DNA of 64,000 nt from an uncultured Verrucomicrobiae bacterium (GCA_963772365.1 CAVYXA010000001.1:1504001-1568000), one strand, 5' to 3'; positions 1-64,000 are shown, numbered from the stretch's first letter. Numbers and translations: made by a program. The notes: a model not told the origin generated them from the sequence alone.

Positions 1-153
1 AGCTTCAGCGAATTGCTTTTTTTCACGGACGATCTCGGCCGAAACCAATTCGCCCTCGATGACATAGGGAACGAAAACGGCTTTTCCAGTTTCGCGGCCG
101 ACGCCTTTCCCGCCGAAAGCGATGTCTTCAATGTTAAGATCGACAACGCGCAT
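1..153 (-). CDS. TRAM-domain RNA methyltransferase (RlmD/TrmA-like), 5' part only; runs off the window edge
   Basis: Manual translation from ATG at 153: MRVVDLNIEDIAFGGKGVGRETGKAVFVPYVIEGELVSAEIVREKKQFAEA, a typical N-terminal TRAM domain. Confidence 0.8.
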   Translation of the reverse strand, partial: MRVVDLNIEDIAFGGKGVGRETGKAVFVPYVIEGELVSAEIVREKKQFAEA

Positions 154-211
154 TGAAGACGTGATTCGACATTGGCTGCATCGTTAGATCGGAAAACTCG
201 TAGGAGAGCTG

Positions 212-2242
212 CTAGGAAACAGCCGCTCCTTCCAGCGCACGTTCAATGGCGGCTTCGAGTTTTTCCAGCTTCACCGGTTTGACCAGATGCTGGGAGAAAC
301 CGGCCTGCAAACTTTTTTCGATGTCGCCATTGTTCCCGAAGCCACTGATGGCAAGAGCCGGCATCTGAGAAATGGCGCGCAGCTGCATGAAAAGATCGAT
401 GCCAGTACCATCAGGCAAAGAAATATCGCTGATCAACAAATCAAATTGATTACGTACGGCAGCTTCCATGGCTGTGCGAACGTTGTGGGTTGCAGCGACC
501 AAATGGCCGCGCCGAATCAGTAATTTTTCCAGTGCTTCACAGGTGTCATGATGATCGTCGACTAGCAATATGCGAAGCCCATGCCGCGGGCTGCTTGTCG
601 GTTTGGCCTCCCGTGGAATCAGATTTTGCGGAGGTGAAATTGTTTCCATCGCCAGTGTAAATGTCGATCCTTGATTGCGGCCTTCGCTCCGGGCCGTGAG
701 CGTGCCACCGTGCGCCTGGGCCAGCGATTTTGAAATAGCAAGACCGAGACCGAGCCCGCCGAAACCGCGCTCGACCGATCGATTCCCCTGCTCAAATGGA
801 TCAAAAATTCGCTTCATCAGATCGGGCTCGATTCCGACGCCGCTATCGCGCACGGTAATGTTCAGAATTCCCGACGCCGGATTGAAGGATGAGATCGCTA
901 TCTCGCCGTTTTCGGGAGTGAACTTGATTGCGTTCTTGAGGAGGTTCCACACAATTTGCTGTAACTTCGCTGCATCCGCGCACACCGTATGAGCACCGGC
1001 CCGCAGGTTCGCGTGGATGCGGATGTTCTTGGCGTCCGCTTCCGGACGACAAATCTCGATCACGTTGTGAACGGCGCAGTGAACATCGACCGGGTCGAAC
1101 TGCAATTGCAATTTGTCTTTTGCAATCCGGGTAAGATCGAGAAGATCGTCAATGAGCTGACTCTCCAATTCGACGTTGCGCCGGATCATGGCCAGCGCGC
1201 GATTCGATTCGTCCGTGCTCAGCGGACCTGTTTCGAGAGTGTCGACTGCAGTGATCACAGGAGTGAGCGGCGTTCGCAACTCGTGGGAGAGCATCGCGAG
1301 AAAATTGTCTTTGGTGCGGTTGGCGGCCTCTACGATCGCTTTCTGCTCCTGAAGGGCTGATTCAAATCGGCGACGCTGCGTCATCGCCGCAGCCAGGGCC
1401 AGAGCGGTGATCGCGAGGATCGCAGTCCGCATTTGCAGGATGAGCAGCGACTGGTTCTCCGTTTGCAAAACGAACGGGCCTCTCCCCTGCAGAGTTCCCC
1501 AAATGGCAAAGCTGACGAGCACGAATATTCCGGTCGCCGCCTCGCGGGGCGTAAAACGAAACGCCAGCCAAACTACAAACGGACCGTAGAGAAACGAAAT
1601 CGGATAATTTTTCGCGCTGATCGGGAACCACCCGCCAAAACTAATTTCAGCCAGCACGATCAAAGCGAGGAAGAGAGCGCTCACCTCGGCAATTTCACTG
1701 CGCGTCCATTTCCGCACCGAGTCACTGCACCAAAGCACAATCAAAGGCGCGATGATGAGATCGCCTGTCAGATCTCCCTGCCACCACGTGAGCCAGACGG
1801 GGGAAAAATTGCTCCAAGAAGCAAAACCGCCGAGTGCCAGACTTGTTATGCCGATCGTTGGGCTGACCAGAGTGCTGATTGCGGCGGCGACCGAGAACTT
1901 GAAGACATTCGCGGCGTTGTCGAACGCCTCGATTCCGCCGGCGAATCGATTGACCAGCCATGCGCCGCAAAATGCTTCGAGAGTATTGCCCGTCGCGATC
2001 CCGAGCGAGGTCGCGATGTTTCCGGCGGTCAATAAATTGACCAGAAATGCGGCGGCAAAGATTCCCGGCCAGATCCGATTGCCTAACAAAAGCAATGAAG
2101 CCAAAGCAATACCGGCCGGCGGCCACACCGGCGACGCGCTTTGGTGCAGCGAGGCGAACGTCAGCCCGAACTTACCTGCGGCAAAGTAGATTAGTGCGAC
2201 GATGCAGACCGCAGGTAACGTGGAGATACGTCGCACTTGCAT
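212..2242 (-). CDS. MASE1-domain hybrid sensor histidine kinase/response regulator
   Basis: MASE1 membrane domain (SPVWPPAG, WWQGD), HisKA (LSHELRTPL), HATPase (GLGLGLAI), C-terminal receiver (ILLVDD, KPV). Confidence 0.92.
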   Translation of the reverse strand: MQVRRISTLPAVCIVALIYFAAGKFGLTFASLHQSASPVWPPAGIALASLLLLGNRIWPGIFAAAFLVNLLTAGNIATSLGIATGNTLEAFCGAWLVNRFAGGIEAFDNAANVFKFSVAAAISTLVSPTIGITSLALGGFASWSNFSPVWLTWWQGDLTGDLIIAPLIVLWCSDSVRKWTRSEIAEVSALFLALIVLAEISFGGWFPISAKNYPISFLYGPFVVWLAFRFTPREAATGIFVLVSFAIWGTLQGRGPFVLQTENQSLLILQMRTAILAITALALAAAMTQRRRFESALQEQKAIVEAANRTKDNFLAMLSHELRTPLTPVITAVDTLETGPLSTDESNRALAMIRRNVELESQLIDDLLDLTRIAKDKLQLQFDPVDVHCAVHNVIEICRPEADAKNIRIHANLRAGAHTVCADAAKLQQIVWNLLKNAIKFTPENGEIAISSFNPASGILNITVRDSGVGIEPDLMKRIFDPFEQGNRSVERGFGGLGLGLAISKSLAQAHGGTLTARSEGRNQGSTFTLAMETISPPQNLIPREAKPTSSPRHGLRILLVDDHHDTCEALEKLLIRRGHLVAATHNVRTAMEAAVRNQFDLLISDISLPDGTGIDLFMQLRAISQMPALAISGFGNNGDIEKSLQAGFSQHLVKPVKLEKLEAAIERALEGAAVS

Positions 2243-2390
2243 GGACAGGAGCCAGTTGCGAACCGACTACCCTCTACATGGCTATTGGCCCTCGTCAACA
2301 GGGGCGCAGGGAATACTGGACCAGTTCAGGGATTGTCACCTTGAATGACGAGAGCCCAAGTCGGAACAGATCAGGTGTCGCCGGACAATC

Positions 2391-2795
2391 TTAATAGTCC
2401 CGCACCCACGGATATTTCGTCTCGTTACCTAACTCAGGCGGAAACTCCGAATAGCCCGCATGGATGTAGGGAATATCTGGTCGGAGGACGGGATAATACG
2501 TCCCATGATAGGTTGGGAACGGGAACGTCAGGATTTCATAGAAGCCAAGCATGCGCCGCCAGGTCGCTCGGCCAACACCACGGACGACTCCGTATCCTGC
2601 GGCAGCGGAATTGCCCTCATTCGTATTCACGGTTGTGACGGTCACGAAGACTTCCGCCGGGGCCAGAAAGAAATTCGACAGGCCACGTCCCAGTTTGCGG
2701 GTCGGGCCGTAATCGTTTGCCGGAGGATCCTGTATGTCCGCCAGCACGGGGCTGATCAAAAGTGCAAAAACAGCGACAACAGTGAACTTTTTCAT
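2391..2795 (-). CDS. Secreted protein resembling the exosortase-system-associated family (TIGR04073-like)
   Basis: Signal peptide followed by DIQDPP...RKLGRGLSN...G.YE..TFPFP pattern. Confidence 0.65.
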   Translation of the reverse strand: MKKFTVVAVFALLISPVLADIQDPPANDYGPTRKLGRGLSNFFLAPAEVFVTVTTVNTNEGNSAAAGYGVVRGVGRATWRRMLGFYEILTFPFPTYHGTYYPVLRPDIPYIHAGYSEFPPELGNETKYPWVRDY

Positions 2796-2843
2796 CCGTG
2801 TACCGCCAGCTAAACAACTCTGAATAAGAAAGGCAACAGTTTT

Positions 2844-3797
2844 TCATTGTCGATTTTCAATTGGACCTCTCCTGTGGGTTACGGCCATGGAAATAATGAT
2901 CGTGACAGCAAGGATAACGAGAATGATGACTAGAGAAAGACCCGTAGGAATTGGGAAATGATCAGCCACAATCATCTTGATGCCGATGAACCCCAGAACA
3001 AGGGCCAGTCCCGTCCTCAAGTAGATGAATCGATCCATCACATGGGCCAAAAGAAAATAAAGCGAACGCAAGCCCAGAATGGCGCAAATATTAGACGTAT
3101 AGACGATAAAGGGATCGCGGGTGATGGCGAAGATGGCGGGAATCGAATCGATCGCGAACATCAGATCGGTCAGCTCGATCACGAGCATGGCCAAAGCGAG
3201 CCGGGTGAGCATCCAGCGGCCGTTGACCCTCACTTTGAAATGCTCGCCGTGAAATTCGTGAGTGACCGGCAGCATCCGGCGGGAGAATCGCATGATCCCT
3301 GTTTCACCAAATTCACCGGCCGAATGTTTTTGAAAAAACATGCGGAAGGCAGTGAACAACAGAAAAATCCCAAATAGATAGAGTATGAAATGAAAGCGTT
3401 GCACCAGGGCGATCCCGCAAATGATGAGCACACCCCGCATCAGCAATGCGCCCAGGATGCCCCAGACCAGGACACGGTGCTGAGCGTGACGAGGCACTTG
3501 GAAATAAGAAAAAATGAGGACGAAAACGAAGATGTTGTCGGCGCTGAGCGAATACTCAATGAGATAGCCGGCCAGGAAATCGATCGCGTGATCGAGTCCT
3601 TTAACACGCCAGACGAGCAGATCGAAAGCAAGCGACACCAGTACCCAGAGCAACGTCCTCCGCGCTGCCGCGGTCATGCTCAGCTCGCGTTGGCGGCGTT
3701 TGAACGTGACGAGGTCGACCCCGATCGCGATAAAGACGCCAACGTGAAAGGCGAGCCAGAACCAAATACTCGTGGACACTGGCCGTGACATTTTCAT
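2844..3797 (-). CDS. TerC/Alx family metal homeostasis membrane protein
   Basis: YLIEYSLSADNIFVF, DLMFAIDSIPAI and SNICAILGLRSLYF motifs. Confidence 0.93.
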   Translation of the reverse strand: MKMSRPVSTSIWFWLAFHVGVFIAIGVDLVTFKRRQRELSMTAAARRTLLWVLVSLAFDLLVWRVKGLDHAIDFLAGYLIEYSLSADNIFVFVLIFSYFQVPRHAQHRVLVWGILGALLMRGVLIICGIALVQRFHFILYLFGIFLLFTAFRMFFQKHSAGEFGETGIMRFSRRMLPVTHEFHGEHFKVRVNGRWMLTRLALAMLVIELTDLMFAIDSIPAIFAITRDPFIVYTSNICAILGLRSLYFLLAHVMDRFIYLRTGLALVLGFIGIKMIVADHFPIPTGLSLVIILVILAVTIIISMAVTHRRGPIENRQ

Positions 3798-3902
3798 GCC
3801 AGATCACTAACGGCAACTCCGAAAGTCTTCGTGAGCAAAGTCGCAAATTGCGCGCGCAGCTTCTCCGACCTATAAGTCAAAGGAACATATACGACCCGAT
3901 AA

Positions 3903-5792
3903 ATGGACATCGAACTGCAAAAGCTGATCGAAGCAGGAAAACTCGCGCCGCAATCTGCCCTGCAGCTGGACAAACTGAAGCCGGCAACCTTTTGTCTGCA
4001 CAAGAGCTGGGGATTTGGTCGGATCGCCGAGTGGAATCTTCTGCTCAATCAAATCGTCATCGATTTCGTCGGGAAAAAAGGACATCCGATGCAACTGCAA
4101 TATGCGGCGGACAACCTGACCCCGATTCCTCCGGAACATTTCCTCGCGCGCAGGGCGACCGATTTGGCCTCCGTCAAAAAGCTCGCCAAAGAAGATCCTG
4201 TCGCGCTCGTGCGCAACATTCTGGAAAGCCTGGATGGTCAGGCCACGCCGCAGCAAATCAGCGAATGGATGATTGGCGATCTGTTTACCGAAGCGGAATG
4301 GAAGCGCTGGTGGGAATCGACCAAGAAACAGCTCAAGACTAGCGGCACGTTTTCCATTCCCGCAAAAAAGAGCGAGCCGATCCAGTTGCGAGGCGAAGGC
4401 GTGTCGCACGCCGATGAACTGATTACTGCATTCCACCAGGCTCGACAGCCGCGGCAACAAATCGCTGCCGTCGATCAGATGGTAAAATCTCATCAGCAAT
4501 TCAAAGAACCCGAAAAGCAATTGCAGCCCGTCATTGCCGCGATCGAGAACGTGGCCGCTCGGAACCAGAAAATGCATCCCGAGATTTCTTTCGAATTGGT
4601 CCTTGGCCGGGACGATCTGCTCAAGCAATTTCCGCAACTTCATACGACGCACGTCGGTCTGACTCTGGGAAAATTGATCGGAGATGAGGAGAAACGGCTG
4701 GTCACGATCCTGCCAAAGTTGTCGGCTGCGAAAGAAAAGCTCGTCTTGCAGGCGTTACCGTCCGCGCTGGGGGAACGATGGAGCGCACGGGCGTTGCAAT
4801 TGATGCAGGCAACTCATGGACGCATGGTGGCCCAGATTCCGCGCGTTTTCAGCGATGCGGGCCGTCATGAGGAATTACGGACGGCGTTGGATCGCAGCAT
4901 TCGCGAGCATTCCGCCACCAGCGAAATGCTGGTCTGGCTCTCTTCCGAACGCGAGGATTGGCCGGATTTGATCAGTCCCGAATTGCTGGCTGCGATTTTA
5001 TCCGCGATTGAGCGCGAACAACATCGGGCAGTGACCAGTCGCAATAGCAAACTGCAGCGGTTGCTGGTCGATGATCGACAATTGATCGCCGATATTTTCA
5101 AGGAAGCAGACGTCGGAATTGCCCGGGACGCAATGCGACGACTCCAGCTGAGTCATTTATTCGACGAATTGACGAAGCGTTCCTTGCTCGCGCGAATCGT
5201 CAAAATCTTCCCCGACCTCGAGAGTATGATCACGGGTGGTCAGGCGGAGGAAAAGGCCGCGCCGCTGATTGTTTCCTGGAGCAGTTTGCAGAAGCGCAAG
5301 GGAGAATACGAAGAACTGGTCAAAAAGAAGATTCCGGAAAACACGCGGGAAATTTCGATCGCGCGATCGTATGGCGATCTAAGCGAAAACTTCGAATACA
5401 AAGCAGCCAAGCAAATGCAGGCCGTTTTGATGCGTCGCAAGACCGAGCTGGAGCAAATGCTGCATCGAGCGCGCGGAACTTCGTTCCAAGATCCGGATAC
5501 TTCGCGCGTCTCCATCGGCACGGTTGTGACCGTTCAGGACAAAGAGAAAGGCGATAAAGAAACTTACACGATTCTCGGCGCGTGGGACGGCGAACCCGAG
5601 CGCCATATCATCTCATATCAAACGGCGATTGGTCAGGCCCTGCTCGGGCATTCAGCCGGCGAAGTCGTCACTCTGAACACCGACCACGGCGCGAGTGAAT
5701 TCGAAATCGTATCGATTGAGGCCGCGCCGCCAGACCAAGCAACCGCCGACGCCGCCCCGTTAGAGACCGACACCGTAGCAGCCGCAAGCTAA
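3903..5792 (+). CDS. greA: Long-form GreA/GreB family transcription elongation factor (PVC-type N-terminal extension)
   Basis: C-terminal ARSYGDLSENFEYKAAK and ISYQTAIGQALLG GreA motifs after a long helical extension. Confidence 0.85.
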   Translation: MDIELQKLIEAGKLAPQSALQLDKLKPATFCLHKSWGFGRIAEWNLLLNQIVIDFVGKKGHPMQLQYAADNLTPIPPEHFLARRATDLASVKKLAKEDPVALVRNILESLDGQATPQQISEWMIGDLFTEAEWKRWWESTKKQLKTSGTFSIPAKKSEPIQLRGEGVSHADELITAFHQARQPRQQIAAVDQMVKSHQQFKEPEKQLQPVIAAIENVAARNQKMHPEISFELVLGRDDLLKQFPQLHTTHVGLTLGKLIGDEEKRLVTILPKLSAAKEKLVLQALPSALGERWSARALQLMQATHGRMVAQIPRVFSDAGRHEELRTALDRSIREHSATSEMLVWLSSEREDWPDLISPELLAAILSAIEREQHRAVTSRNSKLQRLLVDDRQLIADIFKEADVGIARDAMRRLQLSHLFDELTKRSLLARIVKIFPDLESMITGGQAEEKAAPLIVSWSSLQKRKGEYEELVKKKIPENTREISIARSYGDLSENFEYKAAKQMQAVLMRRKTELEQMLHRARGTSFQDPDTSRVSIGTVVTVQDKEKGDKETYTILGAWDGEPERHIISYQTAIGQALLGHSAGEVVTLNTDHGASEFEIVSIEAAPPDQATADAAPLETDTVAAAS

Positions 5793-5882
5793 GGTGGATC
5801 GTCTTCTCCGAAGACGATGGTACAGCAAGCGCCGAAGGCGCTAACTCATTCTCGCGTCGTGCATTCGAACAACGTCGTCTGT

Positions 5883-6164
5883 CTAGCCGGGAGATCGTGT
5901 CGGCGTCGCCGAACAATTCCCTTCATTGTGGTGCCCGTCAGTCGAAGGGAACTCCACCGTTACAGTCGCACCGACGCTTAACTGTCCACTTTTAACTGTG
6001 ATAGACGCGCGGTTAATCGTCCATACATCGGTGCCGACTTGCAGTGTGACTTCACTGTCAGTCAAACTACAGACCGTGCCCGTGAGATTGGTATTTTTTC
6101 CTAACGCAATTCCGCTGAGCAAGCATACGCCAACAAAAACGCTAAGTAAGATTTTGAGTTTCAT
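5883..6164 (-). CDS. Small secreted hypothetical protein (beta-rich, OB-fold-like)
   Basis: Signal peptide MKLKILLSVFVGVCLLSGIALG then beta-strand pattern (GTV...VTLQVG...VTVEF). Confidence 0.55.
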   Translation of the reverse strand: MKLKILLSVFVGVCLLSGIALGKNTNLTGTVCSLTDSEVTLQVGTDVWTINRASITVKSGQLSVGATVTVEFPSTDGHHNEGNCSATPTRSPG

Positions 6165-6323
6165 GCCGCCATTGAACGACCGGGGATTCGCCCGATGCAA
6201 GCTTTTTGTCGGCACTTCGTTAGACTGCGAAGTTCCCGGAGAAATAGTGGCATTAACCCGGCAAAAGTGCGCCGATCAGAATCGACTTGCCACACCAGTG
6301 ACAAGATCGAGATAATAAGAGAG

Positions 6324-6749
6324 TTGAATAATCATAAGATTCATCATCTCGCCGTCTGGATTCTCGCTGTCATTCATTTTTTTATCGGGCTGGGATGGTA
6401 CGCGCTCTTCGGCGAAGCATGGTTAAATTACAATGCCCGCACGATGACAGACATCGAGCAGCCGCACAGCCCGATCCCGTATCTGATCGCGGCTGCTTCC
6501 GCCATCATTGTCAACTACGCGCTGGCCTGGCTCTTTTCGAAGTTACGCGTTGCCCACGCTCTGACCGGGTTGGCAATCGCACTGATTTGCTGGTTCGCAT
6601 TCCTATTTGTCCAGTACGCCACGATCTCGGTTTTCTCCGCTTTCGAAACCAATCCATGGCCGCTGATCTTGATTAACATGGGCCGACCGTTCCTCGCCTT
6701 TGCCATCAGCGGCATCGTTCTCGGCGCCTGGCGCCGCCGCGAGTTGTAA
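6324..6749 (+). CDS. DUF1761-like membrane protein
   Basis: Four hydrophobic helices with GLGWYALFGEAW motif; TTG start chosen at 6324. Confidence 0.7.
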   Translation: MNNHKIHHLAVWILAVIHFFIGLGWYALFGEAWLNYNARTMTDIEQPHSPIPYLIAAASAIIVNYALAWLFSKLRVAHALTGLAIALICWFAFLFVQYATISVFSAFETNPWPLILINMGRPFLAFAISGIVLGAWRRREL

Positions 6750-6899
6750 ATGAGCGCCACGACTGACTGTCCATAGTTTCTATTTCGCGTTAACCGTTTC
6801 CTTGCATTACGAAAACTTGAAACAGTGGCTGGAAGAATGTCGCCAAACGATGGGACTCCGATAGTTTCCTGTATTCGCGCCTGATATGATGCGCTTTAA

Positions 6900-8033
6900 A
6901 TGACCTATTGGCTTGATTTGTTTACCGGCCAGACATGGCAGGAATTTCGCGACCATGGCGCGACTGTGAGCGGATTCCGCAAACGAATGCACAAAGCTGT
7001 CGAGCGAATTAAGCCGGGAGACATTTTGCTCTGTTATTTGACTGGCGTGATGCGATGGGTAGGCGCGCTCGAAGTGTTAGGCCACAGCCGAGACAAGAGC
7101 GCTATTTGGCAATTCGATGAATTTCCTGAACGACTCAGCGTGAAGCCAATCGTGATGTTGTCGCCCGAGCACGGCGTGCCGATGGAAGAACTAGAAGCGA
7201 AGGTGGATTTTTATCGGTCACGCGCAGACCGACCGGGTTTCAATGGATTTCTGCGAATGAGCCCGAACCGGTTCAAACGCGCAGGCGACGGTGAGTTAAT
7301 ATTGGATTTGCTTAGAGCAGCCGAGAAGCAGCCGATCAATCGATCTGTCGATCCAAAGAAACTTGCGCGAAGACCATTCTACAAAGCCGAAGAGAAGCGT
7401 GGCAAGCGGAAAGTCACGATAGTTGTGAGTGTCCCGGAAGCAGATGAACAACAGTCTGACACGCCGGTTGCACCCGAAGCAGAACCGACTGGAACACGCC
7501 ACACCGAAATCCAGTACGCGCTGCTCACTCTAGGTCGGGATATGGGGTTTGATCTCTGGGTTGCACGGAATGATCGTTCTAAGGTTTGGAACGGATCCAA
7601 TCTCGGATCACTGGCTGGAATGGTTGGTCAATTGCCAACTCAATTTAACGAAGCGACTAATCGTACGATCGAACTAATCGACGTTCTCTGGTTGAAGGGA
7701 AATTCGATTGTTGCCGCGTTTGAAGTTGAATCGACAACTTCTGTTTATTCTGGTTTGTTGCGGATGAGCGATTTACTCGCGCTGCAACCAAACCTCTCAA
7801 TCGACTTGTTTCTAGTCGCGCCTGATGATCGCCGGGACAAGGTGGAAAGCGAACTAATGCGTCCGACATTCAAGCTCCGCGAAAAACCGCTTTCGTCGAT
7901 CTGCGGTTTCTTGGGATTCGATTCGCTGGTTGAGAAACTGAAAGCCATCCAGCAACTCGGGTTGGCTTCTTCGCTTAAGCCGGATTTTCTGGAAAAAACG
8001 GCCGAATACTTCGGGAATGAGGATGCAAATTGA
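6900..8033 (+). CDS. EVE-domain + PD-(D/E)xK-like nuclease (putative modification-dependent restriction endonuclease)
   Basis: N-terminal EVE signature (MTYWL...IKPGDILLCY); C-terminal HTEIQ...IDVLW...AAFEVEST restriction-endonuclease-like motif. Confidence 0.75.
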   Translation: MTYWLDLFTGQTWQEFRDHGATVSGFRKRMHKAVERIKPGDILLCYLTGVMRWVGALEVLGHSRDKSAIWQFDEFPERLSVKPIVMLSPEHGVPMEELEAKVDFYRSRADRPGFNGFLRMSPNRFKRAGDGELILDLLRAAEKQPINRSVDPKKLARRPFYKAEEKRGKRKVTIVVSVPEADEQQSDTPVAPEAEPTGTRHTEIQYALLTLGRDMGFDLWVARNDRSKVWNGSNLGSLAGMVGQLPTQFNEATNRTIELIDVLWLKGNSIVAAFEVESTTSVYSGLLRMSDLLALQPNLSIDLFLVAPDDRRDKVESELMRPTFKLREKPLSSICGFLGFDSLVEKLKAIQQLGLASSLKPDFLEKTAEYFGNEDAN

Positions 8034-8046
8034 GGCGTGCGAATGA

Positions 8047-8670
8047 TTATTCGTAAGATGCCCGACCTAACTTTTGGGCGATCTCATCTGGTTCGATTCG
8101 TCCCAACGTCGGTCTTCGATGGCCGATGTACCGACTCTTATCAACTAGATCACTTTCGCCCTTTGTAGTGTGGAGAAATAGCTGACAGATTGTGAATCCG
8201 GGCCTGATCGCAATGGGAATTTCTCCCACGTTCGTTAGTTCAAGCGTTAGGCAGCCGGTGTACCCCGGATGAACTCCCGCTGCGGTGGCAATGATCAAGC
8301 CACGCCTGCCCCATGATGATTTCCCAATCACGTACGCTGCTAAATTTGTAGGCAGTCGTATCCATTCTAAGGTTGCCGCCAGCACAAAAGAGCGCGGATG
8401 GATGATGTATTCCCCACCGAAGGGTACGAAGTTCGTGCGCGTAAACTTTGCGTCGTTCCACGATCCAGTCTTCGTTGGATCGATTTCAAGCAGCGGCATC
8501 CGTCGTCGGTAGAGCGTGACAAACCATGAACCAAGCCGCAAATCAATCGACGCTGACCCGCTCGCGCTCAAAATTTTGAGATCTGGCTGCGGTCGAATTA
8601 ACAATCGTTCGGGCCTGCTTCCCTCAAGATCCGACAGCAATTTCGCTATTTCGTCAGCCTTTAAAATCAT
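8047..8670 (-). CDS. dcd: dCTP deaminase, trimeric dUTPase fold, variant
   Basis: MILKADEI start; ASIDLRLG, FVLAATLEWIRLP, GKSSWGRRGL, HPGYTGCLTLELTNVG, ICQL.L motifs. Confidence 0.85.
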   Translation of the reverse strand: MILKADEIAKLLSDLEGSRPERLLIRPQPDLKILSASGSASIDLRLGSWFVTLYRRRMPLLEIDPTKTGSWNDAKFTRTNFVPFGGEYIIHPRSFVLAATLEWIRLPTNLAAYVIGKSSWGRRGLIIATAAGVHPGYTGCLTLELTNVGEIPIAIRPGFTICQLFLHTTKGESDLVDKSRYIGHRRPTLGRIEPDEIAQKLGRASYE

Positions 8671-9909
8671 GATGAAACGACGATCTCTTGGTACTCCAAA
8701 ACTTCGATGGATTTTAGAAGAAGCTCCTTGAGGTACAGTTGATCGTCGAGATTTGATCTGCGGTATATCTGACCACAGATTCTCATCGTGGAAGCCGCGC
8801 CAACCGGCATTTAGAATATTAGCCAAGCAGCCAGCATGTTGTGCGGGCGCGATTAGTTGGAAATCCGCGTAAATCTCATTATTCTTTTCCGTTGAAGGCA
8901 GCGTCAGTGCAGCATCGGTGACAATCTCATTTGCGAGTGTGATCAGCGTCTTAGTTTGATTCTGCGATGCATAATCCGCCAGAGAGAGCAGAAATTTCTT
9001 GTTGCGTTCGTATTCCGCGGGTTCACTGAAGTCTTCAAACAACCCGGCAAAACTCGGTCGCACCTTAACGCCGTACGCATCCGCAGCGGTATCCATGTTC
9101 CCAACACGCCGCTGCAGATTTGGGTAAATCACAGATCGCGTACCTCGCGGTCGCGGGGAAAGTAGATACGCAAATGCCTGACAGTATGATTCGCCAAAAA
9201 TTCGGACGCCTATCACATCGCAAAATGTCTCTTCCATTTGGCGGGTTGCCCAATCTGTGGCAGCCCACCACGTTTGCCGCACAATCAGATCTTCTGTGAC
9301 TGAAGCTTTATCTTGTACTTCCGGATGCAGCGTTTGAAATTCCTGCCACCGAGGTCCAGTGATTTGATTGACGATTTCATCCTCTATTGGTCGGCTAAAC
9401 CGGTTGTGCATAGTCCTGTCGGTCCAAATCGTATGGCCCAGCTCATGACCGGCTAGGGGAACAAGCAACGGATTCGATGATTCGTGAGCTGGCAGCCCGA
9501 TCAGTACAAAATTGGGCAGATGGGTTATTCGTGCGTAAGTGAAAGGACTGTACTCCCACTCGGATGACAAAAGCAGCTTGGCATCTTTCCCCAGAATTTT
9601 CTGGCAAATTCTTAGAATAGGGCGGTAGATTTCAAACGCGTTCCGCACATTCGTTGAACGCAAAATGAAACCGAGGATCGGAAGGTAATCGAACAATCCG
9701 GCGACCTCGGCCATCGACGCGGCACGCATTGTGTCAGGGTCGCTTTCGTCATCAAGATTTGCTAAAATCTCGAGAAAACCGCGGAATCTTCCTTCGATTA
9801 AGTCGAGCGCCCGCTTGGAATCCAGATAAGGAAAGTCTGAAGCTTGGAGCTTCGTTATCTCATCTAGAAACGCTGTGACGCGTCCTTTAGAAAACTCGAG
9901 CGATACCAC
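8667..9909 (-). CDS. HExxH zincin (M48/gluzincin-like) metallopeptidase-like protein; native C-terminus probably in the +1 frame
   Basis: GHELGH plus downstream EETFCD; removing one base near 8732 gives ...VLKELLLKSIEVLEYQEIVVSS* with an ATGA overlap onto the dcd start. Confidence 0.6.
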
Positions 9910-10352
9910 TACCGCCGAAAAGTATGTGTGGGTTCAAGGTCCTGCAATGATTGTCGGTACGCAGTAGCATATTTTGACAGCGCGACGCAAAAATTCCGGA
10001 TTTTTTCTACCTGCTCGGCTTGGGCGTCTTCGGCCAATTTGGTCATGGCATCGGCAATGTCCCCTGCTCCAGTAATTAGTTCGTTGGTTGTCTTGACCGG
10101 GCCTGCCCACTCAGTGGTATCGAGTGCTGGCCCCACAATCGCAAATGTGCTGGAATCAAGCACGGCACGTTTTCCATTCGCAATAGAGCCCTCAAGAGAA
10201 ACTCTCAGCCGATTTCCAATCTCATTCACCGTCGATAAGCCGATACGCCTGCCGCGACGCAGACTGTCAAGCTCGATCGCCGCTTGCGCGGCGAGCATCG
10301 GAAGATCGGGATCATACAAGCGCAAGGATGTGGGAGCACTGAACGGAGACAT
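9909..10352 (-). CDS. Hypothetical alpha-helical protein, first gene of the dcd operon
   Basis: RBS-like AAAGGTGA before ATG at 10352; its TAG overlaps the GTG start of the next gene (TAGTG). Confidence 0.7.
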   Translation of the reverse strand: MSPFSAPTSLRLYDPDLPMLAAQAAIELDSLRRGRRIGLSTVNEIGNRLRVSLEGSIANGKRAVLDSSTFAIVGPALDTTEWAGPVKTTNELITGAGDIADAMTKLAEDAQAEQVEKIRNFCVALSKYATAYRQSLQDLEPTHTFRR

Positions 10353-10466
10353 ATTTTTCACCTTTCTGATTTCGACACCGACAAAGAGATTTCGTGCCGG
10401 TGAGACCATTTGGATCCCATGCTATTTTCGCCGGTTGATACCGTGCAAGCATTAAGATGAGTAAAT

Positions 10467-10495
10467 ATTACAAGGGCTTGTTCTCCACTTGTCAA
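10467..10495 (-). promoter_or_regulatory. sigma70 promoter of the three-gene dcd operon
   Basis: Minus strand TTGACA-17 bp-TGTAAT. Confidence 0.7.
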
Positions 10496-10503
10496 CAGCT
10501 TAT

Positions 10504-10550
10504 TCACTATATCTAGTACCCTCTTGAGCTGCACCCCCACTATTTAGTGA
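10504..10550. promoter_or_regulatory. Tandem NrdR-like boxes upstream of the dcd operon
   Basis: TCACTATATCTAGTAC (10504-10519) and CCCCACTATTTAGTGA (10535-10550), starts 31 bp apart, matching acaCwAtATaTwGtgt. Confidence 0.7.
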
Positions 10551-10695
10551 CTCGACGGCGAGAGGATGAGGCGCTCTGCCGATATGCAACCAGCGCGGAT
10601 TGTGCCAATGCGCTGCAATTTCTCCAACACGGCCTCGCGTCGATAGATTTCCCGCAGGGGGAGGTTCTGTTTTTCGCGTAAAGGATTCTAACGAA

Positions 10696-10749
10696 TCATC
10701 CACATCCCTGGCTCGTGCCGCATTCGGTGCAGACGCCGGCGCGGATCAT
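10696..10749 (-). repeat. Degenerate duplicate of the nrdJ 3' end (integration scar/pseudogene fragment)
   Basis: Encodes IRAG---VCTECGTSQGCG*, versus nrdJ IRAGACGVCTECGTSQGCG*, with many synonymous differences. Confidence 0.85.
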
Positions 10750-10807
10750 CCGGTGGCGGCCGGACTGCCGCACATCATTGCCGAAGATCAAATCGCGTTT
10801 CATCAAA

Positions 10808-13800
10808 TTAACCACATCCTTGACTGGTACCGCACTCCGTACATACACCGCAGGCGCCGGCGCGGATCACTTTGTTGCTTCCGCACACGGAGCAGGTGAT
10901 GTCCATGAACATGTTGCCGAGCGCTTCTTTGACGCGCTCAGCGTGGCTGTGACCGTTTCCGGCCACGGCGGGCGCGCCTTCGTTAGGGGAGTGGCCGGTG
11001 ATGACGTCGATTAGTTCTTTTTCGCCGGTGCGCGGAAGATCGACAACGGGCCGGTTGACCGCTTTCTTCTCAATTTCGGCAATCTCTTTCATCGGGAGCT
11101 CGGGCTGGCCGCGATTGGGTGAGGTCGCTTCTTTGTAGCCTTTGATGAACTGGCAACCGAGCCAGCGAAACACGTAATCGGTGATGCTGGTCGCGCTGCG
11201 GATATCGGGGTTCTTGGTGAACCCGCTCGGCTCGAATCGCTGATAGGCGAATTTTCTGACCAGGCTCTCGAGCGGCACGCCGTATTGCAATGACATGGAG
11301 GTGAGCGTGCCTATCGTATCCATGAGTCCGCCGATGGTGCTCCCTTCCTTCGACATCTGAATGAAAAGTTCGCCCGGTTGGCCGTTCTCGTACAGGCCGA
11401 CGGTGATATAGCCTTCGTGTCCGGCGATCTCAAACTTGTGCGTGAGCGACATCCGGGTGTCGGTCATGCGATGGCGCACAGGTTGGTCGGCCTGGATACG
11501 TAACATCGACAATTCCTGTTCCAGCTCGAGGATGCGTTCCTGGAGATCGTCGGAGCCGGCATCTGATCCGCTGAGGACAGCGGACGCTACAGTATCGTCG
11601 GTTGCGCCCATGTGTTTAGTCTTGCGCGTGTTTAACGGGGCGGATCGCTTCGAGTTTTCGCGATAAATGGCGATCGATTTCAGCCCGAGCCGCCAGCCTT
11701 CGATGTAAGCATTCATGATTTCATCGGCGGTTGCCGATTCGGGCAGGTTTACCGTTTTGGAAATCGCGCCGCTGAGGAACGGTTGGGCGGCGGCCATCAT
11801 GTGGAGATGCGCATTGTAATGCAGTGAACGCTGCCCTTTGAACGGCTTGAATGCGCAATCGAAGATGGGGAGATGCTCAGGTTTCAACCCGGACGAAATT
11901 GTCGATCCATCGGTGTCGGTCACATCTTCGATGGTGTCGAATGCGTCGATGTGGGCGATGATTCGTTCGACCTCTTCGGAGTTGTAGCCGAGTTTTTCCA
12001 GCGCTGGTTTCACGGTTTGATTGACAATTTTCAACATACCGCCGCCGGCGAGTAGTTTGTATTTCACCAGCGCAATGTCCGGCTCGATTCCGGTGGTGTC
12101 GCAATCCATCAGAAAACTGATCGTGCCCGTAGGTGCGAGCACGGTAACCTGCGCGTTGCGATAACCGTGTCGTTTACCCAGCTCGGCTACTTTTTTCCAA
12201 GTCTTGCGCGCTTCCTGTTTTAAATAGAGAAACTCGTCCGTGTCCGGGATTTCGCTCACGGCGCACCGGTGGAGATCGATCACATCGAGCATCGGCGCGA
12301 CATTGCTTTTCGCGACCGGTTTCGGCACACCGGCGCATTTGGCGTCCTTGTAACCGGGGAAGGGTCCCATGGTCCGCGCCATGCGGGCGCTTTGCTCGTA
12401 GGCTTCACCGGTCATGATCGATGTGACGGCGCCGCAGAGCGCCCGGCCTTCGATGCTGTCGTAGCCGTAGCCGTAGCTCATGATTAGCGAGCCGAGGTTC
12501 GCGTAACCAAGCCCGAGCGTGCGGAAAATGTGCGAGTTTTCGGCGATCTCTTTGATCGGATAACTGGCGTTATCGACGATGATCTCCTGCGCGGTGATGA
12601 ACACGCGCACCGCCGACTTGAACCGTTCGATATCGAATTCGCCGTCGGCGCCCTTGAATTTGATTAAATTGAGCGAAGCGAGATTGCACGCGGTGTTATC
12701 GAGAAACAGATATTCCGAGCACGGATTTGTTGAGTTCTGTCGATCCGTTCCTTTGCAGGTGTGCCATTTGTGGATCGTGGTATCGAACTGCATCCCGGGG
12801 TCGCCGCACACCCATGTGCCTTCCGCGACTTTGCGCAGCAGTGCCCGCGCGTCTTTCTTTTCGCACGGTTTACCGTCCAGCACGCGGCGAGTCCACCATT
12901 CGCGGCCTTCCACGGCGGCTTCCATGAATTCATCGCTGACGCGCACGCTCAGGTTTTCATTTTGATACATCACCGAGCCGTAGGCGTCGCCGTTGTAACT
13001 GCCGTCGTAGCCCTGCTCGATCAACGCCCACGCCTTTTTCTCTTCTTTTTGTTTGGCGTCGATGAACTCCTCGATGTCGGGATGCCAATCTTTCAGCGTG
13101 TTCATTTTGGCCGCACGCCGCGTTTTGCCGCCGCTTTTCACAACGTTCGCGACCTGATCGTAGACTTTCAGGAAGGATAGCGGCCCGCTCGGTTTACCGC
13201 CGCCGCTCAATTTTTCCCTTGTCGATCTTAACGTGGAAAGATCGGAGCCAGTGCCACTGCCATATTTGAACAGCATCGCCTCGCTCGTGGCCAGCCGCAT
13301 GATGTCTTCCATCGTGTCGTGCACGCTCTGAATGAAACAGGCGCTGCCCTGCGGGTATTCGTATTGCGTAGGCGCGCGCTCGGCTACACCACTCTGACGA
13401 TTGTAAAAATAGTTGCCTGCTCCTGCATTCTTGCCCACGCCATATTGATGATAGAGCCCGACATTAAACCAGACCGGCGAATTGAACGCGCCATGCTGAT
13501 TCAAACAGAGCCAGGTCAATTCGTCGTAGAAAATTTCCGCCGATTCAGCGTCGGCAAAATAATCATCCGCGATTCCCCAATCAGTAATCGTGCGCGTCAC
13601 TCGATGAATCAATTGCCGCACCGAACTCTCGCGACCGCCTTTGCTCGGATCGAGACCCTGCGCGATGTCGCCATAGAAATATTTCGAGACCGCAATCTTC
13701 GTGGCCAGCGCGCTCCAACTTTTTGGAACCTCGATGTCTTCCTGTTTGAAGATGATTTTGCCGCCATCGTCCGCGATTTCAGCAGTCCGGCGTTCCCATT

Positions 13801-13957
13801 CAATTTGATCGAATGGTTTCACCGTTGGACTACTGAAAACGCGTTCGAAACACAGGCCGGCAGTTTTCTTTTTGGACGCACGCGAACGGCGAAGATCCGC
13901 CGATTTAGCTTCTTTCCTGAGTGAGGCTGGCGTGAGACCGGGCTTGAGTTGGATCAT
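10808..13957 (-). CDS. nrdJ: Class II adenosylcobalamin-dependent ribonucleotide reductase with TSCPD domain and C-terminal Zn ribbon
   Basis: FNSPVWFN, SACFI, TNPCSEY, APTGTISF, GAISKTVNLP; C-terminal CxxC...CxxC; start chosen at MIQLKPG. Confidence 0.95.
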   Translation of the reverse strand: MIQLKPGLTPASLRKEAKSADLRRSRASKKKTAGLCFERVFSSPTVKPFDQIEWERRTAEIADDGGKIIFKQEDIEVPKSWSALATKIAVSKYFYGDIAQGLDPSKGGRESSVRQLIHRVTRTITDWGIADDYFADAESAEIFYDELTWLCLNQHGAFNSPVWFNVGLYHQYGVGKNAGAGNYFYNRQSGVAERAPTQYEYPQGSACFIQSVHDTMEDIMRLATSEAMLFKYGSGTGSDLSTLRSTREKLSGGGKPSGPLSFLKVYDQVANVVKSGGKTRRAAKMNTLKDWHPDIEEFIDAKQKEEKKAWALIEQGYDGSYNGDAYGSVMYQNENLSVRVSDEFMEAAVEGREWWTRRVLDGKPCEKKDARALLRKVAEGTWVCGDPGMQFDTTIHKWHTCKGTDRQNSTNPCSEYLFLDNTACNLASLNLIKFKGADGEFDIERFKSAVRVFITAQEIIVDNASYPIKEIAENSHIFRTLGLGYANLGSLIMSYGYGYDSIEGRALCGAVTSIMTGEAYEQSARMARTMGPFPGYKDAKCAGVPKPVAKSNVAPMLDVIDLHRCAVSEIPDTDEFLYLKQEARKTWKKVAELGKRHGYRNAQVTVLAPTGTISFLMDCDTTGIEPDIALVKYKLLAGGGMLKIVNQTVKPALEKLGYNSEEVERIIAHIDAFDTIEDVTDTDGSTISSGLKPEHLPIFDCAFKPFKGQRSLHYNAHLHMMAAAQPFLSGAISKTVNLPESATADEIMNAYIEGWRLGLKSIAIYRENSKRSAPLNTRKTKHMGATDDTVASAVLSGSDAGSDDLQERILELEQELSMLRIQADQPVRHRMTDTRMSLTHKFEIAGHEGYITVGLYENGQPGELFIQMSKEGSTIGGLMDTIGTLTSMSLQYGVPLESLVRKFAYQRFEPSGFTKNPDIRSATSITDYVFRWLGCQFIKGYKEATSPNRGQPELPMKEIAEIEKKAVNRPVVDLPRTGEKELIDVITGHSPNEGAPAVAGNGHSHAERVKEALGNMFMDITCSVCGSNKVIRAGACGVCTECGTSQGCG

Positions 13958-14037
13958 GGCGTTAGGAGGGTTGAGGTTGGGAATTCCAGTTAATACCGGT
14001 GAACAGCCAAGGCCAATAACCTGTGAACCGTAGTGAA

Positions 14038-14085
14038 CAACAAGTAATAGCGCAGCTGTCCGGGCGGATGCACAATATGCAGTGC
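14038..14085. promoter_or_regulatory. Tandem NrdR-like boxes upstream of nrdJ
   Basis: AACAAGTAATAGCG (14039-14052, weak) and CACAATATGCAGTG (14071-14084), 32 bp apart, upstream of a ribonucleotide reductase. Confidence 0.6.
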
Positions 14086-14203
14086 CGCAGCCGGTCAAGG
14101 CAAGACAAAATTTGTGACATTTTTCGGAGCCTGAGCTTTACCCGGTAAAATCGGCGAGAAGTTCTCGAAAACGTGGGCCGGAGACCCTTCGACTATGCGC
14201 GCG

Positions 14204-14843
14204 TTAGGGCCAGGGACGCAACCCCGGGCCGCGCGGATAAAGTGGCGCTTGACGGTACGAACCGAACCATGGCGAGCGGCTTTGTATTCTTTGGTACCTC
14301 GAACCGCTTCCTCGCGGCGTGCGCCCGAACACGTTGACCGGTGTGCCGATGTCGACCGCATTGAAAAATGCAATCGCCATTTCTCTCGGGATCCGAACAC
14401 AACCGTGTGAAGCGGGATATCCGGGCAAATAGCCGGCGTGCAATCCATCAGCGCCGTTGAACCGCATGGAATAAGGCATCGGCGCCGGAACAAATCTGCA
14501 TCCGTGCGGCACTTTTCATATCGATATCCACATCAGCCACGACCGTGTTGCCTCGAGCATCGATAATCTTGCCGTAAACGCTGGAGTAATGCGCTCGCTC
14601 TTTCTCGATAACTTTGAATGCGCCGGTCCCGGTAAGATGACCGTAGCGCCCACTCGAGATGGGCGACTGCAAAACGGCGTGCCGGCCACGAAGCAGATAC
14701 GCCACCTGCTCCTCTAAATCGATTTCGATGCGATACGGAGTCGGATTTTCGGCAAGAGCAGACATTCCCACCAGCAACAGGATCGACAGTAAACACCAGA
14801 ACCTCACAGGAAGTTCAACACCAAAAAATGAAAGAAGTCTCAA
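14204..14843 (-). CDS. L,D-transpeptidase (YkuD family), split by one frameshift near 14515
   Basis: IEIDLEEQ...SPISSGR in one frame; [17 protein letters not shown] in another; the shift is in an A-run. Confidence 0.85.
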
Positions 14844-15643
14844 ACTGCGATTGGCGCTTTGATTGATGGATGTGGATCGTAACCGAGCAACTCGAAATCT
14901 TCGAAATCGAATTCGTGAATATTCTTGATCGCGGGATTAATTTTCATTCGCGGTAAAGATCGACAATCGCGCGTCAACTGTTCGCGGGCCTGATCGAGAT
15001 GATTTTGATAAAGATGAAGATCGCCAAAAGTGTGGACAAAATCGCCGGGCATAAGATCGACAACCTGTGCGACCATCATCGTCAGTAATGCATAGGAAGC
15101 GATGTTGAACGGCACGCCGAGGAAAAGATCTGCGCTCCGCTGATATAGCTGGCAGCTAAGTTCGCCATCCTGCACGTAGAATTGGAATAGGACATGACAC
15201 GGCGGCAAAGCCATCGTCTCGATTTCGGATGGATTCCATGCGCTCACGATCAAGCGGCGGCTATACGGGTTTGATTTGATGTGATCGATCAGGTTGCCAA
15301 TCTGATCGATTCGTTTCCCGTCAGCTCCGCGCCAATCGCGCCATTGCGCTCCATAAACGCGGCCGAGATTGCCATTCTCATCGGCCCATTCATCCCAGAT
15401 TGTGACTTTATGCTCATTCAGGTAACGAATGTTCGTGTCGCCCCGCAGAAACCAGAGCAGCTCGTAAATGATCGATTTAATGTGGAGTTTCTTCGTGGTC
15501 AGGAGCGGGAAACCTGGTCCGTTCGAGCGTAAATCGAAGCGGGCCTGGGCGCCGAAGATCGACAATGTGCCGGTTCCGGTGCGATCGGCGCGCGGTTGAC
15601 CGTGATCGAGAACAAGCCGCAATAGATCGTGATATTGGCGCAC
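14840..15643 (-). CDS. thyA: Thymidylate synthase
   Basis: [36 protein letters not shown]. Confidence 0.97.
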
Positions 15644-15729
15644 AAGAAACAGTAACTAATAGCTGGCAGATTAGGAAATCGAAATCGGCAGGAGTCGTGC
15701 ATCAAATCGTCACAACCTGCGCCTTCGAC

Positions 15730-15878
15730 CCGGGACCGCGAGCAGTCGATACGGTCCATTGCGCAAATCAAATGCAGCCATTTCTCATCCGTTACGTTTT
15801 CCTTGGACGCAGTGATACCACTAAGGCGTGGCTCCATTGATGTGGGTGAAGGTATCGATTCAGCAGCGACGATTCCGC
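15730..15878 (-). ncRNA. ssrS: Probable 6S RNA; strand and ends tentative
   Basis: Intergenic rod: TCGATAC pairs with GTATCGA and ATCAATGGAGCCA with TGGCTGCATTTGAT around a central bubble; GGAGCC on the 5' arm. Confidence 0.5.
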
Positions 15879-15920
15879 ACAGAACACGCGCCAAAGTAAT
15901 CGATTTGCGATTGCAGATAA

Positions 15921-16541
15921 TTACTTTTTTCTGTGATCGACCATCTCGCCTTTAATCGTGCGAGCATCGACACGGGTGAGATTTTTTTCTATTGTCGATT
16001 TTAGGAGACGAACATGCGGTATGTCGCAGAGATGTTCGGCGATGAACCAGACCGGTTTGTCGGTTGTCATCCAATGCAGATGATCGAATCGGGCGAGATT
16101 CACGGGACGTGAATATCGTCGAAGCGTGCGCTCACCGCGCAGATTGAAGTAGATGTTGAAGTAGCTAATGGCCAATTCGCGCAGAGACCGATACACCGGT
16201 TCGCGATAGCGGCAGCCGGTGAAATTTGATTTCGCCACCGCACCCCAATGGCCGCGAATTTTGAAGATTGCGACCACGTGATCTGTGTCCTGCTCGGCTT
16301 CCAGATCGAAAATTAAAGGCGGAAATCCGAGCACACGTAAAGCAGCAGCGCCAAAAATCCCACCCTCAAGACAGGAAGCGGTGCGATCTTCCAGGACTTT
16401 TCGAGGCGAGCGCGCTGTGTACGTGAGATTGTAGGGAAGCTCATCGAGGAATTTCTGAATCCCGACCGGAGTCTTGAACGATCTGAGTTTGCGCCATCCC
16501 GAAGGCGCGAAGCCGAATTGAGGAGAATTCTTAGAGTCCAA
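15921..16541 (-). CDS. Conserved hypothetical protein (transglutaminase-like Cys/His/Asp fold)
   Basis: SCLEG...DHVVAIF...WGAVAKSN pattern; TTG start overlaps the upstream gene end. Confidence 0.7.
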   Translation of the reverse strand: MDSKNSPQFGFAPSGWRKLRSFKTPVGIQKFLDELPYNLTYTARSPRKVLEDRTASCLEGGIFGAAALRVLGFPPLIFDLEAEQDTDHVVAIFKIRGHWGAVAKSNFTGCRYREPVYRSLRELAISYFNIYFNLRGERTLRRYSRPVNLARFDHLHWMTTDKPVWFIAEHLCDIPHVRLLKSTIEKNLTRVDARTIKGEMVDHRKK

Positions 16542-17055
16542 CCGGATGGCGAGCCTCGAAGCCAGTCGGTGAACGCCGGGTAATTTGCCAACCGGGAGCC
16601 CAGCGTTCTCTACCCGTGATATAGGGAGTGGTATCAAGCCGAAGACCAGCGATCACGGCAAAGGTGTGGCCGTTACGGGCATAAACGGTGATCCATCGTC
16701 CGCGACCATGTTCTCCATAGTGGCGGAATTCCGATGAGCTGAGCGGCGCTTTGATGAGGCCGGCCCCGGCGAGGGCGAAGGAAACTGTTCCCGAGCAATC
16801 GTAGGCGCGATCAAAAAATGTGCGATGACCGCCGCCGTAACGATATGGTTTGGAGTGCAGTTTATTGGCGGCCCAGATTGCCCGCTTCACCGGAAGAGGT
16901 GCTCTCGACGGTGCGCAGGCGATCCCATGTCGAAGGCAAGCCTTGCTCCCTTCGATAATGGGGCCGGACGCCGGAAATGGGTTCGCCAGAGCGGAACCGG
17001 CAAAGACCGCAAAAACGGCTGTTATTGACGATTTCTTACCAGGAACAAACCTCAT
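16531..17055 (-). CDS. NlpC/P60-like peptidoglycan endopeptidase
   Basis: PYRYGGGH, YDCSGTVS, GHTF motifs; signal peptide. Confidence 0.85.
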   Translation of the reverse strand: MRFVPGKKSSITAVFAVFAGSALANPFPASGPIIEGSKACLRHGIACAPSRAPLPVKRAIWAANKLHSKPYRYGGGHRTFFDRAYDCSGTVSFALAGAGLIKAPLSSSEFRHYGEHGRGRWITVYARNGHTFAVIAGLRLDTTPYITGRERWAPGWQITRRSPTGFEARHPVGL

Positions 17056-17194
17056 TACTCTTTCTCAGCGTTTGCTGTGCCAGAAATTTTTTGTTTCCAA
17101 GACCGAGTAGTAGCAAAGCAAGGACAAACTGCAAGCGCATAGCGTCGAAAAATGATTTGCGCACCAGGGCAAATACGAGTTTCGGATAAGGGAA

Positions 17195-19058
17195 TCAGCG
17201 AGTGACTGACTCGCTCTGCTCGATTTGCATTCTCAATCTCTGAAATTCGGGCTGAATCGGATTTAGCTTGAGCGCGTTGGCAATCTCTGTTCGGGCAATC
17301 GCGATTTGGCCTGCTTTAACATGAGCTTCGGCCAACAGGTAATAGGTCTTGGCGTTGCGAGGATTCTGCACCAGCGCTTTGGAAAAGAAAGCCGCGGCCT
17401 CATTCCATCGATGCTGATCCAGCGCAAGAAGCCCAAGATTGTTGTAAGCGCCAGCATGTGCGGGATCGAGTTGAAGCGTGGCGACGTAGTACCGATTCGG
17501 CTCCGACCTTGTTTTGCTCGGCCAATCGAAGATTGCCGAGAGCGAAATTTGTCTCGGCGTTACCGGGAACGTAAGCATAAGCCAGTTCGAGCTTTTTGTT
17601 AGCGAGCTCGAGATTATTCGATTCCAGAGCCTGCCGTCCAGAGTTGTAGGCATCGAGAGCCCAAAGAGAAGGATTGCGTTGCGGCCACGCCACGAAAATT
17701 GTTGAAGCGATTAGAAGTCCTAAATAGACAGCAGCAAAACGAAATCTGTTCGTGGCCAGGCTTTGCCAGAAGATCGACAACCCAAAGGCGCCAAGCAAAA
17801 GCAGGCCGGGGACAACTGCCATACGGTAACGCTCCGTGATGAAGACGGTAAGCAATGCCAGCATCTGCAATAAAATTGCCGCAATTATCCAGCGTGACCT
17901 GGGCGCGAGCACCCAACCCAGGAGTATTCCCACTAACCCAAAAGCTGCGACGACACCGAAGTAAAGGCCGGGCAGGATCACACCTTCATCCCGCAGAATC
18001 GTTATGATGCTCAGATCATCATATTGAAAGGCACTCCAGAAGTTTCGCAGTTTGGTGGCCAGTAGCTTTAGCCAATCCGTAAAATGACCGGCGATATAGG
18101 CCCTTGTCTTGTCCGACCAGTAGGCAGAAACCTGCCCCCGTTTGAGCGGATGGCCTGCGGCGATTTCGGCTCGAGTAATCGAGTCCTGGAGCATTGCCGT
18201 TTGCCCTGCGCGTAACCCTGGCGGAAATCGCGGATAACCATTCGACTCCGGATTATTGCCGATCCAGAAATTGATTCCGCTGTGAGCCGAGAGCAAGACC
18301 GGTTCGCGCGCGATGAAATAGTTGTGAACCCAACAAGGCGATGTCCCGGCCGCGACGCCTGCAAATAGTAGAACCGAAGCCAGCAACAAAGAGATCTTCC
18401 ATTTTCCGTGATTGCCGCGGGTCGGTTTCAAGGCTATGGCGGCGAAAACGAGTGGAATAAGGAACAGCATCGCCGCCACTCCCATGGCAATAAAGCCTAT
18501 CAAAAGACCCAGCCAGAAGCACTCCACGCCGCGCGGTGCAAAGTCATTGCGAACGATTCGCCAGGTGACGAACCAAAAAGCGAAAACGAACCAGGCGGTC
18601 GGCATAAGGATAACCGCGTATGCTTGGGCCGGAGCGAAGAAGCCCCAGCCAAGTGCCGCCGTCATCCCAATGAATTGAGCCTTACTCCACGGCCGACAGG
18701 GATTGCCTTCTGCGCTGAAGATCCGAATCCCGAGCTTGTAAAGAATGGTGGCGGTCCCAGCGTCGAAGCAGGCTTGCAAAAAAGCGGGAACAAACGGGCC
18801 GTACCCGACGACTTTGTAAATGAGAGCGAGCAGATAGGCATAGAGCGGCAGGCCATAAAAGGCCAGGTGATCCGTAAAGTGACGTTCGAGGATCTGCCGG
18901 GCCCACTCATCATAGAAATGCATGTCGCCATAGGTTGGTAGGAGAAAAGGCGAAATCGTCAGGCGTGCCAGGACGATTAGCCGCAGGAGCAATACGGCCG
19001 CAAAAACGTAATGAGCCGGCCCGGGTGAATTCCGAAAGGGCGATCTCGAAGGGGTCAC
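17195..19058 (-). CDS. PMT/GT39-like membrane glycosyltransferase with C-terminal TPRs; frameshift near 17500
   Basis: DMHFYDEWA, PLY.Y.LA, GINFWIGNNP, ERYR motifs; TPRs (AYNNLG, NPRNAKTYY) continue in ORF 17195-17653. Confidence 0.75.
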
Positions 19059-19156
19059 CAGGCGAGCTTAAGCACAAACTATGCGCTGGTTGGAGAGTCT
19101 TGGGTTGGAATCGCGACGGGAAGGGGGTTCATAAAAACCATAAAAAGGCGGCCGCT

Positions 19157-19172
19157 TGGCACCGACACTGCT
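19157..19172 (+). promoter_or_regulatory. sigma54 promoter, pilin copy 1
   Basis: TGGCACCGACACTGCT, GG-N10-GC spacing. Confidence 0.65.
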
Positions 19173-19242
19173 GTTAAAACGCCGTTCGCGATGAGTATCG
19201 CGGACCGCAATCAAAAAACAAACTTGGGAGAATAGCAAATAT

Positions 19243-19647
19243 ATGTTACAGAAACTGAATAACCGCCGCGGGGGCTTCACCCTCGTGGAAATCATGATCG
19301 TGGTCGCGATCATCGCATTGCTGGCAGCCATCGCCGTGCCCGGATTCCTCCGTGCCCGGAAGCGCTCGCAAGCCACTCGAATCCTGAACGATCTTCGCCT
19401 GATTGATTCAGCAGTCGACCAATACGCGATTGAGACCAATCGCTCTACCGGTGCCACGGTGAATACGGTGGACTGGACGAACTACCTTAAACAAGGAACC
19501 GCGCTCTACAACACGGGCACGGACATCCTTGGCAACGGCTTTGGCGCTCAGGCCGTTGATACGCTGCCCAAAGTTCCGCACAACAGCTTCCTCGCATTGT
19601 CGGACGTTGCTCCAGTTGGGTTCTGGTCGCCTTATTCGGCTAACTAA
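19243..19647 (+). CDS. Type IV pilin-like protein, copy 1
   Basis: Class III signal GG/FTLVEIMIVVAII. Confidence 0.9.
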   Translation: MLQKLNNRRGGFTLVEIMIVVAIIALLAAIAVPGFLRARKRSQATRILNDLRLIDSAVDQYAIETNRSTGATVNTVDWTNYLKQGTALYNTGTDILGNGFGAQAVDTLPKVPHNSFLALSDVAPVGFWSPYSAN

Positions 19648-19659
19648 GAATCGCACGAT

Positions 19660-19704
19660 TCATTCTCCTGGCGTTCTCGCCCTGGCGCGAACGTCAGGGA
19701 ATGA
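19660..19704 (+). terminator. Stem-loop after pilin 1, repeated after pilin 2 (20359-20403)
   Basis: TCATTC.CCTGGCGTTC...GAACGTCAGGGAATGA inverted repeat; no U-tract. Confidence 0.45.
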
Positions 19705-19851
19705 GTAGTGCCACCGCTGACTTTTTGCGGTCCTCGCTCCCGGTTCTGTCGCGACACAGACATAAGAACCGTTCCGGCTCGCCAGCACTCCCCTCCGTGA
19801 TCTGGTGAATCTACAAGCATTTTTCACCCGCCTTGCGGGTGGCGACGTTTT

Positions 19852-19867
19852 CGGCATCAACACTGCT
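19852..19867 (+). promoter_or_regulatory. sigma54 promoter, pilin copy 2
   Basis: CGGCATCAACACTGCT, GG-N10-GC, at the equivalent position to copy 1. Confidence 0.6.
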
Positions 19868-19941
19868 GCTTAGACGGTATCCGCGACGATAAATCGCGGA
19901 CTGCATTCAAACAAACAAACAAACGGAGAAAAGCGCTAATC

Positions 19942-20346
19942 ATGTTACAAAAACTGAATAAAAGCCGCGGGGGTTTTACCCTCGTGGAAATCATGATCGT
20001 CGTCGCGATCATCGCATTACTGGCAGCCATCGCCGTGCCCGGATTCCTCCGTGCCCGGAAGCGCTCGCAAGCCACTCGAATCTTGAACGATCTTCGCCTG
20101 ATCGATTCAGCGGTCGATCAATATTCGATTGAGACTAACCGCTCTACTGGCGCTACAGTGAATACCGTGGACTGGACGGCCTATCTTAAGAAGGGAAGTG
20201 TCCTCTACAACACAGGCACGGATATTCTAGGCAACGGCTTTGGTCCCCAGAGCGTTGATACGCTGCCCAAAGTTCCGCACAATAGTTTCCTCGCATTGTC
20301 GGACGTTGCTCCAGTTGGGTTCTGGTCGCCTTATTCGGCTAACTAA
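19942..20346 (+). CDS. Type IV pilin-like protein, copy 2
   Basis: Same length (134 aa) and near-identical to copy 1; offset 699 bp. Confidence 0.9.
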   Translation: MLQKLNKSRGGFTLVEIMIVVAIIALLAAIAVPGFLRARKRSQATRILNDLRLIDSAVDQYSIETNRSTGATVNTVDWTAYLKKGSVLYNTGTDILGNGFGPQSVDTLPKVPHNSFLALSDVAPVGFWSPYSAN

Positions 20347-20472
20347 GAGTCGCACGATTCATTCACCTGGCGTTCTCACCCTGGCGCGAACGTCAGGGAA
20401 TGAGTGGTGACCTGAAGACTGCATTAAACGATTTCCCCCTACGTAGCGGCAACAAGAGCGATCGGATATAGA

Positions 20473-22566
20473 ATGAAAACCGCTCGGCGGATCCAGGGTG
20501 GAAGGTTTCCCCGATTGATCGATGCTTTTCATAGCACCTGGGCGCGCTGTGTTGTTTTGATATTTGCGGGTGTTGCGACTCACCTTCCGGCGCTCCAAGG
20601 CGAGCGAATCTGGGACGACGAGTATCTCTCAAAAGGCAGTCCGCTCATCAAAAGCCCCTTGTTTATTCTGGAAAGCTTTCGCCATTATCTTTTCCTCGAC
20701 TCTTCCTCACGCTACTACCGACCGGTTCAGAACGTTTCCTACATAATCGATTATCTCTTCTGGAATAACGATACGATCGGCTTCCATCTCACGAACATTC
20801 TCCTGCACACAACAGCCGGCGTATTGCTCTATTTTCTGCTGCGTCGATTATTTCAGTCGCTACTAACGGTTACGAATCTCGAATTGATCGGCCGCAGGAC
20901 AGTAGCCACGGCCGCATTCCTCGTGGCTTTGATTTGGATGGTTCATCCGGTCCATAGCGCTGCCATTGATTACATCTCCGGACGCGCAGATAGCCTCGCA
21001 TTCCTATTTGCGTGCGCCGGATGGTTGACTTTCCAGCGCGCCCAAAATTCGGGCCGCCTCGGCATCCGTATCTCGCTCTATTTTCTGGCCGCGATCTTCG
21101 GTCTGGCAGCTTTGTTCTCACGTGAAATCGCCTGCGTCTGGCTTGTGCTCTTTTGCGCCTATCTCCTTTCGATCGAAAAAGGGAGACCGTTTGCTCCGCG
21201 AATGACAGCGGTCGTCTGCTGCGTAATTCTTTTCAGCATTTATTTCGCCTGCCGACAATTGCCAGCAGCGCGTCCACCTGCAACGTCAGATGCGATGATC
21301 GGACAGGGTGAGGTCCGCGCTGTCCTGATGCTCCGCGCACTCGGAGATTACGGCCGCCTTTTGCTTTTTCCGGCAAATCTTCACATGGAGCGCCGTGTTC
21401 TTGATCCGATTGCATATCGAACCCAACTCGATTGGCGACAGGATATCGGTTTCGAGTACTTGTCGATCCTCGGACTGCTTGTGCTTGCCGGCTTCATCTT
21501 TGGAAGCATCAAACCGGGGCCTGGCCAGACGATGCGGATCTTCGGTGCAGGGTGGTTTTTCGCAGCATATCTGCCGATCTCAAACATCGTTCCGCTCACT
21601 GCAACTGCCGCGGAGCACTGGCTTTATTTGCCCAGTGTCGGTTTTTTGATTTTCGCTGGCGGCTGGGCGATCGATCTCCCGCGGCAGCATTGGAGAATCG
21701 CTCTTGTTATCGCCGTTTTGGCAACCAGCGCATTTGGGGTTCGGTGTTACGTGCGAAGCACAGATTGGATATCAGCCGAGACTTTTTATCGGCGAACAAT
21801 TGCCAGTGGCGGCGCAAGTCCGAGATGCGCGCTCAATCTGGGGCAGCTTTACGCAAGCCGGGGTGATTATGCCGAGGCAGTAAGAATCTTTCGCAAGTTG
21901 CTCGATATTGTGCCCGATTATTCTCTGGCCCAGAACAATCTCGGCAGCGCGCTTTCCAACGAGGGCAAAACCCGAGAGGCTGAAGCCTTGTTTGCTAGTT
22001 TGGAAAAAAATTCTGAAGAACTTCGCCATGACTACCCGCGAAGTTGGATCGGCGCTTTGAACCTCGCCGGCGTTCGCTACAGCAGAGGCGACCATGATTC
22101 CGCTATCGCAATCCTGGAGCGCGCACGAAGGAATTATCCAGAGGTATGGGAGTTGGTCAGTTTAGAGTCAGAATTTATCCGCCAAACCGACGGGCCTGAT
22201 GCCTCTTTGCATCTCGTCGAACAGTTTGCGCGAAAAAATTGGTGGCATTACAGCGCTCAACTGGCTTTGGGGCGGTTGTATGCACAAAAAGGAGATGTCG
22301 ATCTTGCTCGTGCGGCTTGGCAGCGCGCCAGCCGACTTGATGTGCACGATATCGAGTCATTGAGGCTAGCAGTCATCATGGAGTTGCGGGAGAAGAACTT
22401 TGAAGAAGCGCGTCGCACGCAATTGCGCGCCATCCGGCGACAACCGGATCAACCGCGGCAGTATGCCTTGCTTTCGGAAATTCTCACCAAGATGGGACGG
22501 GCCGATGAAGCTCACGTCGCTCTGGCTAGAGCTGCGGAGCTGCGCGCTTTTGCTTTGGCGAACTAA
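20473..22566 (+). CDS. TMTC-like membrane glycosyltransferase with TPRs
   Basis: WDD, YYRPV, HLTNILLH, VHPVHS...ISGRAD, AEHWLYLPS; C-terminal TPRs. Confidence 0.85.
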   Translation: MKTARRIQGGRFPRLIDAFHSTWARCVVLIFAGVATHLPALQGERIWDDEYLSKGSPLIKSPLFILESFRHYLFLDSSSRYYRPVQNVSYIIDYLFWNNDTIGFHLTNILLHTTAGVLLYFLLRRLFQSLLTVTNLELIGRRTVATAAFLVALIWMVHPVHSAAIDYISGRADSLAFLFACAGWLTFQRAQNSGRLGIRISLYFLAAIFGLAALFSREIACVWLVLFCAYLLSIEKGRPFAPRMTAVVCCVILFSIYFACRQLPAARPPATSDAMIGQGEVRAVLMLRALGDYGRLLLFPANLHMERRVLDPIAYRTQLDWRQDIGFEYLSILGLLVLAGFIFGSIKPGPGQTMRIFGAGWFFAAYLPISNIVPLTATAAEHWLYLPSVGFLIFAGGWAIDLPRQHWRIALVIAVLATSAFGVRCYVRSTDWISAETFYRRTIASGGASPRCALNLGQLYASRGDYAEAVRIFRKLLDIVPDYSLAQNNLGSALSNEGKTREAEALFASLEKNSEELRHDYPRSWIGALNLAGVRYSRGDHDSAIAILERARRNYPEVWELVSLESEFIRQTDGPDASLHLVEQFARKNWWHYSAQLALGRLYAQKGDVDLARAAWQRASRLDVHDIESLRLAVIMELREKNFEEARRTQLRAIRRQPDQPRQYALLSEILTKMGRADEAHVALARAAELRAFALAN

Positions 22567-22637
22567 AAGTAATCTGGCAATTGCGAGCCAGGTTAGCTCA
22601 GGATTGTATTGAGGCGATCAGCTTCCCGAAACACGCA

Positions 22638-23630
22638 ATGGCTGCACGAATTTACACCGACAAAGATGTCGATCTTGCCTGGCTTAAAGGAAAAACGTGT
22701 GGCGTTATCGGTTTTGGAGCGCAGGGCCGAGCACACGCGCTGAATTTAAAGGACAGCGGTTTCAGCGTATTGATAGGTCTCTACGCAGGAAGCAAGTCGC
22801 GATCGATAGCGAAACGCAGCGGGCTCAAAGTGATCGTCACTGCCGAGGCTACCCGGCGGGCCGACATTCTTTTCCTCGCGCTTCCGGACACGAAAATGCC
22901 AGAAGTTTACGAAAAAGAGATCGCGCCCGAGCTTCACGAGGGCCAAACACTCCTTTTCGCGCACGGCTTCGCCATCCATTACCGAACAATTCGGCCACCG
23001 AAAAATGTCGATGTTATCATGGTTGCACCGAAGGGGCTCGGACCGATGGTGCGCCGGGAATTTCTTCGCGGCCGGGGCGCGCCGGGATTAATTGCGGTTC
23101 ATCAGGAGTATAGCGGAAAGGCAAAGCGTACCGCGTTGGCCTGGGCGAAAGGCATTGGCTGCACTCGGGCGGGGGTGATTGAGACGACATTCCGTGAAGA
23201 GACCGAGACCGATCTCTTCGGCGAGCAAGCAGTTTTATGCGGAGGGACGACTGCGCTGATAAAAGCCGGTTTCGAAACGCTGGTGCGCGCCGGTTATCCG
23301 CCGGACTTGGCCTATTTTGAGTGTCTGCATGAGCTGAAATTCATTGTCGATCTTATCCACGAATCCGGAATCGCCGGAATGACGAAGCTGATTTCGGACA
23401 CCGCAAAATGGGGCGAGCTGACCGTCGGACCGAAGATCATTGACGCATCGGTGCAGAAGCGAATGAGCGCGGTCCTGAAAAAAATTCGTTCCGGAACGTT
23501 TGCCTCCGAATTCATTCAAGAGATGAGAGGCGGACAAAAACGTTACAGGCAGTTGCTGCGCGAAGCGGAAAAACAGCCAATTGAAAATGTCGGACGCAAG
23601 CTTCGAGGGTTAATGAATTGGAAAAAATAG
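22638..23630 (+). CDS. ilvC: Ketol-acid reductoisomerase
   Basis: GFGAQGRAHALNL, MVAPKG, ETDLFGEQAVLCGG. Confidence 0.96.
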   Translation: MAARIYTDKDVDLAWLKGKTCGVIGFGAQGRAHALNLKDSGFSVLIGLYAGSKSRSIAKRSGLKVIVTAEATRRADILFLALPDTKMPEVYEKEIAPELHEGQTLLFAHGFAIHYRTIRPPKNVDVIMVAPKGLGPMVRREFLRGRGAPGLIAVHQEYSGKAKRTALAWAKGIGCTRAGVIETTFREETETDLFGEQAVLCGGTTALIKAGFETLVRAGYPPDLAYFECLHELKFIVDLIHESGIAGMTKLISDTAKWGELTVGPKIIDASVQKRMSAVLKKIRSGTFASEFIQEMRGGQKRYRQLLREAEKQPIENVGRKLRGLMNWKK

Positions 23631-23689
23631 CTCCCCCTTCGCTGCCGATTTGGCAGCGAACGCCTTTCCCGCGAAAGGTCGGTCGAGCC

Positions 23690-23956
23690 TTATTGTAAGC
23701 GACCCATCACTTGGACGGGGCTCACGGTGGTCGGAATTCCCACAATATAGCGCTTGCAGGGTTGCGGAATCCCAGACGCGATGGTTTTCACATAGCAAAG
23801 CACAACCCTATGGGTTGTTATATGCTTTGCGGGTGTTACCACCGTTGTGGTACCGGAACCTGCCAAGCCTGATGCGCAAAACGCCAGCGAAACGGCGGCG
23901 ATTGCGCATCGCACCGACCAACCGCACAGGCTCGATGTCCTGTTTACAGTTGTCAT
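23690..23956 (-). CDS. Small secreted hypothetical protein
   Basis: Hydrophobic signal-like segment; SGIPQPC...IPTT.SP tail; fills the gap between convergent genes. Confidence 0.45.
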   Translation of the reverse strand: MTTVNRTSSLCGWSVRCAIAAVSLAFCASGLAGSGTTTVVTPAKHITTHRVVLCYVKTIASGIPQPCKRYIVGIPTTVSPVQVMGRLQ

Positions 23957-24057
23957 GCACACACTGTGCGCTCTTCTAGCCGTGAAGCAAAGAAAAATGT
24001 TTCGTTCTAGGAGACAAAAATCCGGCGTTTTCGGCTATTGCGGCTCGACAGCTCAAA

Positions 24058-26514
24058 TCAATTCGCCCAGAGAAAATGTTCCAGGCGTAATCGGGTGAGC
24101 CGCGCTCTTGCTTCCTCGCTGCGGCTGCCTCCTGCATTAGCCAGTCTTTCATAAACGGCGGCAGCCGATTCCCATTTCGAATCCTCTTCCAAAATCCGCG
24201 CAGCATTGAAACCCGCCTTGTAATACCAGAACAATTCATGCTGCCGATCCGGGCGCGCCTCGTCTTCCAGGACGCGATAAAATGTCTCAAGCGCACCCGT
24301 GCGATCGGCCTTTTTTTCGAGGCAGAGCGCCTTCTTGAAAAGTGCCTGATTGCGCCAGTGAGCAGGCAGATCCTTGTCGGATGCTAGTTGATCGTAGGCA
24401 TCAATGGCGCGCTGATAATCGGCTCCGCCCGTTTCGAAGAAAATGTCGCCCTTCGCGCAAAGCGCTTCGCGCTTTTCAGCGGGCCGGGCATCGCTTTTTA
24501 GAACTTCATCGTAAAGCGAGAGCGCATCGTGGGACTTGCCCAGCTTGCGTTCGATTGCCGCTTGCTCATTACGCGCGGCCCACTTCAGATCACCGTTCAT
24601 ACGGACCACCTGGTCGAAAAGTGTAATCGCATGGTCGAGCGCCCCGCTGGCCATGCTAGACACAGCTGATTCGGCCGCAAAGAAAAGCGCTTTCTCGGCC
24701 AGCGGTCCCGTCGGATTCTCCTGTGCCAGTAGTTCGAATTGAGTCTGGGCGTTCGGAAAATCCTGCCGGAGGTAATATGTTTCAGCCAGTTTCATTCGGA
24801 CGTCCGGGGCAAAGGAGGAAGCGGCGTGCTGCTTGAGAAAGCGGTTGGCCAATTCGACGACCTTCGCGTCGTCGTCGTTCGATTCGGTCGCGTCTTCGAT
24901 CCAGATGCGCAAATAATCGGCCCGCTCAGCTGCAGCGAGGGTTGGTTTCGCTTCGGCTGCTCGAGTCAGATATTTTCGAGCCTCATCCAGATGTGGCGGA
25001 GAGGAATGGAATGCCAGCTCCGCTAATGCCACAAATGCCTCGGATATGCGCGGATTGTCAGGAAAATCGTGGACAAAGGCGTGCAACGATTCCGCGGCTC
25101 GCGGGTCGGCTTTTGCGGCCTGGACCAAAGCTTCTTCCAAGCGCAGTTCCGCACGCGATCCTTCATCGCCTCCCTGTTTTTCGAATTCTTTGTAATCGGT
25201 CAAAAACTGATCGTGACGATCGAGCTGCAGCCAACCGGCGGCAGCATTGAAAAAAGCGAGACGGGAGAAAGGAGAATCCGACCGCGCCAACTTCTTATAT
25301 TGGTTAGTCGATTGATCGAACCGTCCGGCAAGATAGTTCGTCCGGCCGGCAAGCAAATCAATCCGGTCGAGCAAGACCGAGTCTGGTTTGGCTGCGCGCG
25401 CGTCATTCAAAATCGCAAGCGCCTGATCAAATTGTCGATCTTCCAATTCAAGTTTCGCAAATTCCAGCATGGCGACGGCGTAACTATTCGGGAAAAATTT
25501 CGCGCCATCGCGCTGCAGATCCGAAAAGTATTCTCGCGCTCTATCGCGATGACCCGCCCGCAGCTCGAAACTAGCCAAATGCCATCGGGCCAGACTGCGC
25601 CTTGGCTGTGCCGGATCGCGTGTCCACCGCTCCAGTTCGGCGCGAGGCGGTTTTCGCTCGGCGCGATACAGTTCATCCAACTTGGCGAAGATCCGGGCTA
25701 GATCGGCGTCCTGCGGATGATGATCGATGTAATCCTCCATTATATCGGCACCATCCTCCGCGGTTTTTCGTTTCAGCTCGGCGTCAGCAACCCCGAATAG
25801 CGCCGCCAGCAACACATCGTGACTGGCGCCCTCCGGTTTTCTCAGCAGCGATTCAAACAAAGCAATTGCCTTCTCGATTTTTCCCGAAACCAGCTCCGAC
25901 CGCGCGCGGAGCAAATGACGTTGTTTGCGCTGAGCGGCGGTTTTTGGATGCGTCTGATCAAGTAACCGTTTCGCTTCTGGTGCTGCTCCCTTGTCGATGT
26001 ACAGTTCCGCCGAGCGCAGACGGGCTGGTATTCCCCATTCTTGATCTCGTAGAAGCGGAGCCAGCTTTTGCAATGCTTCATCCTGGCGTCCAAGCGCACA
26101 AAGCATTTCTGCCGCTCCGAAAGCAGCATCCTTGGCAAACGGCAAATGATCGTCAACGGCAAGCTGTTCATAGAGCGGTAGGGCCTCGCTCCATCTGCCC
26201 AAATCGGCGAGACCTTGCGCTCGCCAGAACTTTGCTGCAGGCACATCGCGCAGGCGAGCATTAGCAAGAAGTTTGACCGCGTTTGCCGGTTGCCTGGCAG
26301 CGACCAGCGCTTCACCGAGTTTTACTGCCGCGACGCGCCATTCCTGTTCTGAGAGATCTTTATCCAGCAAAGACTGCAACCGGACGACCGCAATTTCCGG
26401 AACTCCCGCTGCTAGCGGGGCCGTGGCTTCGGAAAGCTGCGCAGAAATATCTGCACACACGATTCGCGCGAGTAGAAAGATACTAAGAAAACTTATGTGT
26501 CGTATGCGTCTCAT
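24058..26514 (-). CDS. Secreted TPR-repeat protein
   Basis: Signal peptide and many TPR-like helical repeats; start overlaps the uvrA stop. Confidence 0.8.
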
Positions 26515-29371
26515 TTTCTTTCGAGTAGCGGTTTGAGATAAATGCCGGTGTGGCTTTCGTTAATTTCCGCGATTTTTTCCGGAGAGCCCGCGGCGACAAT
26601 TTCCCCTCCCGCTTCTCCGCCTTCCGGACCGAGATCAATAATCCAGTCCGCGCATTTGATCATCTCGAGATTGTGTTCAATGACGATGAGCGTATTTCCC
26701 GACGAGCGGAGTTTCATTAGCACCTGAAGCAGCTTCTCGATATCGGCGAAATGCAATCCCGTAGTGGGTTCGTCCAGAATGTAGAGGGTTCGTCCGGTCG
26801 CCTTTTTCGCCAGCTCCGTGGCTAGCTTGACCCGTTGCGCCTCACCGCCAGAGAGCGTGGTTCCGGCCTGGCCGAGTTGGAGATAACCGAGGCCCACATC
26901 CAGCAGCGCATTCAGCTTGTCCGAGATGCTTGGCACGTTACGAAAGAAACGCGCTGCTTCGTCCACAGTGAGATTAAGCACATCGGCAATGTTTTTTCCC
27001 TTGTAGGTGATTTCGAGTGTCTCGCGATTGTATCGTTGGCCGTGGCATACTTCGCACTGCACATACACATCAGGCAAAAAATGCATCTCGATCTTGATCA
27101 TGCCCCCGCCTTCGCAATTTTCACATCGGCCACCTTTCACATTGAAACTGAACCGGCCGGAATCGTAACCGCGCACCCGGGCCGCAGGTAACTGCGAAAA
27201 CAACTCGCGAATCGGGGTGAATGCACCGGTGTAGGTAACTGGATTGGAACGGGGTGTTCGTCCAATCGCGCTTTGGTCGATCACAATTGCCTTGTCGATC
27301 TGCTCGACTCCCCGCAAAGCGCGATATGCACCGGGTTTTTCCTTCGAATTGTAAAAGCGGCGGAACAGCGCCCTGCGCAAAATGTCATCCACTAGTGTCG
27401 ATTTGCCGCTGCCGGAGACACCCGTTACGCAGCTGAAACAACCGAGTGGAAAAAAGATGTCGATGTTCTTCAAATTGTTCTCTGATGCGCCGGTCACGAT
27501 CAACCAGCCATCCGGCCGCGGCTTCACCCTTTGCTTGGGAACTGGAATTCGAACTCGTCCTGATAGGTAATCAGCCGTTAGCGAATTTTTTGCCCGGAGA
27601 ACTTGCTCAAGAGTTCCCTGGGCGACGATCTCCCCTCCCCGAGGCCCTGCGCCGGGGCCAAGATCGACAATGTAATCCGCTGCGCGGATGGTTTCCTCGT
27701 CGTGCTCGACTACGATCACAGAATTCCCAAGATCGCGCAGCCGTCGCAGCGTTCCAAGCAGACGTGAATTATCGCGCTGGTGCAGACCGATGCTGGGTTC
27801 ATCGAGAACATAAAGCACGCCAGCCAGACCTGAGCCGATCTGTGTCGCCAGGCGGATTCGTTGCGCTTCCCCGCCACTGAGGGTCCCGCTTTCGCGATCC
27901 AGCGTAAGATAACCAAGCCCGACCTCGACCAAAAACTGGAGCCGCGCCTGAATTTCATGAACTACGTCGGCAACAATCTGTTTCTGTTGCACCCTCAGGT
28001 GAAGATTCTCGATATACTCCAAAGCTGCCGCGGTTGTCAGTTCGCTGAACTGATGAATGTTCAATTCAAGTCCCGCGGCATTTTTGATCGTCACAGCGAG
28101 AATTTCCGGCTTGAGCCGCGCGCCATGACAGGTCTTGCAAGGGACGCGAGCCATGAAGGCGCGAATCCGATTCCGAGTAAATTCGCTTTGCGTTTGCTCG
28201 TAGAGCCGCTGCATCTGCGGCACAAGTCCTTCAAATGGGCGATGTTTTCCGCCATTTCCGCCGAGATTGATCGGAATAGGCGTTCCATTTGTGCCGAAGT
28301 AAAGCGCGTTTTGAACGCATCCGGCAGATCTGCGAACGGAACATCATCATCGACGTGGAAATGTTTTACCAGCGCGCCTTGCAATTGGCGGTAGTAGGCC
28401 CGCATTCGCTTCGTCCCACGCCGCCACGGGGTGATTGCGCCTTCAGCAATGGTTTTTGTGGGATCGGAAATCATAAGCTCGGGATCGACCACCAGCTGCG
28501 TCGCCAAGTCCATGACAAGCCGGACATGCGCCGAGATGGCTATTGAACGAAAAATGTTTCGGAGTTAGCTCGCCCAACGTGAAACCCGTCTCCACGTTGC
28601 CGTAATCGGTCGAGTAGCGCAATGCTCCTGACGCTCGCCTGAGGACTTTTCCGAACGCACAGCTAATTTATTCCGCTCCATTTCAATGCCGTCTCCACCG
28701 AATCAGTCAAGCCGCGTCCGAATTCCTTCGCGGACAACAAGGCGATCGACCACCGCCTCGATCGTGTGTGCGCTGATTTTTTTTCAGCCGAATCGGTTCC
28801 GGCCGATCCAGCTCCATAATTTCGCCATCGATGCGGGCTCGCACAAAGCCTTCCCGCTTGATTTTCTCGATCACATCCCGAAACTCGCCCCGCTGTCCCG
28901 GACAAGTGGCGCCAACAAGATGATCTTCGAGCCGGGCTCGAAGGCCAGAATTTGATCCACAATTTGCTGAGGCGTCTGCCGATAGATCGGTTGACCCGTG
29001 CTCGGATCGTGGGGCTGGCCGACTGCTGAAAAAAGCACTCGCAGATAATCGTAAACTTCCGTCGTGGTCGCGATTGTCGATCTTGGATTCGCGCCGGCGC
29101 TTCGCTGTTCGATCGCGATAGCTGGAGAAAGGCCTTCGATGAAATCCACGTCTGGTTTTTCCATTCGGTCGAGGAATTGCCGCGCGTAGGCGGAAAGACT
29201 TTCCACATATCGCCGTTGCCCTTCGGCATAAAGTGTGTCGAACGCGAGCGAGGATTTTCCGGAGCCACTCAGTCCGGTAATGACCACCAGCTTCTCCCGC
29301 GGTATTTCCAGGTGCAGGTTCTTTAGATTGTGCTGGCGCGCACCACTGATTTTGATAACTTGCGCAGGCAT
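26511..29371 (-). CDS. uvrA: Excinuclease ABC subunit A, with several frameshifts in the 5' half (likely sequencing errors)
   Basis: [49 protein letters not shown] across ORFs 28871-29371, 28707-29408, 28091-28513, 26511-28223. Confidence 0.93.
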
Positions 29372-29437
29372 TCTGACGACAAATCTCGAACCTTTCAGTC
29401 AAGCACACCCGCCCGTTTCTCCAGCGAAAATTATACT

Positions 29438-29674
29438 ATGAATGAATCAGATTTTCAAATGACCGCGAAAGAATTTGACCAGTTGCGGAGAAAATTCAGC
29501 GAGATCAAGCACTCGATAAATAACGCTCTCGCCGTGATGATGGCTCTTTCGGAAATGTCGCAACGCCGACCTGATTATTCAGAGAAACTGGCCACCACCG
29601 TCTTGAGCAAGGCGCCTCAGATCGTTTCCAATTTGCAGGAGTTTACCCAGGCGCTAAATGAAAAAGCCGGCTGA
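29438..29674 (+). CDS. Small stand-alone HisKA/DHp-like helical protein
   Basis: [11 protein letters not shown] resembles an H-box; two-helix pattern; no ATPase domain. Confidence 0.6.
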
Positions 29675-29762
29675 ATCCAGCAGCTGGCAGACGGGGCCGC
29701 GTAAATTCCGCAGCTACGTCTCTTATCGAAATAAGGCCTATTCGTCTGTGTTATGAACATTA

Positions 29763-30451
29763 TGTCTGAGAAAAAGAATCCTGATCGTCGAAGATGAAAG
29801 CGATGTCCTCGATTTGCTTATTTGGCATTGCAAAAAGCCGGTGGCTTTGTCGTTTCTACCGCCAACGATGGCGTGACCGGCCTCAACAAGGCGAGGTCCG
29901 AAAAGCCCTCTTTCATCGTTCTGGATCTAATGCTGCCGAAGATGCCAGGCTTGGAGGTTTGCAAGATTCTGAAGGGCGACTCAGCGACACGTCATATTCC
30001 GATAATGATGCTAACCGCGAAGGCGGAGGAGATGGACCGGATCGTTGGTTTGGAATTCGGCGCGGATGATTACGTCACAAAGCCGTTCAGCCCCGTGAAG
30101 TGGCGCTGCGGATTCACGCTATCTTCCGCCGCGAGTGAGCCGAAACAGGCTGATGAACATCTTAGTGTGGGTCCAATCACAGTCGATCCTGTGCGACATG
30201 AAGTCTCGGTGAATGGCAAGGCGGATTAATCTCACGATGCTTGAATTTAAACTTTTGCGGACATTGATGGAACGACGCGGGCCGTGTTCAGGCTCGCGAT
30301 CGTCTCCTCAATGAGGTCTGGGGATACGAAACATTTGATCGACACTCGCACAGTGGACACGCATATTCGTCGACTCCGGAAGAAACTCGGGAAAGCCGCC
30401 AATGTGATCGAGAGCATGCGCGGATTCGGTTATCGGTTGCGCGAAAACTAG
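29763..30451 (+). CDS. OmpR/PhoB-family response regulator, multiply frameshifted
   Basis: ILIVEDE, LDLMLP, GADDYVTKPFS, RTVDTHIRRLRKKLG, GFGYRL across frames. Confidence 0.85.
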
Positions 30452-30538
30452 GGTGCGTGGTTGCTTCCGCGAAGCTTTGACCAGTCTCTTCTGAATTTGC
30501 CTTTTGCCGGCCATCCGATTGCGGAACAATAGAAGCCG

Positions 30539-31824
30539 ATGTCGTGGCTAGTTCTGGGGCTGGTTTGCTATTGTTTGCCGCCATTCTTTGGATCGGCTGG
30601 CGAAAATGGGTTTTGCCCTGGCGTCAAGTTCGCGAGCTCGCCGCACAGATCGCCCACGGCGAACGACCGCGCACTTTCTTGGTCGATGGCGGCACGGAGG
30701 CGAAGAGCGATCGGGCTCGATCTGGAAAACGTTTTTGCGCGGCAGGAGGAACTTGAGCGTTAGAGCGCTGGCCGTGAATCTGGCACCCAGGCAATTTTAC
30801 GCGCGATGCAGGATGGTCTGCTGGTGGTGGATCGCAGCCGACGTGTGATCGTTGGTGAATGAAGCTTTTCGCCAATTGTTCGATCTGAATCGGATGTTTC
30901 GTTAGGCGGGCCCTGCTGGGTAATGCCATTCGCGACGCCAATCTGGATCGGTTGATCGCGGAGACCTCGGCACCGGCAATGCGAAACAAAGTGAATTGTT
31001 CTGCCGGAGACAATGTAAAACCGGGAACGTCATATCGAGATCACGCGCCGTTCCCATCAACGGTGATGTCGATCTTGTCAGCGGCGCAGTGGTGTTGTTT
31101 CATGATATTACCGAACTCAAACGCGCCGACAGCATCCGGCGCGATTTTGTCGCCAATGTGTCGCACGAATTGCGCACGCCCTTATCGATCTTGGGCGGTT
31201 ACATCGAGACACTGCTTGATCAGCCCCAAACGTCGCCCGAAGAACTGGAGCGAATTCTCAAAGTGATGGAACGACATTCCCAGCGCCTTGGCTTTCTCGT
31301 TAACGATTTGCTTACGCTGGCCCAGTTGGAATCGGGCAATCCAAATCTCCGACGGGCCGAAGTCTCAATTGCTGACCTCTTCAAAAACGTAGTTCGCGAT
31401 TGGGAAAAAAAATTCGCTGACAAACGCTTGACCGCGGTTGTCGATATTCCGCGGGCGCCACTCGTGATTCAGAGCGGATGAAACACGGCTCGAGGAGGTG
31501 CTTCATAATTTATTGGATAACGCGGTCAAATATTCGCCCGAGAAAGGTGAGATTCGTATTGCGGCCGAGCGTCACGGCGACGAAATTGCCTTAAGCATCA
31601 GCGACAAGGGCCCTGGGATTGCGAAGGGCGATCTGCCACGAATCTTTGAAAGATTTTACCGAGCCGACAAAGCCCGCAGTCGCGAACTGGGCGGGACGGG
31701 TCTTGGATTGGCAATCGTGAAACACATCGCCCAATTGCATGCCGGACGCGTGGAAGCGCGCAGCGAGATCGGGAAAGGAACAACGATTCGTGTGATCCTC
31801 CCGGTTCACGCCGACGTAATCTAA
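30539..31824 (+). CDS. PhoR-like sensor histidine kinase, multiply frameshifted
   Basis: RRDFVANVSHELRTPL, NLLDNAVKY, ERFYRADKARSR..GGTGLGLAIVKH. Confidence 0.85.
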
Positions 31825-31918
31825 GATCCGGAGATTGAGCGCCGTAACGAACGCCCCGAGATGTGGCTTGGCCCGTAAATTGCTTGCCTGTCGGCGTCGC
31901 CCTCAGTAAACTCCACGT

Positions 31919-33337
31919 ATGGCTGGCCAAGGAATGCAGCAATCGCAGAATCTATCTCTGCAGCAAGTCCTTGCCCCGCAACTTCAGCAAAGCCTTCTGA
32001 TTCTTCAGGCGCCGCTCCTCGAACTGCGGAATCTGGTTCAGCAGGAGATGGAAACAAATCCCGTCCTCGAGGAGTTGGCCGATCCGCCGAAATCGGAGGA
32101 GAGCAGCGAGCCGACGAGTTCGGGTGACGATAACTTTAAAGAAGAATTCGATAAGCTGGCCAAGCTCGATGAGGAATGGCGCGATTACATGGCGCAATCG
32201 AGCAGTTACAGCGGGCGCTCGCAAGAAGCGGAGGAAAAGCGGCAGTTCTTTTTCGATTCCATTGCCACTCAGGAAACGCTCCAGCAGCATCTCATGGGGC
32301 AACTTAATCAAACAGTTCTCAACGCGAATGATCGCAAAACGGCGGAGCTGATCATTGGCAATGTTGACGATAACGGTTTTCTCCAGACGACGCCGGACGA
32401 GATGGCGCTCAATACCGGCATACCGAAAGAAGATTTCGATAATATGCTTACGCTCGTCCAGAGTTTTTATCCGCCCGGCGTGGGAGCGCGCGATTTACGG
32501 GAATGTTTGCTGATCCAACTCAAGCGGGAAGGCCGTCAAAGCAGCCTCGAATACAAGATTATTTCCGAGCATATGGCGGATCTGGGTAAACGCCGTTTTC
32601 CCGAGATCGCCCGCCGGATGGGGATCAGCGTCGAACAGGTCCAAAAGTGCGCTAACAATATTGCCCAGCTCGACCCGCGGCCGGGCGCCATCTTTGCCGC
32701 AGCTCCGCAAAATTACGTGCTGCCCGATGTAACGGTCGAGAAAGTGAACGGCCAGTATCAAATCATTCTCAACGGCGAACAAATTCCGCATCTTCGCATC
32801 AGCAACACCTACAAGGACATCATGGCGCAAGACAGCAATGGAAGCGAAGTGAAGGATTACATCCGCGACAAAATCCGTAGTGGGAAATTCCTGATAAAAT
32901 CGATCCACCAGCGCCAGCAAACCATTTCCAACATTGCTCACCAGATCGTGAATCGGCAGCGGGAGTTTTTCGAGCACGGTTCGTCTCATCTCAAACCGAT
33001 GACCATGGTCCAGGTAGCCGATGCTGTGGGAGTGCATGAAACCACTGTGAGCCGCGCCATATCGGGCAAATACATGGCTACGCCACAAGGTGTGTTCGAG
33101 ATGAAATATTTCTTTACCCCTGGTTATCAAACGTCGAGCGGAGAATCGATGAGCAATACCAGCGTCAAAGAAACCATTCTCGATCTTGTCAAAAATGAGG
33201 ATGGAAGTGCGCCATTGAGCGACAAAGAAATTGTCGAGATTCTGAGCAAACGCGGCATCCCGATTGCCCGCCGCACCGTGGCAAAGTATCGGACCGAGTT
33301 AAACATTTTGCCGAGCAACATGCGGCGGAAATACTGA
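31919..33337 (+). CDS. rpoN: RNA polymerase sigma-54 factor
   Basis: Gln-rich N-terminus, HETTVSRA, RpoN box ARRTVAKYR. Confidence 0.97.
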   Translation: MAGQGMQQSQNLSLQQVLAPQLQQSLLILQAPLLELRNLVQQEMETNPVLEELADPPKSEESSEPTSSGDDNFKEEFDKLAKLDEEWRDYMAQSSSYSGRSQEAEEKRQFFFDSIATQETLQQHLMGQLNQTVLNANDRKTAELIIGNVDDNGFLQTTPDEMALNTGIPKEDFDNMLTLVQSFYPPGVGARDLRECLLIQLKREGRQSSLEYKIISEHMADLGKRRFPEIARRMGISVEQVQKCANNIAQLDPRPGAIFAAAPQNYVLPDVTVEKVNGQYQIILNGEQIPHLRISNTYKDIMAQDSNGSEVKDYIRDKIRSGKFLIKSIHQRQQTISNIAHQIVNRQREFFEHGSSHLKPMTMVQVADAVGVHETTVSRAISGKYMATPQGVFEMKYFFTPGYQTSSGESMSNTSVKETILDLVKNEDGSAPLSDKEIVEILSKRGIPIARRTVAKYRTELNILPSNMRRKY

Positions 33338-33420
33338 GTGGCGGCTGCGCTATTCAAAACCGCATCACATTCTCCGACGAGAGGGATCCCTGTAATTCAG
33401 GATAGGTTAACATTGCCAGA

Positions 33421-36270
33421 CTAAGGCCTGGGATTTTGGCTTTGCGACGCAAGGAGTGCTTCGAAGCGTGGATCGTTGCGAAGAGGATCAAACATCGGAT
33501 CGAGCCGAAGCAGTGCTGGCGTGAGTGGCTGGCCTGAAGCAATGGCGCCAGCATACGGCATCCGCAAGAGCTTTTCTAAAGTGGCGAACGCGCGGTCGTG
33601 GTCTCCAGTTTGTGCCGCGACTCTGGCCAGCACCTCCATCGGAAGTGGCCCCGCCATAGCGTCTCGTTCGATCGAATTCATCGCCATCGCTCGTTTCGCC
33701 AGGAACAGAGCCTCAGCCCTGTTGCCAAGAAATGCATTGGTCATGGCCAGAAGCCCGGCGAGGCCCCAATTTTCTGGTTGTTCCTTAAAGTATGACTCGA
33801 ATTCAGTGCGCGCTTTCTGCCAACTTTCCTGGGCCGCAGCATGATCGCCGGCGATTTCTTGCGCCCAGCCCAACCAAAAACGAAAAGCGGCGTTGTAAAA
33901 GCCCAAGGCTGGATCAGGCTTGGCCAATATCTCTTGCAGTCGAGGGATGATACGTGCAGATCGCCGTTCGAGAATCGCTTGATAAAACTGTGTCTCTACA
34001 GCTGAGACATCATCCGCGGCTGGATGCAAAGGAGCGAGTAATGCAGCGGCACGTGGCAAATCGCCTTCGGCTTGCGCGATCGCCGCTTTTGTGGCGACGG
34101 TGTCCACGTCATTCGGAGCAATGTCCAGAACCAAATCAAGCTTTCGCTCCGCTTCCGCGAAACGCCGAAGGCAGACATAGGAAAGGGCGTGTTGTGTCAG
34201 CAGCGTAACGTTTCGCGGATCGAGTCGCTCGGCTTGACGGAAGTACAACTCGCTCCGATCCCAGTCACCCCGCCTTCGGGCAACGCAGGCGAGCGATTCG
34301 GGAATTTGGCTGCTGTTTGGCAGGTAATGACGCGCTTCCTCAAAATAGCGGACCGCGGTATCGTAGTTCCGGAGGCACGCATAATGATAATATCCGATGG
34401 CGAAAACAGCCTCGCCCAGATCAGGTTGCAGAAGGAGTGCGGTTTCAGCTGACTTCCGGGCCTCTGCACGAAGAGCAGGAGTTGGTTGAAGAGTGACGAT
34501 GTTGTATCCACGCGCTTCCACGTGCGAGAGAAGTGCCCAGGCAAGGGCAAACTTGGGATCCAGGTGCACGGCCCGTCGAAGATTTTTCTGTGCGGCCAGC
34601 ATGTTGGCCGGCGTACTTGCGGTTTTTGAGCTACAGACGAGTCCGCGCAGATAGGCGTCATATGCATCGATGCTGTCAGTTGGTTCGGCACCCATGACCT
34701 GCTCTTCGTCACCGGTGAGCCTCGCCTGCAGCTGGTCGGCAACCGATTTCGCAACCTCATTTTCGACAGAAAAGATGTCCGTCAGTTTTCGATCAAAACT
34801 TTCGGCCCAAATACGCGAACCGTCCGATGCACGAATTAACTGCACGTTGATCCGCATTGTGTAGCCGCTCTTCTGCACGCTTCCTTCCAAAACGTTTGTG
34901 ACGCCAAGTTGTTTAGCGATCTCACCCAGATTTTGCGGCATGCTTTTGTATCCCAGAGTGGAAGTACGCGAAACTACCCTCAAATCGGCAATCCTGGACA
35001 GTCGCGTGAGAATCTCGTCGTGAATACCATCGGCAAAGTAGGCATTGGCTTTTTCTTCAGTTCGGTTTTCAAAAGGGAGAACGGCCACAGTCTTCTCTGG
35101 AACGAAAGATTGTTGTGTAGACGCGATCGGTTCGCAAAGCAGCCATATGACTGCAGCGCCAAGTAAAAAGCATGCCGCCGCGGCCGTGGCTAGCTTTGGA
35201 TTTCGTCGCGACCAGGTCCGGATACGAGTGGCCAAGAATGGCGGCCGGGCAATGATCGGTCGACTTTCCAGCCAGCGCTCAAGATCGACAGCCAATTCGG
35301 CGGCACTGTGATAACGGGCCCGCGGTTCGCGTTCCAAACATTTGGCGCAGATCGTTTCAAGGTCGCGATCCAACCCCGGCGCCAGCGTGTGCAGTTTCGG
35401 GGCCGATTTTTCAGATGCTTGCTGAATGACGGCCAACGCCTGCTCGCCTAGAAATGGCGGGCGTCCGGCAAGCAGATCAAACAAAATGGCGCCCAGACTG
35501 TACACATCAGCCGCCCCCGATGTGAGCTTGGCTGCGCCTTTGATTTGCTCTGGGGCAACGTAACCCGGTGTTCCGAAAATTGTTAGCGTGCGTGTAAGAT
35601 CGCTCGAACCATCGAGCCACTTTGCCAGACCGAAATCGCTCACCATCGGCTCGCCGCGCGCGTCGAGCATAATATTTCCCGGCTTCAAGTCCCGGTGCAG
35701 GATTCCCTGCGAATGCGCGTATTGCACCGCCCGTGCGACTTTCGCCATCAGCCCTACGCACCGACGCGGGTCTCTCCGCAGCGCGGTTCTGGCTTCCAGC
35801 AAGCTGCCACCGGCTGCGTATTTCATGCTGAAAAAAGGCAGGCCATCTTCGCCTTCACCGACTTCGTAAATCGGTAAAATGTTTGGATGATCGAGGCTTG
35901 CTGCTGCCTCGGCTTCACGCCGAAACCGCGCAAGGGTTTCTTTCGAATCCGCATGATGGGACAGAATCCGCTTGAGCGCGACAATCCGGCGAGAATGGCG
36001 CTGTCTTGCCCGATAAATAACACCCATTCCGCCGCGGCCGATCTCTTCTAGAATTTGATAGTTGCCAAACCGCCAATCGGTATCGCGGATATCGATTTCG
36101 ACCAGAGCCGCGGCGAATGATTCGCGATCGCACTCGGCATCAAAAGGTGGTTGCAGCAGGCAACCCACACAAAGGCCATTCTCTACCCGCACGACCGAGC
36201 CGCAGCGTTCGCAGGCGCTCGTCTCGGCCAAGATTCCAGCATGCGAATCAGTTAGGCCATTGGAAATCAT
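33421..36270 (-). CDS. Ser/Thr protein kinase with TolB-N-like domain and TPRs
   Basis: GRGGMGVIY, HRDLKPGN, DFGLAK; VAVLPFEN domain; DPMFDPLRNDPRF tail; N-terminal CxxC...CxxC. Confidence 0.92.
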   Translation of the reverse strand: MISNGLTDSHAGILAETSACERCGSVVRVENGLCVGCLLQPPFDAECDRESFAAALVEIDIRDTDWRFGNYQILEEIGRGGMGVIYRARQRHSRRIVALKRILSHHADSKETLARFRREAEAAASLDHPNILPIYEVGEGEDGLPFFSMKYAAGGSLLEARTALRRDPRRCVGLMAKVARAVQYAHSQGILHRDLKPGNIMLDARGEPMVSDFGLAKWLDGSSDLTRTLTIFGTPGYVAPEQIKGAAKLTSGAADVYSLGAILFDLLAGRPPFLGEQALAVIQQASEKSAPKLHTLAPGLDRDLETICAKCLEREPRARYHSAAELAVDLERWLESRPIIARPPFLATRIRTWSRRNPKLATAAAACFLLGAAVIWLLCEPIASTQQSFVPEKTVAVLPFENRTEEKANAYFADGIHDEILTRLSRIADLRVVSRTSTLGYKSMPQNLGEIAKQLGVTNVLEGSVQKSGYTMRINVQLIRASDGSRIWAESFDRKLTDIFSVENEVAKSVADQLQARLTGDEEQVMGAEPTDSIDAYDAYLRGLVCSSKTASTPANMLAAQKNLRRAVHLDPKFALAWALLSHVEARGYNIVTLQPTPALRAEARKSAETALLLQPDLGEAVFAIGYYHYACLRNYDTAVRYFEEARHYLPNSSQIPESLACVARRRGDWDRSELYFRQAERLDPRNVTLLTQHALSYVCLRRFAEAERKLDLVLDIAPNDVDTVATKAAIAQAEGDLPRAAALLAPLHPAADDVSAVETQFYQAILERRSARIIPRLQEILAKPDPALGFYNAAFRFWLGWAQEIAGDHAAAQESWQKARTEFESYFKEQPENWGLAGLLAMTNAFLGNRAEALFLAKRAMAMNSIERDAMAGPLPMEVLARVAAQTGDHDRAFATLEKLLRMPYAGAIASGQPLTPALLRLDPMFDPLRNDPRFEALLASQSQNPRP

Positions 36271-36290
36271 GATTCGTAAGCGTTGAATCG

Positions 36291-37064
36291 TTAGCTCGGT
36301 CCAGCTCCGGCAAGCGCCGAGCAAAGATAGCGCACTTCATCATCAATCGAAGCTGGCGATTCAACGGTATCTGCGACTTCTTCGCGCAAGAGCGCGCGAT
36401 ACCGTTGTCGCATCAGGTGCAACAACTTTTTGACGGCAGGCTCAGTTGCACCAATGCGTCTGGCCAGATTCACGATCGAAACATCCGTGCGCTCGGCCAT
36501 CAATATGCTGCTAAGCGCATCGAAGACGCGGCGACGGCCTCGCGCTTCGCATTCCTCCGCGAGCCGCCTCAAGGCGCGTTCGACAACGGTGGCAGCCCAC
36601 CGCAAATCAAAAATTTGTTCCGGCGACGAGCTGGCCAGCGCTTTCTCCGGAATCAACAGCCGCGAAGGCGCTTCCGCCATCCAATCATCCCATGAGACAA
36701 ATTCCACGTCACCGCCCCGTTTCCGTGTGGCGCGCTTGTCCTTCTCATCGTTGAGGAAATTGTTCAATGCTTTGAGCAGCAAAGAACGAAATCGACCGCG
36801 TTCGGGGTCGGCCCGCTTCAGGAGTTTTCCATCGAGCACTTTGAGAAAAAAATCCTGCGTGAGATCCTGTGCATCCACCGCGGAATGACCGCGCTGACAG
36901 ATATAAGCGAAAATGGGACGCCAGTAAGTCTGACAGAGTTGCGCTAGAGCATCACGCGCTACCCGACTATTAACAGACGAGGTGGCACACTGGAGAACGA
37001 CGCTCCAGCGGGTCGTTGCGAATCGACCGGGTTTCCCATTCTGCCTGGCAGCCATCTCTATCAT
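36291..37064 (-). CDS. ECF sigma factor (kinase-associated PVC type)
   Basis: FATTRWS, YWRPIFAY, DAQDLTQDFF, RGRFRS. Confidence 0.88.
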   Translation of the reverse strand: MIEMAARQNGKPGRFATTRWSVVLQCATSSVNSRVARDALAQLCQTYWRPIFAYICQRGHSAVDAQDLTQDFFLKVLDGKLLKRADPERGRFRSLLLKALNNFLNDEKDKRATRKRGGDVEFVSWDDWMAEAPSRLLIPEKALASSSPEQIFDLRWAATVVERALRRLAEECEARGRRRVFDALSSILMAERTDVSIVNLARRIGATEPAVKKLLHLMRQRYRALLREEVADTVESPASIDDEVRYLCSALAGAGPS

Positions 37065-37240
37065 CGACGCCGCCGATTCTCTCTTTTACGCAAATGTCAG
37101 GCAAGCTCGTATTCATGACGGACGTAAAGCTCTTCGAAAGTTACGAATAATTCGAAGTGTGCTCGGCAAAACCGCTCGGATTCAGGATGTTGAAAGTCGG
37201 TCTCTGGGATTAGCCAGGGCGGCCAGCGGTCGGCGATAGT

Positions 37241-37918
37241 TTATCCCGTACAATATTCACGCGCCCCTGCATTAAGGGCTTTGGTGTCGGGGTAGCCGAG
37301 CTTCCGCCCAAGATGTTTGCAGTGTGTTTGCACAGTGGTTTTGCTGATCCCGAGGCGTTTCGAAATTGCTGCGACGCCTTCTCCCATGGCGATCAGTGAA
37401 AAGATCGCCAGCTCAATCTCGCTAAGTACATCAAGCGGATCCGGAACGGGACTGCGCCCGGCAAATCGCTGCACAGCCAGAGAAGCAATGTCCCTGCTGA
37501 CGTAAATCTCTCCGGCGGCGACCGTGCTAATCGCTCGGAGCAATTCTGCCTCCGGGTTCTTTTTCATCCAGTACCCGCTCGCTCCTGCTCGGAGCGCGCG
37601 CTCGGCATAAATGCGTTCCGCCTGACTAGAAACTACCAGGACTCGCGTGTGAGAAAATTCCGTGACCAGATCGCGGATCCATTGCAGTGCGTCGCAGTTT
37701 TCCAAAAATGGTTCCAGCAACAAAACATCTGGTTGAAGATCGCGAATCAACCGCATCGCCTCGGAATAATCATGCGCTGTGCCGCATACTCGATACTCCT
37801 CCCGTTGCGCAACGATCCTCGCGAGTTCGCGCGCTCCGGACGGTTTTTCATCCACAATGACAATGAAATAAGCCCGAGTCCGGCCCGGCTTGCTGCTTTC
37901 GGAAACAAGGGAAGTCAT
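37241..37918 (-). CDS. NarL/LuxR-family response regulator with degenerate receiver
   Basis: IVIVDE...PDVLLLE (Glu at the phosphoacceptor position), ALRAGASGY, C-terminal HTH (LGISKTTVQTH). Confidence 0.82.
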   Translation of the reverse strand: MTSLVSESSKPGRTRAYFIVIVDEKPSGARELARIVAQREEYRVCGTAHDYSEAMRLIRDLQPDVLLLEPFLENCDALQWIRDLVTEFSHTRVLVVSSQAERIYAERALRAGASGYWMKKNPEAELLRAISTVAAGEIYVSRDIASLAVQRFAGRSPVPDPLDVLSEIELAIFSLIAMGEGVAAISKRLGISKTTVQTHCKHLGRKLGYPDTKALNAGAREYCTG

Positions 37919-38028
37919 TGGCCCCTTGCAATTCTTTCCGAGAATTTCGCGAGGAAGATTCTGCGTAATGTCAGATTTGCACGAAATCAATATTTCACCT
38001 GGCACGAATAATCCGCTAAAAGGGAAAC

Positions 38029-38388
38029 ATGACCCCAAAGATGCGAGCTGCCGTGATCGCGGAATGGCGCGGGTTGCCAGGCAAACAACCACTGCGCGAG
38101 CGATGGCAATCGCCGGGCGAGGTATTGCCAAAACTGATCCAGCGCCTTGGATTACGGGAACGCTTACACGAAACCGAAGTGATTGAAGCGTGGGCCGCGA
38201 TCGTGGGCGAATTCCTCGCCACGCATTCGGCACCGATCGCATTGCGCGACGGCATTCTCTACGTCCGTGTTCTCCAGCCAGCGTTACATTACGAGCTCGA
38301 TCAGGTTTCGAAGATCGACATCTTACGAAAGCTCAAACAGCGATTCGGCGGAAAGACGATCCGCGATGTTCGTTTTCGGATTGGTTGA
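38029..38388 (+). CDS. DUF721/DciA family protein
   Basis: W.AIVGE.LA.HS.P...GIL.V.V...IRDVRF pattern. Confidence 0.8.
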   Translation: MTPKMRAAVIAEWRGLPGKQPLRERWQSPGEVLPKLIQRLGLRERLHETEVIEAWAAIVGEFLATHSAPIALRDGILYVRVLQPALHYELDQVSKIDILRKLKQRFGGKTIRDVRFRIG

Positions 38389-38399
38389 ATCTGCCTCTT

Positions 38400-38753
38400 C
38401 TATTGCCAATGACCTTCGATCCAGACCGAGCCGCCCGGTCTTGGGATCCAATGGCCTTCTACCCAGACCGCCGTCGGCGTTGGCCGAGCGATCCAACTTC
38501 CGCCGATCCACACATAACGGGTGCCGGTCCACCGCCAATGGCCCGTTGACCAGACGTAACCGGGTCCGGGAGCCGCGGTCCTGGTTTCGATTCGGACTGC
38601 CGGTGGCGCTTGAGCGACCACCACTTCTCCCATGCCGGGGCGAGTCGTAGTGGTGACTTCGCGCGTGACCGTGGTGGTTGTTTCCACCGGCTGAGCGGCA
38701 CAGCCGACCAAGAAAAGCGCCGGCAATGTCAAAAGATAACGAAAACGATTCAT
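38400..38753 (-). CDS. YXWGXW-repeat lipoprotein
   Basis: Lipobox LVGC; repeats VWSTGHW, VWIGGSW, VWVEGHW, VWIEGHW. Confidence 0.85.
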   Translation of the reverse strand: MNRFRYLLTLPALFLVGCAAQPVETTTTVTREVTTTTRPGMGEVVVAQAPPAVRIETRTAAPGPGYVWSTGHWRWTGTRYVWIGGSWIARPTPTAVWVEGHWIPRPGGSVWIEGHWQ

Positions 38754-38863
38754 AAGCTCCTCCTCCTGTTGATTCGTTTGCCGGAGGTTCTTCGGTTTTG
38801 CAAGTGGATTGATTCGTCGCCCACACGCTGGCGCGGCCGGTGGTTCTGTCGCATTATCTTTTC

Positions 38864-39532
38864 ATGCTTTACGTGGTCGCAACACCGATCGGTAATCTTG
38901 GCGACATCACCCGCCGCGCGCTCGATGTCTTGAACGCTGTCGATCTTATTGCTGCGGAAGACACGCGCCACTCGGGCATGTTGCTTGTGCATTTCGGAAT
39001 CAAAAAACCACTGCTGAGTTATCACGAGCACAACGAAGCCATGCGCACTGCTCAATTGCTGGAAAAACTCGCCGCCGGACAAAACGTGGCATTGATTACA
39101 GACGCCGGAACGCCTGGCCTTTCTGATCCTGGAGCGCGACTGATTCGCGAATGCATTAAACGCGAGTTGCCATTCACAGTGATTCCCGGCCCATCGGCAA
39201 TTCTAACAGCACTCGTCGGCTCTGGATTTTCGCTGGAAAAATTCTGTTTCCGCGGATTTCTGCCGGTAAAAAGCGGCCAGCGTGAACGCGAATTACGCAC
39301 CGCCGCGGACCGCGACGAGACCACGATCTTTTTCGAGTCGCCTTACCGATTAAACAAGACTCTCGCTACATGCACTGGGATTATGGCGGATCGACAACTT
39401 TGCGTGGCCCGAGAGCTGACGAAGAAATTCGAGGAATTTCGCCGTGGTACGGCCAAAGAACTTCTGGCGCATTACCAGGCGCACCCGGCAAAGGGCGAAA
39501 TCGTGCTCTTAATCTCAGGCAAGGGCGATTGA
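38864..39532 (+). CDS. rsmI: 16S rRNA (C1402-2'-O)-methyltransferase
   Basis: LYVVATPIGNL, AEDTR, DAGTP.LSDPG, RELTKKFEE. Confidence 0.95.
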   Translation: MLYVVATPIGNLGDITRRALDVLNAVDLIAAEDTRHSGMLLVHFGIKKPLLSYHEHNEAMRTAQLLEKLAAGQNVALITDAGTPGLSDPGARLIRECIKRELPFTVIPGPSAILTALVGSGFSLEKFCFRGFLPVKSGQRERELRTAADRDETTIFFESPYRLNKTLATCTGIMADRQLCVARELTKKFEEFRRGTAKELLAHYQAHPAKGEIVLLISGKGD

Positions 39533-39638
39533 ATCAAATCGCCCGCGGCTCGCGCCTTCGGAGAAACCGATCCACCTTTCAACTTGCGAAACCAAGCCAT
39601 TTGTGGAACTTTGCGCCTCTTTTCCCCGGGGAAACGTT

Positions 39639-39968
39639 ATGGCTTACGTGATTATCAGAACTGGTGGCCGCCAATATCGGGTCGCGGAAGGCGAAACGGT
39701 TGATGTTGATCTTCTCGATGTGGAGCCTGGCAAAACCGCCAGTTTTGAAGTGCTCGCCCACGTTGATGGCGATAAAGTCACTTTTGGCGCCGGCAAGGTA
39801 ACCGCGGAAGTCGTCGAACAGCGAAAGGACAAAAAGGTCATCGCCTTCAAATACAAACGGCGAAAAGGTTATCATCGAACCGTCGGGCATCGGCGTAAAT
39901 TGACCCGGCTAAAAATCAAATCGATCGGGGGCACTAAAAAATCGACGGGCAAAACGAGCGACGAATAA
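39639..39968 (+). CDS. rplU: 50S ribosomal protein bL21
   Basis: [16 protein letters not shown]...GHR. Confidence 0.96.
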
Positions 39969-40009
39969 ATTTCATCCTTCCTCCCTCAACCTTCATCCCT
40001 TCTCTCACA

Positions 40010-40267
40010 ATGGCTCACAAAAAAGGACAAGGCAGCGTTAAAAACGGGCGCGACAGCGTCAGCAAACGTCTGGGCGTGAAAAAATTTGGCAGCGAGCTCG
40101 TGGTCGCTGGCAATATCATCGTGCGGCAACGCGGCACGAAATTTGTGCCCGGCAGAAATGTTGGGCTCGGACGCGATTACACGATCTTCGCCCTCGTAGA
40201 CGGCAATGTGCGCTTTGATCGGGGCGGGCGGCGGGTGAATGTCGATCCTGCGCAAGCGTCATCCTAA
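40010..40267 (+). CDS. rpmA: 50S ribosomal protein bL27
   Basis: [25 protein letters not shown]. Confidence 0.97.
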
Positions 40268-40377
40268 GCGCAGCGAAGTCGAAGCACCCCGCGGCAAGGC
40301 CTCAGTCTTTGTTACCTGGACTCGGTTCACGAAGCTTGCCGACTTAGATGCTTTTGCGGTATAACGACATTTCTGCC

Positions 40378-40978
40378 ATGAAATACAACACCTTTATCCT
40401 TTTTGGCGCGCCGGGCAGTGGCAAAGGGCACTCAGGGCAAAACGCTCGGCACAATCCCGCGCTTTTATCATTGCGCCTGTGGCGATGTCTTTCGCTCCAT
40501 CGACACCCGCACAAAAGTTGGAAAGGCGTTTCTGGATTACTCCAGCAAAGGCAAACTCGTCCCGGACGAGATCACGGTCGAACTCTGGAAGGAAGCGATC
40601 GATGCCGCGGTGGAAGCGCACAAGTTCAAACCCGATATCGACATTCTGGTTCTCGACGGGATACCTCGGAACGTCGGCCAGGCCAAAATCATGGACGACA
40701 TGATCGATGTAAAGAAAGTTTTTCACCTGTCCTGCCCGAATCGCGACACGCTTTTCTATCGCTTGAAGAAACGCGCTCTCAAAGACAATCGGCTCGACGA
40801 TGCCAACGAAGAAGTGATCCAGCGCCGGCTGGAGATCTATGACACAGATTCGAAGCCCGTGCTCAGTCATTATCCTAAAGAAGCTGTGACGGTCATTGAC
40901 GCGACGCAGCCGCCCGCGAAAGTTCTGCTGGATATTCTGCACAGCATGAACGGCGCGTATGAACCAGCAGCAGTTTGA
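40378..40978 (+). CDS. Adenylate kinase-family NMP kinase (short LID); frameshift near 40428
   Basis: GAPGSGKG/TQG P-loop broken at a G-run; LVPDEIT, LDGIPR, R.DD. Confidence 0.85.
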
Positions 40979-41201
40979 GAATTTCACCGCATCGACTCTT
41001 TATTGCGACAAATGCAAGGCCACGATGCCGGTCCGTGAGCGATTGCTCTTAGTTCTGCCCGACAAGGAAATTTTCGATTATCTTTGCACCGGCTGCGGCT
41101 CGTCGGTCGGTTCGCGCGAAGTTACTGCCGGCGATAAATTGATGGCTCAGGCCATGGCTGGCCGGTCGCGGCGCGCCCCTAATTCCATTCGCCTGCGCTA
41201 G
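40959..41201 (+). CDS. Small dual-CxxC Zn-ribbon protein
   Basis: CDKC...VRERLLLVLP...CTGC; overlaps the kinase stop. Confidence 0.7.
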   Translation: MNQQQFENFTASTLYCDKCKATMPVRERLLLVLPDKEIFDYLCTGCGSSVGSREVTAGDKLMAQAMAGRSRRAPNSIRLR

Positions 41202-41205
41202 TCGA

Positions 41206-42120
41206 ATGCGCATCGTCTTTATCGGCTCCGGTGAAATCGGTGTGCCGACTTTGCGAGCGTTGCTCAAATCAGAGCACGAGATCATCGCGGTCGTTACCCA
41301 GCCGGATAAACCGGTCGGGCGGGAACAACATCTGGAGCCACCGCCAATCAAGAAAGAACTCGATAGGGCGCGACCGCTGGACGCGCCGGCGATCTTGCAA
41401 CCGGCGAAAATCAAAGATCGACAAGCAATCGAACAGATTCGGGCGTTCCATCCGGAGGTAATCGTCGTGATGGCTTACGGCCAAATTCTGCCAAAGGAAC
41501 TTCTGGATATTCCTTCGATCGCTTGCCTCAATTTGCACGCCTCTCTTTTGCCACGCTGGCGTGGCGCCGCGCCCATTCAAGCCGCGATCGCGGCGGGCGA
41601 CGCCGAGACTGGTATTACGATTATGTACATCGCCGAAGGACTCGACACCGGGGATATTCTGCTCCAACGCAGGATCGACATCTCGCCGGACGACACCGGT
41701 GGCTCGCTTCACGATCGGCTCGCGCAAATTGCTCCTGAAGCATTATTTGAATCCTTGCTGATGCTTTCCACCGAAACCGCGCCGCGCATTGCCCAGGACA
41801 ACTCGATCGCAACTTACGCACCGAAATTAAAGCGCGACAACGGGCGAATCGATTGGACTGAGCACGCGGAAATCATCGAACGAAAAATCCGAGCGTACAA
41901 TCCCTGGCCGGGAGCATTTATGGAGCTAACCGGCCGGCATCTAAAAATCTTTTCCGCATCCATTGTCGATCTTAACGGAAAGCCCGGCGAGATTTTGCGA
42001 AGCGATAATGAGTTCATCATTGCAGCAGGAAAGAGCGCGTTGTTATTGCGCGAAGTGCAGTTGGAAGGGAAGCGCCGGATGAGCGCGGCGGAGTTTCTGT
42101 GCGGGCGCCGCGATTTCTAA
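41206..42120 (+). CDS. fmt: Methionyl-tRNA formyltransferase
   Basis: VVTQPD, NLHASLLP.WRGAAP, LDTGD. Confidence 0.96.
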   Translation: MRIVFIGSGEIGVPTLRALLKSEHEIIAVVTQPDKPVGREQHLEPPPIKKELDRARPLDAPAILQPAKIKDRQAIEQIRAFHPEVIVVMAYGQILPKELLDIPSIACLNLHASLLPRWRGAAPIQAAIAAGDAETGITIMYIAEGLDTGDILLQRRIDISPDDTGGSLHDRLAQIAPEALFESLLMLSTETAPRIAQDNSIATYAPKLKRDNGRIDWTEHAEIIERKIRAYNPWPGAFMELTGRHLKIFSASIVDLNGKPGEILRSDNEFIIAAGKSALLLREVQLEGKRRMSAAEFLCGRRDF

Positions 42121-42260
42121 AGCGGTGCGAAGACGCCCCGCACTCCGACAGTCCGCCTTCGGACGGACTCGTCCCGTGGCGAGCTTCGCCAAACACAAAC
42201 GCGTCTGGAGTTGTTTTGCACGAAGTGCTTTGGAGTGCGACCGCGTCCTCGCGTCGCTTT
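42119..42260. repeat. REP/REPIN-like inverted pair, copy A
   Basis: AAAGCGGTGCGAAGACGCCCCGCACTCC ... GGAGTGCGACCGCGTCCTCGCGTCGCTTT; related arms at 46536-46623. Confidence 0.7.
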
Positions 42261-42335
42261 CGGCAGGCGCACTTCAGATGTTCCACGCATTTTGCTTTTC
42301 AAACGTCGTGCTCTCCTGTTTGATTTGCCCTGCGC

Positions 42336-43057
42336 ATGAACACGGACTCGCCGGCCTACAAACGAATTGTGCTGAAGTTGAGCGGTGAAGCGCTTCAGGA
42401 ACGTGGCGCGCGCGATAATATTTCGCCGGCGGTCGTGCGCGAGATCGCCGAACGAATCAAAGAGGTGAACCAGCTTGGCGTGCAGGTCGCCATCGTGATC
42501 GGCGGTGGAAACATTTGGCGCGGCGTTTCGGCGTCGCATCGGGGAATGGATCGCACGACGGCGGATTACATGGGAATGCTCGCTACGGTCATCAACGCGC
42601 TGGCTCTGCGAAGCACACTTGCCCAGATCGGAGTCGAAGCACGGGTCCAGACAGCGATTGAAATGAAAAATGTGGCCGAGTCGTTCATTCTCGGCCGAGC
42701 CATTCGACATCTCGAGCTGGGACGTGTGGTAATTTTCGCCGGCGGAACAGGCAACCCTTATTTTTCGACCGACACCACGGCGGCTTTGCGGGCGAGTGAA
42801 ATTCGCGCCGACGTGATCCTGAAAGCCACGAAAGTAGATGGCGTTTACGATCGCGATCCAACGAAACATTCCGATGCGAAGCGTTACGATCGCCTTACAT
42901 TTAGTGAAGCACTAGCCAAACGACTGCAAATCATGGATTCGACCGCATTCAGCCTTTGCATGGACAACAAGATTCCCATAGTCGTGTTCGATATGTATAA
43001 GCCGGGCATTCTTCGCGAGGCCGTGCTCGGTCATAAGGTCGGAACATGGTCGTTTGA
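42336..43057 (+). CDS. pyrH: UMP kinase; a probable 1-nt deletion near 43047 bypasses its stop
   Basis: [28 protein letters not shown]; restoring one base gives KVGTxVV*. Confidence 0.93.
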
Positions 43058-43088
43058 GGAATCGCAGCCGGGCGAGAAATACAGGCAC

Positions 43089-43649
43089 ATGAGCAAGGAG
43101 GACATTCTTCTGGAGGCCGAGATGTCGATGGAAAAAAGCGTCGATTATCTGATTCACGAATTTTCCGCCGTTCGCACGGGCAAAGCTTCCCCCGCTCTGG
43201 TCGAGAACATCGACGTGCAAGCCTATGGCTCGACCATGAAACTGAAACAGCTCGCACTGATCACCACGCCGGAATCGCGTTTGCTGGTGGTGCAGCCATT
43301 CGATGCCGGCACGGTTCAGGACATTGAGCGGGCGCTGAAAGAATCGAAGATCGGGATCATGCCGGCGGTCGAAGGAAAAATCATTCGGTTACCCATCCCG
43401 GAATTATCGGAAGAACGTCGCAAGGAGTTGGTGAAATCGCTCGGCAAAATGGCCGAGGAAGCGCGCGTGCGAGTGCGCTCAAATCGACGGGCGGCACTGG
43501 ATGAAGCCAAAAAACTCAAGACCAGCGGAGGATTGACGGAGGATGGGATGCGGGACGTCGAAGACGAAGTGCAGAAACTGACCGATCATTTCGTCAAATC
43601 GATCGACGATCATCTCAAGCACAAAGAAGCCGAGATCCTGAAAGTGTGA
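43089..43649 (+). CDS. frr: Ribosome recycling factor
   Basis: [27 protein letters not shown]. Confidence 0.95.
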
Positions 43650-43722
43650 TCTTCCTCTTCCGCTTCCTCTACTCTCTCTCGTTTGCTGTAGAGATTAAGA
43701 TTTAGGAAGAAGTAGCGGAAGA

Positions 43723-44538
43723 TTACAACCGGACCAAATCGAGCAGAAACTGGCACCAGAGATAAATCATTCCCCGCCAGGAATATTTCACATCGCCGTC
43801 AGGCGTTTGCTTGAGAACGCCTTTGTCGATGTTGTGCGCGATTTGGTCTCGCAGGTCTCTTTCCATTTCCGCCTGGATCCGCTTTTCATCGAGAACATCA
43901 ATTTCCCCAACCTCGACATCGTTGCGCCGGAGAAATTCACGATGGCTTTGGTAAAGCTGCCAGAACGATTGATCCGGCCGCTGCCGATTGATGCGGAATT
44001 GCGGCGTTAGTTTCAAGCCGTAGGAGAGCGGATAATTCCACGTCGTCCAGATCATGCCGCTTTTAGCGCGCGAGGAGATTCGCAAGTAGTAAAAGGAGAG
44101 ATCATTCTGTTCGTTTAGGCAGATCGTGGCCTGGGCGCGATCCTCCTCCTTGTAGAACAAGCGAAAAAATTGCCGGTAATCTTCCCAGTCCCACCCGGCA
44201 TCGTCCGTGTGGATGAATCCTTCGTTCTCGATCTCGCGAGTGATCTCGTTAAGCGTGGGAAAAGTATCCGATGAGGGCGGGCTTTTAGGCCGAAGTTGTT
44301 TTTCCTTCGGCAAACGCAGCGTCCGAATGCGGGTGAGAATTTCCAGCCAGGGCAGAAACAGCCAGCTCAGTGCGGCGACGATCCCCAAGCCACGCTGCTC
44401 GTGATGAAATAAACGGCGAGATAAGAGGAAACAAGAATACCGAGCGCACCCGCTTTTTGAGAGAACGATGTTTGAAAGCTGCGCAGGGCGACGCTGAGCA
44501 CCGCTACGCCTAAGGTCAGGAAAAGGCCGAAAAGCATT
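43723..44538 (-). CDS. Conserved hypothetical membrane protein; 5' end frameshifted
   Basis: Hydrophobic N-terminus recoverable across frames; W.FLPWLEIL...TWNYP.SYGLK body. Confidence 0.6.
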   Translation of the reverse strand, partial: NAFRPFPDLRRSGAQRRPAQLSNIVLSKSGCARYSCFLLSRRLFHHEQRGLGIVAALSWLFLPWLEILTRIRTLRLPKEKQLRPKSPPSSDTFPTLNEITREIENEGFIHTDDAGWDWEDYRQFFRLFYKEEDRAQATICLNEQNDLSFYYLRISSRAKSGMIWTTWNYPLSYGLKLTPQFRINRQRPDQSFWQLYQSHREFLRRNDVEVGEIDVLDEKRIQAEMERDLRDQIAHNIDKGVLKQTPDGDVKYSWRGMIYLWCQFLLDLVRL

Positions 44539-44782
44539 AGGGATTGATCTCGTGCTCGCGCAAAAATCTCTCGAGCTGATCGGTATCGAAATTGGCCAGG
44601 ACTTTGTCGCCCGCAACAAACGTCGGCACGTAAGTTTGATCGGAAAGCTCCTTCATTTCCTCGTAGGCTTGTCGATCCTGGCCGACATCGATCTCAGTAA
44701 ACCGGTAACCGCGCTCGGTGAGATAATCTTTCGCATCAATGCACCAGGAGCACCATTCACGGCTGTAGAGCTTTAATTCCAT
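44537..44782 (-). CDS. Glutaredoxin/NrdH-like redoxin
   Basis: CSWC active site, QTYVPT. Confidence 0.88.
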   Translation of the reverse strand: MELKLYSREWCSWCIDAKDYLTERGYRFTEIDVGQDRQAYEEMKELSDQTYVPTFVAGDKVLANFDTDQLERFLREHEINP

Positions 44783-44894
44783 AAGCGGCGGAAATAAACA
44801 ACTGCCGCTCGCTACGTCAACAGAAGGAGACTCAAAATATGAAGGTCGAGCGATCTTCGAGCGCGTTAGAAAAATCAATCGCCGCACGCAACAC

Positions 44895-46641
<1,747 letters not shown>

Positions 46642-47523
46642 TTAATATTCTCGTTCGAGGAGATAATTTGCGAGCCCGTGAAGCGCTTCGCCTTTCGGGC
46701 AGAAGATCGACAATGCATTGTGCGCGTTTCGCGTCAGCCGCCTCGCTTCGGCGCGCGATGCGTTCAGACCGATCACAGCAGGATAAGTCGCTTTCTTTGC
46801 TGCAATATCTTTTCCGGCGCTTTTGCCCAGCTTCTCGGACGTCTGGGTCACATCGAGAATGTCGTCGATCACCTGAAAAGCTAGTCCGAGAGCGCGACCG
46901 AATTTCGTGATCGCATTCAGCTGTTTTGAATTCGCGTTTGCGCTCATCGCACCCAATCGCACCGATGTCGTCAAAATCGCAGCAGTTTTGTTTTCATGGA
47001 TGTAACGAAGCTCGGCGCGCCCCGCGTTTTTCCCTTCCGCTTCCAAGTCGGCGACCTGTCCGGCGATGAGCTTCTGACTTCCCGCCGCGATCGCAATTTC
47101 GCGAAGCAAGATCGACATGTCATAACGGCGGGGCGGTCTTGCGCGGGACACGATTTCAAAGGCGATAGTTAGAAGCCCATCACCGGTCAGAACGGCGATG
47201 CCGTCGCCGAAGACTTTGTGGCAAGTGGGGCGACCGCGACGGAAATCGTCGTTGTCCATGCTGGGAAGATCATCGTGAACGAGCGAATACGTGTGAATGC
47301 ATTCCATGGCGCAGGCGAGCGGAAGGGCTTTGTCGATCCTGCCACCACAAGCTTCGGCCGCAGCGAGACAAAGAATCGGGCGGAGCCGTTTTCCGCCCGC
47401 GAACAAGCTGTAACGCATCGCCTTGTGAATCGTCGCCGGTTTGGTAGTTGCCTTGGGCAAGTATTGGTCCAACGCCTGATCGATTAGTTTTTGTCGAGGT
47501 GCGAGATAGGATTTGAGATTCAC
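46642..47523 (-). CDS. ispA: Farnesyl/geranylgeranyl diphosphate synthase
   Basis: GGKRLRP, HDDLPSMDNDD.RRG, FQVIDDILD. Confidence 0.92.
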   Translation of the reverse strand: MNLKSYLAPRQKLIDQALDQYLPKATTKPATIHKAMRYSLFAGGKRLRPILCLAAAEACGGRIDKALPLACAMECIHTYSLVHDDLPSMDNDDFRRGRPTCHKVFGDGIAVLTGDGLLTIAFEIVSRARPPRRYDMSILLREIAIAAGSQKLIAGQVADLEAEGKNAGRAELRYIHENKTAAILTTSVRLGAMSANANSKQLNAITKFGRALGLAFQVIDDILDVTQTSEKLGKSAGKDIAAKKATYPAVIGLNASRAEARRLTRNAHNALSIFCPKGEALHGLANYLLEREY

Positions 47524-47605
47524 AGTCGCGGGCGATTGTAGCGGCGTTCTGGAAGCGTCGCATTATTTTTCCAAGGCTTATGACCTCGGCTGGCGAGCGG
47601 ACTCG

Positions 47606-48571
47606 CTAGATATTCTCTGCTGTCTCGGTGGTGGCCACTGGTTTCGTGCGCATAGCGAGGAACGCACCTATAAGAAGAATTGCCGCGCTCCAAAGCTGCG
47701 CATGAGTCATGCGTTCGCCGTAAATCCAGGCGGAAAGAAGCATGGCACCGACGGGACAAAGAAGTTGGAGGGTTTGCGATAGCGCTACGCCGATTTCGTG
47801 AATGGCCACATAATAAAAAATGTGCGCCAGGGTGATGCAGGTGACGGCGGAAAAGATCAGGATCAAGTTCACGTGAGCGCCAGAGTGAAGCGGAGTGTCG
47901 ATGCGGCCGAACATTGCGGTCAAAGGCAAGAGCAGGGCCGACGTGATGAAGCTGATTAGAGTGAAACTGCGAATTGAGCCGAGTCGGGCGGATGGACGTT
48001 TGACCAATACACCGTAAAGCGCCCAGCAAAGTGTCGCCGTGAAAACAATCAATAATCCCGGTAATGCGATATGTTGATGATCTCTGCTCGCCTGGAACCA
48101 GATCACGCCAAACGAACCAATCAAGCCAAGCAGAGTGCCGATTTGGAATTGCCATTGCCGGATCACGTATCGCTCCTCGGGGAAGAACGCGAGCGCGAGC
48201 AAGGCAGTAAAAATTACCGAGGAGCGGGCGAAGATCGCGTAAACGCCGGGGCCGATGTAAAAAAGCGCCATCACCTGGGTCACTTGATGGATTACATTCG
48301 GCACACAGGGAATAAGGCACAGACCAACCGCGCGGATGTCGATCCTGCCTCGTCCGCGTCGGCCCCAATAAATTGCAAACGGCACAATGGCAATGAAAGC
48401 GACCAGGTATCGATAAAAGTTTTGGGCCCACGGATCGTAATAGCGATTCAAGAAATACATGAAGAGCGAAGGCGTGGACCAAATCACGACCGTGGTGAAG
48501 AGGGCGGCGTACCCTTTGGAGAGATTCCGCCTGCCAGGATCGACAGTTCCAGGCGGACGTGATTGAAGCAT
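47606..48571 (-). CDS. DMT/EamA family transporter
   Basis: About ten TM helices in two EamA repeats (GER.T...W). Confidence 0.85.
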   Translation of the reverse strand: MLQSRPPGTVDPGRRNLSKGYAALFTTVVIWSTPSLFMYFLNRYYDPWAQNFYRYLVAFIAIVPFAIYWGRRGRGRIDIRAVGLCLIPCVPNVIHQVTQVMALFYIGPGVYAIFARSSVIFTALLALAFFPEERYVIRQWQFQIGTLLGLIGSFGVIWFQASRDHQHIALPGLLIVFTATLCWALYGVLVKRPSARLGSIRSFTLISFITSALLLPLTAMFGRIDTPLHSGAHVNLILIFSAVTCITLAHIFYYVAIHEIGVALSQTLQLLCPVGAMLLSAWIYGERMTHAQLWSAAILLIGAFLAMRTKPVATTETAENI

Positions 48572-48647
48572 GGATAAATTTGCCGGTTTAATTTGCTGGC
48601 CTACAGACAATTCATCCTCAAAATAAGCGCTAAAGGAGAACACAAAT

Positions 48648-49556
48648 ATGAGTACAACTCGGATTAAGGCATTTTTGATCCTCGCTGGACTATTGAGCAT
48701 TGCCAACTTCGGGACAGCCAAGGAGGGCGGCGCAGGAATTAGCGATTACGAGGAAGGAAACAAATTGTTCGATGGCAAACAATACGATATGGCGGCTGCC
48801 GCATTTACTAAAGCCATCCGGGCAAATCCGAAACAACCGATTTACTACGAAAATAGGGGCTTCACTTATCTGGCCATGAATAAACCAGTGGAAGCAGCCG
48901 ACGATTTCACGAGGGCCGTCGAGCTGGCACCGAAGGACGAAAAGGGATACATCGGCCGCGCGCAGGCTTACTTGCAACAACGACTGTACGATCAGGCCCT
49001 GGCGGATTCCGAACAGGTGATTCAGCTCAAGCCTGAAGAGACGGAAGGCTACAAATTACGCGGGTTCGCAGAACTGGGCCTCAGCCAGTGGGACAAGGCT
49101 CTGGCAGATTTTAACAAGGCCATCGAGAAAAATCCCAACGATTTGGAAAGTTATGATCGCCGCGCTTTCGCGTATCGCGGCCTGAAGAACTACGATGCAG
49201 CGATTGCCGATTACACCTTGATCCTGGGGAAGAATCCAAACGATGCCGAAACTCTGACCAAGCGCGGATACACCTACAGCCTGAAGCAGGACTACCAAAA
49301 GGCGATCGATGATTATCAAGCGGCGCTCAAGCTGAAGCCGAGCGACTATGACACGGAGCAGCGCCTCCAGTATGCGAAATCGATGCTGGCCGCCAAAAAC
49401 GCGCCGCCCCCGACGCCAACGCCAACTCCTGCCGGGCCGGGCTTGATCACACCGCTGAACATCGGCATTGCGATCGCGGTAATCATCGTCATTGCTGTGA
49501 TTGTACGCTTGGCAACGCGGGGGAAACCCGAGACCACGAGCGGGCGAATCCGCTAA
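48648..49556 (+). CDS. Exported TPR protein with Pro/Thr linker and C-terminal membrane anchor
   Basis: Signal peptide; TPRs (YENRG, AIADY); PPPTPTPTP then TM helix and basic tail. Confidence 0.85.
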   Translation: MSTTRIKAFLILAGLLSIANFGTAKEGGAGISDYEEGNKLFDGKQYDMAAAAFTKAIRANPKQPIYYENRGFTYLAMNKPVEAADDFTRAVELAPKDEKGYIGRAQAYLQQRLYDQALADSEQVIQLKPEETEGYKLRGFAELGLSQWDKALADFNKAIEKNPNDLESYDRRAFAYRGLKNYDAAIADYTLILGKNPNDAETLTKRGYTYSLKQDYQKAIDDYQAALKLKPSDYDTEQRLQYAKSMLAAKNAPPPTPTPTPAGPGLITPLNIGIAIAVIIVIAVIVRLATRGKPETTSGRIR

Positions 49557-49644
49557 GCTATTGTCCAGGCACCTTTGGTCTTCAGCCGGAACGGAGAGTA
49601 ATGATTACCCGCTCCGTGACCGACTAGCGATGGGCCTTTGATGA

Positions 49645-50370
49645 ATGAGAGGCAGACTGTGTTATTTGATTTGCGGTACTCATCGGAGCGGGAGCAATCT
49701 ACTTTGCGAAGCTCTCACCAGCACCCGTCTAGCCGGACATCCGGGAGAGTTCTTCGTGGAGCGCTTGATCCCGGCATACGCCAAGCGATGGAAGGTGGCA
49801 TGGACCGGTGATTTCCTTGCGTATGTTCGCGGGCTTATCGCAAAGACAGCGACGGAGAACGGTGTTTTCGGCGCAAAAGTAATGTGGATGCACCTTGGAA
49901 CCGTTCTGGACCACATAAAACGCGGCTTCATCTCTTTGCCGTCGGAACCCGCCCCGGCGGAACTGCTGAACTTACTCTTTCCAAGTTTGCAATACGTCTG
50001 GATTACCCGTGAAGATAAACTGGAACAAGCGATTTCTCTTTGGCGGGCGAAGCAGACCATGCAGTGGACCGCGTTCGAAGTACCGCAACGGGTGCCGCAA
50101 TACGATTATTGCGGAATCAAAACCTGTCGCGATCTGCTTGTTCAAGACGACGACGCATGGTCCTCATTTTTCGCGAAAAATCATCTGGAATATCATATCG
50201 TTAGATACAGCGAGTTGGCTGCAGATTATGCAAGCACGACGCTCAAGCTGCTTGAGGCCCTGAATATTGATGTGCCGGCAGAGTGGAGGTTCCGCCAGCT
50301 GCGGCTGCATAAACAGGCTGACGTGATTACTCAACAATGGAAGCATCAATTCTTAGCGGAAGATAGCTGA
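49645..50370 (+). CDS. Stf0-family sulfotransferase
   Basis: T.RSGS.LLC, NGVFG.K, RED..EQAIS..RA, KQAD. Confidence 0.88.
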   Translation: MRGRLCYLICGTHRSGSNLLCEALTSTRLAGHPGEFFVERLIPAYAKRWKVAWTGDFLAYVRGLIAKTATENGVFGAKVMWMHLGTVLDHIKRGFISLPSEPAPAELLNLLFPSLQYVWITREDKLEQAISLWRAKQTMQWTAFEVPQRVPQYDYCGIKTCRDLLVQDDDAWSSFFAKNHLEYHIVRYSELAADYASTTLKLLEALNIDVPAEWRFRQLRLHKQADVITQQWKHQFLAEDS

Positions 50371-50679
50371 TCCGATTTCCAAATCCGGGGGATAGGTTGG
50401 CGCAAAGCCGCTTCCGTACTGGCGTTCTGAACCAGAACAATCGCTCGAAGCATGCACGAGCGCCTCCAAGAAATTTCTTTGACAGCCACAAGGGCGCTGT
50501 TAGCTTGCGGACGCTTTTTGCTGGAACGAGCGGTCCCATGGTCGTTGACGCGGCTCTGGGACTTTTGACTCTTTGGCGAAGAGCAAAACCGGTCCGCCAC
50601 CGGATCAACCATCCGATGGCGAATTCGTTGCCCGACTCCGTTGCGCAATGTAGCGAGGGATCGACGATGACGAAGAGCG

Positions 50680-50755
<76 letters not shown>

Positions 50756-50814
50756 GTTTGAGCTCGCGGCCGGGACAGAGTAAGAAAAGCAGTTAACAAA
50801 ATAGAAAGATCGAC

Positions 50815-51999
50815 ATGGCTAAAGAAGCATTTAAACGCGACAAGCCGCACGTGAACGTCGGCACGATCGGGCACGTGGACCATGGCAAAACTACTCTCAC
50901 GGCCGCAATCACCAGCGTGCTCTCAAAAAAGGGCATGGCGGAAGTGCGCGCCTATGATTCCATCGACAACGCGCCCGAAGAAAAAGAGCGCGGAATCACG
51001 ATTAATACGGCCCACGTGGAATATCAAAGCGACAAGCGCCATTACGCGCACGTCGATTGTCCCGGTCACGCCGATTACGTGAAGAACATGATCACGGGCG
51101 CAGCCCAAATGGATGGCGCGATTCTGGTCGTTAGCGCGGCCGATGGCCCGATGCCGCAGACTCGTGAGCATATCCTGCTCGCGCGCCAGGTCGGTGTGCC
51201 ATCGATCGTCGTGTTCCTGAACAAGGTAGACATGGTCGATGACAAGGAACTTCTCGATTTGGTCGAGATGGAAGTCCGCGATCTGCTCACCCAATACGAA
51301 TTTCCAGGAGACAAAATCCCGATAGTCAAAGGCAGCGCGCTCAAGGCGCTGGAAGGCGACGCCGAGGCGGAGAAAGCCGTGCTCGAGCTCGTCAAAGCAA
51401 TCGACGATTACATTCCCGTGCCAGAGCGGCCGATCGATCAGCCCTTCTTGATGCCGATCGAAGACGTGTTCAACATTGAAGGCCGCGGCACCGTCGCCAC
51501 TGGTCGTGTCGAGCGCGGTATTCTCAAGAAAATGGAGGAAGTCGAGCTGGTCGGTATTCGGCCCACTGCCAAGACAGTAGCGACCGACATCGAAATGTTC
51601 CGAAAACTTCTCGATGAAGCACGCGCCGGCGATAACGTGGGCATTCTGTTGCGCGGTTTGAAGAAGGAAGAGGTGGAGCGCGGGCAGGTCATCGCCAAGC
51701 CCGGGTCCATCACGCCGCACAAGAAATTCAAGGCCGAAGTGTACGTCCTGACCAAGGAAGAAGGTGGGCGTCACACTCCATTCTTCACCAATTATCGCCC
51801 GCAGTTTTACTTCCGGACTACTGACGTTACCGGCACGGTTAAACTTCCCGATGGCGTGGAAATGGTGATGCCTGGAGATAACATCTCCATCGAAGTCGAG
51901 TTGATTACCCCGATCGCGCTGGAAAAGACGATCCGGTTCGCTATCCGAGAAGGCGGTAAAACCGTCGGCGCGGGTCGCGTGAGCGATATTTTGGATTAA
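50815..51999 (+). CDS. tuf: Elongation factor Tu
   Basis: [26 protein letters not shown]. Confidence 0.99.
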
Positions 52000-52027
52000 A
52001 ATAGAAGCGCCGATGCTGGTTGCTGTT

Positions 52028-52075
52028 GTAGGGCAGGCGCACCGCCTGCCTCGGCAACCGGAGCGGTTGCCCTAC
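52028..52075. repeat. GTAG-type REP-like palindrome pair
   Basis: GTAGGGCAGGCGCACCGCCTGCC and GGCAACCGGAGCGGTTGCCCTAC. Confidence 0.65.
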
Positions 52076-52083
52076 GAAAACTT

Positions 52084-52156
52084 ACGCCAGTAGCTCAATT
52101 GGTAGAGTAGCGGTCTCCAAAACCGTCGGTTGGGGGTTCGAGTCCCTCCTGGCGTG
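52084..52156 (+). tRNA. tRNA-Trp(CCA)
   Basis: ACGCCAG...CTGGCGT acceptor stem; anticodon loop CT-CCA-AA; no encoded 3' CCA. Confidence 0.95.
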
Positions 52157-52256
52157 TTTTGAAGGAGGAAGGATAAATTATGAAGAATGAAATGGCTGGG
52201 AAATTCAACGCCGTTATCTCTTCAAACCTGATTCTTCGCCCCTCATCGTCTTAAGC

Positions 52257-52475
52257 ATGATCACAAAAACGAAAAACTTCTTTAATGAAGTAAAAGTCGA
52301 GCTCCAGAAGGCCTCCTGGCCGTGGGATCCAAAGGAGAAAGGATTCCGCCGCTACAAGGAGCTTACTGACTCGACTCTGGTCGTGATCATCGCCATGTTG
52401 CTGCTCGGTGGTTACGTCGCGCTTTTCGATTTCGTTCTTGTGAATGTGGTCCATTTCTTCACCCGGTTGCACTGA
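52257..52475 (+). CDS. secE: Preprotein translocase SecE
   Basis: EV..EL.K..WP motif plus one TM helix; position before nusG. Confidence 0.92.
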   Translation: MITKTKNFFNEVKVELQKASWPWDPKEKGFRRYKELTDSTLVVIIAMLLLGGYVALFDFVLVNVVHFFTRLH

Positions 52476-52478
52476 TTT

Positions 52479-53048
52479 ATGGCCCAGACGCTCGCAGGCA
52501 AAGATCAATGGTACGTAGTGCACGTGCTCTCCGGCCAGGAGAACAAGGTCAAGGAGAACATCGACAAAAGGGTCAAGACGGAAGAGATGAGCGATCTCGT
52601 TTACGAAGTGCTCGTCCCGACGGAACGAGTCTCCGAAATCAAGAAGGGCAAAAAAAGCGAGACCACACGAAAGTTTTTCCCGGGCTACCTGATCGTGAAC
52701 ATGCATTTGCTCGACGAGAATAATCAGCTCGTCGGGCGCACCTGGTACTTCATTCGGGAAACTCCCGGCGTGATCGGCTTTGCGGGAACCAAGGACAAAC
52801 CGATTCCAATGCGCCAATCGGAAGTCGAAAGCATGCTCGCGCAGATGAAGGAGCGCGAAGAAAAAGTAAAACCGAAGGTCAGTTTCGAAGTTGGCGAAAG
52901 TGTGAAAGTCGCCGACGGGCCCTTCCAAAACCAGACTGGCATCGTTGAAGAAATCGACCCCGAACGCGGCAAGTTGCGCGTCTCCGTCACGATTTTCGGT
53001 CGGGCCACACCGGTGGAATTGGAATACTGGCAGGTCGAGCGCGGCTAA
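52479..53048 (+). CDS. nusG: Transcription factor NusG
   Basis: WYVVH..SG.E, FPGY, KOW motif DGPF, IFGR.TPVEL. Confidence 0.97.
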   Translation: MAQTLAGKDQWYVVHVLSGQENKVKENIDKRVKTEEMSDLVYEVLVPTERVSEIKKGKKSETTRKFFPGYLIVNMHLLDENNQLVGRTWYFIRETPGVIGFAGTKDKPIPMRQSEVESMLAQMKEREEKVKPKVSFEVGESVKVADGPFQNQTGIVEEIDPERGKLRVSVTIFGRATPVELEYWQVERG

Positions 53049-53085
53049 TCTTCGCTTCAACGTTTAACGCTTAAACGAATCACCA

Positions 53086-53511
53086 ATGGCAAAAGAAATT
53101 GTAGCTCACATCAAGTTGCAGATTCCCGCCGGTCAGGCGAATCCCGCGCCGCCCGTCGGTACTGCGCTCGGACCGCGCGGTGTCAACATCATGGCTTTCT
53201 GCAAGGAATTTAATGCTGCTACGCAGAAGCAAGCCGGCGATATTTTGCCGGTCGTGATCACTGTCTTCAAAGACAAGTCATTTACATTTATTACCAAGAG
53301 CCCGCCTGCGGCGGTGCTGTTGAAGAAGGCAGCTAATATCGCCGCGGGCTCAAAAGAGCCCAACAAAACTAAAGTCGGCAAAGTCACGCGCAAACAAGTG
53401 ATGGACATCGTCAACACGAAGCGCAAGGATCTCAACGCCGGTAATGACGAAGCTGCTTTTCGGATCATCGCCGGCACCGCCCGCCAAATGGGGCTGGAAA
53501 TCGCCGATTAG
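53086..53511 (+). CDS. rplK: 50S ribosomal protein uL11
   Basis: [27 protein letters not shown]. Confidence 0.97.
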
Positions 53512-53539
53512 CTCCAACTCGAGGCGGGCGAGTCCTTGA

Positions 53540-55557
53540 ATGCTTCGTTCTCCTAAAGGGGAGCTTATCAGTGCAGCAGCGGTATTTTTCGTCGCGCTGT
53601 TTATTTATGTCGCGACACTGGCGCCAACGGTAACACTCGTAGATAGCGGCGAGCTTATCCTCGCCGCGCGGACACTGGGAGTCGCCCACCCGCCCGGGTT
53701 CCCATTGTATTTGATGCTGGCGCATCTCGCGTCGCTCCTTCCGATCGGCAATGTCGCGGTGCGAGTGAACTTTGCCTCCGCGTTTTTTGCCGCGCTCGCT
53801 TGCGCGATGATCGCGCTAGTTGTGGCCGAGATTTTGATAACGGCAGCGTACGCGCACGAATCCAAAGGAAAGCCTTCGAAGCGGGACCGAAAGAGAAAGA
53901 AAATGCCGCATTCTTCGGTCGCTTCCACAGATACCTCAGGGATCTGGAGGAGAACGATTGCGCCTTCCCTCGGTGCTGGTTTGCTCCTGGCCTTCTCGCG
54001 CACGCTCTGGGCTTACGCGACGATTGCGGAGGTTTATACACTCAATGCATTCCTGATCCTTACAATCTTCCTTCTGATGCTGCGGTGGCGCCGCTGTATC
54101 GTCGAAGATGGAGGATCGACAATAGGCCGGCACATCAACGCCAAGCACGATTTCCTTCTCTATACCGCGGCTGGAATCTTCGGTCTGGCGCTCGGCGTCC
54201 ATCACGTCACCGTCGCTCTGATGCTGCCGGCTCTGGCGGTTCTCGTTTATCGCACTCAGGGGCTAAAGTTTTTTTTGAGCAAACGGTTGGTTTACGCAGC
54301 ACTGATTTCTTTTGCTGCATTGATTTGTGTTTACGCTTATCTGCCGCTAGTCGCATCGGCTTCGCCCCTGTTCAATTGGGGCGACCCCAGATCATTACGA
54401 GCGATCTGGTGGCACATCACTGGTAGACAATATCAAGTGTTCTTTTCGTTCGCGCCTCAATTCGCTGCCGAAGAGCTGCGGAAATTTTTCGCTCTTCTTC
54501 TAAACGAATACGGATTTTGGTGGCTCCCGCTTGCGTTGATCCTGGCCGTGATCGGATATATCTCGGCACTTCGACGCGACCGCACAGCTTTTTGGTTCCT
54601 GGGCCTCATCTTTCTGTGCGATCTGGCTTATGGACTTGGATACAATATCGCCGAGGACAAAGACGCCTATTATTTACCAGCATTCATCTCGATCACGATC
54701 GCAGTTGGATTTGGCCTACGCGAATTCCTTCAGCGCATTCCGATAAAGATTCGTCGAGTCGGGACGCTCTTAGCGCTTTTGATTCCGCTGATCGCGCTGG
54801 CTGGTAATTGGGCTTTCAATAATCGCAGCCATTACTTCATCGCCCACGATTATGTCGAAAACATCCAAAGCACGATCAAGCCAAATGGCCTGCTGCTTAC
54901 AATGGATTGGCAGGTTGCGTCGCCATGCTTTACACCCGCGAGATCGAACATCGTCGCCGCGATATCCGAGCCATCGACGTTCTACTGTTGCGGCGCTCCT
55001 GGTATTTCGAGTATCTGCGGCGCGCCTATCCGGATTTGATCGAGCGGTCGCGCAATGAGGTCGATGCATATCTCGCCAATCTCAAGCAATGGGAACAAAA
55101 TCCAGAAGCCTACAGAAGAAGCCCGGCATTAACGCGGCAAATAAACGATTCCTTCCAGAACATGCTTCACTCATTTGTGAGCAGGGAACTGGCCGTCGCG
55201 CGTGTTTACGTCACGGCCGACCTGATTTTTATGAGAGAAGGCGAGAACAGCGAGTTCGTCGATTGGTTCGGTCGAAATTTTCAGGCGATTCCACGCGGGC
55301 TGGTCTTTCAAATGACTCAGGAGCCGGGTTTTCACGATCCGGGTGAGTTCCATCTGCAAACGCGTGGTCTTGTCGATGGTACAATTCAATTTGCTAAGGA
55401 CGACGTAGTGAGAATCAAGATCCTGCCAACCTACCGGATCATGCTCCAGAGCCGCGGTCAGTATCTGGCACATTTCCACCAAGAAAAGCGCGCAGCTACG
55501 GCATTCTTTGAAGCCAGTCGATTCGACCCGAGCTCCGATCTATTTCACGATAACTGA
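53540..55557 (+). CDS. DUF2723 (TMEM260-like) membrane glycosyltransferase; frameshift near 54920
   Basis: TLAPTV...DSGE...LGVAHPPGFPLY, AEVY, WGDP; continues in ORF 54907-55557. Confidence 0.85.
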
Positions 55558-55583
55558 ACACTCCCGGGGATGAGGCGGATTGC

Positions 55584-57239
55584 TCAACGCCGGTGTAGAT
55601 ACTCCCACTCCTGCAATGCAATCGGAACGTTGCCGTTTTTCCAGAGATAATCATGGAAGGCCCGAAGATTGAATTTGTCTCCTTCCTGCATGCGTGCATC
55701 CGCGAGGAACTTTAAAATTTGGAGCTTCCCAATCTGATAAGTGAGCGCCTGACCGGGACCGACTGAAAATGCGATCGCCTCCTGGCGAGCGGTTTGTTCG
55801 TCCATCGGAACTTTCTCTTGAAGATATTTCGCGGCTTGCTCGAGCGTGAACTGGCCCAGCGCCAGTTTCACATCCACTTCCACGCGTAGCGCGCGTAACC
55901 GCATAAAGTTGTAAATGATTTCGCGCGTATGGGGGCTGTCGTCGAACAGTCCGGCTTGTAACATCATTTCCTCGGCGTAAAAGCCGATGCCTTCATTCGC
56001 GCCCGAATCGTAGTAGTGGCGCCGAATCGGGTCTTCGTGTTTCCAGGAAAGACATAGCTGAAAGTAATGACCGGGAATTCCTTCATGCACGCAAATCGGC
56101 CGCGAGTCCATCGCGGTTGCCCGCCAGAAGTACGGAAGCTTGTCAGACGGCTCAGTTACGTAACGGATGCAATTCTCGTTCAACCGCGATGGTGAAGTGA
56201 AATCATCCGTCTCAGTAAATCCGAGTGCTCGCAAATATTCCGGTGTCGATCTTAGCGTGTAATGCTGAACCCAATCCGGCACCGTCAGAATTCCTCGGTC
56301 ATCGAGAAATTTTCGGATCTGCAATTCCTTTACAGCCGCGTCTTTGATCTCAGCGTCGAGATTTGATGCGAGTTGGAGCGGCGGAACATCTTTGTTCCGA
56401 TTTTTCTCGTAGGTTTCAAACGCCACCGCTCGATTCCATTCCTGTTGTCCCATCGCCAGAATTTCCTCGGGCGAGTACGGATACAATGCGACCTTCTTAA
56501 GGAAAAAGAGGTAAGCGTCACGGCCGAGTGCGGTTTGCTGCGGAAGCGATGGCAAGAGCTTTTGTAGATGCGAGCGGAAATGCTCAAGCGCGTCGGCCGC
56601 GCGATTTGTCGCTCCATTCAATTCCTCCTCCTTAAGGGTTGTCGAAGGGCGGAGCGAGTTCGCCATCTTTTGGAGTCGCTCGCGGATTCCACCTAACGCT
56701 TGAATCGCGACCCCGGCGAACGGCGCAGGTGGCTTATCGAGATTTCCTTCAGCCTCGTCGAGGATCGAGGGGATGTTTGCAATCCGCGTGAGAATTTCAC
56801 GGCTCCGCGTTTCATCGTAAGGTGCGGGAACTGTTAGCGCCTCAGCGAGTGCGGTGAGCGTTTGTTCCAGATAGAAGTTCGGATCGCGTTTCCAGCGCGG
56901 ATTGATGTCGAGCTCCCAATGGACGCGCGAGAGCGCCGACCCCATCAATTTGTAGTCAACCTGCTTTGAAATTGACCAATCCTGGGTGCTGATTTTTTTC
57001 AAACGCATTTCAAATGCGGCGCGATCCTTTCGGCGTTTCCCGATCGCTGCGCGCGACCAATCACGAATCCCGTCCGGGCGTTCCATCCGGTTTACATCGT
57101 CGCCGGTAAACGGCGCATTCTTGGCGCGCCATTGCCAGAAATCGTCAGCCAGTCGTTCAAGCGAGTCCGCCTGCGCGTGAGAAATCGCCAGAACGACCAC
57201 TGAACAGATGAGAATGGTAATTCGTTTTGCCGCCGTCAT
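55584..57239 (-). CDS. DUF885 family protein (zincin-like)
   Basis: HEGIPGH.FQ, EG..FYAE, PGQAL.Y.IG. Confidence 0.88.
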   Translation of the reverse strand: MTAAKRITILICSVVVLAISHAQADSLERLADDFWQWRAKNAPFTGDDVNRMERPDGIRDWSRAAIGKRRKDRAAFEMRLKKISTQDWSISKQVDYKLMGSALSRVHWELDINPRWKRDPNFYLEQTLTALAEALTVPAPYDETRSREILTRIANIPSILDEAEGNLDKPPAPFAGVAIQALGGIRERLQKMANSLRPSTTLKEEELNGATNRAADALEHFRSHLQKLLPSLPQQTALGRDAYLFFLKKVALYPYSPEEILAMGQQEWNRAVAFETYEKNRNKDVPPLQLASNLDAEIKDAAVKELQIRKFLDDRGILTVPDWVQHYTLRSTPEYLRALGFTETDDFTSPSRLNENCIRYVTEPSDKLPYFWRATAMDSRPICVHEGIPGHYFQLCLSWKHEDPIRRHYYDSGANEGIGFYAEEMMLQAGLFDDSPHTREIIYNFMRLRALRVEVDVKLALGQFTLEQAAKYLQEKVPMDEQTARQEAIAFSVGPGQALTYQIGKLQILKFLADARMQEGDKFNLRAFHDYLWKNGNVPIALQEWEYLHRR

Positions 57240-58333
57240 GCTCGATCGCTTTTCAATCGTTTCTCGCGCTCAAACCGTTCCAGCGCGAGATGGATCAGTC
57301 TATCGATTAATTCCGTGTAAGAGATGCCGGTTGCTTCCCAGAGCTTCGGATACATGCTGATTCGGGTGAATCCTGGGATCGTGTTGATCTCGTTAACGAT
57401 GATTTCTTTGTCGTTCCTGAGGAAGAAATCGACTCGCGCCATCCCCTCACAGCAAAGCACGGAAAACACTTTGATTGCCAGATGTCGGATGCGGTCTGAA
57501 ATCGCCGGAGGCAGCTCCGCCGGTATTTCCAACGCAGCGCCGTTCTCATCGAGATACTTCGCTTCGTACGAATAAAATTCGTGGCTCGGCAAAATTTCGC
57601 CCGGGACTGATGCAATGGGTTGGTCGTTGCCGAGCACTGAACACTCTATCTCGCGACCACTGATGCATTCCTCGATCAACACTTTATTGTCATACTGAAA
57701 TGCATCACGAAGGGCGCTCTCGAATTCTGCCCGATTTTGAATTTTATGGATGCCAACTGATGAACCCAGGTTTGCGGGTTTGATAAAAAGTGGCAGACCG
57801 AGTTGCTCCCGCGCAGAATCGAAACTGATCGCCGTCGCAGGATATTTCCGGATCACGATAAATCGGGCGACCGGAATGCCAGCATCTCTCAATAGTCGCT
57901 TCATTGCGTCTTTATCCATGCCAATCGCTGAACCCAGAACGCCGGCGCCCACGAATGGGATGTTCGCGAGCTTCAATAGTCCCTGAACGGTGCCATCCTC
58001 GCCGAATGGGCCGTGCAGAACAGGGAAAATTACATCCAGCGAGCCAAGCCTTCGCGCACCGGAAATCGACACCAATTGTTCCCTCTGTGTTCCTGGAACA
58101 AGCGCAAGATTTTCACCGGTTTGCACTTCGGACAATTCGGATCGTTCTTTGAGAGGAAGGAAGCGCGATTCTTCATCAAGATGCCATTGCCCTTTTTTGT
58201 CGATGCCGATCAGGACAACATCGTATTTGTCGGTGTCGATCGCGTCGATAATGTTCTTCGCCGATTGCAAGGAAACTTCGTGCTCTGCAGAACGACCACC
58301 GAAAAGTATTCCAACGCGGATTTTTCGGGCCAT
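57236..58333 (-). CDS. ddl: D-alanine--D-alanine ligase
   Basis: GGRSAEHEVS, LHGP.GEDG, GSSVG, YSYEAKY, NEINTIPGFT. Confidence 0.95.
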   Translation of the reverse strand: MARKIRVGILFGGRSAEHEVSLQSAKNIIDAIDTDKYDVVLIGIDKKGQWHLDEESRFLPLKERSELSEVQTGENLALVPGTQREQLVSISGARRLGSLDVIFPVLHGPFGEDGTVQGLLKLANIPFVGAGVLGSAIGMDKDAMKRLLRDAGIPVARFIVIRKYPATAISFDSAREQLGLPLFIKPANLGSSVGIHKIQNRAEFESALRDAFQYDNKVLIEECISGREIECSVLGNDQPIASVPGEILPSHEFYSYEAKYLDENGAALEIPAELPPAISDRIRHLAIKVFSVLCCEGMARVDFFLRNDKEIIVNEINTIPGFTRISMYPKLWEATGISYTELIDRLIHLALERFEREKRLKSDRA

Positions 58334-60189
58334 TAGTTGTTGATTTTCTGCAACGCGTCCGGCTCGCGAAAGGGCAGTTCGATCACGCTGGCATGGGCAG
58401 CGTCATGATAAATCTGCACGTGGCAGGTCTGTGCGCTCTTGGCTGTTTCTTCCGCAACCACACCACCTGAGCAGTAATCCTTCTGCCAGAAAATGGAATT
58501 AGGAGAAGTAACGATCAGCCGGAGACGGCTGCCTTTCATCAATCTTCGCGCGACAAACAATCCCGGATCGAAATCGCACTTCACGATTTCGCCCGGCTTC
58601 ACCAATTTCGCCTGGCGCAGTGATTCACGATAACGCAAACGCCGAACATCGCTCCACAGGGCGATGCTCGTTCCATCCGGCTGAATTTCGTAAAGATCGG
58701 CTTCAAGATCGACATCGGGTCTGTCGATGGACGGCCACAGCGTCACCTTCGGGCAACCTACCAGCGGAGTCTCAGCGGAGAGCGAATCGGTATGATAAAC
58801 GAGGCCGTCTTTGCCGATGCTTAAAGCCAATCGTTGATCAATCCCCGCCGTTTTGTCATTCGGCTCTACACCCTCGACGTTTTCGCCACGGCTCGTGTCG
58901 AGCGGATTGTAAACATATCTGTCCGTCCCCGCGCTCGGCTTTTTGTCGCTGAGAAATCCGGATCGAAATACGCCATTAGCGTCCCCATTCTGTGAATCGA
59001 GGTAGAATGTTTTGGGATCGGCGACGAGCGCCGAGAAATCATCCGCATATTTCCACTCCCCGTTGGCGCCGCTATTTCCCGCGGCTAGCAAATAATACGC
59101 GACTCGCCTTTTCAGGAACTCCGGTTTCGGACCGTTCTTCAACGTCCAGTCGTACCATTGCCGATGCAGATCGTTAAGATCGACAATCGCTGCCGGGCCA
59201 AACTTTACTCCGCCGACTTCATCCGTTGGCGTACGTGTACCGGCATGGTCCCATGGGCCGATGACTAGGAAATGCTTTGCCTGCGCTTCCGCTGAAGCAT
59301 TCGCGATGTGACCGCGATAATACGCCAGGGCACCGAGCTCGTCACCATCAAATTGACCGGTGATCGTAAGGATCGGGACTGAGATCTTACTGAATTGTTC
59401 GACGCTCGGCACCATTGCGTCATAATAGGCATCGGCGATTGGATGCTTCAGGATCCGTTGAAAATTAACTGACGGATTTCCGACAAATGAATCAAGCTCT
59501 CTGAAGGCGATGTGCTTCTTGTAAGCGTCGAGAAATTTCCCGCGCCAAAATTTTTGATCGCTGAAGAGATTTTCCTGACCGGTATGCCCGCTGGTGAAGG
59601 TGAACCATTGTACGTCGTAAGGTTCGCCGATGTCGTTATAGGAAGGATAATCGAGAGGCGGATGGGCGGCAGCGGCTGGAACGATCGTGGCCAGATGTGC
59701 CGGAAAGTCCTTCGCGGTCGCCCACTGAGCGAACCCAGCGTACGAACCGCCCCACACTGCGACTTTGCCGTCGCAAAATGGCTGTTTGGCCAACCATTCC
59801 ACAACGTCATGTCCATCGCGCGGTTCCTGTGCGAATGGCTCGAATTCGCCGCCGGAATTGCCCCGGCCGCGAACATCGACAAGCGCGAAGACATAACCAT
59901 GCAACGCGAAGTATGCCGCGCGGGCATGATAGGAATCGGAAATGTAAGGCGTGAGCGTGAAAATAACGGGCATTTTCCGTGAGGAACCGTCCGGCGCATT
60001 CGGCAAATACAGGGTCGCGTTTAGTTCGACCTTGTCTTGCATTGGTATTCTTGCGCCCCAGCGAAGATGGTAATCAGCTGGTTCCCGGGACGGCAAAGGC
60101 GATGGAGAGAGAAGTGGCGGTGGCGTTTGGACCGCAATGAACGCGATGAAATTCAGCCACCTAAGGAAAGCTAAGATCGACGGTTTCAT
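58333..60189 (-). CDS. CocE/NonD family hydrolase
   Basis: TPY, DVRGRG.S.G, G.SY.G nucleophile, IGPWDH. Confidence 0.9.
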   Translation of the reverse strand: MKPSILAFLRWLNFIAFIAVQTPPPLLSPSPLPSREPADYHLRWGARIPMQDKVELNATLYLPNAPDGSSRKMPVIFTLTPYISDSYHARAAYFALHGYVFALVDVRGRGNSGGEFEPFAQEPRDGHDVVEWLAKQPFCDGKVAVWGGSYAGFAQWATAKDFPAHLATIVPAAAAHPPLDYPSYNDIGEPYDVQWFTFTSGHTGQENLFSDQKFWRGKFLDAYKKHIAFRELDSFVGNPSVNFQRILKHPIADAYYDAMVPSVEQFSKISVPILTITGQFDGDELGALAYYRGHIANASAEAQAKHFLVIGPWDHAGTRTPTDEVGGVKFGPAAIVDLNDLHRQWYDWTLKNGPKPEFLKRRVAYYLLAAGNSGANGEWKYADDFSALVADPKTFYLDSQNGDANGVFRSGFLSDKKPSAGTDRYVYNPLDTSRGENVEGVEPNDKTAGIDQRLALSIGKDGLVYHTDSLSAETPLVGCPKVTLWPSIDRPDVDLEADLYEIQPDGTSIALWSDVRRLRYRESLRQAKLVKPGEIVKCDFDPGLFVARRLMKGSRLRLIVTSPNSIFWQKDYCSGGVVAEETAKSAQTCHVQIYHDAAHASVIELPFREPDALQKINN

Positions 60190-60279
60190 GCCGGCCAACG
60201 TTGAAACGAAAGGTTGCAAAAAGACGCAAGCTTTGGCGACTGATTTATTGCAATGAATTCCGCAAATCCTTGCCGCAGC

Positions 60280-61139
60280 TCAACCATTCACAATCGTGCC
60301 GCCAGTCGGATGAAGAATCTGCCCTGTCATATAGGACGTATCGTCGGACGCGAGAAAAACGTAGCTGGGCGCGATCTCCTCAGGTTGGCCAGCGCGCCCC
60401 AACGGGACATTCGATCCAAACGTCTCAACGTCTTCCTTTGGAAATGACGCCGGAATTAGCGGCGTCCAGATCGGACCCGGTGCGACCGCGTTCACGCGAA
60501 TGCCTTTTTTGGCAAGGTTCTGCGATAACGAGCGGGTGAAAGCCACAATCGCGCCTTTCTTGGATGAATAGTCAAGCAGCCGCGGATTGCCTTTGTAAGC
60601 AGTGACCGATGCGGTATTGATGATACAGAGCCCTTCTTGAGGTACTTCATCGCGGCTTTGGTCATGAAGAAGAATGAGAAAATATTTGTGCGAAATGTGC
60701 GCTCCAATCGCTGCGCACTGATTTTCGTAATCGAATCCTGAAGATGCTGTTCGGCTGCGTTGTTGACCAGGATGTCGATCTTGCCGAATTCGTCGACAGC
60801 TTCGTCAATTGCTCGCCGACAGAATTCCTCATCACCCACATCGCCGTCGATTAGCAGACATTTCCGCCCCCATTCTTCGACGCAGCGCTCCGTTTCCTTC
60901 GCGTCCCTGTGTTCCTCGAGATAAATTACGCTTGTGTCAGCGCCTTCCTTGGCGAAAGCGATCGCGACCGCCTGCCCGATACCGCTGTCGCCCCCGGTAA
61001 TAACTGCGACTTTTTCCTTGAGCTTCCCGCTGCCAGAATATTCTTGGTCCGTAGATTCTGGTCGCGGAACCATTTTGTACTGCCGCCCCGGCTGTCTATT
61101 TTGGCGTTGAGGCGGCTGCAGCTTTTTTTTCGCCGGCAT
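60280..61139 (-). CDS. SDR oxidoreductase (YhdF/YghA-like); frameshift near 60620
   Basis: TGGDSGIG, NNAA; NAVAPGPIWTPLI in the downstream ORF. Confidence 0.88.
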
Positions 61140-61260
61140 TCCTAAGAAATTCGTAGCAGGACGGTGTGCCAGATGTTTTGCCGCGCAGACTTCCCGTAAA
61201 AGGCTACGTCGTAGGCGAATACGGCTGTCAGGAAATCTCGAAAAATTAACTGAGACAGGG

Positions 61261-61288
61261 TTGACGAAATAGCGATTGCCGTTAAGAT
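61261..61288 (+). promoter_or_regulatory. rRNA-type sigma70 promoter for the 23S gene
   Basis: TTGACG-16 bp-TAAGAT. Confidence 0.6.
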
Positions 61289-61476
61289 ATTGATCCCGCC
61301 TAACGCGGGGCTCCTTAAATCAGGAGCGTGTTCTACGTACATTTGGGACTGCAAATTGGACTCAATTTTGTCCCCGCTTTCGCCAAGGCTGCGGCGGGCA
61401 AGCCCGCTGGTTGAAGAGGAGAATCCGGGGCGCAAGATTGAGTTTTTTTGTCGCCTCAAAATGTACGAAAAGAATT

Positions 61477-61488
61477 GGTTCTTTGACA
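61477..61488 (+). promoter_or_regulatory. boxA antitermination element
   Basis: GGTTCTTTGACA, similar to the TGCTCTTTAACA consensus, in the 23S leader. Confidence 0.65.
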
Positions 61489-61627
61489 TCTACATACAGG
61501 GTAGTAAGAAAGTACAACTTTTAAGAGCTGAGTCTGAAATATCTGTGGCGACGGTCTGTGACCGTCGCTCAGGAGAGTTTCAGTTATCAAAGAATCTCGA
61601 TCCGGCGCATGCCGGATTGAACAGATT

Positions 61628-64000
<2,373 letters not shown>

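Follow-up and report, generated by a model that had tools for sequence, protein, structure and literature searches.

Three minus-strand genes, encoding a helical protein (gene 1), a putative metallopeptidase (gene 2), and a dCTP deaminase (Dcd; gene 3), form an obligate, co-diverging, horizontally spread unit that is rare and patchy in its distribution. We analyzed this cassette in a 64,000-nucleotide stretch of DNA (the window) from an uncultured Verrucomicrobiae bacterium (genome G000). The three-gene module is real, widespread, and apparently undescribed, and it is most likely a self-contained, horizontally mobile conflict module directed against phages. The first-pass annotation had proposed a protease-gated defense module that depletes dCTP or sanitizes nucleotides; of that interpretation, the conserved accessory three-gene unit has stood, whereas the defense role stays at the level of a model.

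Organization of the cassette

The cassette is inserted directly downstream of nrdJ (10808..14098, minus strand; class II ribonucleotide reductase, NF005122 above cut-off), after a diverged duplicate of the final ~17 nrdJ codons (10696..10748, minus strand) that is likely an insertion scar. The genes 3' of nrdJ vary among relatives, and a similar duplication of the nrdJ end is present in G004 (locus L015); the 3' end of nrdJ attracts insertions in general. The GC content of the cassette is 0.50 against about 0.55 genome-wide, and its GC3 is 0.51 to 0.53 against 0.64 to 0.68 in nrdJ and a greA-like gene. The stretch had been annotated as AT-rich, and its GC is indeed lower than that of the genome, but the shift is mild and also covers the adjacent, convergent gene (6900..8033, plus strand). 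This neighbor is type II restriction-enzyme-like (PADLOC REase_II, E=6.6e-17), low in GC like the cassette, and not a conserved part of it.

The likely start of gene 1 (9909..10352, minus strand) is the ATG at 10352, which follows a purine-rich ribosome-binding site and gives a protein of 147 aa. The two stop-start overlaps reported earlier are both present: the TAG of gene 1 and the GTG of gene 2 (8667..9909, minus strand; ~412 aa) share TAGTG at 9911-9907, and gene 2 meets gene 3 (8047..8670, minus strand; 207 aa) in ATGA at 8670-8667, where the gene 2 tail, read in the other frame, stops on the dcd ATG. The claim that the operon has its own promoter is borne out in part. A putative sigma70 promoter, TTGACA-17-TGTAAT, is found at 10495-10467 (10467..10495, minus strand) with a perfect -35, but its -10 is weak and non-consensus, and it was absent from a consensus promoter scan because of this poor -10.

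As assembled, gene 2 and dcd read as one 620-aa ORF (8047-9909), which is probably the product of an assembly indel, since homologues keep the two genes apart and 15 of 154 conserved control genes of the assembly are themselves frameshifted (20 shifts in 178 kb, judged against intact ORFs of G001, a genome of the same genus, so that a few shifts could be G001 errors). Homologues of gene 2 are ~412 aa long and end in a conserved helix, which the window encodes in another frame; this conserved tail supports the net one-base indel (about 8730-8752) that had been postulated. The two genes are separate in 80 genome loci, often with a 4-base overlap as here, and neither these loci nor 348 collected proteins include a natural fusion. 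One locus flagged as fused (L071) turned out to be a contig-end artifact. No longer fused forms of gene 2 (775 to 2,210 aa) were found among 8,000 candidates, which is weak evidence. The single ORF could instead be taken at face value, as a genuine fusion in a decaying or neofunctional copy, but with no such fusion elsewhere, a frameshift-prone assembly, and a post-shift tail whose conservation continues in the other frame, we regard this as highly improbable.

Conservation, spread, and mobility

Our sample of 92 loci comprised 80 of 127 genome loci, 3 viral loci, and 9 metagenome loci, from Planctomycetota, Acidobacteriota, Nitrospirota, Verrucomicrobiota, Proteobacteria, Patescibacteria, and other phyla. 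In searches with profiles built from these same loci, gene 1 lies immediately 5' of gene 2 in 86 of the 88 loci with room for it, and the two apparent exceptions have gene 1 matches by tblastn. Likewise, dcd lies immediately 3' of gene 2 in 82 of 84 loci, and both loci without it have a broken gene 2. The suggestion that dcd is a conserved neighbor of genes 1 and 2 is therefore confirmed by these counts, and also in the reverse direction: a cassette-type Dcd occurs in 5 of 301 genomes of another phylum, and genes 1 and 2 adjoin it in all five (three of these matches being loci already in the sample). Over 58 loci, pairwise distances for the three genes are correlated (0.73 to 0.82), a level reached in 0 of 500 permutations, and the three genes therefore move as one.

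The cassette was found in 0 of 400 genomes of the same phylum, and its DNA in 0 of 30 relatives. It is carried on 10 conjugative Rhizobium plasmids. Viral contigs contributed only the three cassette loci mentioned; a phage origin was considered and set aside, since none of 50,697 phage records matched the cassette. There is no fourth large conserved gene, the biggest cluster of neighbors being response regulators at 6 loci, and no nucleotide-metabolism gene is a conserved neighbor. At 6 loci, a gene of 65 to 75 aa with a weak DUF7120 match lies upstream of the cassette and may tentatively be read as ribbon-helix-helix-like.

Two distant versions, L147 and L167, combine an HExxH protein of 450 to 470 aa with a Dcd of a sister clade, and L167 also carries a 171-aa gene upstream. 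The hhalign values are 98.6% for the family of L147 and 75% for L167, and L147 has a weak M48 match (E=0.028). These loci may point to a protease-Dcd superfamily of considerable age. The distant subtype was absent from the viral contigs, and a scan of 401 genomes of the G455 phylum yielded no full match to it.

The dCTP deaminase

Gene 3 had been annotated as a dUTPase-fold Dcd, and it scores above the cut-offs of both TIGR02274 (114.1 versus 92.8 bits) and PF22769 (107.4 versus 27); it matches PF22769/PF00692 and not PF00383. In an alignment with solved Dcds, S118, R122, and E144, which we take to be the catalytic residues, are invariant in 49/49 cassette Dcds. At position 134, the four solved enzymes compared have the DPG-motif Asp, whereas 46 of the 49 cassette Dcds have His and 3 have Gln; His is not unique to the cassette, since 13 of 45 other Dcd-family proteins also have it (Glu in 23). 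The DPG-motif Asp is needed for dUTP hydrolysis by bifunctional Dcd-dUTPases. Because of the Asp-to-His change at the position used by these enzymes, the cassette Dcd is, judging by this motif, predicted not to be bifunctional and not to hydrolyze dUTP. Our literature search returned no paper on the role of this Asp. The C-terminal lid of the cassette Dcd has lost the usual Gln, and R185 and P187 are invariant.

In a quick tree, the 49 cassette Dcds form a single branch (SH-aLRT 99), and the housekeeping Dcds of the order fall in a distant clade. The question whether the host has a separate housekeeping dcd can be answered in the negative for G000, in which gene 3 is the sole Dcd. It does not follow that gene 3 is the vertically inherited copy. 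A PF22769 match exists in only 1 of 24 genomes of the family, and because the other 23 relatives have none, dcd was acquired rather than inherited, in agreement with its clade of its own. A hand count found a second Dcd-family gene elsewhere in 36 of 50 carrier genomes and none in 14, although most of these genomes are incomplete MAGs and some of the second copies are themselves accessory. A trimeric dUTPase was detected in 0 of 30 host relatives, and a dimeric dUTPase was not found in G000, a genome that is 90% complete.

The putative metallopeptidase and the helical protein

Clustering at 90% leaves 1,196 homologues of gene 2, and clustering at 50% identity leaves at least 849. The HELGH zinc motif (9447-9433; 9433..9447, minus strand) and EETFCD, the motif of the third zinc ligand (9234-9217; 9217..9234, minus strand), are both in the sequence, as first annotated. 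H155, E156, H159, D231, P263, and R268 are invariant in 149/149 homologues and E227 is kept in 148/149, so that HExxH is present in 149/149, the Glu of ExxxD in 148/149, and (H/Y)P-x4-R in 149/149; distant L167 has the HP form of the last motif. We take HExxH, ExxxD, and (H/Y)P-x4-R together to be the pattern of M48/U49 gluzincins. On these motifs, gene 2 encodes a candidate gluzincin (M48/Lit-like) peptidase. The fold, predicted with a pLDDT of 96.5 for homologue P0004, comprises an N-terminal three-helix bundle, two strands, the HExxH helix, and a helical C terminus.

Database searches added little to this assignment. Gene 2 has no Pfam match in the 24 family members searched, no NCBIfam or PADLOC match, no Foldseek match at E<=0.001 against the PDB and viral models, and nothing below E 0.03 when its profile is run against PDB sequences. 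Structural comparison with ZMPSTE24 gave Z 6.1 with an rmsd of 7.7 over 184 residues, at rank 48. The best VIA match of the N-terminal bundle (Z 8.2, rmsd 2.3, 83 aligned) was read as a common helical arrangement and dropped.

Gene 1 was described earlier as a helical protein, and its predicted fold indeed consists of five helices (pLDDT 87.5). It has no Pfam, NCBIfam, or PADLOC family match, no Foldseek match in the PDB at E<=0.001, and no usable match in the Atlas. FliS, its best VIA match (Z 7.1, rmsd 3.1, 90 aligned), again appears to reflect a common helical arrangement, and a HEPN assignment was rejected (Foldseek E 0.35). An HPFRR-like C-terminal tail ends 27 of 58 gene 1 proteins. We propose that gene 1 may be an inhibitor or a substrate of the protease.

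Some of these features would also suit a reversal of roles, in which the Dcd is the nucleotide sensor or signal maker, the gluzincin a Lit-like effector, and gene 1 a restraint on the protease. The signal would then be dUTP or deaminated phage-modified dCTP and the target an essential host protein. A surface motif of gene 2, RSTNxRN (R84 in 147/149, R89 in 143/149), could bind phosphate; the nearest named Atlas clusters of gene 2 are the U49 (Lit)/M48 peptidases (0.78 to 0.79, a lead only); and the lost Gln of the Dcd lid hints at altered ligand handling. Yet both Arg residues of RSTNxRN are absent from the distant subtype, and the Ser, Arg, and Glu of the Dcd are invariant in 49/49, as for a working enzyme. 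We therefore think such a reversal unlikely.

NrdR-like boxes and nucleotide metabolism

The NrdR boxes that had been noted before are present in the window as a tandem of NrdR-like boxes, at 10549-10536 (box 1; 10536..10549, minus strand) and 10518-10505 (box 2; 10505..10518, minus strand), the latter directly upstream of the -35. They were scored against an NrdR-box consensus, and a scan with this consensus found only 2 such tandem pairs in the 3.3-Mb genome, the other being upstream of an ORF read as gyrB. According to the available text of PMC2892513, NrdR sites are paired boxes spaced 31 to 32 bp apart; the window promoter has paired boxes 31 bp apart, and nrdR is present in the host genome. 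The close relative L116 carries the cassette at another site and retains the two boxes together with the -35 and leader, so the boxes travel with the cassette. A box pair (up to 5 mismatches) occurs in 5 of 85 other loci versus 0 of 850 composition-matched shuffles. The description as an NrdR-boxed operon thus fits the window, where the boxes are real, but names a minority trait, and we rejected the boxes as a universal feature of the cassette, 80 of the 85 other loci being without a pair.

The boxes could point to an accessory nucleotide-metabolism unit under NrdR control, which would channel dCTP toward dUMP/dTTP or sanitize the pool; its substrate may be modified or damaged dCTP, with gene 2 as a regulator or amidohydrolase. 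Consistent with this, tandem boxes occur in the window and at 5 of 85 other loci but in none of the shuffles, the host has nrdR, 32-bp tandem pairs precede nrdJ in 5 of 14 relatives' loci (one in the unpublished G014), the cassette sits behind nrdJ, the host family is mostly without dcd, and 14 of the 50 carriers have no second Dcd. Against this, most other loci lack the boxes, the conserved neighbors include no nucleotide-metabolism gene, the rare and patchy spread is atypical for a metabolic pathway, and a place behind nrdJ means less at a general insertion spot. Furthermore, we know of no other Dcd that requires two dedicated partners. On balance, a metabolic unit seems quite unlikely.

Defense context

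Neighborhoods were scanned over at most three mechanically called genes per side, omitting four redundant loci (L051, L052, L057, L069) as well as L112-L124 and discarding generic kinase, helicase, ATPase, RtcR, MutL-like, and transporter matches in loci and controls alike. Credible defense neighbors were present at 12 of 47 loci scanned with PADLOC and at 3 of 26 scanned mainly with Pfam, compared with 2 of 20 random control loci from carrier genomes. They include restriction-modification, Kiwa, Dpd-like, GmrSD, AbiEii, ubiquitin-like E1/E2, CapP, and PDC-S genes. The idea that the loci lie in defense islands thus finds a modest excess in its favor, but the excess is not significant (12/47 versus 2/20, Fisher p=0.13; pooled, 15/73 versus 2/20, p=0.23) and is a trend, not a result. 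The pooled fraction (0.21) refers to ±3 genes on contigs that are often short, whereas the defense-score threshold of 0.33 for defensive dCTP deaminases of the Tal et al./AvcD type uses ±10. Many copies stand alone amid housekeeping genes (ftsZ, dnaA, topA). None of the three proteins matched a family of PADLOC-DB 2.0, a library from 2023, at E<=0.1.

At some loci, the neighbors are toxin-antitoxin genes (PIN, TumE, AbiEii, Fic). Combined with the tight translational coupling, the cassette's own promoter, the ribbon-helix-helix-like gene upstream at 6 loci, and carriage on plasmids, this is compatible with a selfish toxin-antitoxin-protease module in three parts that serves self-maintenance or stress dormancy and has no link to phages. 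But addiction and defense are compatible with each other, and a dedicated protease of 412 aa would presumably be costly for addiction alone; a purely selfish role appears distinctly unlikely.

A model for the cassette

In our best model, to which we give about an even chance, infection leads the protease to remove the gene 1 brake, after which the Dcd drains dCTP and floods the cell with dUTP. The Dcd would be the effector, converting dCTP to dUTP without hydrolyzing the product, so that DNA synthesis is starved of dCTP and loaded with dUTP. This load would be especially toxic in hosts without a detectable dUTPase, like the window host. A Dcd that drains dCTP and leaves dUTP would therefore need a brake, above all where dUTPase is missing. 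Gene 1 may provide it by inhibiting either the Dcd or the protease, and the gluzincin would cleave gene 1 upon sensing infection, possibly at the conserved C-terminal tail. The order from protease through gene 1 to Dcd is inferred and belongs to this model. In some lineages, transcription may also be tied to dNTP status via the NrdR boxes; in others, the small ribbon-helix-helix-like gene upstream might take part.

We favor this model because of the co-occurrence of the three genes, their rarity and mobility, the separate Dcd clade, a host without dUTPase, and some defense neighbors. It is weakened by the non-significant defense excess, a His134 that is not unique, the few viral loci, and the motif-based protease call; NrdR control, present at some loci, is equally compatible with a metabolic role. 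A bolder version holds that the cassette is an undescribed immune system with a housekeeping-fold Dcd as a dUTP weapon and a new gluzincin family that cleaves a new inhibitor family, wired to NrdR in several independent lineages, where infection-driven changes in dNTP pools would induce it. All of this together is conceivable but falls short of an even chance.

If the defense reading holds, the cassette would be a variant of nucleotide-targeting conflict systems. Immunity aimed at dCTP would then have arisen a second time, independently and from another enzyme fold, here with a proteolytic switch and two protein families for which Pfam has no model. NrdR, familiar from ribonucleotide reductase genes, would also be connected to a conflict system. 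Should the role prove non-defensive, a Dcd in constant company of a protease and a helical protein would still lack a biochemical explanation. Given intact copies in culturable Rhizobium and its plasmids, the cassette is directly testable.

Comparison with known systems

The system had been presented as unnamed, and the cassette carries no name in PADLOC, Pfam, NCBIfam, or the literature searched. We found no paper describing the module, although Nicastro et al. 2023 (nucleotide-targeting effectors) and the large defense-prediction supplements could list it; the accessible parts of PMC3239186 and PMC12839542 do not describe it.

With the housekeeping and bifunctional Dcds (E. coli 1xs1, M. tuberculosis 2qxx, and 4xjc), the cassette Dcd has the fold and the SSxxR and TLE motifs in common. 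It differs in its own clade, the His in place of the DPG Asp, a lid without Gln, and the invariant R185/P187. Unlike a housekeeping Dcd, it was never alone in the five dcd-first matches, and its carriers usually have another Dcd.

The M48/U49 gluzincins include HtpX, Ste24, and Lit, and protease-gated defense is known from Lit and CapP/CapH. Gene 2 resembles these gluzincins in HExxH, the downstream ExxxD, and (Y/H)P-x4-R but adds an N-terminal three-helix bundle and a C-terminal helical domain. In contrast to Lit and CapP/CapH, it is partnered with a nucleotide enzyme instead of working alone or against an HTH repressor.

AvcD of the AvcID system is a defensive dCTP deaminase of yet another type, defined by an N-terminal kinase-like domain joined to a zinc-dependent cytosine deaminase domain. 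For this type, that of Tal et al. (10.1101/2021.04.26.441389), the available text of the report establishes dCTP depletion as a defense. As far as that text goes, the predicted chemistry and logic of the cassette are alike, with dCTP deaminated and phage DNA synthesis starved, and both systems are accessory and patchy. The cassette Dcd, however, has the trimeric dUTPase fold without a zinc deaminase or kinase domain, measures 207 aa versus 576, and has two dedicated protein partners.

That dNTP-depleting effectors can have dedicated brakes is evident from the available portion of the Clover report (CloA dGTPase plus CloB; PMC12265719), in which a dNTP-depleting enzyme is likewise checked by a dedicated partner and tuned to nucleotide status. 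Judged from that portion, the two systems share no homology, and the brake of Clover is a nucleotide signal, whereas that of the cassette is probably a protein together with a protease.

Insertion site and regulatory sequences

The 3' end of nrdJ, the class II ribonucleotide reductase gene directly upstream of the cassette, is duplicated in two genomes, that of the host (window 10696-10748) and that of its relative G004 (locus L015), and in both of these genomes inserted genes lie behind nrdJ. The end of this protein-coding gene may be a hotspot for insertions. Between the putative cassette promoter and gene 1, a leader of about 110 nt (window 10353-10460), which includes a short inverted repeat, is conserved between the window and L116, a closely related cassette copy at another site.

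Besides the window's own, the host genome has only one other 31-bp tandem pair of NrdR-like boxes (G000:C3:599866-599911); the ORFs downstream of it resemble gyrB-gyrA. A single NrdR-like box at G000:C1:775335, near locus L031, lies immediately upstream of nrdR, a position that suggests autoregulation of nrdR in this genome.

Genomic neighborhood and host background

Next to the cassette, a restriction-enzyme-like gene (window 6900-8033, plus strand) encodes an N-terminal domain with a weak match to PRK00809, fused to a C terminus that matches PADLOC REase_II. The N-terminal domain can be read as EVE-like, and the gene may encode a modification-dependent nuclease. Further along are thyA (window 14840-15643), identified from its translation, and a tandem pair of nearly identical type IV pilin-like genes (window 19243-19647 and 19942-20346, plus strand); G004 has a similar pair. 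Within the host family, dcd is apparently absent from 23 of 24 genomes and trimeric dUTPase from all 18, in contrast to the presence of thyA in the window.

A TPR membrane protein gene (window 17195-19058, minus strand) and a phosphoglycerate-mutase-like gene (G000:C3:596673-598287) are apparently frameshifted. The assembly has an indel rate of about one per 9 kb, with which these two genes agree.

Distant subtypes and a separate Dcd clade

Distant cassette subtypes combine a 450- to 470-residue HExxH protein with a sister-clade Dcd (L147:77-2115 and L167:1174-3645); at least 85 members make up the family of L147, the gene context having been inspected for a minority. Planctomycete and other genomes each contain several additional Dcd-like genes, which belong to a clade distinct from the cassette Dcds (L160:2929-3848, L166:318-1357, and L173:2902-3894; further loci are L158, L161, L162, L164, L165, L171, L172, and L177). 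Most of their products have His at the DPG position, and in at least three loci the start of the Dcd-like gene overlaps a gene of 108 to 132 codons that has no Pfam family. These genes are a candidate for a second undescribed accessory Dcd module.
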